Of a stretch of 38,405 nucleotides of DNA, positions 1 to 38,405 are shown piece after piece. The position numbers were made by a program, and so were the translations under genes. Where the stretch lies: the IMG/VR virus record IMGVR_UViG_2639762960_000007; one strand, 5' to 3'. Position 1 is the first letter of the stretch. The number at the start of each line of letters is the position of its first letter. Origin of the DNA: a virus. Its lineage: Duplodnaviria > Heunggongvirae > Uroviricota > Caudoviricetes. Under the pieces are notes generated by a model. That model did not search any database, was not told the DNA's origin, and saw nothing but the letters and a program-made list of their open reading frames with translations.

Positions 1-642
1 TTATTTATTGGCTACTGCATCAATACTTAAACTTTCAACGGAGACACCTTTGGTTTCAATTCCAATGGTGGCGATAGCAATTGCGACAATAATTGAAACA
101 GCCCCCAGAAGAATAAAGACTCCCGTTACGCCATAACTACTGAGCAGCACTGCAACGGCATAAGGCGCGGCAATACCACTGATTCGCCCTACCGCATTCG
201 CCAGACCGGAGCCACGGAGTTTGGCCTCTGTTGGCCAGATCTCAGGGACATACACTGCCGAGGCATAGCAAACGTACATATAGACGAAAGTAATCAGGAA
301 GAAACCAATCAGCGTTATGAGCAACATACTGGTTTGCAGTGAATAGATATATCCGAGCACCGCAATCAGGATTAATAGCCCCATCCCCATTGTTTTACGC
401 GGAATTTTATCCATCACCAGCATGGCAATAAAAATACCAAATGGCGCGCCAAACATACTCATGGTATTTAAAACAATCGAGTCTTTTAAATTAATTCCCT
501 GGGTCATGAATATCGTTGGCAACCAGTTAATTAGTGTGTACTGCACAACGTTCATGGCAATCAGCACACAAGAGCCTAATATCACGCGTTTCAGTGATGC
601 GCCGCGCGATAAATGCACTCTATCTTGTGCGATAAATGGCAT
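1..642 (-). CDS. MFS-family transporter, C-terminal half only (5'-truncated; probably a host gene interrupted by the prophage)
   Basis: Stop TAA at 1..3 (tta on plus strand). The 213-aa translation is about six hydrophobic helices, typical of the second half of a 12-TM MFS permease. An in-frame stop lies a few codons upstream of the first Met, so the N-terminal half is absent here. Confidence 0.6.
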   Translation of the reverse strand: MPFIAQDRVHLSRGASLKRVILGSCVLIAMNVVQYTLINWLPTIFMTQGINLKDSIVLNTMSMFGAPFGIFIAMLVMDKIPRKTMGMGLLILIAVLGYIYSLQTSMLLITLIGFFLITFVYMYVCYASAVYVPEIWPTEAKLRGSGLANAVGRISGIAAPYAVAVLLSSYGVTGVFILLGAVSIIVAIAIATIGIETKGVSVESLSIDAVANK

Positions 643-672
643 CCACGCGGCGTTTCATTATTTGAAAAAGAA

Positions 673-1245
673 TTACATTTCAGGTTGCGTTATGACAGTC
701 CCAACAGGGTGATAGCGGTAGATCGTTGACAGTCCAATATCATAGATAATTGCCAGCCGCTTTCTGTCATACCCTTTCTGGAGCAATCTTGCGATCTGCT
801 CATGCTGCTCCTTCGTCAGTTTCGGGCGACGTCCTCCAACTCTTCCTTGTGCTCGCGCAGCAGCCAGTCCTGCCAGCGTGCGCTCAACTATCAGTTCACG
901 CTCCATTTCTGCCAGTGCACCCATCATATGAAAAAAGAACCTTCCCATCGGAGTGCTGGTATCGATTGAATCCGTCAGACTGCGAAAATTGACACCTTTT
1001 GCGCGTAGCTCTTCTGTGAGAGCAATGAGGTGTTTCATTCTTCTACCCAACCGATCCAGCTTCCAGACCACCAATGTATCCCCTCTTTTAAGGCACTTTA
1101 AAGCGCGTTTCAGGCCTGGTCGTTCCGACTTGGTTCCGCTCATTTTGTCCTCAAAAATCTGTTCACATCCTGCGCACATTAATGCATTGCGTTGCAAATC
1201 TGTGTTTTGGTCATTTGTTGACACACGTATGTAGCCAATCAGCAT
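673..1245 (-). CDS. gin: Serine-recombinase DNA invertase (Gin/Pin/Hin/Cin family)
   Basis: ATG at 1243..1245 gives 190 aa starting MLIGYIRVSTNDQ (catalytic Ser motif) with a C-terminal HTH (RKRLAIIYDIGLSTIYRY). The longer track ORF starts at a non-ATG codon upstream. It lies next to the tail-fibre inverted repeats. Confidence 0.9.
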   Translation of the reverse strand: MLIGYIRVSTNDQNTDLQRNALMCAGCEQIFEDKMSGTKSERPGLKRALKCLKRGDTLVVWKLDRLGRRMKHLIALTEELRAKGVNFRSLTDSIDTSTPMGRFFFHMMGALAEMERELIVERTLAGLAAARAQGRVGGRRPKLTKEQHEQIARLLQKGYDRKRLAIIYDIGLSTIYRYHPVGTVITQPEM

Positions 1246-1311
1246 TAAAAATACTCCCTTTTGAGTGGTTAAAGTACTGAGATAATGTGGGGAGGATTTG
1301 AGAGATAAACG

Positions 1312-1510
1312 TTGGTTTGGGGGAAGGCTCTGCATTGCCTGTTGGTGTACCGGTTCCATGGCCCACCGCCACACCGCCAGCAGGCTGGTTAAAGTGCGAC
1401 GGGCGCGCCTTTACAAAAGAACAATATCCTGTTCTGGCCAGAGTCTACCCGACCCTCCGTCTTCCTGATTTACGCGGTGAGTTTATCCGTGGATGGGACG
1501 ACGGGCGCAA
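1312..1510 (+). repeat. Left arm of a ~199-bp inverted repeat flanking the invertible tail-fibre segment
   Basis: Sequence from ttggtttgggggaaggctctgcattgcc to gggacgacgggcgcaa matches the reverse complement of about 2730..2928; verified by eye over the ends and several internal blocks. Confidence 0.85.
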
Positions 1511-1829
1511 AGTTGATACAGGACGTAAGTTGCTGTCCGCACAAGGGGCAACGCTGTTAAGAACAGCAATGCTGGATTATTATAACCAGGACACTACGGG
1601 AACCTCGGGGATAGTCGGCATGGGATTCAACAATGAAGATTCCATTACAGACCTTCGTGAGGGCAGCTTTAAAATGCCGGACGGGACAACATTCAGCGAT
1701 CCTGTCATGGCAATGTCAGACAATGGTATGCAGGCTACTATTCTGACCTCTATCAGAAGCGGGTATGCGAAGGGTATCACTGTCAGACCCCGTAGCATTG
1801 CACTTAATTACATTGTGAGGGCAGTTTAA
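1317..1829 (+). other. Silent alternative tail-fibre C-terminal cassette (Sv'-like); no ATG, would be fused to the fibre gene after inversion
   Basis: Frame opens at TTG inside the inverted repeat. The first ~63 aa are identical to an internal stretch of the fibre (GEGSALPVGVPVPWPTATPPAGWLKCDGRAF...GWDDGRK), followed by a divergent 106-aa tail ending NYIVRAV (the expressed copy ends NYIVRAA). Confidence 0.7.
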
Positions 1830-2443
1830 TGAGTAACACTGCAGTTCTGGATGAAAACGGTATCGCCACTGTAGCGGGCGATATCACTGTATATCACTAT
1901 GACGAGGAAACCCGGGAATACACCTCATCCTCTGTGGAGTATCTCGCCCTTGGGGTGGGTACTCCGGCACATTCGTGCGCCGATGCACCGCCGGAGGCAA
2001 TTTCGGGTTACGTGGTTTGTCGGACTGCCACGCTGAACGGGTGGGAGCATGTGCCTGATCACCGCGGCGAGACGGTATACAGCACGGAGAACGGTAACCC
2101 CGTTCTGATTACCCAACCGGGTGATTACCCGGCGGACACCACCACAAAACAGCCGGCCACGCCATGGGATACCTGGAACGGTGAGGCGTGGGTAACCGAT
2201 ACTGAACGGCAGCGAGCCGCAGAACTGGAGGTTGCCAGACAGCAACGCCAGCAACGGGTGAAACAGGCGATGGCGTCCGTCGATCTTATCAACCTCAAAC
2301 TGCGGGCAGGTCGCAGTCTGACACCAGAAGAAACGGCAAAACTGAACGCCGTGCTGGATTATATCGACGAGCTGAACGCACTGGATATCAGCACGGCACC
2401 TGAAATCAGCTGGCCGGAAGCGCCACTGGCACTTGCCAGCTGA
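1829..2443 (+). CDS. Tail fibre assembly (chaperone) protein, Tfa / Mu U-like
   Basis: ATG at 1829 overlaps the TAA of the upstream cassette, with GAGG upstream. 204 aa with the typical Tfa C-terminal region (AKLNAVLDYIDELNALDISTAPEISWPEAP). Confidence 0.75.
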   Translation: MSNTAVLDENGIATVAGDITVYHYDEETREYTSSSVEYLALGVGTPAHSCADAPPEAISGYVVCRTATLNGWEHVPDHRGETVYSTENGNPVLITQPGDYPADTTTKQPATPWDTWNGEAWVTDTERQRAAELEVARQQRQQRVKQAMASVDLINLKLRAGRSLTPEETAKLNAVLDYIDELNALDISTAPEISWPEAPLALAS

Positions 2444-2449
2444 ACGGTA

Positions 2450-4042
2450 TCACGCCGCCCTCACGATATAGTTAAACGCGATATTGCGGGGGCGGGTTAT
2501 GTTAAAGAATGCTCCGTTTAATTCGGCTTTTGCGCGACTGTTTGTTCCACCCAGAATTGCGTACCACAAATAATCGCTACGGTAATTCCCCGCAAACACC
2601 TTATCGCCGCCATAGTCAATATTATTTCCGTTACTCATGTACGAGATATCCAGCGAAGAATCGTTATCGTCATGACCGCCGACCAGTGTACCTTTCTGCC
2701 ATGAAAGCAACTTACGCCCCTCGTCAATCTTGCGCCCGTCGTCCCATCCACGGATAAACTCACCGCGTAAATCAGGAAGACGGAGGGTCGGGTAGACTCT
2801 GGCCAGAACAGGATATTGTTCTTTTGTAAAGGCGCGCCCGTCGCACTTTAACCAGCCTGCTGGCGGTGTGGCGGTGGGCCATGGAACCGGTACACCAACA
2901 GGCAATGCAGAGCCTTCCCCCAAACCAAGGTAATTGAGGACATCTTTTATACTGCCCTTAGCGATAATCGCGCGACCAATAGCTGTAAGGGTTGCCAGCG
3001 CTGCGCGGTCTGCTCCGGTAAAATAAGGCAACCGATCTGCTGCAGTGGCAAGTCCTGCGAGAGCAGTGAGCGTGGCATCTGCCGGTTGTTTTCCGTTTGC
3101 CAGATCGTATGCAGCCTTGACCGCTTTCGGTGTGGCGGCCAGTATTTCAGACGTGCTGTTGATGGCACTGCTCAGTTGTACGGTGCCTTTTGCCGTCAGC
3201 GAGGCAGCAGGCACTCCCGTTATCTGACTCCACGGGTGAGTGTGGCTGACGGGCGCCTTGCCGGCTGCAAGGTCGTATGCAGCCTTGACCGCCTTCGGCG
3301 TGGCAGCCTCAGTTTCTGATTGACTGTCCGTGGCGCTGCTCAGTTGTACGGTGCCTTTTGCCGTCAGTGAAGCCGCAGGCACTCCCGTTATCTGACTCCA
3401 CGGGTGAGTGTGGCTGGCAGGCGCCTTGCCGGCTGCCAGGTCGTATGCAGCCTTGACCGCTTTCGGTGTGGCGGCCAGCGTTTCAGACGTGCTGTTGATG
3501 GCACTGCTCAGTTGTACGATCCCTTTACGGGTCGTTGTTGCATCCTGGGCTGTGTATTTTCCCCGGGCCAGATCATACGCGATTTTCACAGCCTTCGGCG
3601 TGGCAGCCTCAGTTTCTGATTGACTGTCCGTGGCGCTGCTCAGTTGTACGGTGCCTTTTGCCGTCAGTGAAGCCGCAGGCACTCCCGTTATCTGACTCCA
3701 CGGGTGAGTGTGGCTGGCAGGCGCCTTGCCGGCTGCCAGGTCGTATGCAGCCTTGACCGCTTTTGGTGTGGCGGCCAGCGTTTCAGAGGTGCTGTTGGTG
3801 GCACTGCTCAGTTGGGTGAACCCCTTAGCTGTCAGTGTCGCGTCCGGGTGGTTACGGGAACGTACGTGTTCAGCCAGTGACTGTGCGGCTTCCTCCGTTT
3901 TCTTCTTCAGCCATTTCGTCCTGTTTGCCAGTTGCCGGGGGGCTCGATTTGATATCCCGTCTGCACCACCCAGAACCGGATCTGATGTCTCCAGTTGATA
4001 GATATTTTCTTCCCACTTTTCTGTTTCATTCAGGTTTCCCAT
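2450..4042 (-). CDS. Tail fibre protein with tandem phage-fibre repeats; C-terminal ~93 aa lie inside the invertible segment
   Basis: ATG at 4040..4042 (the track start at 4048 is TTG); the upstream gene's TGA sits at 4045..4047. Repeated SHTHPWSQITGVPAASLTAKGTVQLSSAT..ATPKAVKAAYDLA units are fibre-repeat-like. Lies directly downstream of the baseplate J/I genes. Confidence 0.85.
   Translation of the reverse strand: MGNLNETEKWEENIYQLETSDPVLGGADGISNRAPRQLANRTKWLKKKTEEAAQSLAEHVRSRNHPDATLTAKGFTQLSSATNSTSETLAATPKAVKAAYDLAAGKAPASHTHPWSQITGVPAASLTAKGTVQLSSATDSQSETEAATPKAVKIAYDLARGKYTAQDATTTRKGIVQLSSAINSTSETLAATPKAVKAAYDLAAGKAPASHTHPWSQITGVPAASLTAKGTVQLSSATDSQSETEAATPKAVKAAYDLAAGKAPVSHTHPWSQITGVPAASLTAKGTVQLSSAINSTSEILAATPKAVKAAYDLANGKQPADATLTALAGLATAADRLPYFTGADRAALATLTAIGRAIIAKGSIKDVLNYLGLGEGSALPVGVPVPWPTATPPAGWLKCDGRAFTKEQYPVLARVYPTLRLPDLRGEFIRGWDDGRKIDEGRKLLSWQKGTLVGGHDDNDSSLDISYMSNGNNIDYGGDKVFAGNYRSDYLWYAILGGTNSRAKAELNGAFFNITRPRNIAFNYIVRAA
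2730..2928 (-). repeat. Right arm of the ~199-bp inverted repeat (inside the tail-fibre coding sequence)
   Basis: Reverse complement matches 1312..1510. Confidence 0.85.
3050..3870 (-). repeat. Tandem near-identical coding repeats inside the tail-fibre gene
   Basis: Blocks such as ccgtcagtgaagccgcaggcactcccgttatctgactccacgggtgagtgtggctggcag recur at about 3361 and 3661 (300 bp apart), with a related copy near 3210. Confidence 0.8.
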
Positions 4043-4044
4043 AA

Positions 4045-4623
4045 TCAACTGCTCCCGTGGTTATAACTGCCATCATGGATGGCGGTATTGTTATAGCGAA
4101 TGGCCACAGACTGATACTCCAGGCTGGCCAGATGGCAGCGGGCCGGTGCAAATGCAGCCAGCGTCTGACGCAGCATCGCGGCCTGATCGTTAGTAATGGG
4201 CTGTTTCAGAATAACGCGATAAACTGCCCAGGCGGCTGCATCTCCATGAACAAACAGTCCGTTATAGCTGCGATTGCCGTCGTAACTGAGACGACCTGTG
4301 CCTTCAATCAGATCCACTTCACCAAAGCCAAAACGGCGGATAACTTCCCGGATTGACCACGGCGTCCCTTTATACCGGTGCAGTTCGATGGCTGCTTTTA
4401 TAAGCATGCGGCGAACATCGTCCGATTCCGCCAGCTCCCAGCCATCGCCAGACAGTGAGAACTGCTCGCCCAGCCATGGCAGCGCGGAACTGTCGACGAT
4501 ATCGACGAGAAAGACCATCAGTACGCTCAGGTCGATGTTATCCAGCCGTCCTGCCAGTCTTCCCAGCGTCCTGAGACTGATATCACCCTCAAGCGGTGGC
4601 GGGAGTTGTAATGGCTCAGTCAT
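4045..4623 (-). CDS. Baseplate protein, P2 gpI-like
   Basis: ATG at 4621..4623 (track start at 4635 is GTG). Placed between the J-like gene and the fibre gene; translationally coupled to both neighbours. Confidence 0.65.
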   Translation of the reverse strand: MTEPLQLPPPLEGDISLRTLGRLAGRLDNIDLSVLMVFLVDIVDSSALPWLGEQFSLSGDGWELAESDDVRRMLIKAAIELHRYKGTPWSIREVIRRFGFGEVDLIEGTGRLSYDGNRSYNGLFVHGDAAAWAVYRVILKQPITNDQAAMLRQTLAAFAPARCHLASLEYQSVAIRYNNTAIHDGSYNHGSS

Positions 4624-5719
4624 CAGACACTCCACTCATGTTAAGTGTGATCGCCGTACAGTTTGCCCATTCGTTTTCTGCCACCACCCTCAGTGCCGGT
4701 GTCACCAGTTCAACCTGGTACACCCCGGAAACGGACAATGCACTGATAATCTGGCTGGGGACAATATCACGCCCCAGCGTGGCGGCACGTGATGCCACCC
4801 AGTTCTGTATGGCGCTGTTAGCGGCATCTTTTACAGACCTGGCATCCTGATCACGATAGATCGTAATCCTGGCTTCAATGGTGTAATCCACCTTCACTGG
4901 TGTTTTAGCCCGCACTGTATCAGTGAGTGGCCTGACTTTCTCATCAGAGCAGAAACTCTCTACCAGCGTGAGAACACCGCCGTCCGGCAGACCGGTACTG
5001 AGCAGCGGATACAGATCTACGGTCCCGGGAACCGGGGAAAGCACAGCAACATCGACAATGTTGGGATGGGCCTGCATGGCATGAAAGCGGTATGCGCCAC
5101 GGCTTCCGGCATTGGTGAATGACTCCGGGGCCAGCCTGATACGCTCCCGGAGCCTGTCATCGTCTTCCTGTTCTGAACCGCCGGAACTGGCCGTCAGATT
5201 GCTCACCAGCAGGTCGACGTTATCAATCTCATCGAGTAACTGACTGACCTGCGCAGGTTGCCAGCCGTTACCAGCGGTACCGGGTTCGGTACAGGTGGAC
5301 GTGACATTGACCAGCAGCAATCCGGCCTTCAGTACCACATCTGTATCGGTGGCAAAAATAACGCTGTCGGAAGCGCTGACGCGGGTGCCTGCCGGGATCA
5401 GCACATCAATGGCCAGTGCCTCATCTACGGAGAACTGGAGCGTGGTAGTGGCAGGCTGCGCGGCAAGACGGTATACACCGACCAGTTCACCGAGGTAATC
5501 AATCATCGGCTCACGGGCAAAGGCGACCAGATTCTGCTTTGCTGCCTCCTGTACCGCAACCCTGACCAGCATTTCGCGATAGGCCCACAGATCAATCAGC
5601 AGACGCTCTGCCTGTGCCGGGTACAGCGTTTTGCCGGTATCCGCTTCATACTTCGCAATCATTTCTGCCGTGATTTTGTCGGCATCGCGTTCAATAAAAT
5701 CGGGTTCTGTCAGCGCCAT
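4616..5719 (-). CDS. Baseplate wedge protein, P2 gpJ-like
   Basis: 367 aa; ATG at 5717..5719; order W-J-I-fibre as in P2-type baseplates. Confidence 0.8.
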   Translation of the reverse strand: MALTEPDFIERDADKITAEMIAKYEADTGKTLYPAQAERLLIDLWAYREMLVRVAVQEAAKQNLVAFAREPMIDYLGELVGVYRLAAQPATTTLQFSVDEALAIDVLIPAGTRVSASDSVIFATDTDVVLKAGLLLVNVTSTCTEPGTAGNGWQPAQVSQLLDEIDNVDLLVSNLTASSGGSEQEDDDRLRERIRLAPESFTNAGSRGAYRFHAMQAHPNIVDVAVLSPVPGTVDLYPLLSTGLPDGGVLTLVESFCSDEKVRPLTDTVRAKTPVKVDYTIEARITIYRDQDARSVKDAANSAIQNWVASRAATLGRDIVPSQIISALSVSGVYQVELVTPALRVVAENEWANCTAITLNMSGVSDD

Positions 5720-6057
5720 AGCAGCTCCTGAGTCCGGGTCTGTCCGTCTGAGCCTTTCCAGCTCACCCGGAGCGTAAGATGTTCGCCGTCGACGGCGGGT
5801 TTAACTGACATAAGCTGGCAGCGGGGCTCCCAGCGCCGGATGGCATCGACGGATTCGCGAACCACATGCGGAATGGCCCGGTCGACAGGCCAGTCGATAT
5901 AAAGGTGCAGATTGCTGCCGAACTCCGGGCGATGCGGGTCGCTGCCGCGGGGAGTCCGCAGGATGATTTGGATGGACTGCCGGATATCATCCAGCCCCCT
6001 GACGATTTCGCCGGAAGCCTGCAGAGCTGGTTGCCAGAATACTGAGGTCGTTTTCAT
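5710..6057 (-). CDS. Baseplate protein, P2 gpW / T4 gp25-like
   Basis: 115 aa; ATG at 6055..6057; position between V-like and J-like genes. Confidence 0.75.
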   Translation of the reverse strand: MKTTSVFWQPALQASGEIVRGLDDIRQSIQIILRTPRGSDPHRPEFGSNLHLYIDWPVDRAIPHVVRESVDAIRRWEPRCQLMSVKPAVDGEHLTLRVSWKGSDGQTRTQELLWR

Positions 6058-6113
6058 GGAGGCAGTATTGCCCCCGGGAAGTAAGCGCCGATATTAAAGG
6101 CGTTTAAGAAGGT

Positions 6114-6641
6114 TCAATGGGAATGGTGATTAGAGTTCTGACCATCGGCAAATATGTCACCCGTTGCATGGGCGCTTCCGTTGATTTCCAGATCACCGTT
6201 GAGTGTCGCGTTGCCGTTGATTGTGGTAACTCCCGTGAGGTCAATGCTTTTCCCTTCCAGTGAGATATCGGCGGCAACCTCCACCACGATACGCTCAATA
6301 CCTCCTCTGACCGTCAGCGTATGGGTCGCGCGGTTATAACTGAACTCCGCGCCATCAGCGTACTTCGTGCCCCGGACGTTTTTATCACTGAACGGTGGTT
6401 TATCGACGTCTGAATACACCGCGCCCAGAATAACACCATCCTCGCCGTTGGCATCGAGCAGCACCTCAACCTGCTCCCCCACGTCAGGGAGCCAGTAATC
6501 TTTGTTATCCTGGGTATTGCGCTGCAGCACGTTAAGCCAGTTTGTGCGCAGGTTATCGCATTCAGGCAGACGAACGCGGGCCTGAACCCTGTCGGCATCA
6601 ACGGCACTGACCGTACCGACCTGACGAGTGACACCAGTCAT
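6114..6641 (-). CDS. Baseplate spike/assembly protein, P2 gpV-like
   Basis: 175 aa; ATG at 6639..6641 overlapping the upstream gene's stop; Gly/Asp-rich C-terminus with His-rich tip typical of V-type spikes. Confidence 0.75.
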   Translation of the reverse strand: MTGVTRQVGTVSAVDADRVQARVRLPECDNLRTNWLNVLQRNTQDNKDYWLPDVGEQVEVLLDANGEDGVILGAVYSDVDKPPFSDKNVRGTKYADGAEFSYNRATHTLTVRGGIERIVVEVAADISLEGKSIDLTGVTTINGNATLNGDLEINGSAHATGDIFADGQNSNHHSH

Positions 6642-7810
6642 TTTTTCTTCTCTCTTATTACTGTGGACGTGCTGCCGTCCGGTTTATAGATGGTCAGCGT
6701 CCGGGTTTTGCCGGTTTTTTTACCTTTCTTCGCCTTGCCCTGTGTGACCGGCCCCCGTGCCACTTCCAGCTCTGTGGTGTAGCCGCTGTTACGCTCAAAC
6801 GCATGGAGGGCAGTGGTTATGAGCCATGGCCCGGATAACTGCCCAAAACCCACCAGTTCAATTTTGTTGCCTGCTGTCAGTTGAGGTGTTCCCGTCAGCG
6901 TCAGGGAGCCGTTCTGCTGGTATTCGTTATGTCTGGCCAGTGCTGAATCCGCTTTAATCCGGGCACTGTCCGGGTCGCTGACGCGGCTGTTAACTTTAAG
7001 TGAGTCAGCGCTGGTAACCTTACCACCTTTGAGCTTTTTGTCGCTTTCACGGGTACCACCATCAGCTTCGTAGACGATCAGTTTTTTACTGCTGCTTTTC
7101 TGGTGTTTTACCTTTGCAGATTTATAGACCCGGTTGATGGTGTCACGCAGGGAAAAGCGGGCCACATCCTGCGGTTTTAACTGCCTGACCGGCTCCTGAC
7201 TGCGCAGTGTGGCCAGATGAGAAAAAATCAGCTGGTCACTGACCACTTTCACTGCATAACCATACTCGCTGGCCAGCCGGCGCAGAAAACCCACGTCGGT
7301 TTCAGCATACTGGGTCACCCGGTCGATTCTGATGGACTCAATGCTGCCCACCAGTTTCAGTCGGTGCTTTCTGGCAATCCGCCCCGCAACAGCTGCCAGC
7401 GTGGTGTTCTCAAAACCACGACTGGTTTTAGTCCGCAGGGCACTGTTAACCGAGGTGGCCACCCCACGGATAGAAACAACGGAAGCGGGCGAACTCACTT
7501 CGATCTCGTCTATAGAGAACGTACCGCAGGACAGCAGCTTCTCGCCCTGATAGCCCATTTTCAGCGTCAGCGTGTCACCCTTGCCCGGATACCATTTATC
7601 CAGCCAGCGGCCATCGGTGTCGTCCAGCTCCACCTCAATGGTATCGGACTCATTTTTGATGTTATCGCTCCAGGTCACACGGGTGACATAAGGCGCGATA
7701 TCAGAGGTGATGTTTTTCTGCAGATACCACAAAGTGAACACCGGTGTCAGCACATCGCTGACGCCGGTTAACGCTGATGTGACTTGCGCAGTGCTGTTTA
7801 TCTCAGCCAT
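6638..7810 (-). CDS. Tail protein, P2 gpD-like (late control D family)
   Basis: 390 aa; ATG at 7808..7810; follows X and U as in P2/Mu-like tails; Lys-rich C-terminus. Confidence 0.75.
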   Translation of the reverse strand: MAEINSTAQVTSALTGVSDVLTPVFTLWYLQKNITSDIAPYVTRVTWSDNIKNESDTIEVELDDTDGRWLDKWYPGKGDTLTLKMGYQGEKLLSCGTFSIDEIEVSSPASVVSIRGVATSVNSALRTKTSRGFENTTLAAVAGRIARKHRLKLVGSIESIRIDRVTQYAETDVGFLRRLASEYGYAVKVVSDQLIFSHLATLRSQEPVRQLKPQDVARFSLRDTINRVYKSAKVKHQKSSSKKLIVYEADGGTRESDKKLKGGKVTSADSLKVNSRVSDPDSARIKADSALARHNEYQQNGSLTLTGTPQLTAGNKIELVGFGQLSGPWLITTALHAFERNSGYTTELEVARGPVTQGKAKKGKKTGKTRTLTIYKPDGSTSTVIREKKK

Positions 7811-8010
7811 GGGGCAATATCCTCTTCTGTACGGGCTTCTTCAGCCTCAATCACCGGGATCAGTAACAACAGCCCGGAGGGCAGCACCGGCGTGATGGCC
7901 ACGTGCGGATTGGCGGCAATAATCCGGGGATAGCCCAGCGGGTCGCCGTAGTACTGCCATGCCAGCGAATCCCAGCGCTCTCCGTCACGGGTAACATGTT
8001 CAAGAAACAT
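7798..8010 (-). CDS. Tail protein X-like
   Basis: About 70 aa; ATG at 8008..8010 (track start is GTG one codon upstream); ATGA overlap with the U-like gene. Confidence 0.65.
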   Translation of the reverse strand: MFLEHVTRDGERWDSLAWQYYGDPLGYPRIIAANPHVAITPVLPSGLLLLIPVIEAEEARTEEDIAPWLR

Positions 8011-8894
8011 CACACACTCCTCGTCAGTATTCTGGCGGCCATTGCACTTAATCCCGGAGACATGCGGTTGAATGCTGTGCCGGCGGCGTTAAGCTGCCCG
8101 GAAACGGTATCCAGAGCACCTGCAATATTTCTTTTGTCCACACCACTCAGCGCAGACTGTGCCTGCTGTACATACGTGACTGCTTCGCTGGCTGTTCTGG
8201 CCAGACTGATGGCATCGGGCATGGATTCAGAGAGTGCGTTAAACGCCGGAACACTTTTCCCCAGAGCCCCGGAGATATTACCCAGTCCGCTCATCAGCCC
8301 CGGCACACGGGTCAGTGCGACAACGGGGTTATCCTTCATTTTCTGTGTCACCCGAACGGCGCTGATAGTGGTCTGGAGTACAGACTGCGCCTGTTTCGCA
8401 TAGTTGACGCCGTTGCGGATGAACTGCGCCACCCCTGAAGGTGAAGGTATGGCACCGGAGACCGCCCCGACACCCGGGAGCTTCGTGCGTATTGCCGGTG
8501 GTTGCAGAGTATTTTTCGGGTCACCGGTGTATTCCCGGAGAGACACGGTGGCACTGACAGCCAGCACGTTGCCGGTACTGTCAGTCTGCTCGCTGGTTGC
8601 AGTCACATCGGTAATCACGAACCAGCCGCGATAGTCACCGTTGCCGAAGACCAGCGCCAGTGCCTGATGGGCTTTCATGGCTGTTCGCAGTCTCGCCAGC
8701 TCCACATCGGGTACACAATAATGCTGATGGAAAACCAGAGTTATCTGGATTTCGTCCAGCCTGTCGCCGACGAACTGCAGGCCAGGCTTACCCCCGATGC
8801 GGGCATGCTCCGCATAATCGACGCCGAACGTGGCCTCGAAGCCGTCCCAGTAGGTAATCAGCTCAAACTCAATATCACCCAGTACGGCAAACAT
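8010..8894 (-). CDS. Tail protein, P2 gpU-like
   Basis: 294 aa; ATG at 8892..8894; immediately downstream of the tape measure gene. Confidence 0.65.
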   Translation of the reverse strand: MFAVLGDIEFELITYWDGFEATFGVDYAEHARIGGKPGLQFVGDRLDEIQITLVFHQHYCVPDVELARLRTAMKAHQALALVFGNGDYRGWFVITDVTATSEQTDSTGNVLAVSATVSLREYTGDPKNTLQPPAIRTKLPGVGAVSGAIPSPSGVAQFIRNGVNYAKQAQSVLQTTISAVRVTQKMKDNPVVALTRVPGLMSGLGNISGALGKSVPAFNALSESMPDAISLARTASEAVTYVQQAQSALSGVDKRNIAGALDTVSGQLNAAGTAFNRMSPGLSAMAARILTRSV

Positions 8895-11845
8895 CAGCGG
8901 TACTCCTTACGTTGTTTCTGAGCCAGCAGACGCTCCAGCATTTTTTCCAGCTCATGCAGACTCATATTCAGAGCACCAGTCAGTCCTGCAGGCGCTGTGG
9001 TTTCCCTGCCATTGAGGAAAAACTGAGGATTAAAGCTGACCTGGATACCACCAGACGTTCCACCGCCGGTTGCAGCTGCACCACGGCCTGAATATCCGGC
9101 AGCCATGATTTCAGGCGAGGGGATACGGGGAACATCCGGTGTCATCTCATTTGCCAGACGTTGCCCTGGTAAAATCGATGTCCGGGTGGAGAGCGGGATA
9201 GCGGGCATGGAAGACAAACTATTGATTACGGCTCCGATCGCATTTTTAGCAGACGACATAAACCCGTTGATATCGGGCAACGGCATACTGAAGCGAACAC
9301 CTGAAGTGTTATCCCGTATTTCTGGCCCCTGAATGCTCACGGGCATTCTGGGGAGCAGTTCACTGGCCATTCGCTGCCCGGCCAGAGCTGCAAGCGGAGT
9401 GGTCCGCTGCAGGCCAATGGCGGCCCCCTGCGCGATATTGTCACCAAAGCCCATAAACACGCGGCTCGGCGAATGAATACCCAGCTTTTCACTGAACCAG
9501 CCACTGATGCTGTCACCCATTCCGGTTACACTGGATTTGAGCGACTCCCATTTGTTTTTGATACCGTTAATCAGACCGTCGACAAGATGGCCACCGAAGT
9601 CGGTGAACTTTGCCGGCAGATCAACACCAAGATATTTCAGCGCAGCTGCAAAGGCTTTATAGAGCAGACCTGCCGGCGACCAGTTAATCAGCAGCTTACC
9701 AGTTCCCGCGATACCGCCGTTAAAGGCTTCCTGAATGTCAGCCCAGCACTGTTTAAACCAGCTACTGATGCTGTCACCCATTCCGGTTACACTGGATTTG
9801 AGCGACCCCCATTTGTTTTTGATACCGTTAATCAGACCGTCGATAAGATGGCCACCGAAGTCGGTGAACTTTGCCGGCAGAGCAACGCCGAAATATTTCA
9901 GCGCAGCCGCAAAGGCTTTATAGAGCAGGCCTGCCGGCGACCAGTTAATCAGTAACTTACCAATTCCCACAATGCCGCCGTTAAAGGCTTCCTGAATGTC
10001 TGCCCAGCGCTGTTTAAACCAGCCACTGACTGCCCCCCAGTTGCGGTAGATAAGGTAAGCTGCTGCCGCGACAGCGGTGATAACGAGACCGATGGGATTC
10101 ATCATCAGCGCACGTCCAATCCAGAGAACAGCACGTCCGGCGAGCATAATTCCGCGAACCAGCCCCCCGGAGAGCACGCCACTCAGTGTTCTGGCTCCTC
10201 TGGCGACGGCGCTAAATCCGGTCACCAGCCAGCGGAGCTTACCGCCTTGCCCCAGTGCGAGCGACAGACGAAGCCAGTTGGCCCGAAGTAAAACAGCATT
10301 TTTCCAGACACTTACAAAGGGGGAAATAAGGAGATTCAGCCCCAGTTTGAGACCAACAGTCGCTATCTTAATCGCAAGGAGCGCACTGATGAGCTTAAAA
10401 GCCCCACTGACAAATTGCGGGTGAGTCGCTACCCAGTGTTTTGCCCCCTGAATGAGTGGAAGCAGTTCCTGAGTCAAAGAAATAAAAGATGGAGCTAATT
10501 GATCGCCCAGCGTAATTGCCAGATCGCGACTGCTGACCATAAGTGTTTTAGTGGCTTCAAGGGGAGATTTCAGCCGCTGATCATAAGCACTGGCAAGCAA
10601 ATCGTTATCCGCAGCCCTGAGAGCACCGGCACGGATCTCTCGATATCTGTCCATGTTGGCCAGCATCGGGCGGATAAATGCCATGACCTGCATATCCGCG
10701 AACATATCGCCCAGACCAAAGTTTTTCGCCAGAGCCTGAAGTGCCTCATCTCTTGCCGTATCATTCTTTATTTTCATGGCTGATTTGAAGCCGGCCAGCG
10801 CTTCGGGGCTTTTGGCATTGAGGTAACGTTCTATAACACTCAACATCCCTTCAATCGGAGAGATCCCCGCAGCTTTATAACTCGCAATAGATCCCTGCAA
10901 ATCAATACCCAGATCAGCAAACTGTTTCTGAGTATCGCGGGCAAAAATTTTGGTAAGAAAGTTTTTAAAATTATTGGCTGCTTCGTCGGTGGAACCTGCA
11001 CCGATTTTTGCTATCTGGAGACTGGCCCCGATTTCAGCAACAGCCTCTTTTCCACTGGCAATACCCGCCATCATTGGGGCCAGGGACTGCATCCACTTGA
11101 CCTGATCCGGGATTTCAAATGACCCCTGGTCACCGGCATAAGCCATAATATTCTGAACGGCACCAAAATCTCTGGCCGCACCTTTCAGGGAGTTTTGCCA
11201 GACTGCGGCCACTTTTGCCCAGTCCTGAGCAGACGTGCGTGTTGCCGTTGCCGCGCGGGCAATATCCGGCATCAGAAAACCGATATCTGACACATTATCA
11301 ATATTGTCGCTGATGAGTGAACCCACCGCCTCCTGCAGCTCATCCTGATACTGATTGTATTTAAGCGCCCAGCCTTTTATCTGTCCGGCAAGTGCATCCC
11401 GCGTTTTATTGTCATATTTTGCGGTGATCGACATATCAATCATTTTGTCCTGAAAAGACATGGACTGCTGAACGGCAGGGGAAACCGTATGATAAACAGT
11501 CTGTGCCATGCCATACGCTTCAATCCCCTGACCATACAGCGCCATGCGGTTAGCTTTCAGCGCATCACTGGTAGCGGATGCCGCTGACAGACGGCGCTGC
11601 TGGCGCTCAATTTGCTCCATGGTGCGGCTTACCCGCAGCAGCTCGCTGTTGAGATGCTGCATCCGGGAAGAACCCAGTTGACCATAACGTTCTGTTGCAC
11701 GGGTTAAAGCGTTCTGACGTTCCTGCAGGCGGCGTGAGGTATCGCTCAGGGAATCAAGCGCACGGCGGGTACCGCTCATTGCAGAACGGAATGTGCTGCC
11801 AATCATCCCGCCGATAACAACGCCGACTGAAAACTGTCCCGACAT
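8894..11845 (-). CDS. Tail tape measure protein
   Basis: 983 aa; ATG at 11843..11845; long helical N-terminus, hydrophobic central segments, internal tandem duplication; sits between the chaperone and U-like genes. Confidence 0.85.
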   Translation of the reverse strand: MSGQFSVGVVIGGMIGSTFRSAMSGTRRALDSLSDTSRRLQERQNALTRATERYGQLGSSRMQHLNSELLRVSRTMEQIERQQRRLSAASATSDALKANRMALYGQGIEAYGMAQTVYHTVSPAVQQSMSFQDKMIDMSITAKYDNKTRDALAGQIKGWALKYNQYQDELQEAVGSLISDNIDNVSDIGFLMPDIARAATATRTSAQDWAKVAAVWQNSLKGAARDFGAVQNIMAYAGDQGSFEIPDQVKWMQSLAPMMAGIASGKEAVAEIGASLQIAKIGAGSTDEAANNFKNFLTKIFARDTQKQFADLGIDLQGSIASYKAAGISPIEGMLSVIERYLNAKSPEALAGFKSAMKIKNDTARDEALQALAKNFGLGDMFADMQVMAFIRPMLANMDRYREIRAGALRAADNDLLASAYDQRLKSPLEATKTLMVSSRDLAITLGDQLAPSFISLTQELLPLIQGAKHWVATHPQFVSGAFKLISALLAIKIATVGLKLGLNLLISPFVSVWKNAVLLRANWLRLSLALGQGGKLRWLVTGFSAVARGARTLSGVLSGGLVRGIMLAGRAVLWIGRALMMNPIGLVITAVAAAAYLIYRNWGAVSGWFKQRWADIQEAFNGGIVGIGKLLINWSPAGLLYKAFAAALKYFGVALPAKFTDFGGHLIDGLINGIKNKWGSLKSSVTGMGDSISSWFKQCWADIQEAFNGGIAGTGKLLINWSPAGLLYKAFAAALKYLGVDLPAKFTDFGGHLVDGLINGIKNKWESLKSSVTGMGDSISGWFSEKLGIHSPSRVFMGFGDNIAQGAAIGLQRTTPLAALAGQRMASELLPRMPVSIQGPEIRDNTSGVRFSMPLPDINGFMSSAKNAIGAVINSLSSMPAIPLSTRTSILPGQRLANEMTPDVPRIPSPEIMAAGYSGRGAAATGGGTSGGIQVSFNPQFFLNGRETTAPAGLTGALNMSLHELEKMLERLLAQKQRKEYR
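9495..10016 (-). repeat. Two tandem ~261-bp direct repeats inside the tape measure gene, plus the start of a third
   Basis: actgatgctgtcacccattccggttacactggatttgagcga at 9503 recurs at 9764; the encoded 87-aa units (WFKQRWADIQEAFNGG...GMGDSIS) are nearly identical. Confidence 0.85.
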
Positions 11846-11920
11846 AGTGGTTAACCTCCGGGGAAGGTGAAAAGACGTGAGGGGATAACGCAGAACAGCC
11901 GCTACTGGCGGCTGTCTGTA

Positions 11921-12178
11921 CTATGATTTGTCGCCGTACTCGCTTTTTATTTGCTCTTCAGCCTGCTCCAGCCACATCTCCAGATCGTCAGTATCGAGGG
12001 CATCAATCTCCCCCGGCTGAAACCGGAACCATCTCGCCAGCAGCCCCTGCGCCTGCGTCAGCGCCCTGGTTGCTCTCACCCATCCCCGTGATGAGCTGAA
12101 ATCGTTTCTGTAACTGCAGGTAATCAGCCAGATCCATATTGTCGAGATCTTCCGGGAGAAGACCAGTACTGCGGGCAA
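11921..12178 (-). CDS. Out-of-frame extension ORF overlapping the 3' end of the tail chaperone gene (E'-like; putative frameshift product)
   Basis: ORF in the +1/-2 frame relative to the E-like gene, overlapping 12003..12178 and running to 11921. This is the standard position for a programmed frameshift in tail assembly chaperones. The slip site was not identified. Confidence 0.4.
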   Translation of the reverse strand: MPAVLVFSRKISTIWIWLITCSYRNDFSSSRGWVRATRALTQAQGLLARWFRFQPGEIDALDTDDLEMWLEQAEEQIKSEYGDKS

Positions 12179-12338
12179 TCAGCGGTTCGTCCCAGTCTGC
12201 CGGGTTTTTGCTGATTTTGCGCACCTGCTTCAGGTCTTTTACCGTCAGGCGTTTCAGTTCAACCAGCTCAATTCTGGTACCTGCAGCAGTGGTGAAGGGA
12301 TAAGACAATTTAAAAGTATCGGATGGGGTCTGTGACAT
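12003..12338 (-). CDS. Tail assembly chaperone, P2 gpE-like
   Basis: 111 aa; ATG at 12336..12338; lies just upstream of the tape measure gene with an overlapping second-frame ORF. Confidence 0.6.
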   Translation of the reverse strand: MSQTPSDTFKLSYPFTTAAGTRIELVELKRLTVKDLKQVRKISKNPADWDEPLIARSTGLLPEDLDNMDLADYLQLQKRFQLITGMGESNQGADAGAGAAGEMVPVSAGGD

Positions 12339-12435
12339 GATTGTGCTCCTGTGTAAGTTCAGGGCAGTATGTCGGGAGAAGCGCGTGACGGATATTAAAG
12401 GAGATTAAGAAGAAGGGGCCGGAGCCCCTGTGATG

Positions 12436-12717
12436 TCAGCAAGTGCGAAACCCCTTGCAGTTACGCAGGAAAGCGATGAGAAGCGTCTTTCCCTCAGATT
12501 TGCCGATGCCGGAGAACCAGTGGTCGGGAGGCTCCCATGCTTCAATCAAATCCGCCAGTTTGCGGGCCTTTGAACGTGTGCAGTCAATCGGGTCATTGGT
12601 TTTACGGGTATTAAAAAGGGTTTCCACCCCCGGAATATCAAGGAGGGTAAACCACGTACCATTTGACATGCCCAGTGCCGCACATCGTCCTCCTTTATCC
12701 GTCAGTTCAACACTCAC
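12436..12717 (-). CDS. Hypothetical small protein between tube and chaperone genes (doubtful)
   Basis: 93-aa ORF whose first codon is GTG; no recognisable motif; a similar-size ORF exists on the opposite strand, so coding status is uncertain. Confidence 0.25.
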   Translation of the reverse strand: MSVELTDKGGRCAALGMSNGTWFTLLDIPGVETLFNTRKTNDPIDCTRSKARKLADLIEAWEPPDHWFSGIGKSEGKTLLIAFLRNCKGFRTC

Positions 12718-12719
12718 CG

Positions 12720-13241
12720 TCAGCCCCCGATATTGATACGGTAGTCAGTCAGTTGATCAACACCGCCGACCCGGAAGATGTTGGCCAGATAGTCCAGTTG
12801 CAGCAGCTCTTCACCATCCAGTACCTGTCTGATATACGTGCAGGTGAAGCTACTGGAGAACTCGGCGTTCTCGTGCTGTTTGAACGTCCCCAGCGGGTTC
12901 TTCTTGAACATAATCGTCAGGAAGGTGACCAGCGGGATTTCGTCAATCAGCCCCTGCGAGCTGTAGCGCTGGACGCTGGAACGACACTGCAGTGCCAGCG
13001 ACCTGTACGGGTTCGCGGCAGACAGCATCGCATCGCGGTAAAAGCTGTTCCATTTGATTTCGCCTTCCAGTTTGTCAAAACCAGCCGGGAGTTCCACCTT
13101 ACCCACCATCCCCAGCGCCTTGTGTTCCTGCATAATCATGGAGACATCGGGGAGTTTAACTTCCTCAGCCCGTCCCAGCAGGTTAGTACCATCCAGATAG
13201 ATGTTGGCATTCGTGATGCGGTTTATCTCAATCTTTGACAT
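12720..13241 (-). CDS. Tail tube protein (P2 FII-like)
   Basis: 173 aa; ATG at 13239..13241 in ATGA overlap with the sheath stop; sheath-tube order. Confidence 0.8.
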   Translation of the reverse strand: MSKIEINRITNANIYLDGTNLLGRAEEVKLPDVSMIMQEHKALGMVGKVELPAGFDKLEGEIKWNSFYRDAMLSAANPYRSLALQCRSSVQRYSSQGLIDEIPLVTFLTIMFKKNPLGTFKQHENAEFSSSFTCTYIRQVLDGEELLQLDYLANIFRVGGVDQLTDYRINIGG

Positions 13242-14668
13242 CAGTTGCCCCCTTTCAGGGTTAACAGGTATTCCGAGGTGATCTCAGTCTCAAACGTCAG
13301 TCGCTCCAGCGGCGGTGGTGGCGTATATTTGTAGCTCAGCAACAGGTGCCCGGCGGCCAGCTCCGTCTCCGGATTGCGGGCCGGATCAAACCAGCAACGG
13401 AAGCCCAGTACCGCACCATCACCAGTCATTTTGCGACCGTAGGCGTTGACCGACTCCGTCAGTGCATCAATCAGCGCCTGAGTAATCGGCATGTCGATGT
13501 ACTGCTGGCTGAAATAACGAATGGACTCGTTGATCACATCACCGGTGCGGCGAACGTTCTCAAAGTTACGCATATGGGTGACCGTTGGCCATGCTGCCGT
13601 CCGGTTACCCCACAGACGAAGGCCGCTGCCGTAACTGCTGAATACCGTGGTGATCCCCTGTTCGTTAAGCAGGTTCACCTCACTCTGCGGGTCATCAATC
13701 ATCGCGGACAGCTGGCGCTCCACGCCGGTGATCCCCAGAATCTCCTGATTGGAGGATGACCACCAGTAGCCCTTGTCCAGATCGACTCTGGCACGCAGAC
13801 CTGCTGCACGCTGGCTGAGCGGCTCCAGACGCTCTGTGTTTGTCACCGGGTCATATACCTTCACATGCGGATAGCACAGACGGACGCGGTCGGAGCTGGT
13901 ATTGAAGTTGATGGTGCCTTCCGGGCCACGACCTGCCAGAGCCTGTGCAAAGGTGGTACCGACAGGCGCATCAATGTAGGTTACCGCGCCCAGCTTCTCT
14001 GCCATGGCGATAAGCTCAACTGCGACACTCTTCTGGGTGCAGAACACCGGCGCAATCAGAATTTTGGCGAAATAGCCGTACAGGTTGAAGCTGTCGTTAA
14101 GCAGCTTCATGCCGGTTCGGTTTCCGGCGCTGTTCACCCCGCCGATGATGTCCGCCGCAGTCACCTTCGACGGGTCCGCGTACTCATAGCTCACCTTCAC
14201 GCTGCCACCGGCCTCAATAGCCTTGCCCAGGTTCGTGAGCACACCCGCCTGCGCATCAACACGGTAGTCCGTGTTCGCCGTGTGGGTGGTGCTGCCTTCA
14301 CTGTTTTTCACCACCACATTAGCGACAACCGGATGCGCCAGTCTGGCCTGCCCTGTCGATTTGTCAAAGGTAACCACCTCATCCTCGATCGCCGTTTTAT
14401 GTTTCGCCGGGTCGAGGACGTTAATGACCAGAACGGTGCCTGCACCATGGTCATAAATCGCATCCAGCGCCTGCGGAATGGTAAAGCCGGTGAACTGGCT
14501 GCCAAATGCCGCTGCGTCTTTCTCAGACAGGCACTGTACCAGCGTATTGACATCCCCCATCGGGGCGGTACCAATCAGGCCAATAACGGCAGATTTCACC
14601 GTTTTAACCGGGCGGGCACCGTTTTCCACCTCAATGGTTTCGGGACCATGCAGATAGTTAGCTGCCAT
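13241..14668 (-). CDS. Contractile tail sheath protein (P2 FI-like)
   Basis: 475 aa; ATG at 14666..14668 preceded by GGAGG; size and position typical of myovirus sheath. Confidence 0.9.
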   Translation of the reverse strand: MAANYLHGPETIEVENGARPVKTVKSAVIGLIGTAPMGDVNTLVQCLSEKDAAAFGSQFTGFTIPQALDAIYDHGAGTVLVINVLDPAKHKTAIEDEVVTFDKSTGQARLAHPVVANVVVKNSEGSTTHTANTDYRVDAQAGVLTNLGKAIEAGGSVKVSYEYADPSKVTAADIIGGVNSAGNRTGMKLLNDSFNLYGYFAKILIAPVFCTQKSVAVELIAMAEKLGAVTYIDAPVGTTFAQALAGRGPEGTINFNTSSDRVRLCYPHVKVYDPVTNTERLEPLSQRAAGLRARVDLDKGYWWSSSNQEILGITGVERQLSAMIDDPQSEVNLLNEQGITTVFSSYGSGLRLWGNRTAAWPTVTHMRNFENVRRTGDVINESIRYFSQQYIDMPITQALIDALTESVNAYGRKMTGDGAVLGFRCWFDPARNPETELAAGHLLLSYKYTPPPPLERLTFETEITSEYLLTLKGGN

Positions 14669-14909
14669 GGGTGTCCTCCGTTTTCACTTCGCTGTCACTG
14701 CTGCTTCTGCGCTTTGGTGACTGCACAGCCGGTGTGCCGGCGGGTTTAGTCTCTTCAGGTACCGGCGTCAGATGTTTCAGCGCCACCAGTACCTTCACGT
14801 AGTCATGCTCCTCCGGCAGGGAAACCGTCTTCCCCGGCCAGAGCAGGATTTCGGTTCCGTCCGACAGCGTGACGCCGCTGGCCGGGCCGGAATAGCGGTA
14901 TTCTTTCAT
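14658..14909 (-). CDS. Small conserved phage protein preceding the sheath (DUF2635-like)
   Basis: ATG at 14907..14909 (track start is GTG); ATGA overlap with the upstream gene; conserved position in Mu-like tails. Confidence 0.5.
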   Translation of the reverse strand: MKEYRYSGPASGVTLSDGTEILLWPGKTVSLPEEHDYVKVLVALKHLTPVPEETKPAGTPAVQSPKRRSSSDSEVKTEDTHGS

Positions 14910-15373
14910 CACTCGCTTTCCTCATAGTTCACTTCGGTTAACAGCGGGCCGGACGGTAAATCGCTGTCTTCGATAAAGACGCTTTCAGTCGCGAAGTCGA
15001 GGGCGTACTGCCACAGCCCCCTGACTTCACCGATAAACACCTCGCGGGTCAGCCAGATACGGCGGCGGCAGCCGGGCGGGGTGTGGCCACCGAGAATGCG
15101 GCGGACAGCATCCAGGACATTAATCGCCCCTTTTTTACCGTTGAGCTGGCGGAAGACCACCGTGACGCAGAGCTGGATAGTCTGAGACTGGATCACCGCA
15201 CCGGTATCATCCGGCCTGTCAAAGCGCGAACCGGCATAGCTCAACAGCAACGCGCCAACCGGATGGTTCAGGCGATATTCAGCCGGTTTCTCCGGGAAGT
15301 ACTCCACCTGCAGTTGCGGCAGCTTCTCGCGTAACCGGGCCAGTACCGCATCAAGGACGGGCAGAACGTTCAT
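14909..15373 (-). CDS. Mu gp37-like head-tail joining/completion protein
   Basis: 154 aa; ATG at 15371..15373; position after the gp36-like gene. Confidence 0.55.
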   Translation of the reverse strand: MNVLPVLDAVLARLREKLPQLQVEYFPEKPAEYRLNHPVGALLLSYAGSRFDRPDDTGAVIQSQTIQLCVTVVFRQLNGKKGAINVLDAVRRILGGHTPPGCRRRIWLTREVFIGEVRGLWQYALDFATESVFIEDSDLPSGPLLTEVNYEESE

Positions 15374-15819
15374 CAGTATTTCTCCAGTAAACCGTCACGA
15401 CCGCCGAAAGTGGCCGGGCGACTGCGTACACGAAACTCGCCAGGCTCAGGCACATCTTTCTGAGTGGACGGCAGCCCCAGCGTGAGCCTGTTATCACGTA
15501 ACTCCCTGAGTTGCCGCAGCGCTTCTTTGTGGTCATCCTTCACCGTATCCGGGAGGTCACCTTCCGGGCGGCGGGCGTAGAGCCGGTAACGGACCAGCGT
15601 GATGGCAATGTCCCGCAGAACAGTCGGTATCTCTGCCAGTGGCAGGATATAGCGTCCGCGCAGATGGGCATCAATCAGCTCGTCGGCATAGCGGATACAG
15701 CTGTCCACCACACGGGTATTCACTGTTGCAGGCGAGTCGAAGTCCATCTCTTCACTGGTGAGTTCGATAAGCGTCCGCTCCGGCACCTGCGCAAGCAAAT
15801 CCTCCAGGGTGCAGTACAT
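15373..15819 (-). CDS. Mu gp36-like protein
   Basis: ATG at 15817..15819 gives 148 aa starting MYCTLEDLLAQVPERTLIELT; the track ORF extends upstream with no obvious start signal. Confidence 0.55.
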   Translation of the reverse strand: MYCTLEDLLAQVPERTLIELTSEEMDFDSPATVNTRVVDSCIRYADELIDAHLRGRYILPLAEIPTVLRDIAITLVRYRLYARRPEGDLPDTVKDDHKEALRQLRELRDNRLTLGLPSTQKDVPEPGEFRVRSRPATFGGRDGLLEKY

Positions 15820-15820
15820 G

Positions 15821-16159
15821 TCACACCCCGCGCAGGATACGAATGACGTCGCCTTCACCCCCGGCTTCATCAAGTGCAATACCACAGGATTTACCGTCGC
15901 CGGACTGCGGCACGGCTCTGGCCTGAGCATCTGACTGAACAGCCACACCACGGCTGACAGCGGCCCCGGCCTCGACAGCAATAATGCCCAGAACGCTCAC
16001 CGGCGTGCTGTCGCCGGTAACAGCATCCACTTCGGCAACCCCGAGCGCTGCGGCACCGGCTTTACAGGGGGTATTATCTGCCCCGACAAAACGCTGCTGT
16101 GTCAGTGCGGCCCCTGCCGTTACGGTTGTGATCAGAATGACCTGCTGAGTGGTTCCCAT
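15821..16159 (-). CDS. Gly/Ala-rich head-associated protein (DUF2190-like)
   Basis: 112 aa; ATG at 16157..16159 preceded by AAGGAGG; directly downstream of the major head gene. Confidence 0.5.
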   Translation of the reverse strand: MGTTQQVILITTVTAGAALTQQRFVGADNTPCKAGAAALGVAEVDAVTGDSTPVSVLGIIAVEAGAAVSRGVAVQSDAQARAVPQSGDGKSCGIALDEAGGEGDVIRILRGV

Positions 16160-16168
16160 AACGCCTCC

Positions 16169-17122
16169 TTATTTACTGATACCGGTGATGAGATACCCGG
16201 CATCGCCACCAACCACGGCGACTTTGTAGATATCGGTATAACGGCAGTACTTCACCTTGCCACCGGCTCCGTCGTATTTGTCAGCAACAGGCATCCCCTT
16301 ACGACGCAGGGTGTAGCCGAAGGACGGCTCGTTCTCGTCCGCGCTGTCCGCCCCGGGCTGCGGTTTGCCGACATAGTGCAGCATCAGGTTGTCTCCCCAG
16401 ATATCCGCCGGCACGCTGTCCTTATCCATTGCCGCTTTCATGGACGGCAGGGAGACAGGCGCACCGATGACGATCTCTTCGATCTGAAAGAGGTCCTGCA
16501 GGATTTCTGTGGTGATGCGCTTGCGTTCGTTGGCTCCGATGGCAGCCTGAAGTGCCGGATGGAACTTCAGCAGCGCCATCACGCCGGCACCCATGGTCAT
16601 CAGGTTAGGACGCAGCCCCGTGGCCGTACGGACCGCTTCCATACCGGCTTCAATCACCCCGATGGGGTCCCCCTTACCACCGGCCCAGCGATCACTGGCT
16701 GTCAGTTTTTTAACGTGCCCGGTACGGTAGACCTTTTGATCCTGAGCCAGACGGGCGGCGATAAGTTCACGGCGCAGGTTCACGCCATTCGTGGCGCGAC
16801 GGATGGCCTTGCTCTCTTCGTTAAACATGGACTCCGCCTGTTCGCGGTAATCCACCGGTGCTGCCAGATCGTGTTCACCCAGCACCAGATCCAGTGTGCC
16901 GGTTTTCTCACGGACCAGAACATTGCTGTCCGCCCCGACGGCACGCTCAGTGTCATATTCCACAAAGGCGGTTTTCCCGAAGGTCGGCACACGCACGCCT
17001 TCCTTGTCCGTCAGCACGACGGGGAAAATACGTTCGCCAATGAATGCGGCATTTTTATAGCCTCGGGCGATACTGGTCAGTACCGGATCAACGACACGTT
17101 TACCTTTTAAGTAATCAGACAT
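16169..17122 (-). CDS. Major head (capsid) protein, Mu T-like
   Basis: 317 aa; ATG at 17120..17122; follows the protease/scaffold gene as in Mu. Confidence 0.8.
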   Translation of the reverse strand: MSDYLKGKRVVDPVLTSIARGYKNAAFIGERIFPVVLTDKEGVRVPTFGKTAFVEYDTERAVGADSNVLVREKTGTLDLVLGEHDLAAPVDYREQAESMFNEESKAIRRATNGVNLRRELIAARLAQDQKVYRTGHVKKLTASDRWAGGKGDPIGVIEAGMEAVRTATGLRPNLMTMGAGVMALLKFHPALQAAIGANERKRITTEILQDLFQIEEIVIGAPVSLPSMKAAMDKDSVPADIWGDNLMLHYVGKPQPGADSADENEPSFGYTLRRKGMPVADKYDGAGGKVKYCRYTDIYKVAVVGGDAGYLITGISK

Positions 17123-17136
17123 GATTTCTCCTTAAA

Positions 17137-18252
17137 TTACAGGCAGCGTGCGACAGCAGCCTCATAGCTGATGCCTTCTTTTTTGGACAGGGCCACTGCT
17201 TTCTGATGCAGGGCCAGACGCTCAGGATCGGCTTCCGCAAACTCCGCCACATCCACCTTCACCGTGTCGCCGACACGCTCCTTTGTGGCCTGTTCGGCGA
17301 AATTCATCACCGGCTCCCCGTCGGAGAGCAATGAACGGAAGGCGGTGGCCAGCGGCGTGCGGCTTTCCCCCTCAGCAAACTCCACCGGCTTGTCGCCACC
17401 GGCGACGGCATCCAGCAGGGCAACCACCACGGAGGAGGCGCGGGGAGCCAGACGCCCCTCTGCGACCAGTTTTTCTGCAAAGGCCACATTGTCCTTATGC
17501 AGTTGCTCCTGTCTGGCCTGTGCATCACGCGCATCGCGATCAGCAGCCTGCTGCTTCAGGCGGCGGTTCTCCTCCTGAAGGGCTTCAATCTCTTCTTTTG
17601 TCATCGATGATTCCTCGTTACTTGCGGAAGACGGCACCTGGCCTGTCTCACTGAATTGTGCACCTGCTGCATCCTGCGACGGTGCGTCGCGGTACGCCTC
17701 TTCGCGCAGATTGTTGAGCTGCCATTCCGGCAGGACTTTTTCTGCTTCGTCCAGACTGAAGCGGGCGATCAGAAAATCGCGCAGCTTTCCCCACAGGGAG
17801 GCATTCGTGATGGCCTGCCAGTCGGCGAACTCCACCACACCTTCTTCCTGCTCACTGAAGGACACCTGTTTCAGCCCCTTGACGGAAGGTGGCTGTGCCC
17901 CGAGAAAGCCCACATGGCGCAGGTAGAGCACGCCGGGCTTCGGATTGGACGGTGAATCCGGGAGGTAGAAAGAGGCGGACACTTTTTTGAATCGTCCGTT
18001 GGTGACCATCTCAGCAAACTGCGGGTCCAGCTGGGCAGGCTCTGCCATCAGATCGACGCCGCTGAGCGACAGGGCTTTCACCCAGCCCCACGCCGGGTCT
18101 TCCGTTCTGGGATGACCAATCACGAGTGGTGCTTCATGGACGGACGGGTCATAGGCTTTCACGCAGGCGGCAAGATCGTCTGGCGTGAACGGCAGTTTTT
18201 TGCCGTGCATATCGGTATGAGTACCGGCTTTAAAAATGTGAATGGCTGACAT
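17137..18252 (-). CDS. Head protease/scaffold protein, Mu I-like
   Basis: 371 aa; ATG at 18250..18252; charged coiled-coil C-terminal half (scaffold-like) after a globular N-terminal domain. Confidence 0.75.
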   Translation of the reverse strand: MSAIHIFKAGTHTDMHGKKLPFTPDDLAACVKAYDPSVHEAPLVIGHPRTEDPAWGWVKALSLSGVDLMAEPAQLDPQFAEMVTNGRFKKVSASFYLPDSPSNPKPGVLYLRHVGFLGAQPPSVKGLKQVSFSEQEEGVVEFADWQAITNASLWGKLRDFLIARFSLDEAEKVLPEWQLNNLREEAYRDAPSQDAAGAQFSETGQVPSSASNEESSMTKEEIEALQEENRRLKQQAADRDARDAQARQEQLHKDNVAFAEKLVAEGRLAPRASSVVVALLDAVAGGDKPVEFAEGESRTPLATAFRSLLSDGEPVMNFAEQATKERVGDTVKVDVAEFAEADPERLALHQKAVALSKKEGISYEAAVARCL

Positions 18253-18388
18253 TTTGCTGTCCCGCGTTATGTTGTCGGAGACAGTTTGTGAGAAATGCAG
18301 GCCCGGCGATTTTAATCTGCTTTAGAAAACATCAGGGGAGAAGGACAGGGAAAGCAATGCGGTGAACCGGAAGCGGTTATAAAACAGA

Positions 18389-18420
18389 GGCTGTAAAGCC
18401 TTTATAAAGGTAATACAGCC
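18389..18420 (-). terminator. Candidate intrinsic terminator between the G-like and I-like genes
   Basis: Near-palindrome ggctgtaaagcctttataaaggtaatacagcc. On the minus strand it is followed by tctgttttat. Confidence 0.35.
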
Positions 18421-18466
18421 CCTCATTCGCTGGCAATGATAAATCACCCGCCTGAAGAGAGAAAAC

Positions 18467-18925
18467 TCAGCGACGGGCCGCTGATTCAAGATGGCGGACA
18501 ATGGTATCGAGGATGGGGATTACCACTTCAGGCTGTAGTTCTCCATCCCCCGTCACCGGCAGGAACGGGCGGGCCGGAAGTTCAACAGACTCATTACGCC
18601 CCGTTTTACCCCCGAACTGGTGAATGGTACCGTAAACAACGTTGGTCCCCACAACAGCCTGCCGGTCGTCATGGTCGGTTGATACTGACCCCATCAGACG
18701 CCCGGTATCCTGCAGTGTCTGCCCGTCACGTTCTTCCGCTGCCAGCGAGGGCATCCACCCCGGACGCCCCTCATCAAGAAAGTTAAACTGTGTTTCCGCC
18801 AGCAGGGTTCCGGCGATTTTGCGCATCGCGGGCTCCAGGTCTGTGGCAGCCAGATCCAGCGCACGGAGGCTCCGGCGCAGGGATTTATCGTTAATGGTGA
18901 TACTGACCAGGTTATCGGAAGCCAT
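18467..18925 (-). CDS. Virion morphogenesis protein, Mu G-like
   Basis: 152 aa; ATG at 18923..18925; follows the F-like gene. Confidence 0.7.
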   Translation of the reverse strand: MASDNLVSITINDKSLRRSLRALDLAATDLEPAMRKIAGTLLAETQFNFLDEGRPGWMPSLAAEERDGQTLQDTGRLMGSVSTDHDDRQAVVGTNVVYGTIHQFGGKTGRNESVELPARPFLPVTGDGELQPEVVIPILDTIVRHLESAARR

Positions 18926-18927
18926 TG

Positions 18928-19749
18928 TTATCCTCTCAGTTCCTGTTGTGCCAGTGGCTGAAGCGTACCCTGATAGCGGGCCAGGTCGGGACGGTATGCT
19001 GCCCCCGGTGCATAAGACCAGCCGACGTCGGTGGTCACCTTCGTAGTGCCGGTATTAAAGGTGGCCACGTTCCGCATTTCGCCGGTTTTCTCTGAGACCA
19101 GTTTCAGTTCCTGGCCCATGGCAGAGCCGGAGCTGATAACCTTCAGGCCACGGGCACGTACATCCGCCGCACTCAGGGCAATCACACTACAGCGGCAGCG
19201 CCAGCCGTTCGGCGGGTAAAATGCCTGCCAGAACGGGTCATCCCAGCGCAGCACCAGACCATGCAGCGCCAGATGGCTCCTGCGGGTATGGCTGTCGTTG
19301 ATGCCGGTATACATCCAGTACGGCCTGTCGTCGACGTTTTCCATCTGTTCCGCCCAACGACCGGCGCTGTAGAGTACGGACATATTGGTGCGAAAGATGG
19401 TATCGAGCCGCCACGGACTGCCCTGCTGAATGGTGACCGGCTCACCCGTTACCGGGTCAGTCGTGTCACGTGGTCCCCACCATCCCTTACGCTTCAGCAC
19501 CGGCTCCAGCTCCTGCCGGAACCAGCGATCGGTTTTTCCTTCATCGACAGCCTGCTGCAGTGCCCCGCGAATATCTTCCAGAATATCCAGGCGGGTCACT
19601 TTAGCGACGGTAAAGGCGCGGGCATGGGCTTCCTGCCACATTTCTTCCCAGTCCCAGGTAATCTGATACCCTTTGGACTTCAGGTAACTGACTGCCCGCT
19701 TCGGGGGAAGCGTCATGCAGTACGCCAGTTCAGCCGTTGTCACGCTCAT
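18928..19749 (-). CDS. Head morphogenesis protein, Mu F-like
   Basis: ATG at 19747..19749 (track start at 19776 is TTG); C-terminal region with PPNGWRCRCSV matches F-type proteins; follows the portal gene. Confidence 0.75.
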   Translation of the reverse strand: MSVTTAELAYCMTLPPKRAVSYLKSKGYQITWDWEEMWQEAHARAFTVAKVTRLDILEDIRGALQQAVDEGKTDRWFRQELEPVLKRKGWWGPRDTTDPVTGEPVTIQQGSPWRLDTIFRTNMSVLYSAGRWAEQMENVDDRPYWMYTGINDSHTRRSHLALHGLVLRWDDPFWQAFYPPNGWRCRCSVIALSAADVRARGLKVISSGSAMGQELKLVSEKTGEMRNVATFNTGTTKVTTDVGWSYAPGAAYRPDLARYQGTLQPLAQQELRG

Positions 19750-21226
19750 GCAGACGCCCCCAGATATTTGCCACAAAGAGAATGCGGGCCAGCCGTTCCT
19801 GCAGATCGTCCGTGTTCATCTGAGGGTAGAGCTCCGCCAGTTCGCCCAGCAGCTCAGACGGGTTAACCCCGTTTTCGACCCGCTTAAACAGAGGTGCCAG
19901 GACGGGTTCCAGCGTGCCATTTAACACACCTCCGTTCATCAGAATGTCCAGCGCGTCGTCAAGCTGCTGCTGAGCCTGAATATCGGCATCAATCGCCTCG
20001 GCAAATGACAGCGGCAGCATGTTCTTCTCGCGTTCTGACGGTGGTGTCTCGTCAATATCGCCGTCCTGCAGCTGGTACTCACGCTTGAAGTATTGCGGGG
20101 TCAGACGCAGACCCGCCCGGGTGAGTTTTTCGTCGCGGGTGGCACGGGTGTCATCAATGGCCTCCTGTTCCCACATGGCCCAGACCGGACACGGCACATC
20201 GCCGAAGTTCAGGGTGACCACCGTTCTGATGACCTGATTCACTGCCGCCTGAATGATGTCCGCATCCGCATCGCGGATATCAGCCGTTACCTCCAGCCCG
20301 GCCTGTGCAGAGGCCTTGTTACTGTTCGCTTCCGTGGTCTGATTCTGACCGAGTAATGCAATGGAGATCTCACTGCGTGACAGCGTGATCAGCTCGCGGA
20401 ATACCTCGCTGCTGTCCGCCTTGCCATCCGCGGCTTTGAGTTCGATGCTGCTGTCATCGGGGATGGCGGCCACCGCGTCCTCCACCATCTGCTCCATGGA
20501 GTCCAGCAGTTTTTCAATCTCTGCATCATTTGCACCCCTCGGGTGCTTACCGATCACCCATGGGGAGCCAAACTTTTCGGCAAAGCGGAGCCAGAATTTC
20601 ATCCCGCCTTTCTTGAAGGCGACCGGCCAGAAGCACATGGACAGGTCAGGGAAACCGTAAGGATTGTCATACGAGGCATCCTGTGCCGGCACCACGAATT
20701 TTGACGGTGACAGCAGCTCACCCTCCACACCCGCATCACGCGCCCGGAAGCGCAGGCAGTTGTCCGTATCAAACTGAAACCACTCAGGCGGTTTGCCGAC
20801 AATATCCGTCACCGCCCACGCCCTGACCGAACGGCCCCACATGATTTCACAGGGCTGATACCCGTAGAGCACGGCATCGCTCATCTCACCGATGATGCGG
20901 GACAGATCCAGATCGTCGAGCATGTCGCGGATGAAACGGAAGACCCGGGCAGAAGCGTGACCGCGCTCCAGTCCACGCTCCAGTGATTTGAGCGCTGCTT
21001 TACGTCTGCGGATACAGCCCCCGACCAGCGGGTCGGTGCGCAGTTCGCGGTAGATACGGATATCCCGTCCCTGAGCCTTGAGAATGGGATCAGGGTTGGG
21101 CAGGTACATTCCCAGAGCGTAAAAGTCGATGGCGCGACTGCGCGAGGCAATCTGCGCGGTCAGTGATTTTTTGGGTTCGGTGAACGCCACGAACTCATCG
21201 GGTGAAACCCAGATACCTTTTGCCAT
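19730..21226 (-). CDS. Portal protein (Mu gp29 / DUF935-like)
   Basis: 498 aa; ATG at 21224..21226 overlapping the terminase stop; size and position between terminase and F. Confidence 0.8.
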   Translation of the reverse strand: MAKGIWVSPDEFVAFTEPKKSLTAQIASRSRAIDFYALGMYLPNPDPILKAQGRDIRIYRELRTDPLVGGCIRRRKAALKSLERGLERGHASARVFRFIRDMLDDLDLSRIIGEMSDAVLYGYQPCEIMWGRSVRAWAVTDIVGKPPEWFQFDTDNCLRFRARDAGVEGELLSPSKFVVPAQDASYDNPYGFPDLSMCFWPVAFKKGGMKFWLRFAEKFGSPWVIGKHPRGANDAEIEKLLDSMEQMVEDAVAAIPDDSSIELKAADGKADSSEVFRELITLSRSEISIALLGQNQTTEANSNKASAQAGLEVTADIRDADADIIQAAVNQVIRTVVTLNFGDVPCPVWAMWEQEAIDDTRATRDEKLTRAGLRLTPQYFKREYQLQDGDIDETPPSEREKNMLPLSFAEAIDADIQAQQQLDDALDILMNGGVLNGTLEPVLAPLFKRVENGVNPSELLGELAELYPQMNTDDLQERLARILFVANIWGRLHERDNG

Positions 21227-22542
21227 CAGAATCCCTCCAGCATGCGGGCGGCTTCACGGCGGCGGCGCGAACGCGCCACCACCGGCCCTGACGGTCCGTC
21301 AGTGGCGTTAATAGCCAGAAAACAGGCCCATGTACGGTCGGCGTGACCTGCTGCATCACTTTCCGCCACAAAGCGAGGCGCTCCGGTAGGTCCGGTGATC
21401 TTACGGAGTTTATGCAGATCACTGCGCAGTACCACATCTCCCGCCGGAATACGCAGGCGGCGGTCCTCAAACATCTCCCTGCCACGGGTCGCGAGGGTGA
21501 GCTTGTTCGGGCTGTTAAATATCACCCCCTCCACACGACTCCTGCCGTGGCGCTCCTGAGCATCTTCCACAGGCTTTTCCCCCATTCCTGTCTGATCCAT
21601 ACAGCAGCGCAGCACGCGATAACGGAAAAATACGTCATCCAGCAAAGCATCCTGCTCAGCAAAGGTGGCCCGTTTACGGGTGATGATTTCCCGGGTCCAG
21701 TAGACATCCCCCACCTGTTCAAGCACCCAGATCACAAACAGGTCATTACGGACAGCAATATCCACCCCCACAAAGCAGGGGCCACCCGTATAGTGCACCG
21801 GCAGTCCGGCAGCATCGTGCTCCACGCCGTCAATCAGTTCAAACGTCAGCCAGGCCGATGCCTCATCCAGCCACTTCAGTTCAAACTCCTGTGCCCAGGC
21901 GTCATCATCGTTGAGCGCCTGTCGCATCTGTGCAATGTCACGCGGAAGGCCGTCGCGCACGGCACGGTAAATATCCACGATGTGACGTGACCAGACATTT
22001 TCAAGGGCGTTGCTGGTCATCAGTTCATAAAACTTGTTTCCCTTGCCGTTCGGCGTCGATGTCACACGCAGTCTGTAGCCGTTGGAAATGACCGGAAACA
22101 GGGCGGTCCAGATTTTGCGACTGTCGGCATGGAAGGCGAACTCATCCAGAAAGACGTTAGCCGCAAACCCACGTGCCGTGTCGGGATTTGCCGGCAGGGC
22201 CGTGATACGGGAGCCACCGGGTAACTCCACCTCAAGCATGGTGTAGCGTTCGCCGCTTTCAGCACGGTAATAACTTTCCACCTCACGGGCCGCCATCCGG
22301 TAGGCGCTGCAGTGTTTTTTCACCCCCTCCACCATGGCTTCTTTTGCCTGACGCTCCCCACGCGATAGGATCACCCAGCGAGTGCGTCCCCCTGATGCCT
22401 CTGTTTCAAAACAGTCATCAACCAGTTCCAGCGTGGTGGTGAACGTCTTGCCCGTCTGGCGGGCAAACATGCCAATCTTGAAACGGGCACGATCCAGAAA
22501 CCACGCCTGCTGGTAGGGATACAGCTGAATGGCTGCTGTCAT
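21226..22542 (-). CDS. Terminase large subunit (Mu gp28-like)
   Basis: 438 aa; ATG at 22540..22542; N-terminal Walker A-like GMFARQTGKTFTT. Confidence 0.8.
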   Translation of the reverse strand: MTAAIQLYPYQQAWFLDRARFKIGMFARQTGKTFTTTLELVDDCFETEASGGRTRWVILSRGERQAKEAMVEGVKKHCSAYRMAAREVESYYRAESGERYTMLEVELPGGSRITALPANPDTARGFAANVFLDEFAFHADSRKIWTALFPVISNGYRLRVTSTPNGKGNKFYELMTSNALENVWSRHIVDIYRAVRDGLPRDIAQMRQALNDDDAWAQEFELKWLDEASAWLTFELIDGVEHDAAGLPVHYTGGPCFVGVDIAVRNDLFVIWVLEQVGDVYWTREIITRKRATFAEQDALLDDVFFRYRVLRCCMDQTGMGEKPVEDAQERHGRSRVEGVIFNSPNKLTLATRGREMFEDRRLRIPAGDVVLRSDLHKLRKITGPTGAPRFVAESDAAGHADRTWACFLAINATDGPSGPVVARSRRRREAARMLEGF

Positions 22543-23087
22543 GAGATCACCCCGTAAATCTGTTCCCGCACCATCTTCAGGGTTTCCAGACTCAGGCGGG
22601 TGTCGCCGGACTTCGCCTGTTTTTCCAGAGCATTCATCCGCGCCTCAATTTTTGCCAGCACCTCGGCCCGGAATCGCTTGTGGGTCACCGAAGCACGTAC
22701 CAGTGTGGCTATACTTTCCGAAGCAGTGGCCAGCAGTTTTGCGCGTTTTGCAGGGTCATCATTTTCCCCGATTTCCTGCAGACGCATCAGAACATCCAGC
22801 ATCTCGGTCTGAATAAGTGCCATCATCCCGGCAGAACGATCGTCCGCCTCGTCACCGGCTTCCTGTGCCATCAGACGCGCGGCCTCGGTGGCGGCGCGGA
22901 TGCGGGCCAGTTGTCGCTCCATTTTGTAGCCAAACCGCTGCAGGGAAGAGCGGGTGATGACGTATCCCTTCTCCTTCAGCAGGGCTTCCAGCCGGGCATA
23001 TCCACTGAAGTTATTCTCCGTCAGTGCCCGCTCCAGCCAGCGGCGGACCTCCGTCGGCAGAGAATCAATGCTGCTGCGACGTCCCAT
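22539..23087 (-). CDS. Terminase small subunit (Mu gp27 / DUF3486-like)
   Basis: ATG at 23085..23087 (track start is GTG); helical charged protein immediately upstream of the large subunit with ATGA overlap. Confidence 0.6.
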   Translation of the reverse strand: MGRRSSIDSLPTEVRRWLERALTENNFSGYARLEALLKEKGYVITRSSLQRFGYKMERQLARIRAATEAARLMAQEAGDEADDRSAGMMALIQTEMLDVLMRLQEIGENDDPAKRAKLLATASESIATLVRASVTHKRFRAEVLAKIEARMNALEKQAKSGDTRLSLETLKMVREQIYGVIS

Positions 23088-23089
23088 AA

Positions 23090-23401
23090 TCACTCACTCC
23101 AGTATTTTTCCGGGCGGGCAATACCCGGGCCGCATTCCACGGTGTATTCCACAATATCCACACCAAGGCGACTCAGATCGGCAAACCAGTCACCGGACGG
23201 TCTCTTCTCCAGCTCCACCATTTTGCGATCTGCCAGATAATCAAGCTCCCGGCGCAGCTCCAGTTGCGTGGTGTCCGGGTAGATGGCACGGGACACGTCC
23301 AGCAGCAACGTCTCGCTGGCGGTGTAAGGGCGGGTTTTGTTCAGGGCAACCAGCAGACTCCAGCGCAGGGATTCGCGGCGTACCCGGGTAATATCGACCA
23401 T
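23090..23401 (-). CDS. Conserved hypothetical phage protein
   Basis: 103 aa; ATG at 23399..23401; tightly packed between the membrane protein and small terminase genes. Confidence 0.45.
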   Translation of the reverse strand: MVDITRVRRESLRWSLLVALNKTRPYTASETLLLDVSRAIYPDTTQLELRRELDYLADRKMVELEKRPSGDWFADLSRLGVDIVEYTVECGPGIARPEKYWSE

Positions 23402-23727
23402 TATTGACCTCCGGTATTGCGGTACTGCTGTACCACTTCCAGTTTGTTATAAAGCGCGTCCAGTTTGGCCTCAATGACTGTCTGGCCACGGATATAATCC
23501 TCTCGACGGACATAATTCAGCGGTAAATCCGCTTTAAATCGCATAAATTCTTTTTCCAGCTCGCCCCAGTTGGAGGCGGATTGTTGCAGGGCCTGTTCAA
23601 GGGAGGCGAATCGTGCCGCCTGGCGTTCTTCTGTTTTACTGAACAACCATTTGGCGAGCCCTCCCACAAACCCCATGAAGGTGAGCAGAAAACTCACCAC
23701 CGTCCAGAATTCAACCTGCAGTGTCAT
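23401..23727 (-). CDS. Small membrane protein (one N-terminal TM), possibly lysis-associated
   Basis: 108 aa; ATG at 23725..23727; hydrophobic stretch WTVVSFLLTFMGFVGGLAKWLF followed by a coiled-coil-like region. Confidence 0.5.
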   Translation of the reverse strand: MTLQVEFWTVVSFLLTFMGFVGGLAKWLFSKTEERQAARFASLEQALQQSASNWGELEKEFMRFKADLPLNYVRREDYIRGQTVIEAKLDALYNKLEVVQQYRNTGGQ

Positions 23728-24374
23728 TTCTGTAATCCTTCCCGTTCATCCAGTAACGCGTTTATCTGGTTCCGCCAGCGACGACATTGTCCTGCGTTGT
23801 CGATGATGTTGGCGAGAACGTCACGCTGGGAGACACCCGAATCGCGTAACCGGGTGTCAGTGGTTTCAGGTTGCCCGGTCGCTGTGCCAGAGCGGGTGCC
23901 AGCGGCGGCAACTGAGTCTGAATGACCGGTGTCGACGGATGCGTTGTCATATCCGAGTGCGGCGTTGTACTGGCGCACGAAACCGCGAGTAAACACGCAC
24001 TCAATGGGATGGCTCTTACCTTTTTCATCAATCCAGCGCTGTGTGACATCGTTAATTTGCCCCTGTAGTTGTTTATTCCGGCTCTCCAGTTGAGCAATCT
24101 GCTCAAGATAACCGGCTTCAGCCCGCTGCCCGGCGGCCACCTGCTCCTGATACCGTCTGGCCCAGGCCCGCAGCGCAGCATTCTCAAGCGTTGCCTGCTC
24201 CGTTTTGTACGTGTCGAACGCTGACTGCAACTGACTGAGCGCGGTATCACCGTCACGCTTTGCAGAGTCATGACCACTTCTGTATCCCATGGCATACAGG
24301 CCGACCAGAAAGGCATTGATAAGAATGGCCAGCAGAATGCCGCGCCACGGCAGCTTTTTAACCAGATGCCACAC
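23724..24374 (-). CDS. Rz-like inner-membrane spanin (i-spanin)
   Basis: GTG at 24372..24374 preceded by GGAGG gives about 216 aa: N-terminal TM (GILLAILINAFLVGLYAMG), then a long helical periplasmic domain. Starts at the upstream M codons of the track ORF cannot be excluded. Confidence 0.55.
   Translation of the reverse strand: MWHLVKKLPWRGILLAILINAFLVGLYAMGYRSGHDSAKRDGDTALSQLQSAFDTYKTEQATLENAALRAWARRYQEQVAAGQRAEAGYLEQIAQLESRNKQLQGQINDVTQRWIDEKGKSHPIECVFTRGFVRQYNAALGYDNASVDTGHSDSVAAAGTRSGTATGQPETTDTRLRDSGVSQRDVLANIIDNAGQCRRWRNQINALLDEREGLQK
23762..24028 (-). CDS. Rz1-like outer-membrane lipoprotein spanin (o-spanin), fully embedded in the +1 frame of the Rz-like gene
   Basis: ATG at 24026..24028 gives 88 aa starting MKKVRAIPLSAC (lipobox LSAC), then a proline-rich mature region (TPHSDMTTHPSTPVIQTQLPPLAPALAQRPGNLKPLTPG). 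Confidence 0.55.
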   Translation of the reverse strand: MKKVRAIPLSACLLAVSCASTTPHSDMTTHPSTPVIQTQLPPLAPALAQRPGNLKPLTPGYAIRVSPSVTFSPTSSTTQDNVVAGGTR

Positions 24375-25098
24375 AACTGCTGCCTCCCCATGTGAGATAT
24401 CGCGGTGCCAGTTCGCGCAGGATGCGCTGCGGATAATGGCGGTTCTCCCGCCAGCTGGCCGCATTGCGTCCGGCATTCACCGTGGCGACATGTCCGAACC
24501 AGCGGGTGCTGTCCAGCCCCTGCTGCGAGGCCAGCCGTTTGTCCCGCTGTACCCAGCCCAGACCACCGTTATAGCCTGACAGCGTCATGGCCATACGCTC
24601 GCAGTCACTGGCGGCGCTGACGCGTTGCCACAGCCAGCGGTCATAGCTGACCAGCGCCCGGATGGCCCACGCCGGATTAAACGGTTCACGGCTGTTAAGC
24701 CCCGGCATCAGCTGACTTATCCAGTCAGCGGTGGTGGGCATAAACTGCGCCAGTCCCTGAGCGCCAGCCGGCGAGACCGCATCAGGTCGCCAGCCGCTTT
24801 CCTGATGCAGCTGCGCGGCGAAGTCGGCCACCGGCGCAGACAGTCCCCATTCAAGCCGGGCATTACGGATCACATCATCGCGATACTGCAGCGCAACCTG
24901 CGGAGGCTGCGCTGCGCATGCCTGGCTGAAAAAGCCGCCACACCAGAGCAACATTGCGACAAAGAATACCCATGCCATATGAACCAGAAAGGTCCCGGCG
25001 CGGACTGACAGGCGTTCGGTTCTGATGAAGACCCGAAAGGCTTCGAAAGCCAGTTTCAGGGACATGCATACAATCCAGGTGATCTGCGGCCAGTTCAT
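24358..25098 (-). CDS. Endolysin, soluble lytic transglycosylase (SLT) type, with N-terminal hydrophobic segment (possible signal-anchor-release domain)
   Basis: 246 aa; ATG at 25096..25098; SLT motif region LHQESGWRPDAVSPAGAQGLAQFMP; N-terminal hydrophobic stretch MAWVFFVAMLLWCGGFF. Confidence 0.75.
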   Translation of the reverse strand: MNWPQITWIVCMSLKLAFEAFRVFIRTERLSVRAGTFLVHMAWVFFVAMLLWCGGFFSQACAAQPPQVALQYRDDVIRNARLEWGLSAPVADFAAQLHQESGWRPDAVSPAGAQGLAQFMPTTADWISQLMPGLNSREPFNPAWAIRALVSYDRWLWQRVSAASDCERMAMTLSGYNGGLGWVQRDKRLASQQGLDSTRWFGHVATVNAGRNAASWRENRHYPQRILRELAPRYLTWGGSSCVASG

Positions 25099-25100
25099 GA

Positions 25101-25451
25101 TTAAAGCCCCATCGCAACAGCCAGACAGACAGCTGCAACAATCAGTGCACGGCGGATTAACGCAGCAGAAAATACAAGGTGAAGGCCGGTCTGCACAGGG
25201 AAACGCCCTTCAGCCATCAGCCTGTCTTCATGTTTCAGGTACTGACCGGGACGGGCTTTGGGGAAGAGCGAACGGTCAAGCCAGTACCCCAGCACTGCTG
25301 CCAGCGTGATGAGTGCCAGCTTGTAGATCACAACAGGCAACTGCTGTGGCGAGACCAGAGCGATGATGCCCAGCAACAGCACTGAGGTCAGCAGCCAGCC
25401 GCTGAGGCGAGGTTTTTTAACAGGGGGAATGAATTTTTTCAGGTTTTTCAT
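25101..25451 (-). CDS. Holin (three predicted TM segments)
   Basis: ATG at 25449..25451 preceded by GAGGAG gives 116 aa. The track ORF opens 11 codons upstream (GTG at 25482..25484, then ATG at 25479..25481). First gene of the lysis cassette. Confidence 0.6.
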   Translation of the reverse strand: MKNLKKFIPPVKKPRLSGWLLTSVLLLGIIALVSPQQLPVVIYKLALITLAAVLGYWLDRSLFPKARPGQYLKHEDRLMAEGRFPVQTGLHLVFSAALIRRALIVAAVCLAVAMGL

Positions 25452-25565
25452 GTGTGTCTCCTCGTTTGGTGGAGACAGCATCACAAATGTGGCGGGATAC
25501 GGATTTTAAACAGCGTTAATAGTGAAGATGTAAACGTGCACTGCATGATGGCTTTGAAAGAACGA

Positions 25566-25593
25566 CCAGCCCGGTACCCGAACACCGGGCTGG
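25566..25593 (-). terminator. GC-rich hairpin (10-bp perfect stem, 8-nt loop); candidate minus-strand terminator
   Basis: ccagcccggt-acccgaac-accgggctgg; on the minus strand it is followed by tcgttctttc. Confidence 0.35.
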
Positions 25594-25698
25594 CCATCGC
25601 CCCACAGGAATGCGCTGTGAGCCGACCAAGGTTCAGTCAGTCTCGCGAGACCAGACTAGCCTGCCATATTTTTTATAATTGTAAAAGGCTTACAGATT

Positions 25699-26469
25699 AT
25701 GAAAATGCAGACATTACCCATCGTTCCATGGATTGGTGGCAAACGCCGCCTTGCAAAACACATCCTGCCGCTGTTTCCGGCGCATGAATGTTATGTGGAG
25801 CCGTTTTGTGGGGCAGCAGCGCTCTATTTTCTTAAGGTACCCGGCAAGATCGAAGTCATTAATGATATCAACGGTGAGCTGGTGAACCTGTATCGGGTGG
25901 TAAAACATCATCTGGAAGAATTTGTACGCCAGTTCAAATGGGCGCTGGTCAGCCGGCAGATCTACAAATGGCTGCAGATCACCCCGGAAGAAACACTGAC
26001 GGATATCCAGCGTGCAGCACGGTTCTACTACCTTCAGAAGCAGGCGTTTGGGGGCAAGGTGGCGGAGCACAGCTTTGGTACCTCCACCATATCCCCGCCA
26101 CGCTTCAACCTGCTGCGTATTGAAGAAGAACTGTCAGCGGCACACCTGCGGCTTTCCAGAACGGTCATAGAACACATGGACTGGCAACAGTGCATAGAAC
26201 GATATGATCGCCCGCATACGTTGTTCTACTGTGACCCTCCATACTGGGGAACGGAAGGTTATGGTGTGGAGTTCGGACTAGAAAATTATGATCATATGGC
26301 AGATTTAGCACGCAGGATCAAAGGGAAGATGATTATATCGGTGAACGATATCCCGGAAATGCGGCAGGCATTCAACGGTCTAAATATTCAGTCGGTTGAT
26401 ATCAGCTACAACCTCAAGATCACTGGCAAATCCAGTCGCAAGAAGGAACTCATTATCCTCAACTTTTGA
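25699..26469 (+). CDS. N6-adenine DNA methyltransferase, Dam (D12 class)-like, orphan
   Basis: 256 aa; ATG at 25699; motif I-like EPFCGAAAL and catalytic DPPY (FYCDPPYW); no adjacent restriction endonuclease candidate. Confidence 0.85.
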   Translation: MKMQTLPIVPWIGGKRRLAKHILPLFPAHECYVEPFCGAAALYFLKVPGKIEVINDINGELVNLYRVVKHHLEEFVRQFKWALVSRQIYKWLQITPEETLTDIQRAARFYYLQKQAFGGKVAEHSFGTSTISPPRFNLLRIEEELSAAHLRLSRTVIEHMDWQQCIERYDRPHTLFYCDPPYWGTEGYGVEFGLENYDHMADLARRIKGKMIISVNDIPEMRQAFNGLNIQSVDISYNLKITGKSSRKKELIILNF

Positions 26470-27664
26470 CCGAATAGTAAGACTTCATGCAGTGAATCAA
26501 GTACTGCATGAAGTCAAGGGCTGGTTTTGTGTACCAAAAATAAACAGTGATAGCGGTAATAATTCCCATAACTAGAACACCACGTATAATCCAGAACGTA
26601 CGTTTCTGCGTGTCTAGTCGCGCAGAAATACTGCTAAATACACCAGCCACGTCATCTTTAATGAAGGAATATTCCTTATTAATCTGTTTTTCTTTGTATT
26701 CAATTTCTTCGCCTAAGGCCTTTATAGATTGCATCTGGTTCGAAAGTGCCAGCCAGATTAACGTTGCAGCAAAAATGCATCCCAGAAGAATTATTGTGTT
26801 TGTTATCCCTTGGCCTGACCATTTCGTAGCCACTTTGAATTGGGTAGCTACGATAACAGAGGCAACAGGAATGCCAAGTATATGGTTCTGGATATCTGAA
26901 AACGCTTTGTGGATTTTACCCATTTCTTCGACTTTTGCAGCACGCAGTTGATCCATTACTTTGTCATAAGAGAATCCAGAAGAGTAGATACGATACCCTT
27001 TCAGAAACTTTTCATGCAGACGCTGAATATTGTCCAGTAAATAAGCGAATACTAGAGGTGAATCAATTCCATCACTAACTGCTTGAATACTTTCAATCAG
27101 AATATCTAGCTTCTGATCCTTATGGGTATCATCATTGAAACAAGCTATAAGGTTATCAAGATACTCCCTTTGCAAATTTTGTACATTTTCTGCAGCGAAG
27201 TGCGGTAATAGCTTGATAACTTCTTTTTTCAGAAAAACTAACTGACAAGTTGAGTTATCAAAGTAGGCCGCGGCCTCTTTTAGCAGGTTAACGAACTCGA
27301 GAATCTTCCGGTAGTTGCTGATGAAAACGGGGATATCTTCATCATCATTACGAAATTTTGTTTCTAGGATGAAGTAATTAGCTGGCTCAAGGCACTGATG
27401 CTTTGGAGCATTTAGCAATTTTTCATGGGTGGAAAACACAAGTCCCAGTCCACTCCGTGGTGACGTCACACGTAGGATGATCGTGTTACCTGGAGCGATA
27501 GTGCCTGTATCAATAGAAAGACCATATTCACGAGGATCATCAAGCAAAGTATCAACCAGATCACAATCGGACTGATCTAAGAGCAACAGCGAACCGACAC
27601 GAAACCCCTCTTGGAATTCCATACGACGATACAGAGCTGTCAGCATCTCAAATGAAATCGCCAC
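26459..27664 (-). CDS. Protein with ~270-aa soluble N-terminal domain and three C-terminal TM helices; second gene of the repressor-linked cassette (candidate effector)
   Basis: 401-aa ORF starting at GTG 27662..27664, two nt after the upstream gene's TAA, with GAGG upstream; alternative ATG at 27646. Hydrophobic segments IPVASVIVATQF, ITNTIILLGCIFAATLIWLALS and TFWIIRGVLVMGIITAITVYFWY. AT-rich codon usage. Confidence 0.65.
   Translation of the reverse strand: MAISFEMLTALYRRMEFQEGFRVGSLLLLDQSDCDLVDTLLDDPREYGLSIDTGTIAPGNTIILRVTSPRSGLGLVFSTHEKLLNAPKHQCLEPANYFILETKFRNDDEDIPVFISNYRKILEFVNLLKEAAAYFDNSTCQLVFLKKEVIKLLPHFAAENVQNLQREYLDNLIACFNDDTHKDQKLDILIESIQAVSDGIDSPLVFAYLLDNIQRLHEKFLKGYRIYSSGFSYDKVMDQLRAAKVEEMGKIHKAFSDIQNHILGIPVASVIVATQFKVATKWSGQGITNTIILLGCIFAATLIWLALSNQMQSIKALGEEIEYKEKQINKEYSFIKDDVAGVFSSISARLDTQKRTFWIIRGVLVMGIITAITVYFWYTKPALDFMQYLIHCMKSYYSVKS
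26481..26515. other. Perfect 13-bp-stem inverted repeat at the convergent junction of the methyltransferase and cassette genes
   Basis: gacttcatgcagt-gaatcaagt-actgcatgaagtc, 12 nt after the methyltransferase stop and inside the last ~20 codons of the minus-strand membrane-protein ORF. Confidence 0.4.
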
Positions 27665-27666
27665 GA

Positions 27667-28674
27667 TTAAACCTCAGTCATCCACATTTCCCTAAATTCT
27701 TCAGGTACATTACGTAGGGTGATAATATTTGTTTCCGGATCATAATCAATATAGCCTTCAGTTTTCCCTTCCCGGTCAAACTTAAGTTCCCAATATTTAG
27801 ACTTGCCTTTAAAAGATACCAGAGCCCGAATGACTCGACCATCAGGAACGAAGCCATCCGATAACTCCAACTCTTCAGCAGCAAGTTTACCAGATAACTC
27901 CTCGGGAGCCTGGGGCCAAATGGCATTAACAAGGGTTTCAAGACTAAGTGGTTCACCAGCCTTACTTAGTGCATGTAAGTGTTCAAACGCACTCTTAAGA
28001 AATGCATCTTTTTCAGCGCCGTCAAGTCCTTTCTCTGCCGCAAATGCTTTTAAAACGTCACGTAACTTTTCAGACTCTCGTTTGGCGATTAAGACATCAT
28101 TACAGCCTAGGAACTGTTTAAAATAGTTTGAAACATTACCTTGCCCCTTAAGAAAACTGATATAGCGCTCTGCGCCACTTTCCCACGCGGTTAAGTCAAT
28201 GCGCCCAGCCATACGCAGCTTAGCAATATCAAGATAGGTACTATCTTGGATGTTAAAATCATCTGTGACAGTGGACCCAATGGTAGCGCTTACAATAGCT
28301 ATCAACAGGTGTTCATTGTGTCCTATCACGATATTTGCAAAAAGAACATAACCACCAGTAGCCATGTTTTCTCGCTGAGAACGTTCCGTCAGGTGATGCA
28401 TCATTCGGCAGGAACTTTGGTAGAAATCATCAACACCTTCGAGAAAGTCCCCAGCCATTCGTTCCATAGGATAGTTATCCGTATCGCCTTCAAAATAGCC
28501 ATAACCTTTACCTGTGCGTCCTGCATATTTTGCACAAATATCGTTTATAAGGCGCTGAGAGGCTTCAGTAACTAGACCTTCTTCAGGACTCAATCTCTCA
28601 GAAGCGTCTCCATTTTGTTGTTTGTCTAAAATGTGAACTACAACGTGTTTAACTTCAATGGTCTGCTCAGACAT
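27667..28674 (-). CDS. NdpA/YejK (NA37)-like nucleoid-associated-protein homologue; first gene of the repressor-linked cassette (candidate sensor)
   Basis: 335 aa; ATG at 28672..28674 preceded by GGTGGA. It matches the length and several blocks of E. coli YejK as I recall it (GGYVLF, LLIAIVS, YLDIAKLRMAGRIDLTAWESG, RYISFLKGQG, IITLRNVPEEFRE). The family call is from memory, not a search. Confidence 0.55.
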   Translation of the reverse strand: MSEQTIEVKHVVVHILDKQQNGDASERLSPEEGLVTEASQRLINDICAKYAGRTGKGYGYFEGDTDNYPMERMAGDFLEGVDDFYQSSCRMMHHLTERSQRENMATGGYVLFANIVIGHNEHLLIAIVSATIGSTVTDDFNIQDSTYLDIAKLRMAGRIDLTAWESGAERYISFLKGQGNVSNYFKQFLGCNDVLIAKRESEKLRDVLKAFAAEKGLDGAEKDAFLKSAFEHLHALSKAGEPLSLETLVNAIWPQAPEELSGKLAAEELELSDGFVPDGRVIRALVSFKGKSKYWELKFDREGKTEGYIDYDPETNIITLRNVPEEFREMWMTEV

Positions 28675-28744
28675 TGGCTATCCACCTTATTTTTTATTGC
28701 TTAATGGCAAATAATTTCTGCTATATGTTCTCGTTAGGAACACA

Positions 28745-29152
28745 TTAACCCACATTTTTTAACCGCTCAATCGTTGCGGATAATTCCTTCAGTTGTTTTT
28801 CCATCTCAATCACACGCTGTTTTTCTTCAGCGCCTCGCATGAGATCTCGCCGAACCTCAGGATCTAACTGGTTTAGAAGTTCAAGCATTTTAAGGTCTGA
28901 CGGGCTGAATTGATGTTGTGTTGGTACAGCAACAATTTCTTTAGATGGAATATGTTCTTTACCGGTAAGTAGCCAATCGATTGATACACCCAAATGGGTA
29001 CTTAGCGCAACAAGAGCCTCTGCGTTTGGTTCTCTCTCTCCACGCAAATAGTTTTGAAGTGAGCGATATGGAATTTTTGATAAGTCAGATAATGCCTTTA
29101 TTGTCATGCCATTAGCATCCATCACTTCACGCAATCTCTCTTTTGTACTCAT
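28745..29152 (-). CDS. Phage repressor, HTH (XRE/Cro-C1 type) with C-terminal coiled coil
   Basis: ATG at 29150..29152 gives 135 aa starting MSTKERLREVMDANGMTIKALSDLSKIPYRSLQNYLRG; divergent from the early operon across an operator-like region. Confidence 0.7.
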   Translation of the reverse strand: MSTKERLREVMDANGMTIKALSDLSKIPYRSLQNYLRGEREPNAEALVALSTHLGVSIDWLLTGKEHIPSKEIVAVPTQHQFSPSDLKMLELLNQLDPEVRRDLMRGAEEKQRVIEMEKQLKELSATIERLKNVG

Positions 29153-29168
29153 TTGAACATATCTCAAT

Positions 29169-29196
29169 TTGACACACTCATTTGGGTGTGTACAAT
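29169..29196 (+). promoter_or_regulatory. Candidate early promoter (-35 TTGACA, 16-bp spacer, -10 TACAAT) overlapped by an operator-like dyad
   Basis: TTGACA at 29169..29174 and TACAAT at 29191..29196, 45 bp upstream of the Ner-like ATG; dyad ACACAC-N8-GTGTGT (29172..29191) spans the spacer. Confidence 0.5.
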
Positions 29197-29240
29197 AGAC
29201 CCAATAGAGTACATCATAACCTAACAGGAACACGGTGCAT

Positions 29241-29465
29241 ATGAACAAACAACAAGTTCGGGCACGGCTGGTTGAACGAGGCAGTAGCTTGCGCCAGTTC
29301 GCGCTTAACGCGGGCTATGAACCACGAACAGTCACCCAGGCAGTCAGTCGCTGGGCTGGTAAAAGTGAACTACCTCGCGGTCGTTTGACTTATCGGATTT
29401 TGCGAGATCTATCGGTTGCAATAGGTAAAGAAGTTACCCCCGGTATCCTTAAGGAGGCGTCATGA
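29241..29465 (+). CDS. ner: Ner-like DNA-binding protein
   Basis: ATG at 29241 (track start is GTG two codons upstream); 74 aa with LRQFALNAGYEPRTVTQAVSRW resembling the Mu Ner HTH region; first gene of the early operon. Confidence 0.65.
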   Translation: MNKQQVRARLVERGSSLRQFALNAGYEPRTVTQAVSRWAGKSELPRGRLTYRILRDLSVAIGKEVTPGILKEAS

Positions 29466-29770
29466 ATAAACCAAATACATCAAGCTCAGGTATCCGTATT
29501 TTGCGCGTTCTTAAGGCCTTACGTGGCCACGCTTTGAACGGTGTTTCTAACGGGGAACTAGCGGTTGCACTGCACGAATCACCGGCAAACATCAACCGGG
29601 CACTTAACACGCTCATTGAAGAAGGGTTGGCTCTGAAACTAGAAAACGGGCGTTTCGCACCAGGCATCCAGTTGCTGCAGATCGCCATGGCCCACAGTAA
29701 CGAGATGGCACGTGCACAGGATCGCATTAACGAAATCAACCAACGTGTTATTTCAGGTAGTCGTTTGTAA
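29462..29770 (+). CDS. Winged-helix-like DNA-binding protein
   Basis: 102 aa; ATG at 29462 in ATGA overlap with the Ner-like stop, preceded by AAGGAGG; helix-turn-helix-like region NGVSNGELAVALHESPANINRALNTLIEEGLA. Confidence 0.5.
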   Translation: MNKPNTSSSGIRILRVLKALRGHALNGVSNGELAVALHESPANINRALNTLIEEGLALKLENGRFAPGIQLLQIAMAHSNEMARAQDRINEINQRVISGSRL

Positions 29771-29780
29771 GGAGTAATCA

Positions 29781-30692
29781 ATGGGACGCACCAAATCACC
29801 GGTTAGCACTGAACTGAACGTCGAGGTACCGCTGTCGGATGATCTCAATGTCAGTCTAAACGCCATGACACAGCATCGCATGGAAATCATGCAACAGTTC
29901 GGCGATGGTCTGCCTTATGAGCGCGATCGTGTTGTCCATGAGGCACGCTTTTATATGGCACAGAGCGCTGAGGCCATGCTGGAGGCAGGTAAGCGGCTGA
30001 TAATCCTTAAGGAAAATGAACCACACGGGGAGTTTATAAAGATTCTTGAAAGTGAGTTGGGGCTGGCATACCGGACATCTGTGAGAATGATGCAAGCATC
30101 GACAAAATACTTATCCCCGGCGCTGAAACCAAATGTGCCAACGTTGGCACATTTGGGAAAAGCCAAACTTTTCGAATTAATGACAGAAGACGACGAAGAG
30201 CTTGCCGAACTGGCCGACGGCGGCACAGTTGCCGGCCTGACGCTTGACGACGTTGATCGCATGTCAGTACGCGAACTTCGCCAGGCCCTGCGCGAAGCGC
30301 GCGAAACCAACGCAGCACAACAGCGCGTACTCGCCGATAAAAATGAAAAAATTGATTCTCTCTCTACCAGACTGGAAAAGAAATCCCGTATTCAGCTGCC
30401 TGAGCCTGATGAGGAGGTTAAGAAGCTGCGGGCGGAAGTGACAGCATTAGCGGTTGAGGCGGAATCTGCCATCGCCGTTCGACTGTCCAGCGCTTTTGAG
30501 ACACTGTGCGCATATTGTGCTGAAAACATGATTGATACCCCCAGAGACTTCATGGCAGGCCTGGTCTGTCAACTGGAAAGCACAGCGCGTAGCCTGCGCT
30601 CCACATTTGACCTGCCGGACGAGCCAACAGGCGATGTCGCGCCTTCATGGCTGACTGAGCCGACGCCACAGATTAACGGGCTGGAGGCATAA
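29781..30692 (+). CDS. Hypothetical early protein with coiled-coil central region
   Basis: 303 aa; ATG at 29781 preceded by AAGGAG; no motif I can assign. Confidence 0.55.
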   Translation: MGRTKSPVSTELNVEVPLSDDLNVSLNAMTQHRMEIMQQFGDGLPYERDRVVHEARFYMAQSAEAMLEAGKRLIILKENEPHGEFIKILESELGLAYRTSVRMMQASTKYLSPALKPNVPTLAHLGKAKLFELMTEDDEELAELADGGTVAGLTLDDVDRMSVRELRQALREARETNAAQQRVLADKNEKIDSLSTRLEKKSRIQLPEPDEEVKKLRAEVTALAVEAESAIAVRLSSAFETLCAYCAENMIDTPRDFMAGLVCQLESTARSLRSTFDLPDEPTGDVAPSWLTEPTPQINGLEA

Positions 30693-30695
30693 CCA

Positions 30696-32465
30696 ATGAA
30701 TGCTGCCCTGACTGAACGACTGGTTTATGTCGCCCGCGCGGCACGTGACGCGGGGCATGGTAAACGCGGTGCAATATACGACGCTGCCTGTGCTGAACTT
30801 GGCATGTCCCGCGCCACTCTGCTGCGCAGGCTGAAGGAGGTCTCTGTGACTGATAAACGCAAAAAACGCGCCGATGCCGGGCGCAGCGCCCTGACCCGCG
30901 ACGAAGCCGCGCTGATATCTGCCACACTGCGTGAGGCCACCCGCAAGAACGGTAAGCGTCTCTATTCCATCGCAGATGCAGTGGAAACCCTGCGGGCTAA
31001 CGGCTTTATCTCCGCAGGCAGAACAGATGAAACCACCGGTGAGTTTTTCCCGTTGTCCGAAGATGCCATCAGCCGTGCCCTGCGTAACTATGGCCTGCAC
31101 CCGGAACAACTGGATGCCCCTGCGCCGCATACCGAAGTGGCCAGTCTGCATCCCAATCACGTCTGGCAGATTGATGCCTCGCTCTGCACGCTTTACTACC
31201 TGAGCAATGGACACAAAGGGCTGCAGGTGATGGACAGCGCGAAATTCTACAAGAACAAGCCCGCTAACCTTGCCCGTATCGCCAGTGACCGCGTGTGGAG
31301 TTATGAGATTACCGACCATGCCAGCGGCTGGATTTACGTTGAGTATGTGACGGGTGCGGAATCCGGTGAGAACCTGTGTTCTGTGCTTATCAACGCCATG
31401 CAGGAGCGTGGCGGCGCAGACGTGCTGCACGGCGTGCCAAAAATACTCTATCTCGACCCCGGCTCGGCAAACACCGCGGGTATGACGAAAAACATGTGCC
31501 GCTCACTGGGCATTGACCTGATAGCGCACAAGCCGCATAACGCCCGCGCCACCGGACAGGTGGAAAAGGCGCGGGACATTATCGAACGCAAGCTGGAGCC
31601 GGGTCTGAAGTTCCGGCCGGTTCACAGTCTGGAAGAACTCAACGCGCTGGCCGCGAAATGGCGCAGCCACTTTAACGCCACGGCTGTTCACAGCCGCCAC
31701 GGTAAAACCCGCACGGATATCTGGCTGAAGATTACTGCTGAGCAGCTGAAAAAAGCGCCTTCCGTTGAGGTATGTCGTGAACTGGCTGTGGCGGCACCAG
31801 AACTCCGCAAAGTCACGCCAAAACTTCGTGTCTCGTTCCGGGGCACTGAATTTGACGTATCAACGGTACCGGGCGTACTGGTTGGTGAAAAACTGATGAT
31901 TACCCGTAACCCATGGCGCAGCGATGTGGCACAGGTGGTTCTGACCGGTGAGGACGGCCACGAGACGTTCTTCCTGGTCGAAGAGGTCAGAAAGAACGAG
32001 TTTGGCTTTGCTGAAGGCGCGGCGGTATTTGGCGAAAGTTACAAAGCCCTGCCGGAAACCCCGGCACAGATGGCGGCAAAAGAAACTGAAGCGCTGGTTA
32101 CCGGTACAGACAACGCCGCAGATGCAGCCGCCGCACGCAAGGCGAAGGCGCTGCCGTTCGGCGGGCGGCTTGACCCGTATAAACATATCGACGACACCAC
32201 ACTTCCGGCCTATATGCCGAAGCGTGGTCAGGCCTCTGACGTACGCGGGCCGCGCACTGAACAACGTCCCATGACTCATGTGGAGGCCGCGAAAGCCCTG
32301 CGCGATAAGTTCAGCGCCGACGGCCTTACCTGGACGCCGGAACATTACCGCCAGTTAACGGCACAGTACCCGGACGGCGTACCGGAAGCCGCACTGGATG
32401 AAGTCATGGCCACGCTGACCACACCGGCCAGCAGCAGTGTTATCAGCATTGTTAACGGCAACTGA
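30696..32465 (+). CDS. DDE transposase (Mu A-like function, integrase-core type)
   Basis: 589 aa; ATG at 30696 preceded by GGAGG; N-terminal HTH-like region; candidate catalytic acidic residues in WQIDAS and YLDPGSAN, with a downstream Glu. Confidence 0.8.
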   Translation: MNAALTERLVYVARAARDAGHGKRGAIYDAACAELGMSRATLLRRLKEVSVTDKRKKRADAGRSALTRDEAALISATLREATRKNGKRLYSIADAVETLRANGFISAGRTDETTGEFFPLSEDAISRALRNYGLHPEQLDAPAPHTEVASLHPNHVWQIDASLCTLYYLSNGHKGLQVMDSAKFYKNKPANLARIASDRVWSYEITDHASGWIYVEYVTGAESGENLCSVLINAMQERGGADVLHGVPKILYLDPGSANTAGMTKNMCRSLGIDLIAHKPHNARATGQVEKARDIIERKLEPGLKFRPVHSLEELNALAAKWRSHFNATAVHSRHGKTRTDIWLKITAEQLKKAPSVEVCRELAVAAPELRKVTPKLRVSFRGTEFDVSTVPGVLVGEKLMITRNPWRSDVAQVVLTGEDGHETFFLVEEVRKNEFGFAEGAAVFGESYKALPETPAQMAAKETEALVTGTDNAADAAAARKAKALPFGGRLDPYKHIDDTTLPAYMPKRGQASDVRGPRTEQRPMTHVEAAKALRDKFSADGLTWTPEHYRQLTAQYPDGVPEAALDEVMATLTTPASSSVISIVNGN

Positions 32466-32475
32466 GGAGGGAAAC

Positions 32476-33642
32476 ATGCTGGTACTGAAGCAGCAACTGA
32501 AAGAGGCCCGTATTCCACAGGCGGTGGTGGCGAGAGCTGTCGATGTTTCTGAGGCCACGCTGGCCCAGATTGTGAATCATAACGCGTGGCCCCGCACCAG
32601 CCCCGGAGAAGTGCGCCGGCGTCTTGCGTCCTGGCTGGAAAGTCAGGGGATTGATACAACGAAGAGTTTTGATGCTGTACAGGGCGCGGCCACGCCCCGT
32701 ACAGCGGGTACCACAGATAAAACGAGCCTCAGTGAGGAAGAGAATATGTTACTCAAAAAACAGGTGTTATTTCCAGCAACCAAAAAAGCGTTTGGTCTTT
32801 TCCGTGACCCGTTCGCCGACGAAGCCATGCAGGGTTCTGATGATGTGTTCACCACCCCGGATATTCGCTACGTGCGTGAGGCGTTGTACCAGACAGCCCG
32901 TCATGGTGGGTTTATGGCCGTCATCGGTGAGTCCGGTGCGGGTAAATCCACGCTGCGCCGCGACCTGACTGAACGTATCAACCGCGAGAATGCGCCGGTA
33001 ATTGTTATCGAGCCATACATCATCGCTATGGAAGACAACGATGTGAAAGGGAAAACCCTGAAGGCAGCAGCGATTGCCGAAGCCATTATCAGTACCATCG
33101 CACCACTGGAAAGCATCAGACGCAGTCAGGACGCCCGCTTTCGCCAGTTGCATCGCGTCCTGAAAGACAGCAGCCAGGCGGGGTTCAGCCACGTTCTGGT
33201 GATTGAGGAGGCCCACAGTCTGCCCATTCCGACACTGAAACACCTCAAACGCTTTTTTGAGCTGGAGTCCGGTTTCAAAAAACTGCTGTCCATCGTGCTG
33301 ATTGGCCAGCCGGAACTGGCGACAAAACTGTCTGAACGCAATATGGAAGTCCGTGAAGTCGTTCAGCGCTGTGAGGTGGTCGAACTTCTGCCTCTGGACA
33401 ATAACCTTGAAGAGTTTCTGACGTTCAAACTGCAACGGGCCGGTAAACAACTGACGGACATTATGGACGCCAGCGCAGTGGATGCCATACGTGCCCGCCT
33501 GAGCAATCCGGGAAGTCATCGTAAAAATATGGTCAGCCTGCTGTATCCGCTGGCCGTCAGTAACCTGGTAATAGCCGCCATGAATCTGGCCGCTGAAATC
33601 GGGGTTCCACAGGTCAACGCTGACGTTGTCAAAGGGGTTTAA
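32476..33642 (+). CDS. Transposition ATPase (Mu B-like, AAA+)
   Basis: ATG at 32476 preceded by GAGGAGGG (track ORF starts earlier, inside the transposase gene); Walker A GESGAGKST and Walker B-like HVLVIEEAH. Confidence 0.8.
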   Translation: MLVLKQQLKEARIPQAVVARAVDVSEATLAQIVNHNAWPRTSPGEVRRRLASWLESQGIDTTKSFDAVQGAATPRTAGTTDKTSLSEEENMLLKKQVLFPATKKAFGLFRDPFADEAMQGSDDVFTTPDIRYVREALYQTARHGGFMAVIGESGAGKSTLRRDLTERINRENAPVIVIEPYIIAMEDNDVKGKTLKAAAIAEAIISTIAPLESIRRSQDARFRQLHRVLKDSSQAGFSHVLVIEEAHSLPIPTLKHLKRFFELESGFKKLLSIVLIGQPELATKLSERNMEVREVVQRCEVVELLPLDNNLEEFLTFKLQRAGKQLTDIMDASAVDAIRARLSNPGSHRKNMVSLLYPLAVSNLVIAAMNLAAEIGVPQVNADVVKGV

Positions 33643-33644
33643 TA

Positions 33645-33914
33645 ATGAAATCCACCACAGGTATCAACCAGCAAATCAGCAAAGTGCAGTCAGCCATTAT
33701 GGCGCTTAAGGCGACGAACACGGATGTACAAAGCATCACCATCAGGGGTAACAAACCTGTCATCCGCGTTTCCCGGAGTGCGCATTGCATGCGCATGCTT
33801 GAGCAGGGAAAGGCCTGTTATCTGTATACCGGTCATGACCACAGGGGACATTTCCGTCAGGGCGTTTTCGAACTGCACGGCTGTCGCGTCGTGTGGCCGG
33901 AATCTTTGTGGTAA
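33645..33914 (+). CDS. Hypothetical small early protein
   Basis: 89 aa; ATG at 33645, 2 nt after the B-like stop; Cys/His-containing C-terminus. Confidence 0.45.
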   Translation: MKSTTGINQQISKVQSAIMALKATNTDVQSITIRGNKPVIRVSRSAHCMRMLEQGKACYLYTGHDHRGHFRQGVFELHGCRVVWPESLW

Positions 33915-33941
33915 TCAGCACAACAGGAGGAGTCATAAAAT

Positions 33942-34472
33942 ATGGCAAAAAGTACAAAAGGGGCAAAACGTATCAAAGCCGCAGCAGCACTCTGGGTGCC
34001 GGGGACACGCGAAGAGGTCATTGAGGGAATCAGACTGCTTGGTGACGCGCAACGTGAACTGGTCAGGGCTGAAACAGAAATGAATGACACCATTGGCGAC
34101 ATCACTGCACGTTATGCCCCGCTCACCGAGAGCCTGAAAAAACGCATGGCCGAACTGCAGTCCGGTATCCAGACATGGTGTGAGGCGCACCGTGATGAAC
34201 TGACCGGCAACGGGAAGGTGAAGTTCGCTAACCTCACCACCGGCGAGGTGCAGTGGCGAAACCGTCCGCCGTCAGTCAGCATTCGCGGGGCGGATAATGT
34301 TATTGAATTACTGAGACGTCTGGGGCTTGAGCGCTTTATTCGTGTAAAGGAGGAAATAAATAAAGATGCCATTCTGAATGAAAAAGAGGCTGTGAAAAAT
34401 ATTCCCGGTATTACCATAAAAAGTGATATTGAGGATTTTTCAATAATTCCTTTTGAGCAGGATGTGCAGTAA
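33942..34472 (+). CDS. gam: Host-nuclease inhibitor Gam (Mu Gam family, Ku-like DNA-end binding)
   Basis: 176 aa; ATG at 33942 preceded by GGAGGAG. It resembles Mu Gam along the whole length as I recall it, including the shared C-terminal motif GIEDFSIIPFEQ. Confidence 0.9.
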   Translation: MAKSTKGAKRIKAAAALWVPGTREEVIEGIRLLGDAQRELVRAETEMNDTIGDITARYAPLTESLKKRMAELQSGIQTWCEAHRDELTGNGKVKFANLTTGEVQWRNRPPSVSIRGADNVIELLRRLGLERFIRVKEEINKDAILNEKEAVKNIPGITIKSDIEDFSIIPFEQDVQ

Positions 34473-34569
34473 ACACACCACGTTAATTATTTAATAAAAA
34501 CATTTTCTTTTTTATTCCGGCGTCAGCGCCGCGGGCTTCTGCACGCCGGAAACAGAGGAGAATTAAATT

Positions 34570-34764
34570 ATGATATTTAAATGTATTCAGTGCGAGAGGG
34601 ATATAACAGCCCTGCGTTTTCACAGCGCCATCGCCGTGATGTCCGGTAAGTATCACATACCTGCAGTACGTGTCACCCTGGTCTGCCCGTACTGCAGCCA
34701 GCATTTTTCGGCGGACGTGCCCGTCATAGAATTCTCCCGCCCTGACAGGGAGGACGCGCAATGA
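34570..34764 (+). CDS. Small zinc-ribbon protein, Com-like
   Basis: 64 aa; ATG at 34570 preceded by GAGGAG; two CxxC pairs (FKCIQCERDI and LVCPYCSQHF). Confidence 0.45.
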   Translation: MIFKCIQCERDITALRFHSAIAVMSGKYHIPAVRVTLVCPYCSQHFSADVPVIEFSRPDREDAQ

Positions 34765-35033
34765 TTACCCCACAGGAAGCACGACAGCGCACCCGAACTC
34801 TTGTTGAACACTATGTCAACGAGTGTGAATGCCGCGACCTCACCGATGTGAAGCACGTCCTGACGGCGCTAATCAGCATGGCCACACAGGCCATTGTGGC
34901 GACCAACGGAAAGGAGGCTGCCCTGCAGGTACTGATGAACACACTCACCCACACGGCAGAGCATGAGGTGCCGTACCGGATGGAAACCACTGCAGAAGGC
35001 GGCCTGCACATCACCGTCAGCCGGAAGCACTGA
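34761..35033 (+). CDS. Hypothetical early protein
   Basis: 90 aa; ATGA overlap with the upstream gene. Confidence 0.45.
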   Translation: MITPQEARQRTRTLVEHYVNECECRDLTDVKHVLTALISMATQAIVATNGKEAALQVLMNTLTHTAEHEVPYRMETTAEGGLHITVSRKH

Positions 35034-35042
35034 GGGCGCGGC

Positions 35043-35339
35043 ATGACACGAAACACCGAACTCACCCGCACCGCCCTCTACCGTCTGGCCCTGCAGCGTT
35101 TCGGGCCGGACGCACAGGCCCTGAAACTGACAGAAGAGGCCGCTGAACTGGCGGCCAGTGCTGCCCGCAATCTGAACGGACAGGGCAGCGAAAGTGACCT
35201 CGCGGCAGAGCTGGCAGACGTGGAAATCATGACAGAGCAACTGCGCCTTCAGGGGATGGACCGGCTGATTGACTTCCACAAACAGAAAAAACTGGAACGT
35301 CTGGCTGCACGACTGGGCGTGATTTACACGAACGAGTAA
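35043..35339 (+). CDS. MazG-like nucleotide pyrophosphohydrolase domain protein (tentative)
   Basis: 98 aa; ATG at 35043 preceded by GAGGG; acidic helices LTEEAAELAASAA and AELADVEIMTEQL resemble the EExxE/D motifs of small MazG-like proteins. Confidence 0.4.
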   Translation: MTRNTELTRTALYRLALQRFGPDAQALKLTEEAAELAASAARNLNGQGSESDLAAELADVEIMTEQLRLQGMDRLIDFHKQKKLERLAARLGVIYTNE

Positions 35340-35353
35340 CCGGGAGGCATTCA

Positions 35354-35569
35354 ATGGCTGACATACTCAGGGAAATCACCGCATGGACACTGATTCTTAC
35401 TGGCCTGGCGACATGCCTCAGTGCGGGGGCAGCCCTGGCTGCCCTGCTGATGCACATAACAACACAGTGGTTATGGGAAAAGCTTAAAGCAGCATACAGC
35501 CTGAAAGAGCTGTCCGACGCTGTCCGGGCATGGAAACGGCAGAAAAATACCGGAGATACAGAACAATGA
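35354..35569 (+). CDS. Small membrane protein
   Basis: 71 aa; ATG at 35354 preceded by GGGAGG; hydrophobic segment WTLILTGLATCLSAGAALAALLM. Confidence 0.45.
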   Translation: MADILREITAWTLILTGLATCLSAGAALAALLMHITTQWLWEKLKAAYSLKELSDAVRAWKRQKNTGDTEQ

Positions 35570-36249
35570 CAGACCAGAATAAACACATTGAGAAACTGAA
35601 AAAGTTGCTGGCGCTGGCCGCATCCGGCAACCCGCACGAGGCCGCTCTGGCACTGCGCCGAGCCCGTAAACTGATGGATGTTCACGGCATCACACATTCC
35701 GACATTGCTATGAGTGATATTGATGAAACCATCAGTCATTACTGGCCGACAGGCAGTCTCCGTCCACCGCGCTACATGCTGGGCCTGATGAACATCATCC
35801 GCGAGGCATTTGGTGTTAACTCCATCATTCACCCCGGCACGCATCCGTCTGTGGGGTTCTACGGTAACCGGGAACGAGCGGCACTGGCTGCGTACACCTG
35901 GGAAGTGCTGGTCCGCCAGCTGAAAAAGGCGCGTCAGCAGTATATCAGCGCACAGAACAAAAGAATAAAAAACGCCACCCGTACCAGCCGTGGAGACCAG
36001 TTTGCTGAAGGCTGGGTACTGGCCGTTATCAGTGAAATACAGTCCTTTGCCCTGACCGATGATGAGCGTGAACTGATGCAACAGTGGCTGGAACATAAAT
36101 ACCCGCAGACGCAAACCACCAGGGCGCGTAAACCGGGAAGAAGCCGCAATGGCGACGCCTCGCGCTATGCGGGGTTTCGTGAAGGGCAGAACGTCAGACT
36201 GCACCGCCCGGTCAGTGGGCAGGAACAACAGAAACTGGAGGCCAGATGA
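35566..36249 (+). CDS. DUF2786-like phage protein
   Basis: ATG at 35566 in ATGA overlap with the upstream gene, preceded by GGAGA; N-terminus IEKLKKLLALAASGNPHEAALALRRARKLMDVHGI matches the DUF2786 signature as I recall it. Confidence 0.55.
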   Translation: MTDQNKHIEKLKKLLALAASGNPHEAALALRRARKLMDVHGITHSDIAMSDIDETISHYWPTGSLRPPRYMLGLMNIIREAFGVNSIIHPGTHPSVGFYGNRERAALAAYTWEVLVRQLKKARQQYISAQNKRIKNATRTSRGDQFAEGWVLAVISEIQSFALTDDERELMQQWLEHKYPQTQTTRARKPGRSRNGDASRYAGFREGQNVRLHRPVSGQEQQKLEAR

Positions 36250-36476
36250 TTACGCTATCAGGTAACAGCCGGAAATTAAAAGCCTGCCGAATATCTGCCA
36301 GATACCTTTTTGCCCGCGCCTTTTTTAAGAACGTCAGGCCGGGGATCACAATTGGTGTTATTGCCGGACGCGAACAGGTTGAAAAATACATGTCAGGTGC
36401 ATGGTGGAATAACGACCCTGTCATTGCTGCCCGTAATATTCATATCGAATGGGGAGGTATTCAGAATGACTACTGA
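36246..36476 (+). CDS. Hypothetical small protein
   Basis: 76 aa; ATG at 36246 overlapping the upstream stop. Confidence 0.35.
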   Translation: MITLSGNSRKLKACRISARYLFARAFFKNVRPGITIGVIAGREQVEKYMSGAWWNNDPVIAARNIHIEWGGIQNDY

Positions 36477-36672
36477 AACCATTGTCTGTTTTCTTTTCTG
36501 GTATATGTACGCAGGATCATGCAGCGCAAGACTTCATCGTTCCCTGGGCTATGGCAGGCACTACGACACCGCGCATTACATCCTGTACATGACCGCCGTC
36601 ATGTTGTTCTGGCCAGTCACCCTGCCAGCTGCAACCGACATTGTTGCCGACAGACTGAAAAAAAGGAGATGA
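36466..36672 (+). CDS. Small membrane protein
   Basis: 68 aa from ATG 36466 preceded by GGGGAGG; two hydrophobic segments. Confidence 0.4.
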   Translation: MTTETIVCFLFWYMYAGSCSARLHRSLGYGRHYDTAHYILYMTAVMLFWPVTLPAATDIVADRLKKRR

Positions 36673-36673
36673 T

Positions 36674-37123
36674 ATGCAGAAAAAACGCCTGATACAGCTT
36701 ATCCATATTGCCCGTAATGAACTGGGTATGGATGAAGACACCTACCGCCAGATGTTACAGGGGCTGACCGGTAAAGCCTCAACCAAAGGAATGGATACCA
36801 CACAACTAAACTGCGTGCTGGAATCCATGAAAAAGAAAGGCTTTCGCGTTAAACCAGCCAGAAAAGCCAGCTCCGGTTTACCGCTGGATAACCATCCGCA
36901 GTCCAGGAAAATTCGTGCGCTATGGCTTGAAATGGCTGCTGCCGGCATTGTTCGTGACCGTTCAGAAAATGCATTAGCGCGGTGGATCAAGCGGGAAACG
37001 GGCATCAGCGCCCTGCGCTGGCTCAATACTGAACAGGCAAGCAGTGTTATTGAGAAACTGAAGAAGTGGCAGCACAGAGCTGCGGGAGTAAAACATGAGC
37101 GACCTGAATCAGTTTCGAAGTAA
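36674..37123 (+). CDS. gemA: GemA-like protein (Mu gp16 family)
   Basis: 149 aa; ATG at 36674 preceded by AAGGAGA; N-terminal LIQLIHIARNELGMDEDTYRQMLQGLTGKAS matches the GemA signature; sits immediately upstream of mor. Confidence 0.75.
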   Translation: MQKKRLIQLIHIARNELGMDEDTYRQMLQGLTGKASTKGMDTTQLNCVLESMKKKGFRVKPARKASSGLPLDNHPQSRKIRALWLEMAAAGIVRDRSENALARWIKRETGISALRWLNTEQASSVIEKLKKWQHRAAGVKHERPESVSK

Positions 37124-37493
37124 AGGGCCGGAACTCCTGGTGGAGCTGGCACAGCATACCTCTGAGACCGTTCGCGAGATTATTGATATTGAGCCCGCAA
37201 TTGCCGACCAGATTGGTCAGGCCGTCGCGAACCGAATGATGCAGGTCTGGGGCGGGCAAAACGTTTATTTCCCGATGGGCATGGTATGGAAGGTCAGTCA
37301 GCGCGACCGGGAAATCTTCAGGGAGTTTAACGGACGCAACCACCACGAACTGGCCCGCAAGTTTGGTGTTTCGCTTCAGTGGGTCTACAGCGTGGTTAAG
37401 CGGGTCAGAAAAGAAGAACTGGATCGGATGCAGGGCAGGTTGTTTGATGAAGATCTGCCAGAGGAGACGAAAGACGTTAACAAATCCAGATAA
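37095..37493 (+). CDS. mor: Mor-family transcription activator (middle operon regulator)
   Basis: 132 aa; ATG at 37095 preceded by GGGAG; C-terminal HTH ELARKFGVSLQWVYSVVKR resembles Mor/C family; overlaps the gemA 3' end. Confidence 0.8.
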   Translation: MSDLNQFRSKGPELLVELAQHTSETVREIIDIEPAIADQIGQAVANRMMQVWGGQNVYFPMGMVWKVSQRDREIFREFNGRNHHELARKFGVSLQWVYSVVKRVRKEELDRMQGRLFDEDLPEETKDVNKSR

Positions 37494-37536
37494 TTCCTGC
37501 TTGTTAAAGTCCTTTCAAAAATCTCCTTATTGTATA

Positions 37537-37569
37537 AAAGCACGGTAGACCCCTTACCGTGCTTTTTTT
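37537..37569 (+). terminator. Rho-independent terminator after mor
   Basis: aaagcacggta-gacccct-taccgtgcttt followed by a T-run, 44 nt after the mor stop. Confidence 0.75.
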
Positions 37570-37607
37570 ATGCTCTCTCTTTAGTATTCAGGATGCAGGG
37601 AGAAAAT

Positions 37608-38240
37608 ATGTTTGACGTTTCGTTGTTAAATCTGCCATGGGCAACACTGGTGACCCTGACCAGTGGCTATATTGGGTATTTTATTGCGAATGTGGGACTG
37701 AAGGATCACCACAAGCCCATTGAGGTGACTTTTTCTTCGCTGATTTTTGGCCTGACAGCAATGATGGCTTACCAGGCTGTTATGTGGGCAGGTCTGAATG
37801 CCTGGCTGGCAACACCACCAGCACTTCTGTGTGCCGTTACATGCGGTGCGTGGTGGCGCAGGTACGGTCGCAAATGGATGTACAGATTACTGTGGAATAA
37901 TGATGTTTCATGGTCTGACGATACCAGCTCAGCATGGCAGGCAATGTTTGATCAAACAGGCTTCAGCGTTACCGAGGTCAGAGTGATTCTTCGCGATGGT
38001 TCCGGTATGATGTCACGGCTGCCAGGGAACTTTGAAGAGTGGCCTAACGGTCCGTTTACCCTGGGGAATAAAGGCGATATGGTTCTTTACGTCACGCACA
38101 GCAGCCCTTCAGGCAGTAACGAATGGGAAGAGTATAAAGGCGTGGTTGATAAGTACTGGGGAGCTCTGGCAACCTATATTCCAGCAGATCAGATTGCCAG
38201 AGTGGAGATCAGGCGCGTTCGTGCAACGAACGATGAATGA
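37608..38240 (+). CDS. Membrane protein (three N-terminal TM helices plus ~110-aa soluble C-terminal domain), function unknown
   Basis: ATG at 37608 preceded by AGGGAG gives 210 aa (track ORF starts upstream inside the terminator); hydrophobic segments WATLVTLTSGYIGYFIANV, VTFSSLIFGLTAMMAYQAVMWAGL and ALLCAVTCGAWW. Confidence 0.55.
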   Translation: MFDVSLLNLPWATLVTLTSGYIGYFIANVGLKDHHKPIEVTFSSLIFGLTAMMAYQAVMWAGLNAWLATPPALLCAVTCGAWWRRYGRKWMYRLLWNNDVSWSDDTSSAWQAMFDQTGFSVTEVRVILRDGSGMMSRLPGNFEEWPNGPFTLGNKGDMVLYVTHSSPSGSNEWEEYKGVVDKYWGALATYIPADQIARVEIRRVRATNDE

Positions 38241-38405
38241 TGTTTATTTTTTCCCTGGGGCAGGGGCTGCCGGCATAGTGGTTTTATTGGCAGAGGAAGA
38301 CGATTCTCCTTTTCTACCGGAATCGCGCTCGAACGTCACGATGTGCTTGCTTTTGGGCTTTTCTGAGTAATCCAGGCTATCATGCTTATTGTTTTGAGTA
38401 GTCAT

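What the first reader, a model, noticed from the sequence alone, without database searches (positions are those of the whole stretch)
25452..25698. Late-operon control region with a GC-rich hairpin that could insulate lysis genes from lysogenic read-through
A perfect 10-bp stem (25566..25593) followed on the minus strand by a U-containing run sits between the accessory island and the holin. Any transcript reading leftward from the repressor and cassette would meet it before the lysis genes. The late promoter should lie between the hairpin and the holin RBS.
Basis: inference. Interest (0 to 1): 0.35.

Follow-up and report, generated by a model that had tools for sequence, protein, structure and literature searches.

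The report
Conserved small RNA beside phage dam
The flagged GC-rich hairpin is real, but it is the terminator end of a previously unlisted, about 100-base structured RNA that always sits back-to-back with a phage DNA adenine methylase gene in many unrelated phages; here it also shields the lysis genes from that RNA's own promoter.

Summary
The 10-bp perfect stem at 25566..25593 exists and is the only GC-rich hairpin of that quality in the window. The window is a BcepMu-like transposable prophage of E. coli. The stretch 25452..25698 lies between the holin (minus strand) and a divergent dam gene.

The hairpin is not a free-standing insulator. It is helix P1 of a Y-shaped, roughly 100-nt element (25551..25656, minus strand). 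I found this element next to dam in about 120 phage loci.
- In a 98-sequence alignment all 29 base pairs show compensatory changes, and 96.5% of cells are paired (31-53% when partners are slid).
- G.U pairs, a conserved TGnTAnnnT promoter element and a pyrimidine/T-rich tail all place the RNA on the minus strand.
- A search that did not use dam found the element only beside dam or com-dam (36 of 36 loci).
- Rfam 15 has no match.

Relatives carry a Mu Com homologue between the element and dam, so the module parallels Mu com-mom with its divergent promoter momP2.

The late promoter does lie between the hairpin and the holin ribosome-binding site (25503..25522). The RNA's function is inferred, not shown.

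The parts
25566..25593 (.). It is the apical part of helix P1.
25551..25656 (-). Whole conserved dam-linked structured element, a predicted small RNA of about 100 nt: P4 5' hairpin, P0 closing helix, Pj+P2 arm, P1 arm and a U-rich tail.
   Evidence: Covariance model R1 scores 95.4 bits, E 1.4e-24. The single-sequence fold reproduces the consensus, -48.7 kcal/mol, z -3.3.
25564..25595 (-). P1: 13-pair GC-rich stem-loop including G.U pairs. It is the terminator hairpin of the element.
   Evidence: P1 covers helices 5 and 6 of the 98-sequence alignment; all 12 pairs have changes on both sides.
25553..25563 (-). 3' strand of P0 (GUUC, 25563-25560) followed by a UUUC tail: the U/pyrimidine-rich run that follows the structure.
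   Evidence: Relatives have a mean of 5.7 T in the 10 nt after P0, against a 23% background. Positions 1-7 are almost only pyrimidines.
25596..25634 (-). Junction arm: P0 5' strand GAAC (25634-25631), the conserved unpaired CUUG, Pj (25626-23 with 25599-96) and the P2 hairpin CUCACAG..CUGUGGG (25621-15 with 25607-01).
   Evidence: P0 is 99.5% paired, Pj 98.3%, P2 97.3%.
25639..25652 (-). P4: GGUCUCGCGAGACU, containing the perfect 12-bp palindrome GTCTCGCGAGAC, at the predicted 5' end of the RNA.
   Evidence: It is palindromic including its centre in about 45 of 51 distinct versions.
25658..25666 (-). Extended -10 of the leftward promoter: TGG CAGGCT. Its complement AGCCT (25658-25662, plus strand) can pair with the dam Shine-Dalgarno region AGGCT (25686-25690); I call this helix P5.
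   Evidence: 78 of 79 distinct sequences have a hexamer xAnnnT, with A2 78/78, T6 78/78, T1 67/78 and TGn 39/78, placed 5-8 nt before P4. P5 was seen.
25680..25685 (-). -35-like TTTACA of the leftward promoter, 16 bp from the -10. It overlaps the complement of the dam Shine-Dalgarno sequence.
   Evidence: Sequence reading. It is conserved only in the enterobacterial clade.
25699..26469 (+). dam, a D12-class N6-adenine DNA methyltransferase and the gene the element is linked to.
   Evidence: Pfam PF02086, 7.3e-28; RefSeq annotation.
25503..25522 (-). Late (lysis-operon) promoter core CTATTAACGCTGTTTAAAAT, with the -10 TAAAAT at 25508..25503.
   Evidence: Near-invariant in 18 relatives. Unique exact match in the window. 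A related copy lies upstream of the head genes.
25456..25476 (-). Holin leader hairpin GUCUCC...GGAGAC that pairs with the holin Shine-Dalgarno sequence.
25101..25451 (-). Holin, the first gene of the leftward lysis/late operon.
   Evidence: Pfam Holin_2-3, 7e-42.
26481..26515 (.). 13-bp perfect inverted repeat at the 3' end of the accessory cassette, 12 nt past the dam stop. It is the first hairpin met by leftward transcripts from the repressor/cassette.

Best explanation
The interval is a mosaic junction between two modules.

Right part (25551..25698): the control region of a mobile dam module. It carries a leftward sigma-70 promoter with an extended -10 (TGG CAGGCT, 25666..25658). Transcription should start at about 25652 and give a roughly 100-nt RNA. 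That RNA folds into a 5' palindromic hairpin (P4) and a Y-shaped body (P0, Pj-P2, P1). It ends at the flagged hairpin P1/P0 and its U-rich tail near 25553-25560.

Shown by comparison:
- the structure;
- the strand;
- the promoter-like element;
- the terminator-like tail;
- the strict linkage to dam or com-dam.

Inferred:
- The RNA and its promoter hold dam in check outside late growth. The promoter could compete with rightward dam transcription, as Mu momP2 does at Pmom. The RNA would also be fully antisense to any dam leader that crosses the element.
- The dam Shine-Dalgarno sequence can in addition pair with the complement of the leftward -10 (helix P5).
- The hairpin's immediate job is to stop this leftward transcript. 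In this prophage, that keeps it out of the holin-endolysin operon 100 bp downstream.

Left part (25452..25550): the lysis operon's own late promoter and a leader hairpin that buries the holin Shine-Dalgarno sequence.
For: Structure:
- RNAalifold on 26 and 25 MAFFT-aligned sequences gives 24 of 31 and 22 of 29 pairs with changes on both sides.
- On the 25-sequence alignment, 92.1% of cells are paired against about 38% when partners are slid, with 0 of 500 shuffles reaching it.
- On the 98-sequence alignment, 96.5% of cells are paired and 29 of 29 pairs have changes on both sides.

Strand:
- The consensus fold is -39.4 kcal/mol on the minus strand and -28.3 on the plus strand.
- Four pairs are mostly G.U or alternate G.U/G-C/A-U; on the plus strand these would be C.A. 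In the 26-sequence alignment 82 cells are G.U on the minus strand and 23 would be G.U on the plus strand.
- The -10 hexamer sits at a fixed distance from P4 in 78 of 79 sequences.
- The T-rich tail is conserved.

Linkage:
- Model R1 finds the element upstream of dam in 76 of the 85 loci scanned.
- A dam-independent pattern scan gave 38 true elements. In 36 of the 36 with enough flank, dam or com-dam starts 36-57 nt from the element's 5' end (25-46 nt for com in L140). The other 2 sit at contig ends.
- R1 gave no hit in 80 chance-match loci, about 600 kb.

Module boundary at the hairpin.

Com: the small ORF between element and dam in one clade is Pfam PF10122, 3.9e-16.

Mu precedent: a divergent overlapping promoter momP2 competes with Pmom (PMC3378877). 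Com with a DNA adenine methylase is known in B3 and FluMu (PMC3299994).
Against: - No transcript data are available. The promoter, the start site and termination are all sequence inferences.
- In the window the -10 is CAGGCT, lacking the T at position 1.
- The U tract is short and interrupted (GUUCUUUC), and the simple terminator scan did not call it.
- A mere decoy promoter would not need a conserved Y-shaped RNA, so the proposed function is incomplete.
- Where dam is transcribed from in this prophage is unknown, so overlap between the RNA and the dam mRNA is not established here.
- The full two-fold symmetry of P4, centre included, is not explained by a simple RNA hairpin.
- Mu itself has no match to the model.
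Confidence: 0.6

Rival explanations
1. One reading: a stand-alone intrinsic terminator whose selected role is to protect the lysis genes from lysogenic read-through coming from the repressor and accessory cassette.
For: The hairpin is oriented correctly, with a T-rich tail on the minus strand. It lies upstream of the holin on that strand. The repressor, the NA37 protein gene and the 401-aa gene are all on the minus strand.
Against: The hairpin is retained with dam in phages where the downstream minus-strand sequence is the antisense of tail or spanin genes. In ST131-type and KP12 relatives other genes separate it from the holin. It is embedded in a larger covarying structure. The cassette ends with its own 13-bp hairpin at 26481..26515, followed by 770 nt of untranslated antisense dam; by general knowledge such a stretch is a likely target for Rho.
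Confidence: 0.15
2. The element acts on the plus strand as a structured 5' leader of the dam mRNA, a translational control like the Mu mom inhibitory stem that Com opens. The minus-strand features would then be incidental.
For: The helix AGCCU/AGGCU pairs the dam Shine-Dalgarno sequence, and its arms differ in another clade (GAAUU/AAUUC). In most annotated phages dam follows co-oriented late genes, so read-through would transcribe the leader. Com lies between the element and dam in one clade.
Against: The wobble pattern, the consensus energy, the -10 hexamer with T1/A2/T6 plus TGn, and the T-rich tail all fit the minus strand. No conserved plus-strand promoter was found. The two readings are not exclusive: a plus-strand leader would be the antisense target of the minus-strand RNA.
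Confidence: 0.15
3. The palindromes are DNA sites for a dimeric regulator, for example the phage Mor/C-type late activator or another protein, rather than RNA helices.
For: P4 is a perfect palindrome including its centre in about 45 of 51 versions, which an RNA hairpin does not require. The window encodes a Mor-family protein (Pfam PF08765). In the window P4 is centred about 41 bp upstream of a start site predicted from the TATAAT at 25674..25679 (sequence reading).
Against: P1, P2, P0 and Pj vary by compensatory and wobble changes across phages with unrelated regulators. The two late promoters of this phage share a different, non-palindromic motif. No similar dyad occurs elsewhere in the window. 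The TATAAT is not kept in close relatives. Departures from symmetry in P4 are G.T on the minus strand only.
Confidence: 0.07
4. The element is a folded single-strand DNA recombination site (like an integron attC site) that moves the dam cassette between phages.
For: Homology between unrelated phages starts exactly at the outer edge of P1. Structure rather than sequence is conserved, on one strand.
Against: No recombinase is linked to it. No partner site lies at the other end of dam. The conserved -10 and T-rich tail are unexplained by this model. Ends of phage accessory-gene modules (morons) at terminators are common by established knowledge.
Confidence: 0.03

Closest known systems
Phage Mu com-mom operon control region (Pmom with the divergent overlapping promoter momP2)
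   Same: A toxic DNA-modification gene sits at the edge of the late region. A Com zinc-finger gene lies directly upstream of it in part of the family. A leftward promoter lies back-to-back with, and overlapping, the start region of the modification gene. The modification gene's ribosome-binding site can be sequestered in a stem.
   Different: The gene is a D12 Dam methylase, not Mom. The window has no com. No GATC/OxyR sites were seen. No C/Mor dyad was recognised. The leftward transcript here would be a conserved, covarying, terminated structured RNA, which to my knowledge has not been described for momP2. Model R1 does not match Mu.
Cis-antisense control RNAs of mobile elements (IS10 RNA-OUT, lambda OOP, P22 sar)
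   Same: A short, highly structured RNA with its own promoter and an intrinsic terminator, encoded opposite to and next to the start of the gene it would control.
   Different: Overlap with the dam mRNA is not shown. The RNA has a three-way junction and a palindromic 5' segment. It is horizontally mobile together with its gene across unrelated phage types.
Intrinsic (Rho-independent) terminators at the borders of phage accessory-gene modules (morons)
   Same: A GC-rich stem-loop with a U-rich tail exactly at a mosaic boundary. It insulates neighbouring operons.
   Different: The stem is closed by an extra helix (P0) that joins it to a second arm. The U tract is short and interrupted. The terminator points away from the module's gene.
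Phage-encoded Hfq-binding sRNAs such as VP882 VpdS and lambda PreS/Lpr1
   Same: Small RNAs encoded by temperate phages. VP882 carries a copy of this element (56.8 bits).
   Different: VpdS is reported as about 50 nt and trans-acting (PMC12197685). Its map position was not available to me, so whether it is the same RNA is untested.

Membership tests
Intrinsic (Rho-independent) terminator | Stable GC-rich stem-loop | tested here: met
   A 10-bp perfect core, 13-16 pairs with G.U, about -28.7 kcal/mol.
Intrinsic (Rho-independent) terminator | U tract directly after the stem on the transcribed strand | tested here: inconclusive
   The window has UCGUUCUUUC on the minus strand and none on the plus strand. 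Relatives have a mean of 5.7 T in 10 nt. The consensus scan did not call it.
Intrinsic (Rho-independent) terminator | Termination activity | not testable with these tools
   Needs a reporter assay or Term-seq.
Any Rfam 15 RNA family | Match to a curated covariance model | tested here: not met
   No match in the whole window at gathering score. No match at E up to 10 in 25400..25800.
Independent small-RNA gene | Own promoter at a fixed distance upstream of the structure | tested here: met
   A TAnnnT hexamer lies 5-8 nt before P4 in 78 of 79 distinct sequences, with TGn in half. This is sequence evidence only.
Independent small-RNA gene | Conserved secondary structure with covariation on one strand | tested here: met
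Independent small-RNA gene | Detected transcript | not testable with these tools
   No expression data are held. RefSeq annotates nothing in this interval.
Mu Pmom/momP2-type control region | Com translational activator gene directly upstream of the modification gene | tested here: not met
   No Com-like CxxC...CxxC ORF in the window. It is present in a sister clade as Pfam PF10122.
Mu Pmom/momP2-type control region | Divergent promoter overlapping the start region of the modification gene | tested here: met
   The leftward -10 at 25663..25658 and -35 at 25685..25680 overlap the dam Shine-Dalgarno region. Sequence level only.
Mu Pmom/momP2-type control region | C/Mor-type activator dyad upstream of a promoter that lacks a -35 | tested here: inconclusive
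   P4 is a dyad but is unlike the phage's late-promoter motif. The TATAAT at 25674 is not conserved.
Mu Pmom/momP2-type control region | Upstream GATC cluster (Dam/OxyR control) | tested here: not met
   Reading the sequence, there is no GATC in 25555..25698.
Mu Pmom/momP2-type control region | Sequence or structure homology to Mu | tested here: not met
   No R1 hit in Mu 33500-36717, even with the speed filters off.
Cis-antisense regulatory RNA | Overlap with the target mRNA on the opposite strand | not testable with these tools
   The dam transcription start is unknown. In most annotated relatives dam follows co-oriented late genes.
Mor/C-dependent late promoter (for 25503..25522) | Good -10, no -35, an activator encoded by the phage, and a motif shared between late operons | tested here: met
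   A TAAAAT -10. Mor is Pfam PF08765, 1.1e-43. The motif is shared with the region upstream of the head genes.
Mor/C-dependent late promoter (for 25503..25522) | Dyad-symmetric activator site centred near -43.5 | tested here: inconclusive
   Conservation stops at about -28. Only a 6-bp GTGCAC (25536-41) lies near -42.5 in the window, and it is not conserved.
Integron attC-like folded DNA site | Linked integrase and conserved core sites | tested here: not met
   No such gene appears in the annotated loci.

The most novel reading that the evidence does not exclude
The element encodes a new class of phage small RNA that is an obligate partner of orphan Dam methylase genes. Its 5' segment, always a perfect palindrome but of clade-specific sequence, would make the RNA pair with a second copy of itself, or present the same sequence in sense and antisense transcripts. 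That pairing would switch the RNA between an inactive form and a form that gates Dam synthesis. This would also give a function to the long-known but unexplained leftward transcription at Mu-type modification operons.
Probability: 0.2. Interest if true: 0.75.

Novelty: new variant of a known kind. Interest (0 to 1): 0.58.

Why it matters
- Phage-borne Dam methylases are widespread, help phages evade restriction, and are harmful to the host if mis-expressed. How they are kept silent in lysogens is known in detail only for Mu mom.
- A conserved, strictly linked RNA gives a concrete, testable handle on that control in many temperate phages of Escherichia, Klebsiella, Pseudomonas, Burkholderia, Vibrio, Halomonas, Stenotrophomonas and Acinetobacter. 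These include the laboratory phages VP882, B3, phiE125 and KS9.
- It corrects annotation. Small ORFs drawn over the element (B3 ORF45/46, VP882 gp36) are probably not genes.
- For this prophage, it shows what keeps a nearby promoter-like element from reading into the holin-endolysin operon.

Tried and rejected
1. Hairpin as a Mor/C activator dyad for the lysis promoter. Rejected: the stem sequence changes by compensation in unrelated phages. The real conserved late-promoter block lies at 25503..25522 and is not palindromic. No second copy of either half-site stands out in the window.
2. Hairpin as part of a dispersed chromosomal repeat (REP/ERIC/MITE). This was suggested by a median of 2 matches per E. 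coli genome. Rejected: in the two relatives examined the matches lie within the same prophage type. In the ST131-type prophage the holin-side and dam-side halves of the interval are separated by inserted genes.
3. A known RNA family. Rfam gives nothing at gathering score or at E up to 10.
4. Homology to the Mu mom control region. R1 finds nothing in Mu.
5. A Com gene hidden in the window. None found.
6. Pattern scan of the genome collection for taxonomic spread. It was swamped by chance matches, and 0 of 80 were confirmed by R1. It served only as a specificity control.
7. ORF-based census of the orientation of the upstream gene. It is unreliable in high-GC DNA (it misclassified phiE125) and was discarded. 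Only annotated records were used.
8. Literature search for a prior description of the motif. None was found in the held library. The VP882 sRNA paper (Sprenger et al. 2024) is not held, so identity with VpdS could not be checked.
9. A conserved plus-strand promoter for dam. None was found. The TATAAT at 25674..25679 is specific to a few sequences.

Full report
**What the window is.** The window matches a prophage of E. coli M-17 at 100% identity, and related copies occur in 636 of 5,426 complete E. coli genomes. The gene order is that of a BcepMu-like transposable phage.
- Late genes run leftward from a holin (25101..25451) through an SLT endolysin, a spanin, the terminase, and head and tail genes.
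- An early operon runs rightward from about 29235 to a Mor-family activator (37095..37493).
- Between them lie a rightward D12-class dam gene (25699..26469) and a leftward cassette: a 401-aa protein, an NA37 protein and an HTH repressor.

The finding's interval, 25452..25698, is the divergent gap between the holin and dam.

**The observation.** CCAGCCCGGT (25566-75) and ACCGGGCTGG (25584-93) are perfectly complementary with 8 nt between them. On the minus strand G.U pairs extend the stem to 13-16 pairs, about -28.7 kcal/mol. It is followed by UCGUUCUUUC; the plus strand has no T run. It is the only perfect 10-bp hairpin with at least 8 G/C in the window, against 0.04 expected in dinucleotide shuffles.

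**The hairpin belongs to dam, not to the lysis operon.** A sensitive search of E. coli genomes shows that most relatives match only 25555..25698, that is, from just outside the hairpin to the dam start. In an ST131 prophage three other genes lie between the holin and this block. In Klebsiella phage KP12 one other gene does. Homology between a Burkholderia-type locus and the siphoviruses phiE125, phi1026b and KS9 also begins exactly at the hairpin and runs to the end of dam. The hairpin therefore marks the edge of a mobile dam module.

**The hairpin is one helix of a larger conserved structure.**
- In 80 IMG/VR loci fetched through Dam (64-100% amino-acid identity), a strong hairpin sits at the same distance from dam. 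Its stem sequences differ widely, and a T-rich run follows it on the strand opposite to dam.
- Aligning the region shows more helices: a short palindromic hairpin (P4), a closing helix (P0), a short helix (Pj) carrying a hairpin (P2), and the flagged stem (P1).
- RNAalifold finds 24 of 31 pairs with changes on both sides.
- On a trimmed MAFFT alignment, 92.1% of cells pair against about 38% when partners are slid by 1-2 columns. None of 500 shuffles reaches this.
- A covariance model (R1) then found full-length matches upstream of dam in 76 of the 85 loci scanned, including the window at 25551..25656 (95.4 bits).
- On the resulting 98-sequence alignment all 29 pairs show changes on both sides and 96.5% of cells pair. 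That alignment is fitted to the model, so it leans towards the structure.
- The predicted window RNA folds on its own into the same structure: -48.7 kcal/mol, z -3.3.

**Which strand.**
- The same alignment folds to -39.4 kcal/mol on the minus strand and -28.3 on the plus strand.
- Four pairs are mainly G.U, or alternate G.U with G-C or A-U: 5-29, 45-88, 47-86 and 90-139 in the 98-sequence alignment. These would be C.A mismatches on the plus strand.
- Just upstream of P4 on the minus strand, 78 of 79 distinct sequences carry a hexamer with A at position 2 and T at position 6 in all, T at position 1 in 67, and TGn before it in 39. It lies 5-8 nt before the first P4 pair. This is the signature of an extended -10 promoter that would start transcription at the base of P4.
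- After P0 the next ten bases hold on average 5.7 T, against 23% T in the element, and almost no purines in the first seven.
- In the window these features are TGG CAGGCT (25666..25658), a -35-like TTTACA (25685..25680), a start near 25652 and an end near 25553-25560.

All of this is inference from sequence. No transcript data were available.

**Linkage to dam.** A pattern taken from the element alone, with no reference to dam, was scanned over the viral collection. R1 confirmed 38 of the 80 returned loci. In all 36 with enough flank, dam starts 36-57 nt from the element's 5' end on the other strand; in one of them (L140) a com gene 25-46 nt from the element precedes dam. The other two are at contig ends. 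Eighty chance matches from the genome collection gave no R1 hit, which shows the model is specific.

In annotated phages R1 finds the element in:
- Pseudomonas phages Lodos and B3;
- Vibrio phage VP882;
- Halomonas phage phiHAP-1;
- Stenotrophomonas phages S1 and Bhz63;
- Acinetobacter phage AM106;
- a phage deposited as a Microcystis phage;
- Burkholderia phages phiE125 and KS9.

It does not find it in Mu, or in two alphaproteobacterial phages with 43%-identical Dam. One of those, Aussie, shows a look-alike when folded. Rfam 15 has no matching family, and I found no description in the held literature.

**The Mu parallel.** In one clade the element lies 185-270 bp from dam, and the gap holds a small ORF with the Com zinc-ribbon signature, Pfam PF10122 at 3.9e-16. 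In these phages the module reads element, com, dam, as com and mom do at the end of Mu. In several phages dam also follows the tail or lysis genes, as mom does.

Com with a DNA adenine methylase in B3 and FluMu is in the literature (PMC3299994). So is the fact that Pmom is weak, needs the activator C, and competes with a divergent overlapping promoter, momP2, that captures RNA polymerase when C is absent (PMC3378877). The leftward promoter found here occupies the equivalent place. What is different is that it would make a conserved, terminated, structured RNA.

The window has no com. It has no GATC in the control region. It has no recognisable C/Mor dyad for dam.

**Likely mechanism.**
- Supported by comparison: a promoter-like element, a structured RNA, a terminator-like end, and obligate linkage to dam.
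- Inferred: the leftward promoter and its RNA restrain dam. The -10 and -35 overlap the dam translation start region. The complement of the -10 (AGCCU, 25658-62) can pair with the dam Shine-Dalgarno region (AGGCU, 25686-90), and the arms differ in another clade. Any dam mRNA that starts upstream, for example by read-through from late genes in most relatives, would be fully complementary to the RNA.
- The hairpin's direct role is to end the leftward transcript at the module's edge. In this prophage that edge is 100 bp from the holin, so it does act as an insulator for the lysis genes. The transcription it insulates against starts about 90 bp away.
- Leftward transcripts from the repressor cassette first meet a 13-bp hairpin at 26481..26515 and then 770 nt of untranslated antisense dam.

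**The left half of the interval.** An alignment of 18 relatives shows a near-invariant block CTnTTAACGCnnTTTAAAAT (window 25503..25522, minus strand). It also shows a leader hairpin GUCUCC/GGAGAC (25476..25456) that pairs with the holin Shine-Dalgarno sequence. A related promoter-and-leader block lies upstream of the head genes near 18309..18328. No such block precedes dam.

**What remains unexplained.**
- P4 is a perfect palindrome, centre included, in about 45 of 51 distinct versions although its sequence differs between clades. As a hairpin it is weak (-0.7 to -6.2 kcal/mol). As a homoduplex it is strong (-17 to -31 kcal/mol). An RNA hairpin needs no palindromic loop. Possible reasons are RNA dimerisation, a dimeric protein on the DNA, or a need for the same sequence in both transcripts. 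The departures from symmetry are G.T on the minus strand, which favours an RNA-level reading.
- The source of dam transcription in this prophage is unknown.
- Whether the published VP882 sRNA VpdS is this RNA is unknown.

**Verdict.** The feature is best described as the terminator helix of a new, widespread, dam-linked phage RNA element set in a Mu mom-like control region. Its function is inferred with moderate confidence.

Noticed in passing
window 25503..25522 (-), about 18309..18328 (-), 1085..1104 (+): A shared late-promoter/leader motif (T..TAA.GC...TTAAAAT followed by a CTGTCTCC leader) precedes the lysis operon and the head-gene cluster. A weaker third copy lies on the plus strand near the left end. 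It is probably the Mor-dependent late promoter set of this phage family.
   Followed up: partly
window 25456..25476 (-) and about 18262..18290 (-): Both late leaders contain a hairpin (GUCUCC/GGAGAC for the holin). For the holin the hairpin pairs with the Shine-Dalgarno sequence; for the head-gene leader it covers an SD-like GGGA. This suggests translational control of the first late genes.
   Followed up: partly
window 26481..26515: A 13-bp perfect inverted repeat with a 9-nt loop lies 12 nt after the dam stop and inside the last codons of the convergent 401-aa gene. It is a candidate two-way terminator between the convergent genes.
   Followed up: partly
window 26459..28674 (-): The accessory cassette is a 401-aa protein with a weak KwaA (Kiwa) match (8e-5) plus a 335-aa NA37/NdpA-like nucleoid-associated protein. 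Other genes take its place in the KP12 and ST131 relatives. It may be a defence or superinfection-exclusion module.
   Followed up: partly
window 37536..37566: A 12-bp perfect inverted repeat AAAAGCACGGTA..TACCGTGCTTTT lies 43 nt after the mor stop. It is probably the two-way terminator of the early operon.
   Followed up: no
window 30129..30156: An 18-nt-arm overlapping palindrome (CCAAATGTGCCAACGTTGGCACATTTGG) lies inside the DUF3102 gene. Its purpose is unknown.
   Followed up: no
L329 (phage B3) 1206..1312; L330 (VP882) 1350..1455: The annotated small ORFs B3 ORF45/ORF46 and VP882 gp36 overlie the RNA element and are probably not protein-coding genes.
   Followed up: partly
L337 (Sinorhizobium phage Aussie) 1316..1464; L336 (Ochrobactrum phage POA1180) 1315..1460: Phages with only 43%-identical Dam have the same 140-150 bp gap before dam. 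In Aussie it contains a 10-bp perfect palindrome (CCCTGCAGGG) and a GGUGCGUUAGCGCGCACC hairpin like P4 and P1, although R1 does not score them. The family may be broader.
   Followed up: partly
window 25678..25705 (-): A second promoter-like site (TTTTCA, 16 nt, TACAAT) lies upstream of the conserved leftward promoter and overlaps the first dam codons. It is not conserved in all relatives.
   Followed up: partly

Follow-up and report, generated by a model that had tools for sequence, protein, structure and literature searches.

DS-1 (working id D390) is an E. coli system made up of a nucleoid protein, WP_000355468.1, and a second protein, WP_000150292.1 (DefensePredictor, Science 2026, PMC13092281). 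Cloned alone, it protects against phages; it is listed as replicated, and in the screen it lowered plating of Bas1 by 7.6 logs and that of Bas26 by 2.7 logs (PMC13092281). Type II PANGU pairs a nucleoid-protein sensor, Pag2A, with a membrane effector, Pag2B, whose N-terminal domain is acidic and described as a DNA mimic and whose C-terminal domain lies in the membrane (Li et al., bioRxiv 10.64898/2026.04.06.716658). In E. coli, this system acts by abortive infection and requires both genes; Pag2A binds the N-terminal domain of Pag2B (KD 19 nM) and comes off the nucleoid upon T4 infection (bioRxiv 10.64898/2026.04.06.716658). PANGU systems were found via their linkage to defence islands, with adjacent genes less than 40 bp apart taken as an operon, and the report mentions neither prophages nor DS-1 (bioRxiv 10.64898/2026.04.06.716658).

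We compared with these systems a two-gene cassette in the window, by which we mean the whole stretch of 38,405 nucleotides of IMG/VR virus record IMGVR_UViG_2639762960_000007 (Table 1). The comparison makes it likely that the cassette is a prophage-carried anti-phage system consisting of a nucleoid-protein sensor and a membrane effector, distantly related to DS-1 and with the architecture of type II PANGU. Abortive infection is probably its function, being the best supported of those we weighed.

Table 1 Features of the cassette and its immediate surroundings (positions in the window)
Feature	Coordinates	Strand	Description
Gene A	27667..28674	-	ATG start, 335 aa; NA37 / YejK/NdpA-family nucleoid-associated protein
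Gene B	26459..27664	-	GTG start, 401 aa; N-terminal part soluble and acidic, membrane helices at the C-terminus
Leader with gene A ribosome-binding site (AAGGTGGA)	28675..28744	-	70 nt, between repressor and gene A
Prophage immunity repressor (HTH_3 / CI-type)	28745..29152	-	135 aa from RefSeq ATG
Orphan Dam-type N6-adenine DNA methyltransferase (dam)	25699..26469	+	Convergent with gene B

An earlier note on this DNA had described two tightly coupled genes directly downstream of the repressor, and the open reading frames, the junction as read from the sequence (a TAA stop, 2 nt (tc), then GTG) and RefSeq all agree with it. In the RefSeq annotation of E. coli M-17, both coding sequences are present with ends identical to those of the window, gene A as WP_000003711.1, labelled 'nucleoid-associated protein', and gene B as WP_001007984.1, labelled 'hypothetical protein'; neither accession was found in the literature searched or among the DefensePredictor table rows listed. 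The GTG start of gene B is preceded 8 nt upstream by GAGG and is supported by conservation of the N-terminus, where F5, L8 and Y12 are nearly invariant among homologues. Since both proteins match families strongly (PHROG profiles phrog_3767, 7e-117, for gene A and phrog_5023, 2e-142, for gene B), a chance pair of open reading frames is excluded.

Both proteins matched the NCBIfam models for DS-1 (release 20). Gene A scored 63.7 bits (E 1.4e-17) against NF053868 (DS1_1_antiphage) and gene B 75.9 bits (E 3e-21, residues 74-366 of 401) against NF053869 (DS1_2_antiphage); the equivalog cut-offs, at 330 and 315 bits, respectively, lie far higher. BLASTP with the DS-1 sequences from Table S8 of PMC13092281 gave 8e-9 for gene A against the nucleoid protein and 6e-10 for gene B against WP_000150292.1, at 23% identity over residues 74-355; hhalign aligned gene B with this second DS-1 protein over 274 columns at a probability of 95.3%. 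Among the relatives scanned, the DS-1 models were matched by all 39 of the gene B family, each time remotely, and by all 32 nucleoid proteins. Judged by sequence, then, the window pair is homologous to the DS-1 pair without being a DS-1 equivalog. As the similarity is remote and far below the cut-offs, function and trigger could differ.

These matches bear directly on the proposal of a candidate new system resembling no defence family. Neither the novelty nor the lack of resemblance stands up against the DS-1 hits of both proteins and of their relatives (39/39 and 32/32), together with an architecture that fits type II PANGU. The earlier note had named a match to an already described system as grounds for giving up its proposal; such a match was largely found, at the level of remote homologues only.

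Gene A belongs to Pfam NA37 (1e-80). Its score against the NCBIfam YejK equivalog model (186 bits, cut-off 341 bits) is higher than that against the DS-1 nucleoid-protein model, YejK being the housekeeping protein. We propose it as a putative sensor bound to DNA, corresponding to the nucleoid protein of DS-1 and to Pag2A. In gene B, hydropathy and charge analysis indicated a soluble region over residues 1-260 with a net charge of -11, followed by hydrophobic segments at about 285-308 and 357-378 and a weaker one at about 262-280. In the AlphaFold2 model (pLDDT 81.5), the N-domain is alpha/beta and the C-terminal helices are very long; together with the hydropathy profile, the model bears out the C-terminal membrane anchoring suggested earlier. 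Invariant columns of the homologue alignment cluster at 223-277, and a highly conserved helix at about 223-275 runs into the membrane. We propose gene B as a putative membrane effector that corresponds to WP_000150292.1 of DS-1 and to Pag2B.

The pairing itself is strict. The nucleoid-protein gene lay directly upstream of its partner on the same strand in 71/71 informative loci (Proteobacteria), often with overlapping reading frames, and the two proteins diverge in step. The partner family is large, with about 1270 representatives at 50% identity, and the module is hosted by BcepMu-like prophages, lambdoid prophages and non-phage islands; in Paraburkholderia it lies near an Mrr-type nuclease. 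Megablast of the cassette against the phage collection gave no match, and tblastn found only six distant carriers there, such as Klebsiella phage Kp4865-4 and Sinorhizobium phage phi2LM21.

Within E. coli, the cassette is rare. It is carried by 19 of 5426 complete genomes, although the surrounding 9.5-kb prophage region was matched in 643 (19/643 with the cassette), and its GC content is 40-44%, compared with 55-60% for the phage. Related E. coli prophages hold other, unrelated cargo in the same slot, and a Salmonella Typhi relative has gene A reduced to a 198-aa remnant. The cassette is thus a portable accessory module, dispensable for the phage, and lies outside the core Mu-type gene set, as had been said of it before. 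Eight alternative proteins from the slot in four related E. coli prophages gave no defence-family match in PADLOC, NCBIfam or Pfam, the only matches being DUF2441, a weak Flk-like one and weak P-loop ones, so the slot lends no support to a defence role by association.

At its 3' end, gene B shares 11 bp with dam, which is convergent with it. The product of dam matches Pfam MethyltransfD12 (7e-28) and PADLOC MTase_II (4e-115). In Klebsiella, dam lies at another position with respect to the cassette, and in Pectobacterium and Chitinimonas there is none between gene B and the holin gene; dam is no conserved partner of the cassette.

On the other side of the cassette, the repressor matches Pfam HTH_3 (5.9e-12) and Phage_CI_repr (2.5e-6). 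RefSeq (WP_001513990.1) takes the ATG at 29152 as its start codon in preference to the TTG at 29248. Opposite it, the consensus scan placed a strong and divergent promoter-like site, TTGACA-16-TACAAT (29169..29196). The gap between repressor and gene A had been said to lack a convincing terminator, and we concur: the consensus scan found no terminator-like site in 28675..28744, and the RNA fold of this segment was no more stable than that of shuffles (z = +0.57). The scan also returned no convincing sigma-70 promoter in the 70-bp leader; a weak promoter-like site (9/12 matches) lies at 28809..28780, within the 3' end of the repressor gene. The repressor transcript could read through into the cassette. 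The leader travels with the cassette: loci of Mixta, Brenneria, Pectobacterium and Klebsiella with differing upstream neighbours partly conserve it 5' of gene A. An opposed dam gene separates repressor and cassette in a Klebsiella relative, and in lambdoid prophages the cassette adjoins the genes for late antitermination and lysis. In this prophage the cassette could be co-transcribed with the repressor; linkage to the repressor is not conserved across the module.

Transferred from PANGU to the window, the mechanism would run as follows. The YejK-like gene A protein would sit on the chromosome of a lysogen and be released when an infecting phage degrades or heavily damages the host DNA. Once free, it would bind the acidic N-terminal domain of the gene B protein, which would then damage or depolarise the inner membrane, leading to abortive infection in a cell that no longer supports phage growth. 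We infer that the pair is expressed in the lysogen, possibly via read-through from the repressor gene; the repressor-coupled arrangement would also turn it off once the prophage goes lytic.

Three other readings were weighed against defence. The pair might serve the phage's own life cycle, for example by remodelling the nucleoid or tethering it to the membrane in replicative transposition, or by modulating when lysis occurs. Mu-type transposition does use host nucleoid proteins, and BcepMu-like prophages of Pectobacterium, Chitinimonas, Alishewanella and Terasakiispira have the pair directly in front of the holin and SLT lysis genes, in the same orientation. This position 5' of the holin gene is compatible with a role in the phage late programme, and the pair has diverged about as far as the holin/SLT genes. 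We nevertheless regard such a role as quite unlikely: most related E. coli prophages do without the pair and carry unrelated cargo instead, the Salmonella Typhi relative retains just the gene A remnant, the same pair occurs in lambdoid prophages and non-phage islands, and the homologue DS-1 protects against phages when cloned by itself.

Many prophage exclusion proteins are inner-membrane proteins, and the location of a membrane protein in the immunity region would suit superinfection exclusion, or an immunity adjunct that works at the membrane against related temperate phages as they come in, for instance through a block to DNA entry, with no cell killing. An entry block, however, has no need of a cytoplasmic DNA-clamp protein that is strictly co-inherited (71/71 loci), and the relatives described so far use abortive infection to counter lytic phages, which leaves exclusion very unlikely. 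The higher score of gene A with housekeeping YejK, compared with that for the DS-1 nucleoid protein, could also point to a 'stealth' or regulatory nucleoid protein through which a mobile element tunes host or prophage transcription, with gene B an unrelated or regulatory partner. Nucleoid-protein paralogues are known on mobile elements, the model here being Pnd of plasmid pCAR1, an NdpA-like protein. Yet a stealth function would not explain why the gene is invariably coupled, often with overlapping frames, to one for a 400-aa membrane protein, nor why both proteins are homologues of a validated defence pair; we consider it highly improbable.

Under the preferred reading of the cassette as an anti-phage system, the kind of system and its likely mechanism were already published in 2025-2026 with DS-1 and type II PANGU, and the gain is therefore incremental; on the sequence matches, the window pair would be a new relative. 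A pair annotated merely as 'nucleoid-associated protein' and 'hypothetical protein' can now be read as a likely defence system, carried by transposable and lambdoid prophages in Enterobacterales and beyond. The cassette connects DS-1 and PANGU, two independent recent reports that do not mention each other in the texts searched, and it indicates that prophages are frequent carriers of such systems, a point made in neither report. Should expression come from the repressor side, the pair would provide a test case of how a phage can carry a DNA-damage-sensing suicide system and not trigger it in its own replicative transposition.

The likeness to DS-1 extends to gene order and spacing. In both, the first gene encodes the nucleoid protein and the second, after a 2-nt gap, a partner of about 400 aa (DS-1: 220602-221777 and 221780-222994), and the partner has a soluble N-terminal part and hydrophobic C-terminal helices. 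The two differ in that identity with the window proteins is only about 23% and in that the DS-1 nucleoid protein carries an extra N-terminal zinc-ribbon-like segment (391 aa, as against 335 aa in gene A). With type II PANGU the window shares a YejK-like (NA37) gene beside its partner, the 2-nt gap falling within the operon definition used there. The layout of gene B, with a net charge of -11 over residues 1-260 and hydrophobic helices at 285-308 and 357-378, is compatible with that of Pag2B. In contrast to type II PANGU, the window system is prophage cargo behind a repressor. The type II PANGU tested in E. coli could be DS-1, a member of the window family or another system. Compared with E. 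coli YejK, the housekeeping nucleoid-associated DNA clamp (PDB 9be2), gene A is prophage-borne and always coupled to a membrane partner.

A link to Kiwa (KwaA/KwaB), prompted by PADLOC and Foldseek matches, was considered and rejected. PADLOC (2023) had no match for gene A, and its sole match for gene B was a weak one to KwaA (8e-5); KwaA was matched in only 3/39 of the gene B relatives, and PADLOC matched 0/32 of the nucleoid-protein family. Foldseek against KwaB gave an E of 0.3 and a TM of 0.2, and no PDB sequence match supported the link.

The comparison of the locus with lambda cI-rexA-rexB, made in the earlier note, is apt as to adjacency, strand and logic, and fails as to profile signal and conservation of the repressor linkage. 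Lambda RexA/RexB likewise pair a soluble, non-specific DNA-binding protein with a membrane protein, encoded on the same strand beside the repressor, and bring about abortive exclusion. Homology to them was undetectable by hhalign (probability 0.2% for RexA and 1.0% for RexB), and neither window protein matched a Rex PHROG, each matching a single non-Rex PHROG. RexB is a four-helix membrane protein without a soluble domain, and at 144 aa it differs from gene B, which has 401 aa and a large N-terminal domain. The comparison with Rex is an analogy. Two structure papers, which do not cite each other, have linked YejK to RdgC and Cenp-N, and RexA to RdgC and Iml3/Chl4. It is conceivable, if unlikely, that RexAB, DS-1, type II PANGU and the window cassette form one ancient class, in which an RdgC / CENP-N-type DNA-clamp sensor reports DNA loss or damage to a membrane effector. 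Were this so, the cassette would be the YejK-type version in the rexAB position, directly behind the repressor, lysogen-specific expression would also spare the phage from its own system in lytic growth, and the release-from-DNA mechanism of PANGU would offer a testable model for the trigger of Rex.

The two genes of the cassette downstream of the prophage repressor, gene A (a nucleoid-associated protein of the NA37/YejK family) and gene B (a protein with a soluble N-terminal part and C-terminal membrane helices), meet at a TAA-tc-GTG junction with a GAGG upstream of the GTG. Identical coding sequences are annotated by RefSeq in E. coli M-17 (WP_000003711.1, 'nucleoid-associated protein'; WP_001007984.1, 'hypothetical protein'). 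Reading frames, junction and annotation thus all agree with the earlier note, which described two coupled genes, a stop codon followed two nucleotides later by GTG, behind the repressor. The repressor gene ends at 28745, leaving a 70-bp gap to gene A that contains a strong ribosome-binding site. No terminator-like element was found in this gap and its RNA fold was not more stable than that of shuffled sequence (z = +0.57), bearing out the claim that it holds no convincing terminator. RefSeq places the repressor start in E. coli M-17 at the ATG at 29152 (135 aa). Just upstream of it, a promoter-like site pointing at the Ner-like gene (29235) is probably the early lytic promoter of the divergent switch region.

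Features of the window and equivalent slots in related prophages
Feature	Position	Strand	Description
Late genes	leftward from ~25500		holin, SLT lysin, terminase, Mu-type portal, sheath, tape measure, baseplate
Orphan Dam-type adenine methyltransferase gene (dam)	25699..26469	+	convergent with gene B
Gene B	26459..27664	-	401 aa, GTG start, long ORF
Gene A	27667..28674	-	335 aa, ATG start, long ORF
Sigma-70 promoter-like site	29169..29196	+	TTGACA-16-TACAAT, 11/12, near-consensus
Early genes	rightward from 29235		Ner-like protein, DUF3102 protein, DDE transposase, ExeA-type MuB, Gam, Mor
Mu Gam-type host-nuclease inhibitor	33942..34472	+	prophage-encoded
Slot equivalent to window 25500..28744	L009 2563-3885; L010 2786-5389; L011 2560-4732; L012 2795-4950		related E. 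coli prophages

Both proteins matched NCBIfam release 20 models built for DS-1, a phage-tested two-gene system of E. coli: gene A matched DS1_1_antiphage ('nucleoid-associated anti-phage protein') at 1.4e-17, and gene B matched DS1_2_antiphage, its sole NCBIfam family match, at 3e-21 over residues 74-366. The same models were matched by all 39 gene-B relatives and all 32 gene-A relatives scanned. With 64 bits for gene A and 76 for gene B, scores fell far below the equivalog cut-offs (330 for DS1_1, 315 for DS1_2), indicating remote homologues of the DS-1 proteins rather than orthologues. Direct comparison with the published DS-1 sequences gave 23% identity for both proteins (8e-9 and 6e-10), and a profile comparison related gene B to the second DS-1 protein with 95.3% probability over 274 columns. 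The view that the pair resembles no defence family therefore has to be dropped, since both proteins match the DS-1 models, though remotely. DS-1, working id D390 in DefensePredictor, is a pair from E. coli encoding a 391-aa nucleoid protein (WP_000355468.1, 220602-221777) and a 404-aa protein (WP_000150292.1, 221780-222994) (PMC13092281); like the window cassette, it has the nucleoid-protein gene first and a 2-nt gap. In the screen, DS-1, marked as replicated, lowered plating by 7.6 logs for Bas1, 2.7 logs for Bas26 and 1.7 logs each for Bas3 and T3, and the YejK domain was named among domains newly validated in defence (PMC13092281).

Gene B belongs to phrog_5023 (2e-142) and has no Pfam family. 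Residues 1-260 are soluble with a net charge of -11, followed by hydrophobic segments at ~262-280 (weak), 285-308 and 357-378. In the AlphaFold2 model (pLDDT 81.5) an alpha/beta N-domain precedes very long helices; conservation peaks at 223-277, the helix entering the first membrane segment. The family comprised 166 clusters in a word-indexed search and 1272 representatives at 50% identity in a profile search, 939 of them at 1e-10 or better. Surveying one genome per species (76 loci, mostly Gamma-, Beta- and Alphaproteobacteria), we found an NA37 gene directly upstream of gene B, on the same strand and abutting or overlapping it, in 71 loci; the other five were truncated copies (three) or cut by contig ends (two). 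The two proteins diverge in parallel. Cassette homologues with ~34% identity in an Acidobacteriota and a Candidatus Yonathbacteria assembly (L041, L042) could stem from horizontal transfer or from contamination during binning.

The module occupies the central slot of BcepMu-like prophages in Mixta (with the same layout as the window), Brenneria, Pectobacterium, Klebsiella, Chitinimonas, Jeongeupia, Alishewanella and Terasakiispira. It adjoins the late antiterminator and lysis genes of lambdoid prophages in Salmonella, Proteus, Serratia, Erwinia, Rosenbergiella and Yersinia, and lies near an Mrr-type nuclease in a Paraburkholderia island. One chromosome of Jeongeupia wiesaeckerbachi (NZ_CP136946.1; L025, L028) carries two BcepMu-like prophage copies, each with the cassette, which match identically in these comparisons. 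Repressor linkage is not conserved: Klebsiella has an opposed dam gene between repressor and cassette, and other genera have one or two ORFs of unknown function there. The ~70 nt upstream of gene A are partly conserved across loci despite differing upstream neighbours, which makes this leader part of the module.

The window itself is a BcepMu-like transposable prophage of E. coli, with a GC content of 40-44% in the cassette and repressor region versus 55-60% in the rest of the phage. Only 19 of 5426 complete E. coli genomes carry the cassette, whereas 643 match the surrounding 9.5-kb prophage region, and the slot between holin gene and repressor held different cargo in all four E. coli relatives inspected. 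The phage therefore does not need the cassette, which stands outside the core Mu-type gene set, as the earlier note had said. In this alternative cargo, a 328-aa protein that weakly resembles Flk at its N-terminus precedes one of 193 or 203 aa; further examples are a DUF2441 protein, one of 175 aa, and two (158 and 242 aa) that match P-loop proteins weakly. No cargo in these four relatives matched known defence families, and these candidates may be further accessory or defence genes. Cassette coordinates vary widely among the 19 carriers, as expected for a transposable phage. The probiotic E. coli M-17 (NZ_CP068394.1 1640873..1679447; L015) has a closely related prophage with an identical cassette region, whose insertion between rstA and rstB splits this two-component operon. 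In the window, dam overlaps the 3' end of gene B by 11 bp (26459..26469), so cassette transcripts would run antisense into it; dam is placed differently in Klebsiella and absent from some relatives. A Mu-like prophage of Salmonella Typhi (CP029870.1; L092 6001-6597, P0286) retains only a 198-aa nucleoid-protein gene fragment, whose alignable part is 100% identical to gene A. This fragment is flanked by the transposase side and the holin gene, and no repressor-type, gene-B or dam genes were called in that interval. Because ~2700 blocks of the collection list the fragment, the decayed cassette seems to have become fixed in this lineage.

We consider it rather probable that gene A and gene B form an abortive-infection system of the DS-1 or type II PANGU kind, given that both parts are homologous to a validated pair and show matching layout, strict coupling, and accessory and mobile status. 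The pair could instead serve transposition or the late programme of the phage itself, which would fit its position immediately upstream of the holin gene in several genera. This reading is weakened by the pair's dispensability, its portability and its kinship with DS-1, and the same evidence weakens two others, namely exclusion of superinfecting phages at the membrane and a 'stealth' nucleoid protein role for gene A. A defence role is likely, as the earlier note had suspected, but the system is not new: the cassette is a remote DS-1 homologue of a kind already known.

PANGU systems, described in a 2026 preprint, use YejK-like sensors: once host DNA is degraded by an infecting phage, these exit the nucleoid, bind an effector and activate it (10.64898/2026.04.06.716658). 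In type II, the sensor binds (KD 19 nM) the acidic N-terminal 'DNA-mimic' domain of an effector that also has a C-terminal membrane domain, and both genes are required for abortive infection (10.64898/2026.04.06.716658). The window cassette fits this layout, as judged from the published description. Carrying these steps over, host-genome damage would release the DNA-bound sensor, which would bind the acidic N-domain of the effector, which would then damage the membrane. Expression in the lysogen could come from read-through of the repressor gene, which would also silence the pair once the prophage turns lytic. If the resident pair senses DNA degradation, as proposed, the prophage's own Gam-type inhibitor may be relevant to it. 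Prophages, DS-1, Rex and RdgC go unmentioned in the preprint, and the prophage setting of such systems is discussed in neither the DS-1 nor the PANGU paper.

The earlier comparison with lambda cI-rexA-rexB holds in part. Membership of the Rex family fails, with hhalign probabilities of 0.2% against RexA and 1% against RexB, which agrees with the observation that the proteins are unlike either. The YejK N-domain has weak structural similarity to RdgC and Cenp-N (PMC11229321), and RexA has structural similarity to RdgC and Iml3/Chl4 (PMC11077077); the YejK paper does not mention RexA, nor the RexA paper YejK. The analogy is nevertheless fair, as both cassettes share their logic and position: a soluble DNA-binding protein and a membrane protein, encoded beside a repressor.

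Follow-up and report, generated by a model that had tools for sequence, protein, structure and literature searches.

A putative anti-phage cassette in a Mu-like prophage of E. coli pairs a YejK-like NAP with a membrane partner related to DS-1

What is the role of a 401-residue protein with a hydrophobic C-terminal end, encoded directly behind an NdpA/YejK-like gene in prophage DNA? The question is raised by a gene pair in a 38,405-nt stretch of viral DNA (IMG/VR record IMGVR_UViG_2639762960_000007; hereafter the window), whose second gene, here called the partner, had been likened in an initial annotation to membrane-disrupting abortive-infection (Abi) effectors rather than to transporters (Table 1). 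The partner ORF is a real gene: it matches PHROG 5023 in a profile search (E=2e-142), has at least 166 homologues in a homology search and belongs to a subfamily of 1287 clusters at 50% identity, which excludes a chance ORF. PHROG 5023 itself is a family of unknown function. A Pfam scan assigned the protein to no family (the best hit, SoxE_N, was sub-threshold at E=0.037), neither Pfam nor PADLOC gave a significant match to known membrane Abi effectors or transporters, and Pfam, PADLOC, PDB profile and structure searches found no similarity to known pore-forming or membrane-disrupting effectors. The view that this is not a transporter or housekeeping membrane protein agrees with these results, as PHROG 5023 and NCBIfam DS1_2 are its only families.

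We found that the partner is an obligate companion of the NdpA/YejK-like gene, because 64 of 67 related loci, which come from alpha-, beta- and gammaproteobacteria, have an NA37 gene immediately before it in the same orientation, as expected from its initial description as a cassette partner. The proposed coupling of its start to that gene is also borne out: the NA37 stop codon (TAA, 27669-27667) is followed after 2 nt by the partner GTG at 27664, and the partner start abuts or overlaps the NA37 stop in 62/64 related loci (junctions within -20 to +40 nt), the commonest overlaps being 11 and 8 nt. The identities of both proteins to the window's pair co-vary across loci (rho = 0.76), which we count as weak evidence only for a module, because shared phylogeny yields the same signal. 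No third conserved gene occurs among the neighbours of the related loci. These neighbours vary (integrases, resolvase, TniQ, Mu portal, Septu PtuA, methyltransferases) and are of the kinds common in mobile elements and defence islands, and the same pair is also found in non-Mu settings such as integrase islands, T4SS elements and beside Septu, making it a conserved mobile module. Partner copies in Cupriavidus are truncated and stand without a NAP gene; they are uninformative here because their N-terminal half is missing.

In the window, the membrane partner and the NAP form a two-gene cassette in a Mu-like prophage of E. coli. The 3’ end of the partner shares 11 nt with the convergent Dam gene, the overlap with a methyltransferase that had been noted at the outset, and the Dam gene is a neighbour outside the conserved module, because sibling prophages carry Dam without the cassette. 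The cassette has a GC content of 0.42-0.44 against about 0.57 for the backbone and is present in 19/5426 complete E. coli genomes, as compared with 556 for the backbone Dam gene; in sibling prophages, the slot is empty or filled with other cargo. It is thus a low-GC insertion, accessory cargo adjoining the prophage repressor. The host Mu-like prophage type is common in E. coli, with relatives in ST131 included. For the repressor, the tabulated coordinates follow the RefSeq start, and the longest ORF reaches 29248. A consensus scan found no convincing terminator in the spacer between repressor and NA37 gene, and its promoter and terminator site counts were not above those of shuffled controls; because these scans do not exceed chance, co-transcription of the cassette with the repressor is suggested by position only.

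This setting recalls lambda RexA/RexB, a two-gene exclusion module that lies in the prophage immunity region beside the repressor and acts by abortive infection, through a cytoplasmic sensor and a small polytopic membrane protein; RexB, with its four TM helices, lacks a large cytoplasmic domain. The likeness is one of functional analogy, not homology, and Pfam and PADLOC scans gave no sequence or family match between RexA/RexB and the cassette.

Table 1. Features of the cassette and its surroundings in the window; residue numbers refer to the partner protein.
Feature	Coordinates	Strand	Basis
Dam-type N6-adenine methyltransferase, convergent, prophage backbone	25699..26469	(+)	Pfam MethyltransfD12 E=7e-28
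Partner gene, 401 aa, GTG start	26459..27664	(-)	ORF; RefSeq WP_001007984.1, identical coordinates
TM helix 3, residues 356-378	26531..26599	(-)	KD 1.95; strongly hydrophobic in 57/57 homologues
Charged helical hairpin loop, residues 312-355, probably cytoplasmic	26600..26731	(-)	Charge counts; AF2 helices
TM helix 2, residues 285-311	26732..26812	(-)	KD 2.33; strongly hydrophobic in 57/57 homologues
Hydrophobic segment 1, residues 262-280, ILGIPVASVIVATQFKVAT; marginal TM helix, highly conserved	26825..26881	(-)	Hydropathy and conservation
Long juxtamembrane helix, residues 213-261	26882..27028	(-)	Near-invariant columns; AF2 helix 213-275
N-terminal alpha/beta and helical cytoplasmic domain, residues 1-212; proposed NAP docking domain	27029..27664	(-)	
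Gene junction: GAGG, 7 nt, GTG start	27662..27675	(-)	Sequence read
Cassette gene 1: YejK/NdpA-family NAP, 335 aa, related to PagA and DS1_1	27667..28674	(-)	Pfam NA37 E=1e-80, full length
70-nt spacer, repressor stop to NA37 start, AAGGTGGA ribosome-binding site	28675..28744	(-)	Sequence
CI-like prophage repressor, directly upstream of cassette	28745..29152	(-)	Pfam HTH_3 and Phage_CI_repr; RefSeq WP_001513990.1

The cassette NAP (accession WP_000003711.1) scores 186 bits against the NCBIfam YejK model NF001557 (cut-off 341) and matches YejK in PDB 9be2 over its full length (E=7e-30). At the positions of the N-domain basic triad R173/R176/K177, which YejK needs for DNA binding, it carries Q, a gap and N, so that with the triad missing its association with the nucleoid is not assured.

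The cassette had been treated as new, a claim that has been overtaken, since this kind of system was already described in 2026 (DS-1 and type II PANGU). DS-1, reported with DefensePredictor (Science 2026; PMC13092281), has been validated by experiment as a defence system of E. coli, in a paper that names the YejK domain as newly validated in defence (PMC13092281). Its working ID is D390, an identity given by DefensePredictor Table S11 and NCBIfam. The system comprises WP_000355468.1 (NF053868, DS1_1 'nucleoid-associated anti-phage protein') and WP_000150292.1 (NF053869, DS1_2 'anti-phage protein'). The partner matches NF053869 (DS1_2_antiphage) with E=3e-21 and 75.9 bits, residues 74-366 aligning to positions 31-329 of the 337-position profile, and all of the 57 family members tested (57/57) match the same model below its equivalog cut-off (315 bits) and match no other NCBIfam family. 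The cassette NAP in turn matches NF053868 (DS1_1; E=1.4e-17, 63.7 bits) below the equivalog cut-off of 330 bits. True DS-1B reaches 375 bits on NF053869, and WP_000150292.1 and WP_000355468.1 both exceed their models' cut-offs. The partner’s 75.9 bits, set against the cut-off of 315 and the 375 of DS-1B, place it by profile score as a DS1_2 homologue in a separate subfamily, not as an equivalog. Homology was also recovered by hhalign between the partner family and DS-1B (WP_000150292.1; probability 95.8%, E=7e-9, 273 columns).

The two cassettes, both from E. coli mobile DNA, share their gene order, with NA37 first and then a partner of ~400 aa with a hydrophobic C-terminal region; their partners have a D-x-H-K motif in common and a similar N-terminal charge (DS-1B has a pI of 5.2 and a net charge of -9). 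They differ in that partner identity is only about 22% and that the cassette partner's TM segments are much more hydrophobic than those of DS-1B. Moreover, an N-terminal zinc ribbon is present in the DS-1 NAP and missing from the cassette NAP, which is only 23% identical to the DS-1 protein and resembles chromosomal YejK (186 bits) more than DS1_1 (64 bits). Since the scores lie far below the DS-1 cut-offs (76 vs 315 and 64 vs 330 bits), function is extrapolated from DS-1 across a large distance.

Type II PANGU is a bicistronic system from E. coli, linked to mobile elements and defence genes, whose YejK-like NAP is paired with a protein that begins with a soluble domain and ends in a TM domain (10.64898/2026.04.06.716658). 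Its hallmarks are an NA37 NAP gene, adjacent genes <40 bp apart and the soluble-then-TM partner layout; the cassette has an NA37 gene (Pfam, Table 1), a gap of 2 nt and a partner with a soluble N-terminal and a C-terminal TM domain. The likeness, a bicistronic arrangement of YejK-like NAP and membrane partner, is one of described architecture, and the N-terminal part of the cassette partner, being only mildly acidic, is no more than a candidate for the acidic DNA-mimic domain (DMK) described for type II PANGU, which binds the NAP with high affinity. Type II PANGU needs both of its genes, each of which is non-toxic by itself; infected cultures show Abi-like growth, stunted at high MOI, and the preprint calls the TM protein the effector (10.64898/2026.04.06.716658). 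Pag2A-GFP leaves the nucleoid upon T4 infection, and the isolated N-terminal domain of Pag2B binds Pag2A with a KD of 19 nM (10.64898/2026.04.06.716658). In the mechanism put forward there, a NAP set free by damage to the nucleoid engages the partner and abortive infection follows; escape phages of PANGU have hits in EndoII of T4, a nuclease that degrades host DNA. DS-1 and PANGU protect against unrelated lytic phages (PMC13092281; 10.64898/2026.04.06.716658). The initial idea of an Abi-effector-like architecture therefore gains support by analogy, in that homologous or architecturally identical two-gene systems protect E. coli and type II PANGU is Abi-like. Type I PANGU (Pag1A with the GRel toxSAS Pag1B) draws on the same NAP family, and there too the NAP activates its partner via a docking domain, but the effector is a soluble alarmone synthetase, whereas Pfam finds no toxSAS domain in the cassette partner.

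The partner had been described as ~270 soluble residues followed by three C-terminal helices. This layout holds, with the soluble part at ~260 residues and with one of the three helices marginal. In a Kyte-Doolittle (KD) scan with 19-residue windows, segment 1 (262-280) peaks at a borderline 1.62 (family median 1.26, marginal in 57/57 homologues), and residues 1-255 hold no segment comparable to the three hydrophobic ones; a Wimley-White octanol scan gave -3.3, -10.9 and -8.3 kcal/mol for segments 1, 2 and 3, respectively. Combining both scans with the hydropathy of the 57 homologues, the partner has a soluble part of ~260 residues that precedes two firm and one marginal TM helix. The 312-355 loop is hydrophobic in 0/57 homologues and has a median of 8 K+R and 6 D+E, and the 8 basic residues between segments 2 and 3 fit a cytoplasmic loop and would point to a three-pass, N-in topology. 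An AlphaFold2 model of the partner (pLDDT 81.6) places the hydrophobic segments as parts of long helices (213-275, 285-331 and 333-378). By invariant and near-invariant alignment columns, the most conserved stretch of the family is residues 213-261 (FSYDK...AKVEEMGKIHK.FSDIQNQ); P266, A268, T274 and K277 are invariant in segment 1, as are G295, N309 and Q310 in TM helix 2.

Structure comparison yielded no close relative, as a Foldseek search of the full partner model against the PDB returned nothing below E=0.29, and a PDB profile search with the family alignment gave chance-level matches only (XerA and RhsFi, E about 1). The N-terminal domain has a confidently folded model, no solved relative, and a faint likeness to the LAGLIDADG/WhiA fold. 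With a net charge of -10, a pI of 5.1 and 15% D+E (family median charge -7, range -14 to 0), the N-terminal part is only mildly acidic and not obviously a DNA mimic.

Taken together, we consider it probable that the ORF is the membrane-anchored component of a prophage-borne NAP anti-phage cassette, a divergent relative of DS-1 and type II PANGU. The lysogen would express both genes, probably from the transcript of the repressor and with translational coupling. A NAP dimer would sit on DNA, and the partner would be inserted in the inner membrane, its 260 N-terminal residues facing the cytoplasm. Damage to the host chromosome, or its degradation, by an infecting phage might then free the NAP to bind the cytoplasmic domain of the partner, and this binding, relayed via the conserved juxtamembrane helix, would switch on the C-terminal membrane domain, with its two firm and one marginal TM helices and its presumed cytoplasmic helical hairpin. 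Activation would probably amount to oligomerisation into a leak or channel, upon which the infected cell would stop growing and phage yield would collapse, amounting to abortive infection. For the cassette itself, this scheme builds on the reality of the gene, its architecture, NAP synteny, the coupled junction, DS-1 homology and the accessory position, while an anti-phage activity needing both genes, an Abi-like phenotype, NAP relocation and nanomolar NAP binding are taken from related systems, whose properties a divergent subfamily would be expected to share by analogy. That the membrane domain acts by membrane disruption is, above all else, what we infer.

The roles of the two proteins could also be reversed, with the membrane protein sensing phage attachment, DNA injection or envelope stress and the NAP serving as an effector that clamps phage DNA near the membrane, blocking replication without killing. 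Kiwa works with such parts, a TM sensor and a non-specific DNA binder acting at the membrane (PMC11785009), and the sole match in a PADLOC scan of the partner is a weak one to KwaA (E=8e-5, residues 262-394). YejK is a sequence-independent DNA clamp (PMC11229321), the PANGU preprint floats PagB as a possible sensor licensing PagA (10.64898/2026.04.06.716658), and both the harmlessness of either PANGU gene alone and the lack of resemblance between the partner's membrane domain and known toxins would suit this arrangement. However, the KwaA profile matches only 3/57 family members, and KwaA has four TM helices and an intracellular beta-barrel (PMC11785009), as opposed to the all-helical model of the partner; the cassette NAP has no PADLOC match to KwaB, and in type II PANGU growth is stunted at high MOI and the NAP departs from DNA upon infection. 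We therefore regard such a reversal as distinctly unlikely. As for Kiwa proper, the cassette resembles it in that a membrane protein accompanies a non-specific DNA binder, but the gene order is reversed and KwaB consists of a Rossmann-like domain and DUF4868, in contrast to the NA37 of the cassette NAP. KwaA was absent from the PDB structure and sequence matches of the partner, and membership in Kiwa was rejected on the all-helical model with at most 3 TM helices and an upstream NA37 gene that has no PADLOC match.

Two further readings tie the pair to the prophage itself. A tightly coupled two-gene operon on mobile elements, encoding a membrane protein with few TM helices and adjoining the repressor as some exclusion genes do, could stabilise the prophage, whether as a toxin-antitoxin or addiction module or by narrow superinfection exclusion, with a membrane toxin restrained by the NAP and no general anti-phage role; yet neither PANGU gene is toxic alone, the NAP there is an activator and not an antitoxin, and DS-1 and PANGU act on unrelated lytic phages, which makes this quite improbable. 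The pair might instead serve the phage life cycle, the NAP organising or tethering Mu-like transposition or replication complexes that the membrane partner anchors: the cassette has the early region of a transposable prophage as its neighbour, and Mu-type transposition depends on host nucleoid proteins. NdpA/YejK genes have also been noted in other temperate phages (PMC10305613). Such a service is very improbable, however, given that most siblings with the same backbone do without the cassette (19/556 Dam-carrying genomes have it), that its GC content does not match the backbone, and that the pair recurs in integrase islands, T4SS elements and beside Septu.

The large partner subfamily might also be a mechanistically distinct NAP-gated membrane device and not simply a copy of Pag2B or DS-1B, a reading that we rate as unlikely. 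Its N-terminal domain could then bind DNA, or a complex of NAP and DNA, instead of mimicking DNA. Since the cassette NAPs have lost the YejK basic triad, they may sense something other than bulk chromosome integrity. The order of alpha/beta domain, long stalk helix and TM helices, with rings of invariant polar residues on either side of the membrane, could form a gated ion channel like CorA.

To the YejK-type NAP defence systems the cassette contributes a branch that is large, carried by phages and divergent in sequence, and it presents such a system as probable lysogen-expressed cargo beside a Mu-like prophage repressor. In NAP-centred systems it is the membrane partner that is understood least, and the PANGU preprint leaves the activation of Pag2B by Pag2A to future work (10.64898/2026.04.06.716658). 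For WP_001007984.1 and its relatives, the annotation 'hypothetical protein' could give way to 'putative anti-phage membrane partner of a NAP'. Besides at least 57 diverse sequences and a confident model of the N-terminal domain, the family provides a small set of invariant residues, namely D179/H181, the IPVATVIVATQMK segment, N309/Q310 and R349/Q353.

The second gene of the cassette encodes a 401-aa protein with a GTG start, here called the partner of the first gene's product, a YejK/NdpA-family nucleoid-associated protein (NAP, or NA37 protein); RefSeq holds an entry for exactly this gene, WP_001007984.1, as a 'hypothetical protein'. The initial annotation had described about 270 soluble residues followed by three transmembrane helices, and hydropathy bore out this layout with a correction, giving about 260 soluble residues, two firm helices and one marginal one. 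Kyte-Doolittle windows placed hydrophobic segments at residues 262-280 (1.62), 285-311 (2.33) and 356-378 (1.95) and none in the first 255 residues, and the same three segments scored -3.3, -10.9 and -8.3 kcal/mol on the Wimley-White octanol scale. Segments 2 and 3 were strongly hydrophobic in every one of 57 aligned homologues; segment 1 was marginal throughout the alignment, yet it holds the partner's most conserved motif (IPVATVIVATQMK), with P266, A268, T274 and K277 invariant. Segments 2 and 3 are joined by a loop of 45 residues with many K/R (median 8), which by the positive-inside rule is probably cytoplasmic and so favors a predicted three-pass, N-in topology. The partner's GTG lies two bases beyond the TAA stop of the NAP gene, with GAGG 7 nt upstream of it, in agreement with the proposed coupling of the two genes, and the noted overlap with a convergent methyltransferase was confirmed as 11 nt shared with the Dam gene.

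Features of the prophage region around the cassette, in window coordinates
Feature	Coordinates	Strand	Remarks
Holin-Dam slot	25485-25698		cargo slot
Dam gene	25699-26469	+	prophage backbone
Partner gene	26459-27664	-	second cassette gene
Dam-repressor slot	26459-28744		cargo slot
NAP gene	27667-28674	-	first cassette gene
NAP gene stop codon	27669-27667	-	TAA
CI-like repressor, RefSeq call	28745-29152	-	135 aa
CI-like repressor, longest ORF	28745-29248	-	167 aa, TTG start
Sigma-70-like site	29169-29196	+	TTGACA, 16 nt, TACAAT; 11/12 matches
DDE transposase	30696-32465		divergent early operon
ExeA/MuB-like gene			divergent early operon

AlphaFold2 modeled the full-length partner at a pLDDT of 81.6, with an alpha/beta plus helical N-terminal part, a very long helix (213-275) that runs into segment 1, and segments 2 and 3 lying within two further long helices. 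The N-terminal 212 residues form a high-confidence model (pLDDT 94, pTM 0.88). Neither Foldseek nor sequence searches returned relatives of the partner in the PDB, and matches of the full-length model to ClyA, CorA/Mrs2 and AhlB were generic helical-bundle matches with large rmsd, to which we gave no weight. An early PADLOC match of the partner to KwaA was not upheld on further checking.

The NAP and its partner occur together as a conserved pair of genes. For the partner, a word-indexed search returned 166 homologues, each unnamed or labeled 'phage-related membrane protein', and a full HMM scan extended the family to 1287 clusters at 50% identity (E<=1e-3). In a survey of one genome per species, comprising 67 loci across gamma-, beta- and alphaproteobacteria and a few MAGs of other phyla, an NA37 homologue lay directly upstream of the partner on the same strand in 64, and in 62 of these 64 the partner's start codon abutted or overlapped the NA37 stop, most commonly by 11 or 8 nt. 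The three loci without an upstream NA37 gene are C-terminal partner fragments in Cupriavidus. Loci whose partner is closer in sequence to that of the window tend to have a closer NAP too (rho 0.76 between the identities), a pattern that shared ancestry alone could also produce. Among the 150 nearest neighbor ORFs we found no third conserved gene; they included phage integrases, a resolvase, TniQ, a T4SS coupling protein, a Mu portal, antiterminator Q, DNA methyltransferases, Fic and three Septu PtuA ATPases, a mix typical of mobile and defense DNA.

Phage sequences carry the pair as well, namely Sinorhizobium phage phi2LM21, a Klebsiella phage and contigs of gut phages. In phi2LM21 (locus L070, 628-3718) the NAP and partner are p68 and p67, overlapping by 8 nt, and the gene of an adenine-specific DNA methyltransferase converges on them, as the Dam gene does in the window; methyltransferases recur near other loci too, which may be coincidence or may reflect linked function. 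The Cupriavidus fragments (contigs L054, L055 and L056, one labeled plasmid-derived; 6001-6606) cover partner residues 191-392 at 44% identity, and may be truncated remnants or stand-alone membrane modules. Two MAGs assigned to phyla far from Proteobacteria, a Thermoanaerobaculia (L028) and a Candidatus Yonathbacteria (L029), carry the pair, which could represent true inter-phylum transfer or a binning artefact; inter-phylum transfer has been claimed for the type II PANGU cluster (10.64898/2026.04.06.716658).

The partner falls into no Pfam family, and its PHROGs group, phrog_5023, has no assigned function. In NCBIfam release 20, residues 74-366 matched NF053869 'DS1_2_antiphage' (E=3e-21, 75.9 bits), the only model matched by the 57 aligned homologues, and by all of them. 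This model represents one protein of DS-1, working system D390 of DefensePredictor (Science 2026), which pairs WP_000355468.1 (zinc ribbon plus NA37) with WP_000150292.1 (DS-1B, 404 aa). DS-1 was cloned in MG1655 and counts among the validated systems of that work, where a 'YejK nucleoid-associated domain' was newly validated in defense. Both DS-1 proteins exceeded their NCBIfam cut-offs when rechecked. The partner-family alignment matched DS-1B in a profile-sequence comparison (95.8% probability, 273 columns), and the two share a D-x-H-K motif. The window's NAP matched NF053868 'DS1_1, nucleoid-associated anti-phage protein' (E=1.4e-17) and, with a higher score, the YejK equivalog model (186 bits), both below cut-off. 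Because the window's pair scores far under the DS-1 equivalog thresholds, with identities of about 22% for the partner and 23% for the NAP, sequence comparison indicates a homologous but separate subfamily.

The NAP aligned end to end with YejK of E. coli (PDB 9be2, E=7e-30), a ring-shaped dimeric DNA clamp in which R173A/R176A/K177A abolishes DNA binding and R276A/R280A/K284A reduces it (PMC11229321). The N-domain basic triad is missing from the window's NAP, which has Q, a gap and N instead; across 57 cassette NAPs, position 173 is R/K in 46, 176 is deleted in 52 and 177 is acidic in 40. Since the second, C-domain patch is kept or K/R-enriched, DNA binding is likely modified rather than lost; nucleoid association of the window's NAP is an assumption.

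A closely comparable arrangement is PANGU, bicistronic operons of a YejK-like NAP and an effector (bioRxiv April 2026, 10.64898/2026.04.06.716658). In type II PANGU, both genes were required against T4, neither construct was toxic, growth curves pointed to abortive infection, Pag2A-GFP (the NAP) departed from the nucleoid upon T4 infection, and the isolated N-terminal domain of its partner bound Pag2A with a KD of 19 nM (same source). Compared by gene layout and protein architecture, the window's cassette shows defining features of type II PANGU: an NA37 NAP, two genes less than 40 bp apart, and a partner that joins a soluble N-terminus to a C-terminal transmembrane domain. The N-terminal domain in type II PANGU is described as an acidic DNA mimic. 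Residues 1-255 of the window's partner, which may or may not share this character, have a pI of 5.1 and a net charge of -10 (family median -7); the charge of the DS-1B N-terminus is similar.

Taken with the match to DS-1, these features make it probable that the prophage encodes an abortive-infection cassette in which the NAP is the sensor and the partner, anchored in the membrane, is the output component. It would be a divergent member of the DS-1 / type II PANGU kind. The initial annotation had likened the partner to membrane-disrupting abortive-infection effectors; the architectural argument stands, and the effector label agrees with the published designation of a homologous or analogous protein. 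Membrane disruption is a hypothesis for every protein of this kind. Under a reversed, Kiwa-like logic the membrane protein would be the sensor and the NAP an effector that blocks DNA; this appears improbable. Systems of this kind were described and validated in 2026, and the window's cassette adds one member. The family is of value for studying how the partner acts, as it supplies a confident domain model and a few invariant residues for testing.

The window amounts to a single Mu-like (transposable) prophage of Escherichia coli. Its terminase, lysis and tail genes lie on the minus strand, and it also encodes a Dam-type methyltransferase and a CI-like repressor. The cassette sits between the last two as accessory cargo: its GC is 0.42-0.44 versus about 0.55-0.60 elsewhere in the prophage, and it occurs in 19 of 5426 complete E. 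coli genomes (92-100% identity), alongside the Dam gene every time, versus 556 genomes carrying that backbone gene. Sibling prophages in ST131 O25b:H4 and strain 83972 lack the cassette, and their repressor directly follows the Dam gene. The backbone has two alternative cargo slots, Dam-repressor and holin-Dam (seen in the window, L071 and L072, the latter two being related prophage loci). In the window the cassette fills the Dam-repressor slot and the holin-Dam slot is empty; the siblings carry three small hypothetical genes in the holin-Dam slot and have an empty Dam-repressor slot, and Klebsiella phage KP12 has other small ORFs (177 aa and 136 aa) in the Dam-repressor slot.

Because the cassette lies downstream of the repressor on the same strand, across a 70-nt spacer in which the ribosome-binding site is good and no terminator is convincing, its expression in the lysogen is plausible. 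Consensus promoter and terminator scans gave counts not above shuffled controls. The best sigma-70-like site of the region falls between the two candidate repressor starts, pointing at the early operon, and this position favors the shorter repressor.

Follow-up and report, generated by a model that had tools for sequence, protein, structure and literature searches.

A Putative Structured RNA Leader Precedes an Orphan D12-Class Methyltransferase Gene in a BcepMu-like Prophage of Escherichia coli

Genomic Context of the Methyltransferase Gene

The DNA analyzed here (the window, a stretch of 38,405 nt) is a BcepMu-like transposable prophage of Escherichia coli. Between the lysis genes and the repressor of this prophage lies an accessory region of variable content, whose commonest occupant is a module formed by a leader and a DNA methyltransferase (methylase) gene. 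The genes considered below are as follows.

25101..25451, minus strand: holin (PF13272 at 9e-42; annotation)
25699..26469, plus strand: D12-class (alpha) N6-adenine DNA methyltransferase of the M.EcoMIV family, 256 aa
26459..27664, minus strand: 401-aa protein with a C-terminal membrane segment, effector-like cassette gene (phrog_5023 at 1.9e-142)
27667..28674, minus strand: NA37/YejK-like nucleoid-associated protein, sensor-like cassette gene (PF04245 at 1e-80)
28745..29152, minus strand: HTH (cI-like) repressor (PF01381 and PF07022)
37095..37493, plus strand: Mor-family transcription activator (PF08765 at 1.1e-43)

The holin gene is the first gene of a leftward late operon (lysis, head, and tail genes) that is divergent from the methylase module, and the repressor gene is the first gene of a leftward operon that converges on the methylase. 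The repressor is 100% identical to the HTH repressor entry in the RefSeq annotation of E. coli M-17. The surroundings of the methylase comprise the holin, an SLT lysin, the 401-aa membrane protein, the NA37/YejK-like protein, and the repressor. The Mor-family gene is the last early gene, and its product is a candidate activator of late transcription.

Identification of the Methyltransferase

An orphan Dam-like methyltransferase with a DPPY motif had been proposed at this locus by a first-pass annotation of the DNA, and such a gene is indeed present as an open reading frame (ORF) with an ATG start and a TGA stop at 26467..26469. The protein matches PF02086 (E 7e-28, 98.4 bits against a cutoff of 22), with residues 11–234 aligned to profile positions 1–248 of 253, and it barely passes the broader subfamily model TIGR00571 (116.9 bits, cutoff 114.85). 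It also matches the PADLOC model MTase_II (PDLC03253) at 3.7e-115 and the PHROG family phrog_56. Alignment with E. coli Dam revealed the AdoMet and catalytic motifs W11-GGK, E34-x-F-x-G38, D56-I-N, and DPPY at residues 179–182 (nt 26233..26244). Motif I, EPFCGAAA (residues 34–41), is aligned with EPFVGAGS of Dam, the second glycine being replaced by alanine. The motif order is of the D12 type, in which the AdoMet-binding motif I is N-terminal to DPPY and the target-recognition region lies in between; both the profile and the motif order place the enzyme in the D12 class.

The GATC-specific D12 enzymes Dam, T4 Dam, and DpnM (PDB 2g1p, 2dpm) share the fold family and motif order with the methylase, which matches the sequences of 2dpm and 2g1p at 5e-17 and 1.3e-14, respectively. 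However, identity to E. coli Dam is 27%, and orthology to Dam was rejected, as the score of 69.2 bits with the Dam equivalog model NF008152 falls short of its cutoff (441). The GATC-reading loop of Dam, YNGLCRYNLRGEFNVPFGRY, aligns with FGGKVAEHSFGTSTISPPRF in the methylase, and Dam K9 is opposite a proline. The six Dam residues that read GATC (K9, N120, L122, R124, P134, and Y138) have P, G, K, A, S, and F, respectively, as their counterparts, a comparison that is indicative only at 27% identity. Because of the low NF008152 score and the replacement of these residues, GATC specificity should not be assumed for this enzyme.

Consistent with its proposed orphan status, no nuclease domain was found in the flanking genes of the window, and no cognate endonuclease gene is annotated beside the methylase in ten sampled relatives with different neighbors. 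A type II restriction-modification system was therefore rejected, given the lack of a nuclease domain among the neighbors in the window.

Distribution and Selection

Of the 5426 complete E. coli genomes searched, 556, or about one-tenth, contain a match to the methylase region, the ST131 pandemic clone included. Comparison with six relatives yielded dN/dS values of 0.04–0.14, indicating that the gene is under purifying selection. The best 120 of 7947 database hits are all at least 90% identical and come from many genera of Enterobacterales. Among sampled relatives, the cargo on either side of the methylase differs or is missing; the methylase is a backbone gene of the prophage and not a partner of the cassette.

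The prophage Phi2 of E. coli ST131 strain EC958, which is of the same kind, has a single methylase (WP_000783854.1, 89% identical to that of the window). This enzyme, M.EcoMIV, belongs to the same family, is likewise a D12-class orphan, resides in a BcepMu-like prophage, and is encoded, as in the window, between holin and repressor; its gene, too, is preceded by the leader (128.5 bits). More distantly, gp27 of phiE125 is 65% identical to the window enzyme and is likewise an orphan preceded by the same leader (96.7 bits). Unlike the window prophage, phiE125 and phi1026b are siphoviruses of the lambda-like type, and their copy of the gene comes after the lysis cassette and shares its strand.

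A Putative Defense Cassette Unrelated to the Methylase

The two minus-strand cassette genes are separated by 2 nt, and G+C content falls to ~40% over 26400–29100. The 401-aa protein hits the NCBIfam model DS1_2_antiphage at 3e-21 (below cutoff) and, weakly, PADLOC KwaA at 8e-5, and the YejK-like protein hits DS1_1_antiphage at 1.4e-17 (below cutoff). Type II PANGU/DS-1 has the same two-gene operon, whose first gene encodes a YejK-like protein and whose second encodes a protein with a membrane segment at its C terminus, although the NCBIfam DS1 models score far under their cutoffs for this cassette (63.7 vs. 330 and 75.9 vs. 315). Its architecture makes the cassette a putative, PANGU type II/DS-1-like defense system.

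One earlier suggestion was that the methylase marks self for this cassette, and the two would then form a modification-dependent defense unit in which methylation shields resident DNA from the cassette. The genes are adjacent and convergent with an 11-nt overlap, and the cassette is inherited together with the last ~250 nt of the methylase gene; the latter is, however, explained by a crossover within a conserved gene (see below). On the other hand, the methylase and the cassette occur independently. In contrast to the 556 genomes with the methylase, the whole stretch including the cassette is covered at ≥80% in only ~19 of the 5426 genomes. In Pectobacterium, the cassette adjoins the holin and there is no methylase at all, and three more distant cassette loci have no close methylase homolog. 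Furthermore, the cassette lacks a nuclease domain, and related systems consisting of a nucleoid-associated protein and an effector are described as sensing genome degradation, through release of that protein from degraded DNA, rather than methylation (bioRxiv 10.64898/2026.04.06.716658). The self-marking suggestion was thus not borne out, because the cassette also occurs without the methylase, and we regard such a partnership as extremely improbable. The cassette is a swappable cargo of the repressor operon. Both the methylase and the hairpin at the junction (see below) are ordinary, and recognizing this removes the false lead of a methylase private to a defense cassette.

The Convergent Junction and Its Hairpin

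Three features mark the junction between the methylase and the cassette.

26210..26260, no strand: recombination breakpoint in the methylase gene, seen as an identity switch in 50-nt windows
26459..26469, no strand: 11-nt overlap of the convergent coding regions; minus-strand ORF stop at 26459..26461
26481..26515, no strand: perfect inverted repeat with a 13-bp stem and a 9-nt loop; arms GACTTCATGCAGT (26481–26493) and ACTGCATGAAGTC (26503–26515)

The methylase gene is a mosaic. In 50-nt windows, positions 25560–26210 are 90–100% identical to the ST131 type. From ~26210 on, identity is 30–80% to ST131 and 86–96% to the AREA_C483/Mixta type, the latter extending into the cassette. Recombination has given the window copy 250 nt of different ancestry at its 3' end; the ST131 copy, by comparison, has three small genes inserted upstream. 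It also ends 116 nt before the repressor gene with a canonical terminator and no cargo in between, unlike the window copy. The cassette probably arrived by recombination with a crossover inside the methylase gene, at ~26210–26260. These observations identify the holin–repressor interval of BcepMu-like prophages as a site of cargo exchange, in which the conserved methylase gene serves as a recombination anchor for defense genes.

The overlap of the methylase stop with the end of the membrane-protein gene was confirmed and measures 11 nt. The orthologous ORF of Brenneria and Pectobacterium has 393 aa and a TAG stop within the 3' arm of the hairpin. In the window, this codon is AAG and the cassette ORF is eight codons longer, so the overlap results from stop-codon loss inside the hairpin arm and is a side effect, not a conserved design.

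The inverted repeat was also correctly described as perfect and as lying inside the coding region of the minus-strand gene: its arms are 100% complementary, and it occupies the last codons of that ORF (ending ...ALDFMQYLIHCMKSYYSVKS before the stop), 12 nt past the methylase stop. No other perfect inverted repeat in the 38.4-kb window is as long, and a perfect repeat of at least 13 bp was found in 0 of 100 dinucleotide-preserving shuffles. Predicted folding energies are −23.7 kcal/mol (z −3.95) for the plus strand and −21.1 (z −3.09) for the minus strand. With 13 perfect pairs, six of them G-C, the repeat has the stable stem-loop that an intrinsic terminator requires. A canonical U-tract after the hairpin is absent on both strands: the 3' flank on the minus strand is UUACUAUU (5 U in 8), and the U-run on the plus strand begins 10 nt beyond the stem. 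The hairpin was not listed by a terminator scan, because its loop is 9 nt long.

Comparative analysis suggests that this hairpin is most likely a terminator or a 3'-end stabilizer of the leftward repressor–cassette operon. It travels with the cassette and lies where relatives have terminators, and by acting as a terminator it would also separate the two convergent transcripts. We think it unlikely, although by no means implausible, that the hairpin has no function of its own and is the decaying relic of an older terminator, now translated through by the extended cassette ORF. Such a relic would agree with its location in coding sequence, the lack of a canonical U-tract, and its loss from the Pectobacterium copy, in which the cassette is present without a methylase and the hairpin has decayed. 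That decay equally implies that the hairpin may matter only at a convergent junction. Several observations argue against a relic. The arms are identical in the AREA_C483 and Mixta copies, which are ~90% identical elsewhere (estimated chance probability ~0.07). In Brenneria, 9 bp are kept with a compensatory T:A to A:T change, and a TTTTT run starts 7 nt after the stem. Moreover, the HH107/KP12 and ST131 cargo variants also have hairpins at this junction, unrelated to the one in the window.

A Conserved Leader Upstream of the Methylase

The segment directly upstream of the methylase ATG is predicted to form several helices, all of which are listed for the plus strand.

25552..25698, plus strand: conserved structured leader, 147 nt
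25560..25634, plus strand: three-way junction, P1 enclosing H1 and H2
25560–63 (GAAC) and 25631–34 (GTTC), plus strand: P1, 99% paired
25566–75 and 25584–93, plus strand: H1, all 10 pairs change on both sides
25603–07 (CACAG) and 25615–19 (CTGTG), plus strand: H2, 98% paired (AU35/GC19; AU42/UA13)
25626–31, plus strand: near-invariant CCAAGG box
25635..25657, plus strand: hairpin H3, outer stem AGTC/GACT
25658–62 (AGCCT) and 25686–90 (AGGCT), plus strand: helix H4 (element 25658..25690), 85–89% paired

A covariance model (R1) has a single match in the window, at 25552–25701 including the ATG (142 bits, E 1.7e-41). In a MAFFT alignment of 44 leader sequences, 87.4% of cells are paired, compared with 71.1% in shuffles (0/500) and 28–45% in slid-partner controls, and both partners vary in 22 of the 28 pairs. 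With 55 sequences, covariation scores 0.551 versus 0.189. None of the 500 shuffles reached the observed percentage of pairing, the covariation score, or the number of covarying pairs, and over both alignments the slid controls are 26–45% paired. The second pair of P1 exchanges GC/AU/UA at 25/23/6, and covarying P1 variants include AAGAGC/GCTCTT, CAGGGC/GCCCTG, CGGTGC/GCACCG, and GGAAGC/GCTTCC. H3 is 70–72% paired in the model alignment. Its core is a 12-bp perfect palindrome, GTCTCGCGAGAC, at 25640–25651, which occurs once in the window; relatives have other perfect palindromes at this site (GTCATCGATGAC, GTTCTCGAGAAC, CCTACCGGTAGG, and CCGTTGGCCAACGG). H4, which overlaps the Shine-Dalgarno sequence AAGG at 25685–88, shows GC to UA exchanges in either direction at two pairs. 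A single-sequence fold additionally pairs UUUUUAUAAU with AUUAUGAAAA across the start codon.

The strand on which the helices act could be assessed from mismatched pairs. H4 has 21 G-U pairs and no A-C pairs, which fits a plus-strand RNA. H1 has no strand preference (20 G-U vs. 31 A-C pairs); given this and the perfect DNA palindrome that H3 forms in most variants, some elements of the leader could function as DNA or from the opposite strand. Rfam 15 has no match at E≤1 in the window segment 25300–26700, and nine related loci gave only one sub-threshold match, on the opposite strand. Based on its compensatory changes, the leader is best described as a putative conserved multi-helix RNA element that corresponds to no listed Rfam family; a very common prophage gene carries a leader that is missing from RNA family libraries.

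The occurrence of the leader was surveyed in IMG/VR with a gene-independent sequence pattern, which retrieved >120 viral contigs, and the model was applied to 80 loci. A full-length leader was confirmed in 69 (one cut off at the locus end). Among 68 downstream ORFs read, 59 encode this methylase family and 4 are Com-like. Com-type loci that had been left out of model building also contain the leader, with matches up to E 2e-17. In phiE125, the leader (2851–2995) fills the whole gap between the end of Rz (2849) and the start of the methylase (2992), leaving no room for a promoter, an arrangement consistent with late co-transcription. The leader may act on translation.

A perfect TATAAT had also been noted upstream of the methylase. 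The hexamer is present, although at 25674..25679 and not at 25675..25680; it is located 19 nt upstream of the ATG in the variable loop of H4. Relatives have CATTGA, AATAAT, or GATAAA instead, and a consensus scan of the plus strand over 25300–25700 found no sigma-70-like promoter; no binding site for Mor was found either. Since the hexamer is not conserved among relatives and sits in a variable loop of a structured leader, it is unlikely to be the promoter of this family.

Possible Function and Expression of the Module

The com-mom operon of phage Mu contains a modification gene that is silent until late and is under post-transcriptional control by RNA structure at its start site. The window methylase is likewise a DNA-modification gene of a transposable phage, and in ~27 of 80 IMG/VR homolog loci a Mu Com-type zinc-ribbon gene lies directly upstream of the methylase (PF10122 at E 3e-13 and 9e-15 in the two such genes tested). 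Many homolog loci have the methylase at the end of the viral contig, whereas the window gene is central, between the lysis and immunity regions. Other differences were also noted. Unlike Mom, the window enzyme is an AdoMet-dependent D12 methyltransferase. There is no Com-like ORF near 25699 in the window, whose sole ORF with a CxxC...CPxC pattern (~34582) does not match PF10122, and the leader model has no match in front of Mu com, where its best score is 3.9 bits.

On balance, we favor the interpretation that the leader and methylase are a functional counterpart of com-mom, that the cassette is unrelated cargo, and that the hairpin is the 3' end of the cassette operon. The module would be nearly silent in the lysogen and transcribed during lytic growth, when translation would start within the folded leader. 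The enzyme could then methylate replicating phage DNA before packaging, so that methylated progeny resist restriction in the next host. Among the roles listed in the first-pass annotation, protection of phage DNA from restriction is the one which the evidence best supports, although the role, like the lytic timing, is deduced indirectly. The leader would tie the methylase family to the com-mom example of tightly gated DNA modification, and it could account for the apparent silence of the enzyme in methylome studies.

It is improbable, in our view, that lysogens instead produce the methylase and that its target is the host chromosome, where it would regulate epigenetically or vaccinate the host against incoming restriction-modification systems. 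The gene is located in an accessory (moron) region beside the repressor, and the window variant has the TATAAT upstream of its ATG. In addition, gp27 of phi1026b reached 21,563 RPKM in RNA-seq of a lysogen culture, and the study that reported this counted the gene among the morons active in lysogens (PMC2920897). However, the hexamer is not conserved, and a start 7 nt past it would fall inside the conserved Shine-Dalgarno sequence; moreover, homologs either are linked to com or form part of late operons. M.EcoMIV (EC958_1101) was transcribed at a level significantly below dam in mid-log LB, as measured by qRT-PCR in a single condition (low, not zero), and every m6A motif detected in EC958 was assigned to other enzymes, leaving M.EcoMIV without an assigned motif (PMC4659465). 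For phiE125, methylation was reported only on excised phage DNA after induction (Smith and Jeddeloh 2005, as summarized in PMC10688831). Such a pattern is consistent with the com-mom-like interpretation preferred here. Against it, the phiE125 induction result reportedly concerned cytosine methylation.

We consider it equally improbable that the conserved sequence in front of the methylase works chiefly as control DNA rather than as an RNA leader. In that case, H1 would be an insulator that terminates leftward transcripts entering from the repressor operon, dimeric regulators, for instance Mor, would bind H2 and the H3 palindrome as operators, and a promoter would reside in the A/T-rich stretch with TATAAT. 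Most variants of H3 stay perfectly palindromic through the center, a property for which an RNA loop has no need, and the center of H3 (25645.5) is ~41 bp upstream of the start expected from TATAAT; Mor and C of Mu use a position at about −43.5. H1 shows no strand preference and is followed on the minus strand by UCGUUCUUUCA, and the minus strand of H1 in one related locus (L041) has a sub-threshold match to the antisense RNA ctRNA_pGA1 (35.6 bits). On the other hand, P1 joins segments ~70 nt apart in at least eight covarying variants, which protein–DNA binding cannot explain. The excess of G-U over A-C pairs in H4, the phiE125 element as an intercistronic gap filler within a plus-strand operon, the lack of a second palindrome copy at the late promoter, and the lack of conservation of the −10-like hexamer also argue for an RNA.

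A more speculative extension, which we consider doubtful, is that the leader is an undescribed sensing RNA, in which the three-way junction decides the exposure of the ribosome-binding site and start codon and thereby times DNA methylation in many kinds of temperate phages. It might be a riboswitch for AdoMet, S-adenosylhomocysteine, or another metabolite, or else a binding site of the methylase itself or of a phage late protein. The D12-methyl motif of Rfam and the SAM/SAH riboswitches are likewise structured 5' elements of AdoMet-linked genes, and the leader likewise has a three-way junction whose joining nucleotides are conserved, while one of its helices covers the ribosome-binding site. 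However, neither the window nor nine related loci match any family in Rfam 15 (which presumably includes D12-methyl) at E≤1. If the leader were such an RNA, its phage range would include BcepMu-like transposable phages of Enterobacterales and phiE125-like siphoviruses, and com-led operons may use it too, as may at least one beta-class methylase gene.

With regard to the com-mom-like module itself, the methylase has been lost and the leader retained in SCU-387, indicating that the enzyme is dispensable for prophage maintenance.

Methylase Gene and Its Prophage Setting

The prophage has the same divergent gene layout as BcepMu, and one related phage record is classed as Bcepmuvirus; BcepMu itself contains no methylase between holin and repressor. 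Over the 3.9 kb surrounding the methylase gene, the window agrees at 100% identity with the E. coli M-17 chromosome and with those of other strains. The main genes are as follows:

25101-25451, leftward: holin, from which the leftward late operon (holin, lysin, terminase, head and tail genes) starts
25699..26469, + strand: methylase ORF, 256 amino acids, DPPY at residues 179-182, TGA at 26467..26469
26459-28674, - strand: cassette encoding an NA37/YejK-like protein and a 401-amino-acid protein with a C-terminal membrane segment, G+C about 40%
Next after the late operon in gene order, leftward: HTH repressor
Early operon, rightward: DDE transposase, ExeA/MuB-like ATPase, GemA and Mor

Re-reading of the sequence confirmed the first-pass annotation with regard to the methylase, its convergent overlap with the membrane-protein gene, and the perfect inverted repeat. 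The methylase protein matched PF02086 (Pfam, E 7e-28), the PADLOC type II methyltransferase model (E 3.7e-115), phrog_56 and, just over the cutoff, the TIGR00571 Dam subfamily. Its solved relatives are DpnM and Dam, with identities of about 25-27%. Alignment with Dam revealed that the AdoMet-binding and catalytic motifs are kept, whereas the hairpin loop with which Dam reads GATC is not; the roles of the loop residues in this comparison are those known from structural work on Dam. The protein also fails the Dam equivalog model (69 bits versus 441 needed). GATC sites are under-represented in the whole window, with 113 found, fewer than the 148 that base composition predicts or the 181 of a trinucleotide-based estimate. 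Judged by dN/dS values of 0.04-0.14, purifying selection on the methylase is strong.

The best 120 of 7947 database matches are all at least 90% identical and come from Escherichia, Salmonella, Klebsiella, Enterobacter, Citrobacter, Pantoea, Yersinia, and other genera. Prophage Phi2 of E. coli EC958, located between aroA and ycaL, shares the architecture of the window; its sole methylase, WP_000783854.1, is 89% identical to the window protein and is M.EcoMIV of Forde et al. (PMC4659465). M.EcoMIV was described as a D12-class orphan to which no methylation motif could be assigned, and its transcription in mid-log LB culture was significantly below that of dam (PMC4659465). The methylase is a known, widespread orphan prophage enzyme, and in this respect the finding as first described is ordinary. 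Two other identifications were considered and rejected. M.EcoGII, a non-specific adenine methylase of a cryptic prophage, is a beta-class enzyme (PMC7544214), whereas the window methylase is of the D12 class. ATGCAT methylation has been reported in a Salmonella strain with a BcepMu-like prophage; that paper draws no link to the prophage, and the motif is that of YhdJ.

A Conserved Leader Precedes the Methylase Gene

About 150 nt upstream of the methylase ATG are kept with the gene in every context, irrespective of the sequence farther upstream. This leader is the new part of the locus and the aspect worth pursuing: it is conserved and covarying, has no Rfam entry, and is closely associated with DNA-methylase and com genes of phages. 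It contains the following elements:

25560-63 with 25631-34: helix P1
25566-75 with 25584-93: helix H1
25603-07 with 25615-19: helix H2
25626-31: CCAAGG box, near-invariant
25635-57: helix H3, containing a 12-bp perfect palindrome (25640-25651)
25658-62 with 25686-90: helix H4, whose 3' strand overlaps the Shine-Dalgarno sequence

In a MAFFT alignment of 44 distinct sequences, 87.4% of the cells were paired, compared with 71.1% in shuffles (0 of 500 reached the observed value) and 28-45% when the partners were slid, and 22 of the 28 leader pairs had changes on both sides. P1, H1, and H2 were recovered independently by RNAalifold. The same architecture, with compensatory changes, recurs in IMG/VR homologs down to 65% identity and in phiE125. 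A covariance model had a single match in the window (25552-25701, + strand, 142 bits), matched all leader-type loci, and detected loci outside model building with up to 64.8 bits (E 2e-17). In these outside loci, the methylase is preceded by a Com-type gene, at whose start codon the leader ends. When com-type sequences were added, the covariation score was 0.551 versus 0.189, with P1 99% and H2 98% paired. No family in Rfam 15 matched the leader, the covariance model found no match in the upstream region of Mu com-mom, and a text search for the D12-methyl motif had no match.

A gene-independent sequence pattern of the leader was present in more than 120 viral contigs. Of 80 loci examined, 69 have a full-length leader according to the model, one of them cut off at the locus end; the downstream ORF in the other 68 belongs to the methylase family (59), is Com-like (4), probably contains a frame error (2), or is cut off (3). 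A Mu Com-type zinc-ribbon ORF (PF10122) lies directly upstream of the methylase in about one-third of 80 IMG/VR loci with methylase homologs, and in these com-type loci the leader is located upstream of the com gene:

Com-type loci: L046, L049, L051, L054-L062, L074, L079-L081, L084, L086, L090, L092, L093, L101

In the window, a small early-region ORF at about 34582 (+ strand) encodes a CxxC...CPYC zinc ribbon (MIFKCIQCERD...VCPYCSQHF), which had no match to the Pfam Com family. The Erwinia typographi locus L012 contains a partial leader (2342-2464, - strand; P1, H1, H2, and CCAAGG box; 27.8 bits), directly downstream of which is a gene for a 355-amino-acid beta-class DPPY DNA methylase (1261-2328, - strand). 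Given this copy, the leader may not be confined to D12 enzymes.

Two observations indicate that the leader is a + strand RNA. In phiE125 it occupies the entire gap between Rz and methylase inside a + strand late operon, and H4 has 21 G-U pairs and no A-C pairs, a count that decides the strand for H4 alone among the leader helices. The alternative, that the leader is mainly a DNA-level control region, appears unlikely in the face of the same H4 count and intercistronic position, although H1 has no strand preference in its G-U and A-C counts and H3 is palindromic through its center. In most variants H3 is a perfect DNA palindrome whose sequence varies by lineage, with CGCG, TCGA, CCGG, GGCC, or GTAC at the center; such self-complementarity is not required of an RNA loop. 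The palindrome GTCTCGCGAGAC was considered as a Mor or C operator and rejected, as the window has no second copy beyond chance with three mismatches allowed. On the minus strand, the G+C-rich H1 (25566-25593; -31.6 kcal/mol that way round) has UCGUUCUUUCA after it, and it could also halt leftward read-through from the repressor operon ahead of the lysis genes.

TATAAT Hexamer and Candidate Promoters

The perfect TATAAT reported upstream of the methylase start is indeed present, but one base to the left of its original placement, at 25674..25679. It sits in the variable loop between the two H4 strands, where relatives have CATTGA, AATAAT, or GATAAA, and a transcript starting about 7 nt after it would begin within the conserved Shine-Dalgarno sequence. 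Across the start codon, UUUUUAUAAU is paired with AUUAUGAAAA in the single-sequence fold; in the commonest relatives UUUUCAUU is able to pair with AAUGAAAG instead. Considering the variable hexamer, the start inside the Shine-Dalgarno sequence, and the start-codon pairing, TATAAT is better explained as part of a predicted stem masking the start site than as a promoter. The single-sequence fold also favored pairing of the CCAAGG box with the anti-Shine-Dalgarno segment. This alternative helix was set aside, as its four core pairs have no both-sided changes and the helix as a whole is only 73% paired; a four-segment switch via this helix is entertained only as a hypothesis.

A search for the methylase promoter yielded none that could be assigned: weak -10-like hexamers occur just upstream of the leader in several variants (CATGAT at 25544-25549 in the window), and their placement is inconsistent. 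The element CTATTAACGCTGTTTAAAAT (25503-25522, - strand) precedes the holin start by about 50 nt, and its conservation extends to Brenneria. The hexamer at its end, TAAAAT, is -10-like but has no accompanying -35, and the element is a candidate activator-dependent late promoter. It occurs once in the window and was rejected as a shared late-promoter motif. In KP12 and ST131, a related TAAAnnnCGTTAATAG stretch is found upstream of the leader, separated from the holin by other genes.

Cargo Exchange and the Junction Hairpin

The holin-repressor interval of BcepMu-like prophages (25452-29250 in the window; related loci L002-L006 and L018-L021) is a site of cargo exchange. Two variable slots flank the methylase in the sampled relatives, one on each side. 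The holin-methylase slot is empty or holds three small genes or a DUF2441 gene. The methylase-repressor slot is empty in ST131, 83972, and EC11, holds a 528-nt gene in HH107, AW1.7, and KP12, and holds the two-gene cassette in the window. At least four cargo states were detected among the sampled E. coli genomes. G+C content drops from about 57% to about 40% over 26400-29100 (cassette and repressor), with the methylase intermediate at about 50%. In E. coli SCU-387 other genes stand in place of the methylase, and the full leader (128 bits) remains with the first 80 nt of the gene (locus L021, 3953-4180). The remainder has given way to two unrelated minus-strand genes, which resembles a deletion or replacement scar.

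Homology between cargo variants ends exactly at the methylase stop codon. The methylase gene is a mosaic. Over 25560-26210 the window agrees with the ST131 type at 90-100% identity, and from about 26210 it follows the AREA_C483/Mixta type, unbroken into the cassette. The cassette was therefore brought in by recombination within the conserved methylase gene, with the crossover at about 26210-26260.

Features of the junction are:

26459..26461, - strand: stop codon of the 401-amino-acid membrane-protein ORF, which overlaps the methylase coding region by 11 nt
26481-26493 / 26503-26515: inverted repeat, 13 bp perfect, 9-nt loop

The repeat (26481-26515) is the longest perfect inverted repeat of the window, and repeats of at least 13 bp appeared in 0 of 100 dinucleotide-preserving shuffles. 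Every cargo variant has its own strong stem-loop 10-25 nt from the methylase stop; in ST131 the leftward repressor transcript has a canonical terminator there, whose stem is followed by UUUUGUUU. Two copies with about 10% divergence elsewhere have the window hairpin unchanged. The Brenneria version has a TTTTT run and a 9-bp stem with a compensatory pair change, T:A to A:T, and in Pectobacterium, where no methylase converges, the hairpin has decayed; more distant cassette homologs end in ordinary terminators. The hairpin is terminator-like and belongs to the neighboring cargo, and it too is an ordinary part of the finding as first described. As the U-tract is poor on both strands, we can only infer that it forms the 3' end of the repressor-cassette operon, at the meeting point of two transcripts. 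The membrane-protein ORF of Brenneria and Pectobacterium has 393 amino acids and ends at a TAG within the 3' arm of the hairpin; the window has AAG in place of this TAG and an ORF eight codons longer, which accounts for the coding overlap with the methylase.

Possible Function of the Methylase

The methylase may be a gated enzyme of lytic-phase self-modification, comparable in function to Mu mom, a reading that we consider moderately probable. Several observations point in this direction: the low transcription of M.EcoMIV in the lysogen, the coupling to com in many relatives, and the position within late operons or at the genome end. In at least 13 loci no gene follows the methylase on the viral contig, and mom has the same terminal place in Mu. 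In addition, its translation start is embedded in the conserved leader structure, and phiE125 methylation was reportedly restricted to induced, excised phage DNA (Smith & Jeddeloh 2005, as summarized in PMC10688831). It is doubtful that the methylase is instead a lysogenic-conversion enzyme; the main datum against a lytic-phase role is that the phi1026b homolog was detected in lysogen RNA-seq.

A functional link between methylase and cassette is highly improbable. The proposal that methylation marks self for the cassette was not supported, as each is found without the other: the methylase region is matched in 556 of 5426 complete E. coli genomes, compared with only about 19 in which the whole stretch including the cassette is covered, and in Pectobacterium betavasculorum the cassette adjoins the holin with no methylase at all. 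Loci of Serratia, Rosenbergiella, and Erwinia likewise have the cassette without a close methylase homolog. Cassette homologs (38-94% identity) occur in Mixta, Brenneria, Pectobacterium, Serratia, Rosenbergiella, and Erwinia. The cassette resembles in architecture the type II PANGU and DS-1 anti-phage systems, although its proteins scored far under the cutoffs of the NCBIfam DS1 models; in type II PANGU, the nucleoid protein has been proposed to report genome degradation. Since such an architecture calls for no methylation and the two occur separately, methylase and cassette are independent modules.

Other Features of the Prophage

At the left edge of the window, 1-642 (- strand) is part of an MFS transporter gene and is probably host DNA. 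Directly after the Mor gene, at 37536-37566, is a stem of 12 perfect pairs with A and T runs on its flanks (AAAAGCACGGTA...TACCGTGCTTTT); it looks like a bidirectional terminator marking the prophage's right end. The DUF3102 early gene (29781-30692) contains CCAAATGTGCCAACGTTGGCACATTTGG (30129-30156), a perfect palindrome of 28 bp.

Follow-up and report, generated by a model that had tools for sequence, protein, structure and literature searches.

The window, which is the whole stretch of 38,405 nucleotides that was analysed, is a BcepMu-like transposable prophage of E. coli. It carries transposase, MuB-like, Gam, Mor, Mu-type portal and gp27 genes, and its relatives are classed as Bcepmuvirus. 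Positions 9495-38405 are 99.4% identical to E. coli M-17, and for the sampled 3-kb region at 26300-29300 identity reaches 100% in M-17 as well as in three further genomes. This region contains a two-gene cassette between the prophage repressor gene and a Dam-type methylase gene, with the following features:

25699..26469, plus strand: Dam-type DNA adenine methylase, left flank (Pfam MethyltransfD12, 7e-28; NCBIfam dam)
26300..29240, no strand: AT-rich island in its full extent, 41.3% GC (200-nt GC profile, segment counts and sliding profile)
26451..28724, no strand: segment swapped relative to relatives without the cassette, 2274 bp, 41.2% GC (blastn and junction alignments)
26459..27664, minus strand: 401-aa partner, proposed membrane effector, with a GTG start 2 nt past the stop of the NA37 gene
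26481..26515, no strand: inverted repeat within the 3' end of the 401-aa gene, with perfect 13-bp arms around a 9-nt loop (repeat search)
27667..28674, minus strand: YejK-like nucleoid-associated protein of the NA37 family, 335 aa, first gene of the pair and proposed sensor
28675..28744, minus strand: 70-nt spacer between the repressor stop and the NA37 start (sequence and site scan)
28726..28742, no strand: palindrome TGTTC-N7-GAACA at the right-hand homology breakpoint
28745..29152, minus strand: prophage repressor of the HTH_3/CI-repressor type, 135 aa (Pfam; RefSeq annotation, with its ATG)
29169..29196, plus strand: sigma-70-like site TTGACA-16-TACAAT, 11/12 and the best of the region, facing the Ner-like early gene at 29241-29465

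The 335-aa protein matches Pfam NA37 over its full length (1e-80), with the domain starting at residue 12 of 335. It was also matched to E. coli YejK (PDB 9BE2), with an E value of 6.8e-30 by sequence and 1e-50 by profile, and Foldseek aligned its AF2 model (pLDDT 85) to the same structure with an E value of 3e-19 and 24% identity. The match to the NCBIfam family DS1_1_antiphage (1.4e-17, 63.7 bits) fell below the cutoff; DS-1A itself was matched at 23% identity (pairwise 8e-9; hhalign 97%). The 401-aa partner is predicted to consist of a soluble alpha/beta N-domain (about residues 1-210) followed by long helices (AF2 model, pLDDT 82). The N-domain has no more than moderate acidity (pI 5.0, net charge −11 over residues 1-260), and hydropathy analysis placed C-terminal hydrophobic segments at 262-280, 285-311 and 356-378. 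The partner belongs to PHROG 5023 (1.9e-142), which has no assigned function, and its family comprises 1274 clusters at 50% identity. Its match to NCBIfam DS1_2_antiphage (3e-21, 75.9 bits) was again below the cutoff, while DS-1B was found by BLASTP (23% identity, 6e-10, about 300 residues) and by profile comparison (hhalign 95%, E 3e-8, 269 columns). A sequence search of the PDB with the partner returned no match, and fold searches with its model returned generic helical bundles only. PADLOC 2023 has no model for either cassette protein, and a PADLOC search with the 335-aa protein matched none.

The repressor gene directly precedes the cassette on the same strand; it is 78% identical at the nucleotide level to that of E. 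coli HH107, which is without the cassette, and 91% identical to that of C483. The spacer behind it holds a Shine-Dalgarno sequence, AAGGTGG, 8 nt ahead of the ATG of the NA37 gene. A scan of this spacer found no terminator-like and no good promoter-like site, and RNA folding for a hairpin or terminator was not significant (z −0.8). Only 50 nt of the DNA upstream of the NA37 gene are specific to the cassette, and these hold the ribosome-binding site, so far as a promoter of its own is concerned; a weak promoter-like site lies within the 3' end of the repressor gene (28809-28780). The palindrome is kept after the repressor stop in the cassette-less HH107 and is also present 5' of the NA37 gene in Klebsiella and Plesiomonas contexts, and its single occurrence in the window is no more than expected by chance. 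At the other end, the 401-aa gene is convergent with the Dam gene (GC 49%, GC3 0.58) and overlaps it by 11 nt, and the scan found no terminator-like site after the 401-aa gene. The inverted repeat, 12 nt past the Dam stop, is a possible Dam terminator; its equivalent in HH107 is an unrelated, GC-rich hairpin. The sigma-70-like site indicates where, at the margin of the island, the divergent control region of the early and repressor genes lies.

The base composition of this region is clearly deviant. The segment 26470-28740, for which the earlier note had described an AT-rich island, has 41.3% GC (937/2271) against 54.0% in the whole window and 54.8% in the rest of it, a gap of 13 points with a binomial z of −13.0, and we therefore regard the dip as real. 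Among all sliding windows of 2271 bp, the lowest GC (41.1%) starts at 26530, within 26470-28740, and non-overlapping windows gave 0.467 and 0.432 at the cassette versus 0.495-0.593 elsewhere, so that the sliding-window check proposed beforehand found a significant dip. Of the two 60-nt samples on which the claim had been based, the count at 27001-27060 (23/60) was reproduced, whereas the one at 13301-13360 is high in GC as stated but amounts to 39/60 (65%) rather than 38/60. The codons of the cassette genes are AT-rich throughout, as had been claimed: GC3 is 0.39 in the 401-aa gene and 0.345 in the NA37 gene and is uniformly low in blocks of 100 codons (0.31-0.45), compared with 0.51-0.72 (mostly 0.54-0.72) in the head and tail genes and 0.52-0.59 in the flanking host genes. 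What did not hold is the confinement of the dip to the cassette, since the island extends from about 26300 to 29240 and takes in the repressor gene and the divergent promoter region besides the two cassette genes. The repressor gene has 41.2% GC and a GC3 of 0.324, the lowest in the prophage. In the codon-adaptation analysis, also proposed in advance, CAI is low for the cassette genes, and for the repressor gene too, whether phage or host genes serve as the reference. AT-richness is common among the accessory genes and immunity regions of temperate phages, and the compositional signal found here is ordinary.

The proposed comparison with related prophages that lack the cassette showed that a lipoprotein gene can take its place. 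In blastn against such relatives, homology with the window stops at 26450 and restarts at 28725, with sharp breaks (26450/26451 and 28724/28725) that nearly coincide with the 26470-28740 of the earlier note. The equivalent of the swapped segment in E. coli HH107 is 615 bp long and contains a 175-aa lipoprotein gene; a lipoprotein gene of 175-177 aa occupies the slot in HH107 and in Klebsiella phage KP12 clone KP12_2. Flanking repeats were considered as insertion scars and rejected, as only 12-mers at chance level were found. The cassette is present in 19 of the 63 related E. coli prophage copies; of 5426 complete E. coli genomes 19 carry it, among them that of the probiotic strain M-17, and so do relatives in Yersinia, Klebsiella and Serratia. 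A search of plasmids for the cassette matched only relatives without it, on plasmids of Enterobacter and Citrobacter. The partner gene follows the NA37 gene in each of the 11 distinct contexts that were inspected; these contexts include the repressor-Dam slot of three prophages, the Dam-holin slot of two prophages, three lambdoid types and two that are not prophages, one of which has an Mrr restriction gene as its neighbour. In the relatives from Klebsiella and Serratia, the pair lies not behind a repressor gene, with which it could be co-transcribed, but upstream of lysis genes (the Dam-holin slot). In the manner of a moron, the cassette is present or absent between collinear related phages and deviates in base composition. 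The part of the earlier claim that described it as accessory cargo in the immunity region stands, with the cassette directly downstream of the repressor gene; the recency that had been read from its AT-richness is not supported.

We consider it probable that the island represents the lysogeny side of the prophage, where a cassette of two accessory genes comes after the repressor gene on its strand, that this cassette is a remote member of the family of anti-phage systems described in 2026 under the names DS-1 and type II PANGU, and that low GC is a long-standing property of the immunity region across this phage family, whatever cargo it holds. The proposal of recent acquisition from AT-richness is not supported, because the conserved repressor gene next door is equally AT-rich and all alternative cargos are AT-rich too: the alternative cargos and repressors examined in related BcepMu-like prophages have 37-45% GC, against about 59% in the late genes. 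Low GC here shows foreign or accessory character and says nothing about recency. The cassette also fills the same slot in another E. coli prophage lineage (91-93% nucleotide identity, with a backbone of 79-93%) and in a Yersinia enterocolitica prophage (85%, with a backbone of 74-86%), so by sequence comparison it appears to be about as diverged as the backbone in both. Across Enterobacterales hosts the GC of the cassette family is 8-12 points under that of its flanks everywhere tested. A Paraburkholderia copy equals its surroundings at 57% GC, which indicates that low GC is not intrinsic to the cassette proteins. In addition, what is left of the 3' end of a BcepMu-type repressor gene accompanies a Plesiomonas lambdoid copy, suggesting that the repressor-adjacent location is old enough to have been a donor.

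We regard it as unlikely that the cassette came recently from a low-GC donor and that its AT-richness is an un-ameliorated donor signature. The 13-point gap and the sharp homology breaks are real, the cassette is restricted to a minority of the related E. coli prophage copies, and the cassette-repressor-ner block is 91-93% identical to C483, compared with 79-85% for Dam, IclR-HTH and DUF3102, so this block may have changed hands since the backbones diverged. However, the repressor and the alternative cargos share the composition, the Yersinia copy in the same slot is about as diverged as its backbone, a repressor remnant accompanies the Plesiomonas copy, and other contexts gave no near-identical copy; away from the repressor-Dam slot, the nearest copies share 72-81% identity in the partner protein and are those in the Dam-holin slot of Klebsiella and Serratia prophages and in the Plesiomonas lambdoid prophage. 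The lineage of the window also shows no drift towards backbone GC (34 GC-to-AT versus 15 AT-to-GC substitutions), although the outgroup used for polarisation is distant enough for saturation. As a test of amelioration these polarised substitutions were set aside as uninformative on age, because the C483/Yersinia branch is biased the opposite way (29 AT-to-GC versus 4) and the outgroup is distant. It is possible, though we put it forward only tentatively, that low GC is actively maintained, for instance through H-NS control of lysogeny-side genes or through AT-biased mutation under weak codon selection. The composition would then report a function or expression regime and not ancestry, which is compatible with the explanation that we prefer. 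The retention of an AT-rich repressor and cargo in E. coli, Yersinia, Klebsiella and Serratia beside late genes of about 59%, the excess of GC-to-AT changes on the branch of the window and the low CAI of the repressor, NA37 and 401-aa genes would all fit such maintenance, whereas the Paraburkholderia copy at the GC of its surroundings and the reverse bias of the C483/Yersinia branch, with the outgroup saturation, speak against it.

As for function, the cassette would most likely act, by analogy, in the manner of type II PANGU. According to the preprint, type II PANGU consists of a YejK-like nucleoid-associated protein (NAP) and a transmembrane effector with an acidic N-domain, described as a DNA mimic, and a C-terminal transmembrane domain; the NAP senses phage-induced genome degradation and acts with the membrane effector, an abortive-infection phenotype and NAP relocation were reported, and the system was validated against T4 (bioRxiv 10.64898/2026.04.06.716658). 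In a lysogen of the present prophage, the pair would be transcribed by read-through from the repressor gene, as suggested from the sequence by the shared strand, the 70-nt gap, the missing terminator and too little space for a promoter of the pair's own. The nucleoid protein would reside on the chromosome, and when a superinfecting lytic phage degrades the host DNA, it would be freed and engage the N-domain of the membrane partner, which may then compromise the cell so that the infection is aborted.

Two other roles have to be weighed against this one. Mu-type transposition depends on host nucleoid proteins, which are HU and IHF in the case of Mu, and the NA37 protein is a full-length YejK paralogue encoded in the regulatory region, so the pair might serve the phage's own cycle, for example with the NAP modulating transposition, target choice or prophage silencing and the partner providing a membrane anchor. 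We find this most improbable, because the pair is dispensable (most relatives are without it or have the lipoprotein gene instead), because it also occurs in non-transposing lambdoid prophages and in a non-phage island beside the Mrr restriction gene, and because its distant homologues were validated as anti-phage systems. It is likewise very unlikely that the pair works by superinfection exclusion at the envelope, with the membrane protein blocking phage DNA entry, the NAP as an accessory and no damage-triggered abortive infection. The cassette does adjoin the repressor gene, as many sie/imm-type genes do, its partner protein has a membrane domain, and lipoproteins, which are frequent among exclusion proteins, form the alternative cargos of the slot; but the cytoplasmic DNA-binding partner is conserved in every case, and abortive infection with NAP relocation was the phenotype reported for type II PANGU in the preprint (bioRxiv 10.64898/2026.04.06.716658).

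The preferred reading, a PANGU-like defence cassette carried as lysogeny-side cargo, places a newly described defence type, composed of a nucleoid-protein sensor and a membrane effector, directly behind the repressor gene of a transposable phage, and it offers a natural lysogen context for studying the expression of the system and its tolerance of replicative transposition. It also calls for caution, as low GC here is stable and lineage-wide and is unusable as a sign of recency. A bolder idea, which we think rather doubtful, is that this clade of NAP-effector pairs was adopted by Mu-like phages into the repressor operon and that the 3' end of the repressor gene, the palindrome and the cassette form a portable module. 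If so, this module would have moved between slots and into lambdoid phages, and its degradation sensor would exclude lytic competitors and be silent during the phage's own growth, since the replication of a Mu-like phage needs an intact host chromosome.

Several known systems can be compared with the cassette. E. coli YejK (NdpA, PDB 9BE2) has full-length homology to the 335-aa protein and the same fold, but it is a stand-alone chromosomal housekeeping nucleoid protein, whereas the cassette protein is phage-borne, AT-rich and always paired with a membrane protein. In the lambda cI-rexA-rexB arrangement, a two-gene exclusion module that causes abortive infection follows the repressor gene directly and is read from the same strand, and it pairs a soluble component with a membrane protein, RexB, which is a small protein with four transmembrane segments. 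The likeness to a soluble and membrane pair just 3' of the repressor gene is one of analogy only: the cassette partner is a 401-aa two-domain protein, and no Rex family was among the Pfam and PHROG matches of either cassette protein at E <= 0.01. Kiwa (KwaA/KwaB) likewise combines a membrane protein with a soluble DNA-binding protein (PMC11785009), but in the reverse gene order. There was a weak PADLOC match of KwaA to the transmembrane region of the partner (8e-5), and KwaB was the second-ranked Foldseek match of the NA37 model (E 0.13), which is the sole structural signal to Kiwa. Homology was rejected as unsupported, since KwaA was matched by only 2-3 of 39 relatives of the partner and KwaB by none of 33 relatives of the NA37 protein, and profile searches of the PDB with the cassette families matched no KwaA or KwaB chain. 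Deep kinship of the cassette family with Kiwa is a weaker possibility.

The closest likeness is to DS-1 and type II PANGU. DS-1 is the DefensePredictor system D390 (WP_000355468.1 and WP_000150292.1; PMC13092281), and it scored as defensive in an E. coli experiment, according to Table S6 (PMC13092281). Judged from sequence comparison, both cassette proteins are distant homologues (23% identity) of this system validated in E. coli. The gene order with the NAP first, the 2-nt spacing, the homology of both proteins and a partner that has about 400 aa and hydrophobic helices at its C terminus are shared. Unlike DS-1, the cassette misses the equivalog cutoffs of NCBIfam NF053868 and NF053869 (63.7 versus 330 and 75.9 versus 315 bits), and the 335-aa protein is without the N-terminal zinc-ribbon extension of about 40 residues found in DS-1A, which is 391 aa long, with CxxC...CxxC within its first 25 residues and NA37 at 42-382. 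These scores make the cassette appear a distant relative of DS-1 and not an equivalog; its RefSeq proteins, WP_001007984.1 and WP_000003711.1, are absent among the rows listed in the DefensePredictor tables.

Type II PANGU (Pag2A/Pag2B), as its preprint describes it, is likewise bicistronic with the YejK-like NAP first, occurs in E. coli and has genes less than 40 bp apart, which compares with 2 nt in the cassette (27667/27664) (bioRxiv 10.64898/2026.04.06.716658). Set beside the effector described there, the 401-aa partner has three hydrophobic segments within 262-378 and an N-domain with a pI of 5.0 and a charge of −11. The predicted architecture of the cassette resembles that of type II PANGU (Pag2A/Pag2B); the likeness is judged from architecture. 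PANGU systems were found through their linkage to defence islands, and the word "prophage" is absent from the main text of the preprint in its available part (bioRxiv 10.64898/2026.04.06.716658), whereas the present cassette is cargo of a Mu-like prophage right after the repressor gene. The cassette is probably a further member of an already described defence type.

The region 26470-28740 had been described in the earlier note as an AT-rich island with AT-rich codon use, and this compositional observation is correct, though ordinary. Its GC content is 41.3%, compared with 54.8% in the remaining window (z = -13.0), and the minimum-GC window among all 2271-bp sliding windows begins at 26530, so the dip is real, and no other compositional feature of the window is as strong. 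The sample at 27001-27060 contains 23/60 GC exactly as counted before, and that at 13301-13360 contains 39/60 rather than 38/60. In a 200-nt profile the AT-rich zone (<=44% GC) is broader than first described, extending from ~26300 to 29240, with exceptions of 45-47% near ~27400-27600 and ~27800-28100. The GC3 values of the two cassette genes (0.39 for the 401-aa gene and 0.345 for the NA37 gene) are evenly low over both lengths, compared with 0.51-0.72 (mostly 0.54-0.72) in the head and tail genes and 0.52-0.59 in the adjacent host genes. The features concerned are as follows.

26459-27664, minus strand: 401-aa partner gene, starting 2 nt past the NA37 gene (PHROG 5023, function not assigned)
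27667-28674, minus strand: gene for a full-length NA37/YejK-family protein of 335 aa (Pfam 1e-80)
28745-29152, same strand as the cassette: repressor gene, 70 nt upstream of the pair
30696-32465: DDE transposase gene
P2-like tail genes: minus strand
Further phage genes: MuB-like ATPase, Gam, Mor, Mu-type portal and gp27

The presence of the DDE transposase, MuB-like ATPase, Gam, Mor, Mu-type portal and gp27 identifies the window as a transposable prophage of E. coli, and deposited phages related to it carry the classification Bcepmuvirus. E. coli M-17 and three further genomes match the 3 kb sampled from the cassette region (26300-29300) at 100% identity, and M-17 matches 9495-38405 at 99.4%. 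The M-17 copy sits between rstA and rstB and the left end of the window (1-642) adjoins a host MFS transporter gene fragment, so the element has inserted at more than one site, as is expected of a transposable phage. In the stretches 673-1374 and 1307-2931, a serine invertase (Resolvase + HTH_7) adjoins the tail-fibre genes, and 1307-2931 has the reverse orientation to that in the M-17 copy, which looks like a Gin/Cin-like host-range switch captured in the opposite orientation. The length of the tail-fibre region also differs between the two copies.

Comparison with two relatives lacking the cassette, the E. coli HH107 prophage and Klebsiella phage KP12, places the borders of the exchange. Homology stops at 26450, 19 nt short of the Dam stop codon, and restarts at 28725, 20 nt past the repressor stop codon; the coordinates first proposed for the island are thus almost exactly those of the swapped segment. 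In its place, both relatives hold 615 bp coding for a protein of 175-177 aa that bears a lipoprotein signal (LSGC). Among 5426 complete E. coli genomes, the cassette was found in 19 and the flanks only in another 44. Repeats that might be insertion scars flanking the cassette occur at chance level only. The Dam gene and the 401-aa gene are convergent with an 11-nt overlap, and a perfect 13-bp inverted repeat (26481-26515) lies 12 nt past the Dam stop, within the 3' end of the 401-aa gene. In the slot behind the repressor, the alternative cargos (HH107, L003 3218-3745; KP12, L001 3917-4450; Klebsiella prophage L015 2125-2826; Serratia prophage L016 2509-2895) are all small and AT-rich (37-42% GC) with an LSGC lipobox and without a Pfam family, and are candidate envelope-level superinfection-exclusion proteins.

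In all contexts inspected, the NA37 gene precedes a homologue of the partner gene, and the pair is a mobile module found at the following places.

Repressor-Dam slot, as in the window: a second E. coli prophage lineage (C483) and a Yersinia enterocolitica prophage
Between Dam and holin: BcepMu-like prophages of Klebsiella (L015 3991-6200) and Serratia (L016 3991-6200)
Between the Q antiterminator and the lysis genes: Morganella, Salmonella and Citrobacter lambdoid prophages
Adjoining int/xis: Plesiomonas prophage
Beside an Mrr restriction gene: Paraburkholderia
Also present: Shewanella

The Klebsiella and Serratia proteins are 81-87% (NA37) and 77-81% (partner) identical to those of the window, and in these prophages the slot behind the repressor is filled by a lipoprotein-like gene.

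The earlier note had interpreted the low GC content as the mark of a recently acquired moron in the immunity region. The cassette is indeed a moron in that region, but its low GC does not mean recent acquisition, and recency is not supported for five reasons. The repressor is kept in the cassette-less relatives (78% identity), yet no gene of the prophage has a lower GC3 (0.324). In the HH107, KP12, Klebsiella and Serratia prophages, the repressors (40-45% GC) and without exception the lipoprotein-like alternative cargos (37-42% GC) are AT-rich, compared with ~59% in late genes. Identity of the cassette is 91-93% with the C483 copy and 85% with the Yersinia copy; the corresponding values for the backbone genes on its flanks are 79-93% and 74-86%, so the cassette is about as diverged as the phage itself. 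In every enterobacterial context its GC is 8-12 points under that of its flanks, equalling them only in Paraburkholderia. Finally, the Plesiomonas lambdoid copy (L011 ~4880-4930) carries, upstream of NA37, a stretch of ~50 nt with homology to a BcepMu-type repressor 3' end and also keeps the palindrome that follows it, which implies that the location behind this repressor is ancestral for the clade; taking a piece of the repressor gene with it, this cassette apparently moved out of a BcepMu context into an unrelated phage type. Cassette GC3 is 0.35-0.39 in the window and 0.41-0.47 in the C483 and Yersinia copies. Polarising substitutions with Plesiomonas as outgroup was not informative about amelioration, as the two branches have opposite biases (34 GC-to-AT vs 15 AT-to-GC changes on the window branch; 29 AT-to-GC vs 4 GC-to-AT on the other).

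That palindrome, TGTTC-N7-GAACA (28726-28742), lies directly 3' of the repressor stop at the right-hand homology breakpoint. It is kept with or without the cassette (L003 about 3767-3785), accompanies it to other slots (upstream of the NA37 genes in L015 and L011), and may serve as a binding site for a regulator or mark an exchange junction. The Yersinia repressor (L010 4502-4918) has only its last 165 nt in common with that of the window (91.5% identity), its N-terminal DNA-binding part being of another type (Phage_CI_repr). This suggests a recombination joint within the repressor gene, which would pair the same cargo with another immunity specificity. The most economical reading of how the pair would be expressed in lysogens is by read-through from the repressor gene, because the genes lie on the same strand 70 nt apart, no terminator-like site was found between them, and the cassette-specific upstream DNA of only 50 nt is too short for its own promoter before the ribosome-binding site. 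A good Shine-Dalgarno sequence precedes the NA37 gene, a weak promoter-like site lies within the repressor 3' end, and no significant hairpin occurs in the repressor-NA37 spacer. The parallel with lambda cI-rexA-rexB is one of layout only, and no Rex family is among the Pfam and PHROG matches of either cassette protein.

The 335-aa protein matches E. coli YejK (PDB 9BE2) by sequence (6.8e-30) and by its AF2 model (pLDDT 85; E 3e-19). Its partner has no Pfam family and belongs to a family of 1274 clusters at 50% identity, almost all of ~400 aa. In the AF2 model of the partner (pLDDT 82), four long helices come after an alpha/beta N-domain (about 1-210); hydrophobic segments lie at 262-280, 285-311 and 356-378, the part 1-260 is acidic (pI 5.0, net -11), and fold searches gave generic helical-bundle matches only. 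After YejK, Foldseek ranked KwaB chains (9mtn and 9mrx, E 0.13-1.6) for the NA37 model, and the partner gave a weak KwaA HMM match, both signals pointing to the same two-component system; family-wide scans gave no confirmation of them, and kinship with Kiwa is not supported.

Mu-like phages replicate by transposition into an intact chromosome, and we speculate that growth of the prophage itself would plausibly not trigger a sensor of host DNA degradation. The homology, architecture, conserved pairing and context of the cassette come directly from the present analysis; its action may be proposed by analogy with a preprint. The nucleoid-bound NA37 protein would be released once an invading phage degrades host DNA and would then bind the N-domain of the partner, whose membrane domain would next arrest or kill the cell.

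With the NCBIfam DS-1 models, the 335-aa protein scored 1.4e-17 (nucleoid-associated anti-phage protein) and the 401-aa protein 3e-21 (anti-phage protein), both below threshold and significant. The DefensePredictor study lists DS-1 as system D390 (WP_000355468.1 + WP_000150292.1) and records it as defensive (PMC13092281). Against their published DS-1 counterparts, the window proteins show 23% identity each (E 8e-9 and 6e-10); profile comparison of the window families with the DS-1 proteins gives 97% and 95% probability, and gene order and the 2-nt spacing are identical. Type II PANGU consists of the YejK-like Pag2A and the transmembrane effector Pag2B, whose N-terminal domain is acidic and whose TM domain is C-terminal; both genes are reported to be required for T4 protection, the phenotype is abortive infection, and Pag2A departs the nucleoid upon infection, while escape mutations for type I map to the T4 nuclease EndoII (10.64898/2026.04.06.716658). 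The architecture of the window pair fits the type II description, and its genes represent a distant member, carried by a prophage, of a defence family described in 2026.

Follow-up and report, generated by a model that had tools for sequence, protein, structure and literature searches.

A YejK-family gene and its membrane-protein partner form a putative anti-phage cassette behind the repressor of a Mu-like Escherichia coli prophage

Analysis of a prophage window (the whole stretch of DNA that was analysed, 38,405 nucleotides of IMG/VR virus record IMGVR_UViG_2639762960_000007) showed a gene of the NA37/YejK family followed closely by the gene of a membrane protein. The two genes are probably an anti-phage cassette of the superinfection-exclusion or abortive-infection type, similar to type II PANGU and DS-1, and carried as cargo of a Mu-like prophage immediately downstream of its repressor. 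This reading is based on the NA37/YejK fold and family membership of the first protein, the tight operon, the obligate pairing of the genes over deep divergence, the mobility of the unit between elements, the homology of the partner to DS-1B, the Pag2A/Pag2B architecture and the cargo status of the pair. Points that weigh against it are the failure of PADLOC (2023) to recognise either protein beyond a weak KwaA match, the low scores on the DS-1 models, the loss of the N-domain basic triad of YejK, the moderate acidity of the partner N-domain, the finding of no known defence gene but an orphan Dam in the window, and the preprint status of the PANGU evidence. Homology and context suggest the sensor role for the NA37 protein. 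The preliminary description of this DNA, made from the sequence before any search, had flagged the membrane partner; what goes beyond it is the finding that the NA37 gene belongs to a cassette of two genes, obligate and widely conserved, which has validated homologues, namely DS-1 (PMC13092281) and PANGU. The features of the cassette and its surroundings are shown in Table 1.

Table 1. The two-gene cassette and neighbouring features in the window.
Feature	Position	Strand	Description
NA37/YejK-family gene	27667..28674	-	335 aa, RefSeq WP_000003711.1; predicted DNA-clamp 'sensor' subunit, Pag2A-like / DS-1A-like
Partner gene	26459..27664	-	401 aa, GTG start, RefSeq WP_001007984.1; predicted membrane effector, Pag2B-like, DS-1B homologue
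Partner residues 1-260	26885..27664	-	Acidic cytoplasmic alpha/beta and helical domain; candidate NA37-binding ('DMK'-like) domain
Partner residues 261-401 and stop	26459..26884	-	Membrane region, with the best-conserved family motif
Repressor/NA37 spacer	28675..28744	-	70 nt, Shine-Dalgarno AAGGTGGA (sequence reading)
Prophage immunity repressor, HTH_3 / CI-like	28745..29152	-	135 aa (RefSeq); HTH_3 E=6e-12, Phage_CI_repr E=2.5e-6 (Pfam)
Orphan Dam-family N6-adenine methyltransferase	25699..26469	+	MethyltransfD12 E=7e-28 (Pfam); TIGR00571 dam 116.9 bits, cut-off 114.85
Holin	25101-25484		Pfam
SLT endolysin	24358-25098		Pfam

The NA37 gene was an open reading frame of exactly 335 codons plus a stop on the minus strand, and its product had the same length as E. 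coli YejK (335 aa; the yejK of the host is 1008 nt long), both as first described. From shared blocks of sequence the preliminary description had proposed a phage-borne, diverged homologue of NdpA/YejK, and this was upheld by sequence, profile and fold. The Pfam profile NA37 (PF04245) was matched over its full length, with residues 12-327 corresponding to profile positions 1-324 of 325, at a level far beyond chance (E=1e-80; 272.1 bits vs a cut-off of 24.6). BLASTP against the YejK of strain M-17 itself gave 28% identity over 334 residues (E=1e-34), and phmmer against PDB 9be2 (YejK) gave E=6.8e-30. The AlphaFold model (pLDDT 89.6) had a sole significant PDB match on Foldseek, again 9be2 (E=5e-22, probability 1.0, TM 0.55, 334 aligned columns), and the TM value is consistent with a differing inter-domain angle. 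The alignment of these blocks was thus not spurious, which the preliminary description had named as a possibility. All five of its blocks were present, and each aligned to a YejK counterpart in pairwise alignments: GGYVLF (residues 107-112) to GGFVLF, YLDI (147-150) to YLDI, RIDLTAWESG (158-167) to RIDLTEWETN, RYISFLKGQG (170-179) to RYLTFLKGRVG, and ITLRNVPEEFRE (318-329) to LTIKGTPPNLRD.

YejK (NdpA) of E. coli is a chromosomal nucleoid-associated DNA clamp with a solved structure, PDB 9be2 (Schumacher et al., NAR 2024, PMC11229321). Besides the length of 335 aa, the NA37 protein has the two-domain fold and the dimer-interface residues in common with it. The YejK dimer residue Y140 corresponds to Y147, and F285, G287, F296 and P320 correspond to F288, G290, F299 and P324; the C-domain interface positions F288, G290, F299, P324 and L327 were conserved across the family. 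DNA binding by YejK requires the basic residues R173/R176/K177 and R276/R280/K284 (PMC11229321). The N-domain triad was not kept in the NA37 protein (Q178/gap/N180), so its predicted DNA binding may differ from that of YejK. The C-domain triad was replaced by G279/R283/S287, where only R283 (=R280) is kept, and R280, K289 and K291 of the NA37 protein lie close to the lost positions. Other basic positions that are conserved in the family (R154, K186, K203 and R301) may substitute for the YejK triads. The NA37 gene also differs from yejK in being prophage-encoded and in an operon with a membrane protein. The M-17 genome retains its own yejK as a stand-alone gene between rplY and yejL, and on the YejK equivalog model NF001557 (NCBIfam) the NA37 protein scored 186.2 bits, under the cut-off of 341, as compared with 554.4 bits for the host YejK. 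On account of the 28% identity, the equivalog score and the presence of yejK in the host, the NA37 protein does not have the status of the host orthologue.

The Pfam search of the 401-aa partner produced no match. The NCBIfam model DS1_2_antiphage matched its residues 74-366 (75.9 bits, E=3e-21; equivalog cut-off 315) and also matched 114 of the 114 members of the partner family (best E=3e-29), and BLASTP of the partner against DS-1B (WP_000150292.1) gave 23% identity (E=6e-10). Residues 1-260 were only moderately acidic, with a pI of 5.0, 39 D+E vs 28 K+R and a net charge of about -11. In the AlphaFold model, mixed strands and helices (residues 1-210) were followed by a long helix (213-275), with a pLDDT of about 80-90 over residues 1-260. 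Kyte-Doolittle windows located a weak hydrophobic segment at about 262-280 and further ones at about 285-311 and 356-378, and the model placed long helices at 284-331 and 333-378. This membrane region contained an invariant or near-invariant motif of the family, GY..F.SGFSYDK...AKVEEMGKIHK.FSDIQN.ILGIPVA..IVATQ.K, together with N309-Q310. The combined features of CorA/Mrs2 Mg2+ channels (CorA fold with two C-terminal transmembrane helices and GMN signature) were looked for in the partner and were not found. Its layout, with a cytoplasmic alpha/beta domain, then a stalk helix of 60 residues and a transmembrane hairpin, is weakly CorA-like and alpha-pore-toxin-like. Certain database entries label homologues of the partner as 'phage-related membrane protein'.

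E. coli M-17 carries a Mu-like prophage to which the window was 100% identical, and this confirmed the prophage setting that had been supposed. The gene set of the M-17 prophage included a DDE transposase, ExeA/MuB-like, Gam, Mor, holin, SLT endolysin and contractile-tail genes. The stop of the NA37 gene and the start of the partner gene were separated by 2 nt on the same strand. The Dam gene runs towards the partner gene, and the two overlap by 11 nt at the 3' end of the partner gene; besides this orphan Dam, no known defence gene was found within the window. The repressor gene lies on the same strand as the pair, directly upstream of the NA37 gene, and is divergent from a Ner-like gene and the transposase operon. 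A terminator-like site was searched for in the spacer between the repressor and NA37 genes and none was detected, the RNA fold of the spacer was not better than that of shuffled sequences (z=0.45), and the spacer was 96% conserved in a Mixta prophage. Transcription of the pair in the lysogen probably comes from the repressor gene.

A locus scan queried with the partner alone returned 39 loci in Gamma- and Betaproteobacteria. The NA37 gene was directly upstream on the same strand in 36/36 fetched loci with a full-length partner, down to identities of 26%/33%. The Cupriavidus loci L031-L033, which had a partner match and no NA37 gene, were considered as exceptions and rejected: their surroundings are unrelated, and all that they encode is a C-terminal fragment of 208 aa that is most likely a remnant; the pairing can therefore still be called obligate. 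Among 43 pairs, the spacing between the longest ORFs of the two genes ranged from -59 to +14 nt, and the identities of the NA37 protein and the partner co-varied (r=0.97, n=43). The pair travels as one unit among unrelated mobile elements. It was found in Mu-like prophages (loci L002-4, L008, L011, L015 and L025), in a lambdoid prophage of E. coli, where it lies between antiterminator Q and the holin on the strand opposite the late and lysis genes, and in integrase-flanked islands of P. aeruginosa beside AAA_21+HNH and OLD-TOPRIM+UvrD genes (Septu-/Gabija-like); in P. aeruginosa and many other loci no lysis genes were nearby. No match to the pair was obtained among sequenced phages by megablast, and phage relatives therefore had to be sought at the protein level; Sinorhizobium phage phi2LM21 carries the pair, and Klebsiella phage Kp4865-4 has a homologue of the partner.

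At least two variants of the pair were present in E. coli, about 50%/38% identical to each other: the Mu-prophage variant of 335+401 aa (19 genomes) and the lambdoid-prophage variant of 344+392 aa (16 genomes). Of 5426 complete E. coli genomes, 637 had the backbone transposase, and the pair was found in 19 E. coli genomes, which indicates that the pair is dispensable for the phage life cycle, since the majority of backbone prophages lack it. Sibling prophages carried different genes at the site of the pair, and the GC content of the pair was 0.39-0.44 vs 0.55-0.60 for the phage. The pair is thus AT-rich, variable accessory cargo just downstream of the prophage repressor.

A possible mode of action is provided by type II PANGU, a system of Pag2A and Pag2B, such as PANGU-Ecu from uropathogenic E. 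coli (Li et al., bioRxiv 10.64898/2026.04.06.716658, 2026 preprint). Type II PANGU aborts T4 infection through its sensing of host-genome degradation; both of its genes are required against T4, and T4 denA mutants escape (bioRxiv 10.64898/2026.04.06.716658). Pag2A-GFP departs from the nucleoid upon infection, when T4 degrades the host DNA, and Pag2A is bound by the acidic N-domain of Pag2B with a KD of 19 nM (bioRxiv 10.64898/2026.04.06.716658). In the M-17 lysogen, the shared strand, the 70-nt spacer and the failure to detect a terminator suggest that the pair would be transcribed with or alongside the repressor. The NA37 protein, given its fold and interface residues, would form a YejK-like ring dimer and would ride non-specifically on the chromosomal DNA. 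A superinfecting lytic phage that degrades the host chromosome would then release the clamp, as in the homologous PANGU systems. The released clamp may bind the acidic N-terminal cytoplasmic domain of the partner, which the acidity and domain layout of that protein make plausible, with this domain competing with DNA for the basic pore of the clamp. Binding would activate the C-terminal membrane module, and the membrane would be compromised and the infection aborted. The preliminary description had offered two guesses at function: that of a DNA sensor agrees with published type II PANGU and is predicted here, and that of altered host or phage nucleoid structure found no support in this analysis.

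The NA37 protein could instead be a regulator or architectural factor of the mobile element, which tunes prophage expression or relieves the AT-rich immunity region of H-NS silencing. Transcription control by an NA37 protein of a mobile element has been published before: NdpA2 of the P. aeruginosa ICE PAPI-1 acts with TprA and relieves the silencing of island genes by the H-NS-like MvaT (PMC8565334). The NA37 gene also adjoins the repressor, and its AT-rich segment (GC 0.39-0.44) is of the H-NS-target type. However, a regulatory role is unlikely, as it leaves unexplained both the strictly conserved, translationally coupled membrane partner (36/36 loci) and the presence of the pair in unrelated phages and islands with entirely different regulatory circuits, and the pair is absent from most prophages of the backbone (19 vs 637 genomes). 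Mu transposition chemistry relies on DNA-bending or architectural proteins, and HU and IHF serve Mu in this way. A phage-encoded stand-in for such host proteins, aiding Mu-type replicative transposition or transpososome assembly, would fit a transposable phage whose NA37 gene lies close to the transposase operon, but is extremely improbable when about 97% of the E. coli prophages with the same transposase lack the pair, the pair occurs in non-transposable phages and islands, and the NA37 gene is always linked to the membrane-protein gene.

Two further readings start from the membrane protein. It might prevent the injection of DNA or modulate the holin/endolysin next to it, the NA37 protein serving as accessory or anchor, in a membrane-level superinfection-exclusion or lysis-timing module that involves no DNA-damage sensing; the lysis cassette adjoining the pair here, the holin beside the lambdoid variant and the 'phage-related membrane protein' naming of certain homologues would suit this. 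Such a module is quite unlikely, considering that the lambdoid pair is on the strand opposite the late/lysis genes, that P. aeruginosa and many other loci have no lysis genes nearby, and that the homologous type II PANGU needs both genes, with escape mapping to the nuclease gene denA and not to injection or lysis functions. A role of the pair as an addiction (toxin-antitoxin-like) module, in which the membrane protein is the toxin, the NA37 protein restrains it and the prophage is thereby stabilised, is very unlikely. The two-gene operon, the potentially toxic membrane protein and the status of accessory cargo on mobile elements point that way, and toxicity of the partner had been suspected in the preliminary description too. 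Against it, the single- and two-gene constructs of PANGU were non-toxic and the authors excluded a classical TA system (bioRxiv 10.64898/2026.04.06.716658), TA pairs do not typically have this gene order or these sizes (335 aa plus 401 aa), and there would be little obvious role for addiction because a transposable prophage escapes segregational loss.

Within the reading of the pair as an anti-phage cassette, a more tentative extension would make it a Rex-like exclusion device of temperate phages that is expressed in lysogeny, with the DNA clamp directly gating an oligomeric membrane channel, carried safely by Mu-type phages and placed in a repressor-proximal slot that is a defence hotspot, where the other unannotated cargos would be new systems. 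This is a possibility of low probability. A hint of the clamp-gated channel is that the layout of the partner is weakly CorA-like and alpha-pore-toxin-like, and Mu-type phages could carry the cassette safely because they replicate by transposition without degradation of the host chromosome and encode Gam. The nine alternative cargo proteins at the prophage site of the pair had no Pfam or PADLOC match, for which reason the slot cannot be asserted to be a defence hotspot.

The pair is a member of an already described defence family and not a new category, since homologous systems were validated in 2025-2026. Its significance is that temperate phages have taken up a nucleoid protein fold of the housekeeping type as one half of a putative mobile immune module, which occupies the classical lysogenic-conversion position behind the prophage repressor, as rexAB lies beside cI in lambda. 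For experiments, strain M-17, which is a probiotic product strain, supplies a native and well-defined E. coli locus. The analysis also points to a cargo slot of variable content in a Mu-like prophage that is very common in E. coli; the other occupants of this slot are uncharacterised.

RexA/RexB of lambda is a two-gene exclusion module that is expressed in the lysogen beside the repressor, with a cytoplasmic DNA-binding sensor and a membrane effector leading to abortive infection; a DNA-protein complex is its proposed trigger. The likeness of the pair to it is an analogy of logic only, as no sequence or fold similarity between RexA/RexB and the pair appeared in any profile, defence-model or structure search, and release through genome degradation, as proposed for PANGU, is unlike the proposed Rex trigger. 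Kiwa is likewise a two-gene defence operon of a membrane protein (KwaA) and a DNA-binding protein (KwaB), but its gene order is reversed. Neither protein of the pair was identified as part of a defence system by PADLOC (2023), except that the C-terminal region of the partner weakly matched KwaA (E=8e-5, 21 bits). As KwaA was matched by only 8 of the 114 partner-family members, this was read as transmembrane-composition noise and the link to Kiwa was rejected; the NA37 protein had no match to KwaB/DUF4868 in Pfam or PADLOC, and no Kiwa structure was among the fold matches.

DS-1 is a validated E. coli defence operon of WP_000355468.1 and WP_000150292.1 (DefensePredictor; DeWeirdt et al., Science 2026, PMC13092281). 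It has the same order as the pair, an NA37 protein and then, after 2 nt, a protein of about 404 aa, and both window proteins were detectably homologous to it (E=8e-9 for the NA37 protein and 6e-10 for the partner), although identity was about 23% for each. DS-1A is 391 aa long and has an extra N-terminal zinc-ribbon-like segment, which the window NA37 protein lacks, aligning from DS-1A residue 64 onward. On the DS-1 equivalogs NF053868 and NF053869 (NCBIfam) the pair scored 63.7 and 75.9 bits, far under the cut-offs of 330 and 315, and by these sequence comparisons it is a subfamily separate from DS-1. The DS1_1 match of the NA37 protein was rejected as evidence of defence, being non-discriminating, and only the DS1_2 match of the partner is informative, because the housekeeping YejK of the host scores higher on DS1_1 (81 bits).

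By described architecture, the pair resembles type II PANGU in that a YejK-like NAP gene stands just ahead of the gene for a protein of about 400 aa, whose cytoplasmic N-domain is acidic and whose C-terminal part is a transmembrane region, and in a mobile occurrence in Pseudomonadota, sometimes adjoining known defence genes. The PANGU authors asked for a bicistronic operon with neighbours <40 bp apart, and the pair has a 2-nt spacer on the same strand; the C-terminal transmembrane domain of the PANGU partner has its counterpart in the hydrophobic segments and model helices of the window protein. The N-domain of the type II PANGU partner is described as an acidic, DNA-mimicking 'DMK' domain to which the NAP binds; residues 1-260 of the window protein are acidic, though not strikingly so. 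The pair differs from type II PANGU as described in being repressor-adjacent prophage cargo, and prophages have 0 occurrences in the text of the PANGU preprint (bioRxiv 10.64898/2026.04.06.716658). The PANGU mechanism, in which release of the clamp senses destruction of the host genome, would gain here a natural ecological setting, that of a prophage against a lytic competitor.

The NA37 protein was found to be a member of the YejK (NdpA) family in both sequence and fold. The PF04245 (NA37) profile was matched end to end (E=1e-80, 272 bits; gathering score 24.6), and a PDB sequence search returned YejK (9be2) as the only relative (E=6.8e-30), a similarity far above chance. An AlphaFold model built with 118 homologues as input had a pLDDT of 89.6, and its single significant structural neighbour in Foldseek was 9be2 (E=5e-22, probability 1.0). 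The sequence blocks on which the preliminary description had based a YejK homologue were all found in the 335-aa ORF, each aligned to the matching block of E. coli YejK; because the NA37 HMM match and the structural match were both found, that observation stands.

The host genome (E. coli M-17) retains its own yejK, located between rplY and yejL. Host YejK has the same length as the prophage protein, yet identity is only 28%, and on the NCBIfam YejK equivalog model (cut-off 341) the scores were 554 bits for the host protein and 186 bits for the prophage protein. The prophage gene is a paralogue-like additional copy, distinct from host yejK. The NA37 protein kept residues of the YejK clamp-dimer interface (PMC11229321), namely Y140 (as Y147), F288, G290, F299, P324 and L327, from which a ring dimer is likely. 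The N-domain basic triad R173/R176/K177, required for DNA binding by YejK, corresponds to Q178/gap/N180, and only R280 of the C-domain triad was kept (as R283), with further basic residues close by. Judged from the alignment, DNA binding is plausible and may involve other family-conserved basic positions, R154, K186, K203 and R301.

The decisive feature of the locus is the neighbouring gene. Its product had no Pfam domain and no sequence relative among PDB entries. Residues 1-260 of this partner are acidic (pI 5.0) and the last 140 are basic (pI 9.3), and in this C-terminal part hydrophobic stretches span about 285-311 and 356-378, with a weaker one at 262-280. In the predicted model (pLDDT 80), an alpha/beta N-domain is followed by a 60-residue helix (213-275) and then by a long hairpin of helices bearing the hydrophobic stretches. 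The best-conserved part of the family is a juxtamembrane motif (GY..F.SGFSYDK...AKVEEMGKIHK.FSDIQN.ILGIPVA..IVATQ.K), and N309-Q310 is invariant. An exhaustive profile search returned 1,290 cluster representatives of the partner family (50% identity) at E<=1e-3, 944 of them at E<=1e-10, with lengths mostly of about 390-410 aa among the best 150 of the 1,290. A PADLOC KwaA match of the partner was rejected as noise, being shown by only 8 of 114 family members.

NA37 and its partner form an obligate, mobile unit. A scan with the partner alone as bait, at one genome per species, yielded 39 loci in Gamma- and Betaproteobacteria, and an NA37 gene lay immediately upstream on the same strand in all those with a full-length partner (36/36), even where identity fell to 26% for the partner and 33% for NA37. 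Spacing from longest ORF to longest ORF was -59 to +14 nt, and the divergence of the two genes co-varied (r=0.97, n=43). The three loci without an NA37 gene, all from Cupriavidus and with unrelated gene context, encode a 208-aa protein corresponding to partner residues 191-392, the C-terminal membrane half (44% identity), which is probably a truncated remnant and could be a stand-alone membrane module.

The pair was carried by unrelated elements. It lies downstream of the repressor, as in the window, in other Mu-like prophages (L002-4, L008, L011, L015, L025). A lambdoid prophage cassette (344-aa NA37 and 392-aa partner, sharing about 50%/38% identity with the window pair) was present in 16/5426 complete E. 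coli genomes, on the strand opposite to the late genes and between antiterminator Q and holin, the classic moron slot, which is occupied by stx in Stx phages. In P. aeruginosa, a homologous pair directly adjoins an integrase, followed by a Septu-like AAA_21 ATPase and HNH pair and, in one strain, further on, a Gabija-like OLD-TOPRIM ATPase and UvrD helicase pair; this locus represents a defence island within an integrative element. The pair also occurs in the sequenced Sinorhizobium phage phi2LM21, and Klebsiella phage Kp4865-4 encodes a partner homologue, only this half being established from its unannotated record.

Coordinates of the features (window positions unless a fetched comparison locus, L-number, is named; L001 and L051 are E. 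coli M-17 loci that include flanks of the window)
Feature	Window	Strand	Comparison locus	Remark
NA37/YejK-family ORF	27667-28674	minus		ATG start, 335 codons
Partner gene	26459-27664	minus		GTG start 2 nt past NA37 stop codon, 401 codons
Repressor gene	28745-29152	minus		
Repressor-NA37-partner segment	26400-29200			
Variable cargo slot	25500-29250		L052 3335-6085; L053 3842-6472; L003 5623-6623; L011 5221-6958	
Orphan adenine methyltransferase	25699-26469	plus	L048 2882-3718 (phi2LM21)	3'-end overlap with partner 11 nt
Gam-family inhibitor	about 33942-34472	plus	L001 27484-28014	
Serine recombinase end	1 to about 2090		L051 4874-7130	
rstA and rstB			L051 4005-5446; L001 31786-33383	
Cupriavidus 208-aa protein			L031, L032, L033 7992-8618	
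Lambdoid cassette			L041-L044 8001-10203	
P. aeruginosa cassette			L045-L047 10330-12749	
OLD-TOPRIM and UvrD pair			L046 11923-15902	

E. coli M-17 carries a Mu-like element to which the window is 100% identical; this element has genes for a CI-type repressor, a Ner-like protein, a DDE transposase, an ExeA/MuB-like protein, Gam and Mor, and with holin, SLT endolysin, head and contractile-tail genes on the other strand. The pair is cargo on this prophage. GC content of the repressor-NA37-partner segment was 0.39-0.44, versus 0.55-0.60 in the remaining or flanking phage DNA and about 0.51 in E. coli. Among 5,426 complete E. coli genomes, 637, including ST131, carried the backbone transposase (identity at least 95%), and only 19 carried the window pair; sibling prophages had unannotated other genes and different repressor alleles at its site.

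The slot between repressor gene and holin is a variable cargo site, with alternative occupants such as proteins of 328 + 193 aa, 242 + 134 + 71 aa, 178 aa (with a hydrophobic stretch) and 306 + 126 aa. Nine alternative-cargo proteins at the slot had no match in Pfam or PADLOC and are candidates for lysogenic-conversion or defence functions. The prophage position varied between genomes, as expected of a transposable phage. The M-17 copy lies between rstA and rstB, which together encode one two-component system and are neighbours in E. coli K-12, and rstB may therefore be cut off from its promoter. At the left end, a small Gin/Cin-like serine recombinase of 190 aa (the window starts inside its gene by RefSeq annotation) neighbours tail-fibre and tail-fibre-assembly genes, one annotated as truncated, an arrangement reminiscent of the G segment of Mu, which is invertible and governs host range.

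The 70-nt repressor-NA37 spacer contained neither a terminator nor a stable structure, so the simplest reading is that the lysogen would express the pair along with the repressor. A Dam-family adenine methyltransferase gene is convergent with the partner gene, and an adenine methyltransferase gene in convergent orientation likewise comes after the pair in phi2LM21 and in Mixta and Brenneria prophages (L002, L003); Dam genes are frequent in phages, and this could be coincidence or a functional link. H-NS usually binds DNA as AT-rich as this segment. Since H-NS is reported to silence immunity loci (2026 preprint 10.64898/2026.09.05.749240), expression of the AT-rich cassette may be conditional.

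Homologous defence systems are described in two recent studies. DS-1, validated in E. coli by DefensePredictor (Science 2026, PMC13092281), consists of a YejK-domain protein (WP_000355468.1) followed in one operon by a 404-aa protein (WP_000150292.1; DS-1B). Homology to the window proteins is detectable for both (E=8e-9 and 6e-10, 23% identity), and the NCBIfam DS1_2 model was matched by 114/114 partner-family members. Neither window protein reached the DS-1 equivalog cut-offs, so by these scores the pair is placed in a different subfamily. The "DS1_1 anti-phage" match of the NA37 protein was rejected as evidence of defence because housekeeping YejK scores higher on that model. Type II PANGU, defined in a 2026 preprint (10.64898/2026.04.06.716658), comprises a YejK-like nucleoid-associated protein, Pag2A, and a membrane protein, Pag2B, whose N-terminal domain is acidic and whose transmembrane domain is C-terminal. 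According to the same preprint, in one E. coli system of this type T4 infection is aborted only if both genes are present, inactivation of denA (endonuclease II, which initiates host-DNA breakdown) allows T4 to escape, Pag2A-GFP departs the nucleoid upon infection, and the Pag2B N-domain binds Pag2A with a KD of 19 nM.

Because the window pair has exactly this architecture as published, a clamp-release defence sequence is proposed. The NA37 clamp would sit on the host chromosome and be released when a competitor phage shreds it; the partner would capture the freed clamp through its acidic domain, and its membrane module would then be activated, damaging the membrane and aborting infection. The prophage also codes for a host-nuclease inhibitor of the Gam family, which might affect self-compatibility during its own lytic growth, since the proposed trigger is nucleolytic chromosome destruction.

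NA37 could also be a regulator intrinsic to the mobile element, as NdpA2 is in ICE PAPI-1 (PMC8565334). This agrees with its position beside the repressor but leaves unexplained both why the membrane partner is invariant and why unrelated elements carry the pair. Roles in lysis control or injection blocking, in addiction or in aiding transposition are contradicted by the absence of the pair from about 97% of prophages with the same backbone, by its occurrence in islands that lack genes for lysis or transposition, and by the published finding that PANGU components are not toxic (10.64898/2026.04.06.716658).

That NA37-plus-partner operons act in defence is already published. There are at least two E. 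coli cassette variants, and the tested example, PANGU-Ecu, could be either the window variant or the lambdoid 344+392-aa one; if it is the former, the locus is already known. The additions made here are modest: the repressor-adjacent, lysogeny-type placement within a common E. coli Mu-like prophage, the loss of the YejK N-domain basic triad, a model-based structural sketch of the putative effector, the variable cargo slot with its uncharacterised occupants, and the recurrence of the pair in several unrelated temperate phages, a point not discussed in the PANGU preprint (10.64898/2026.04.06.716658).
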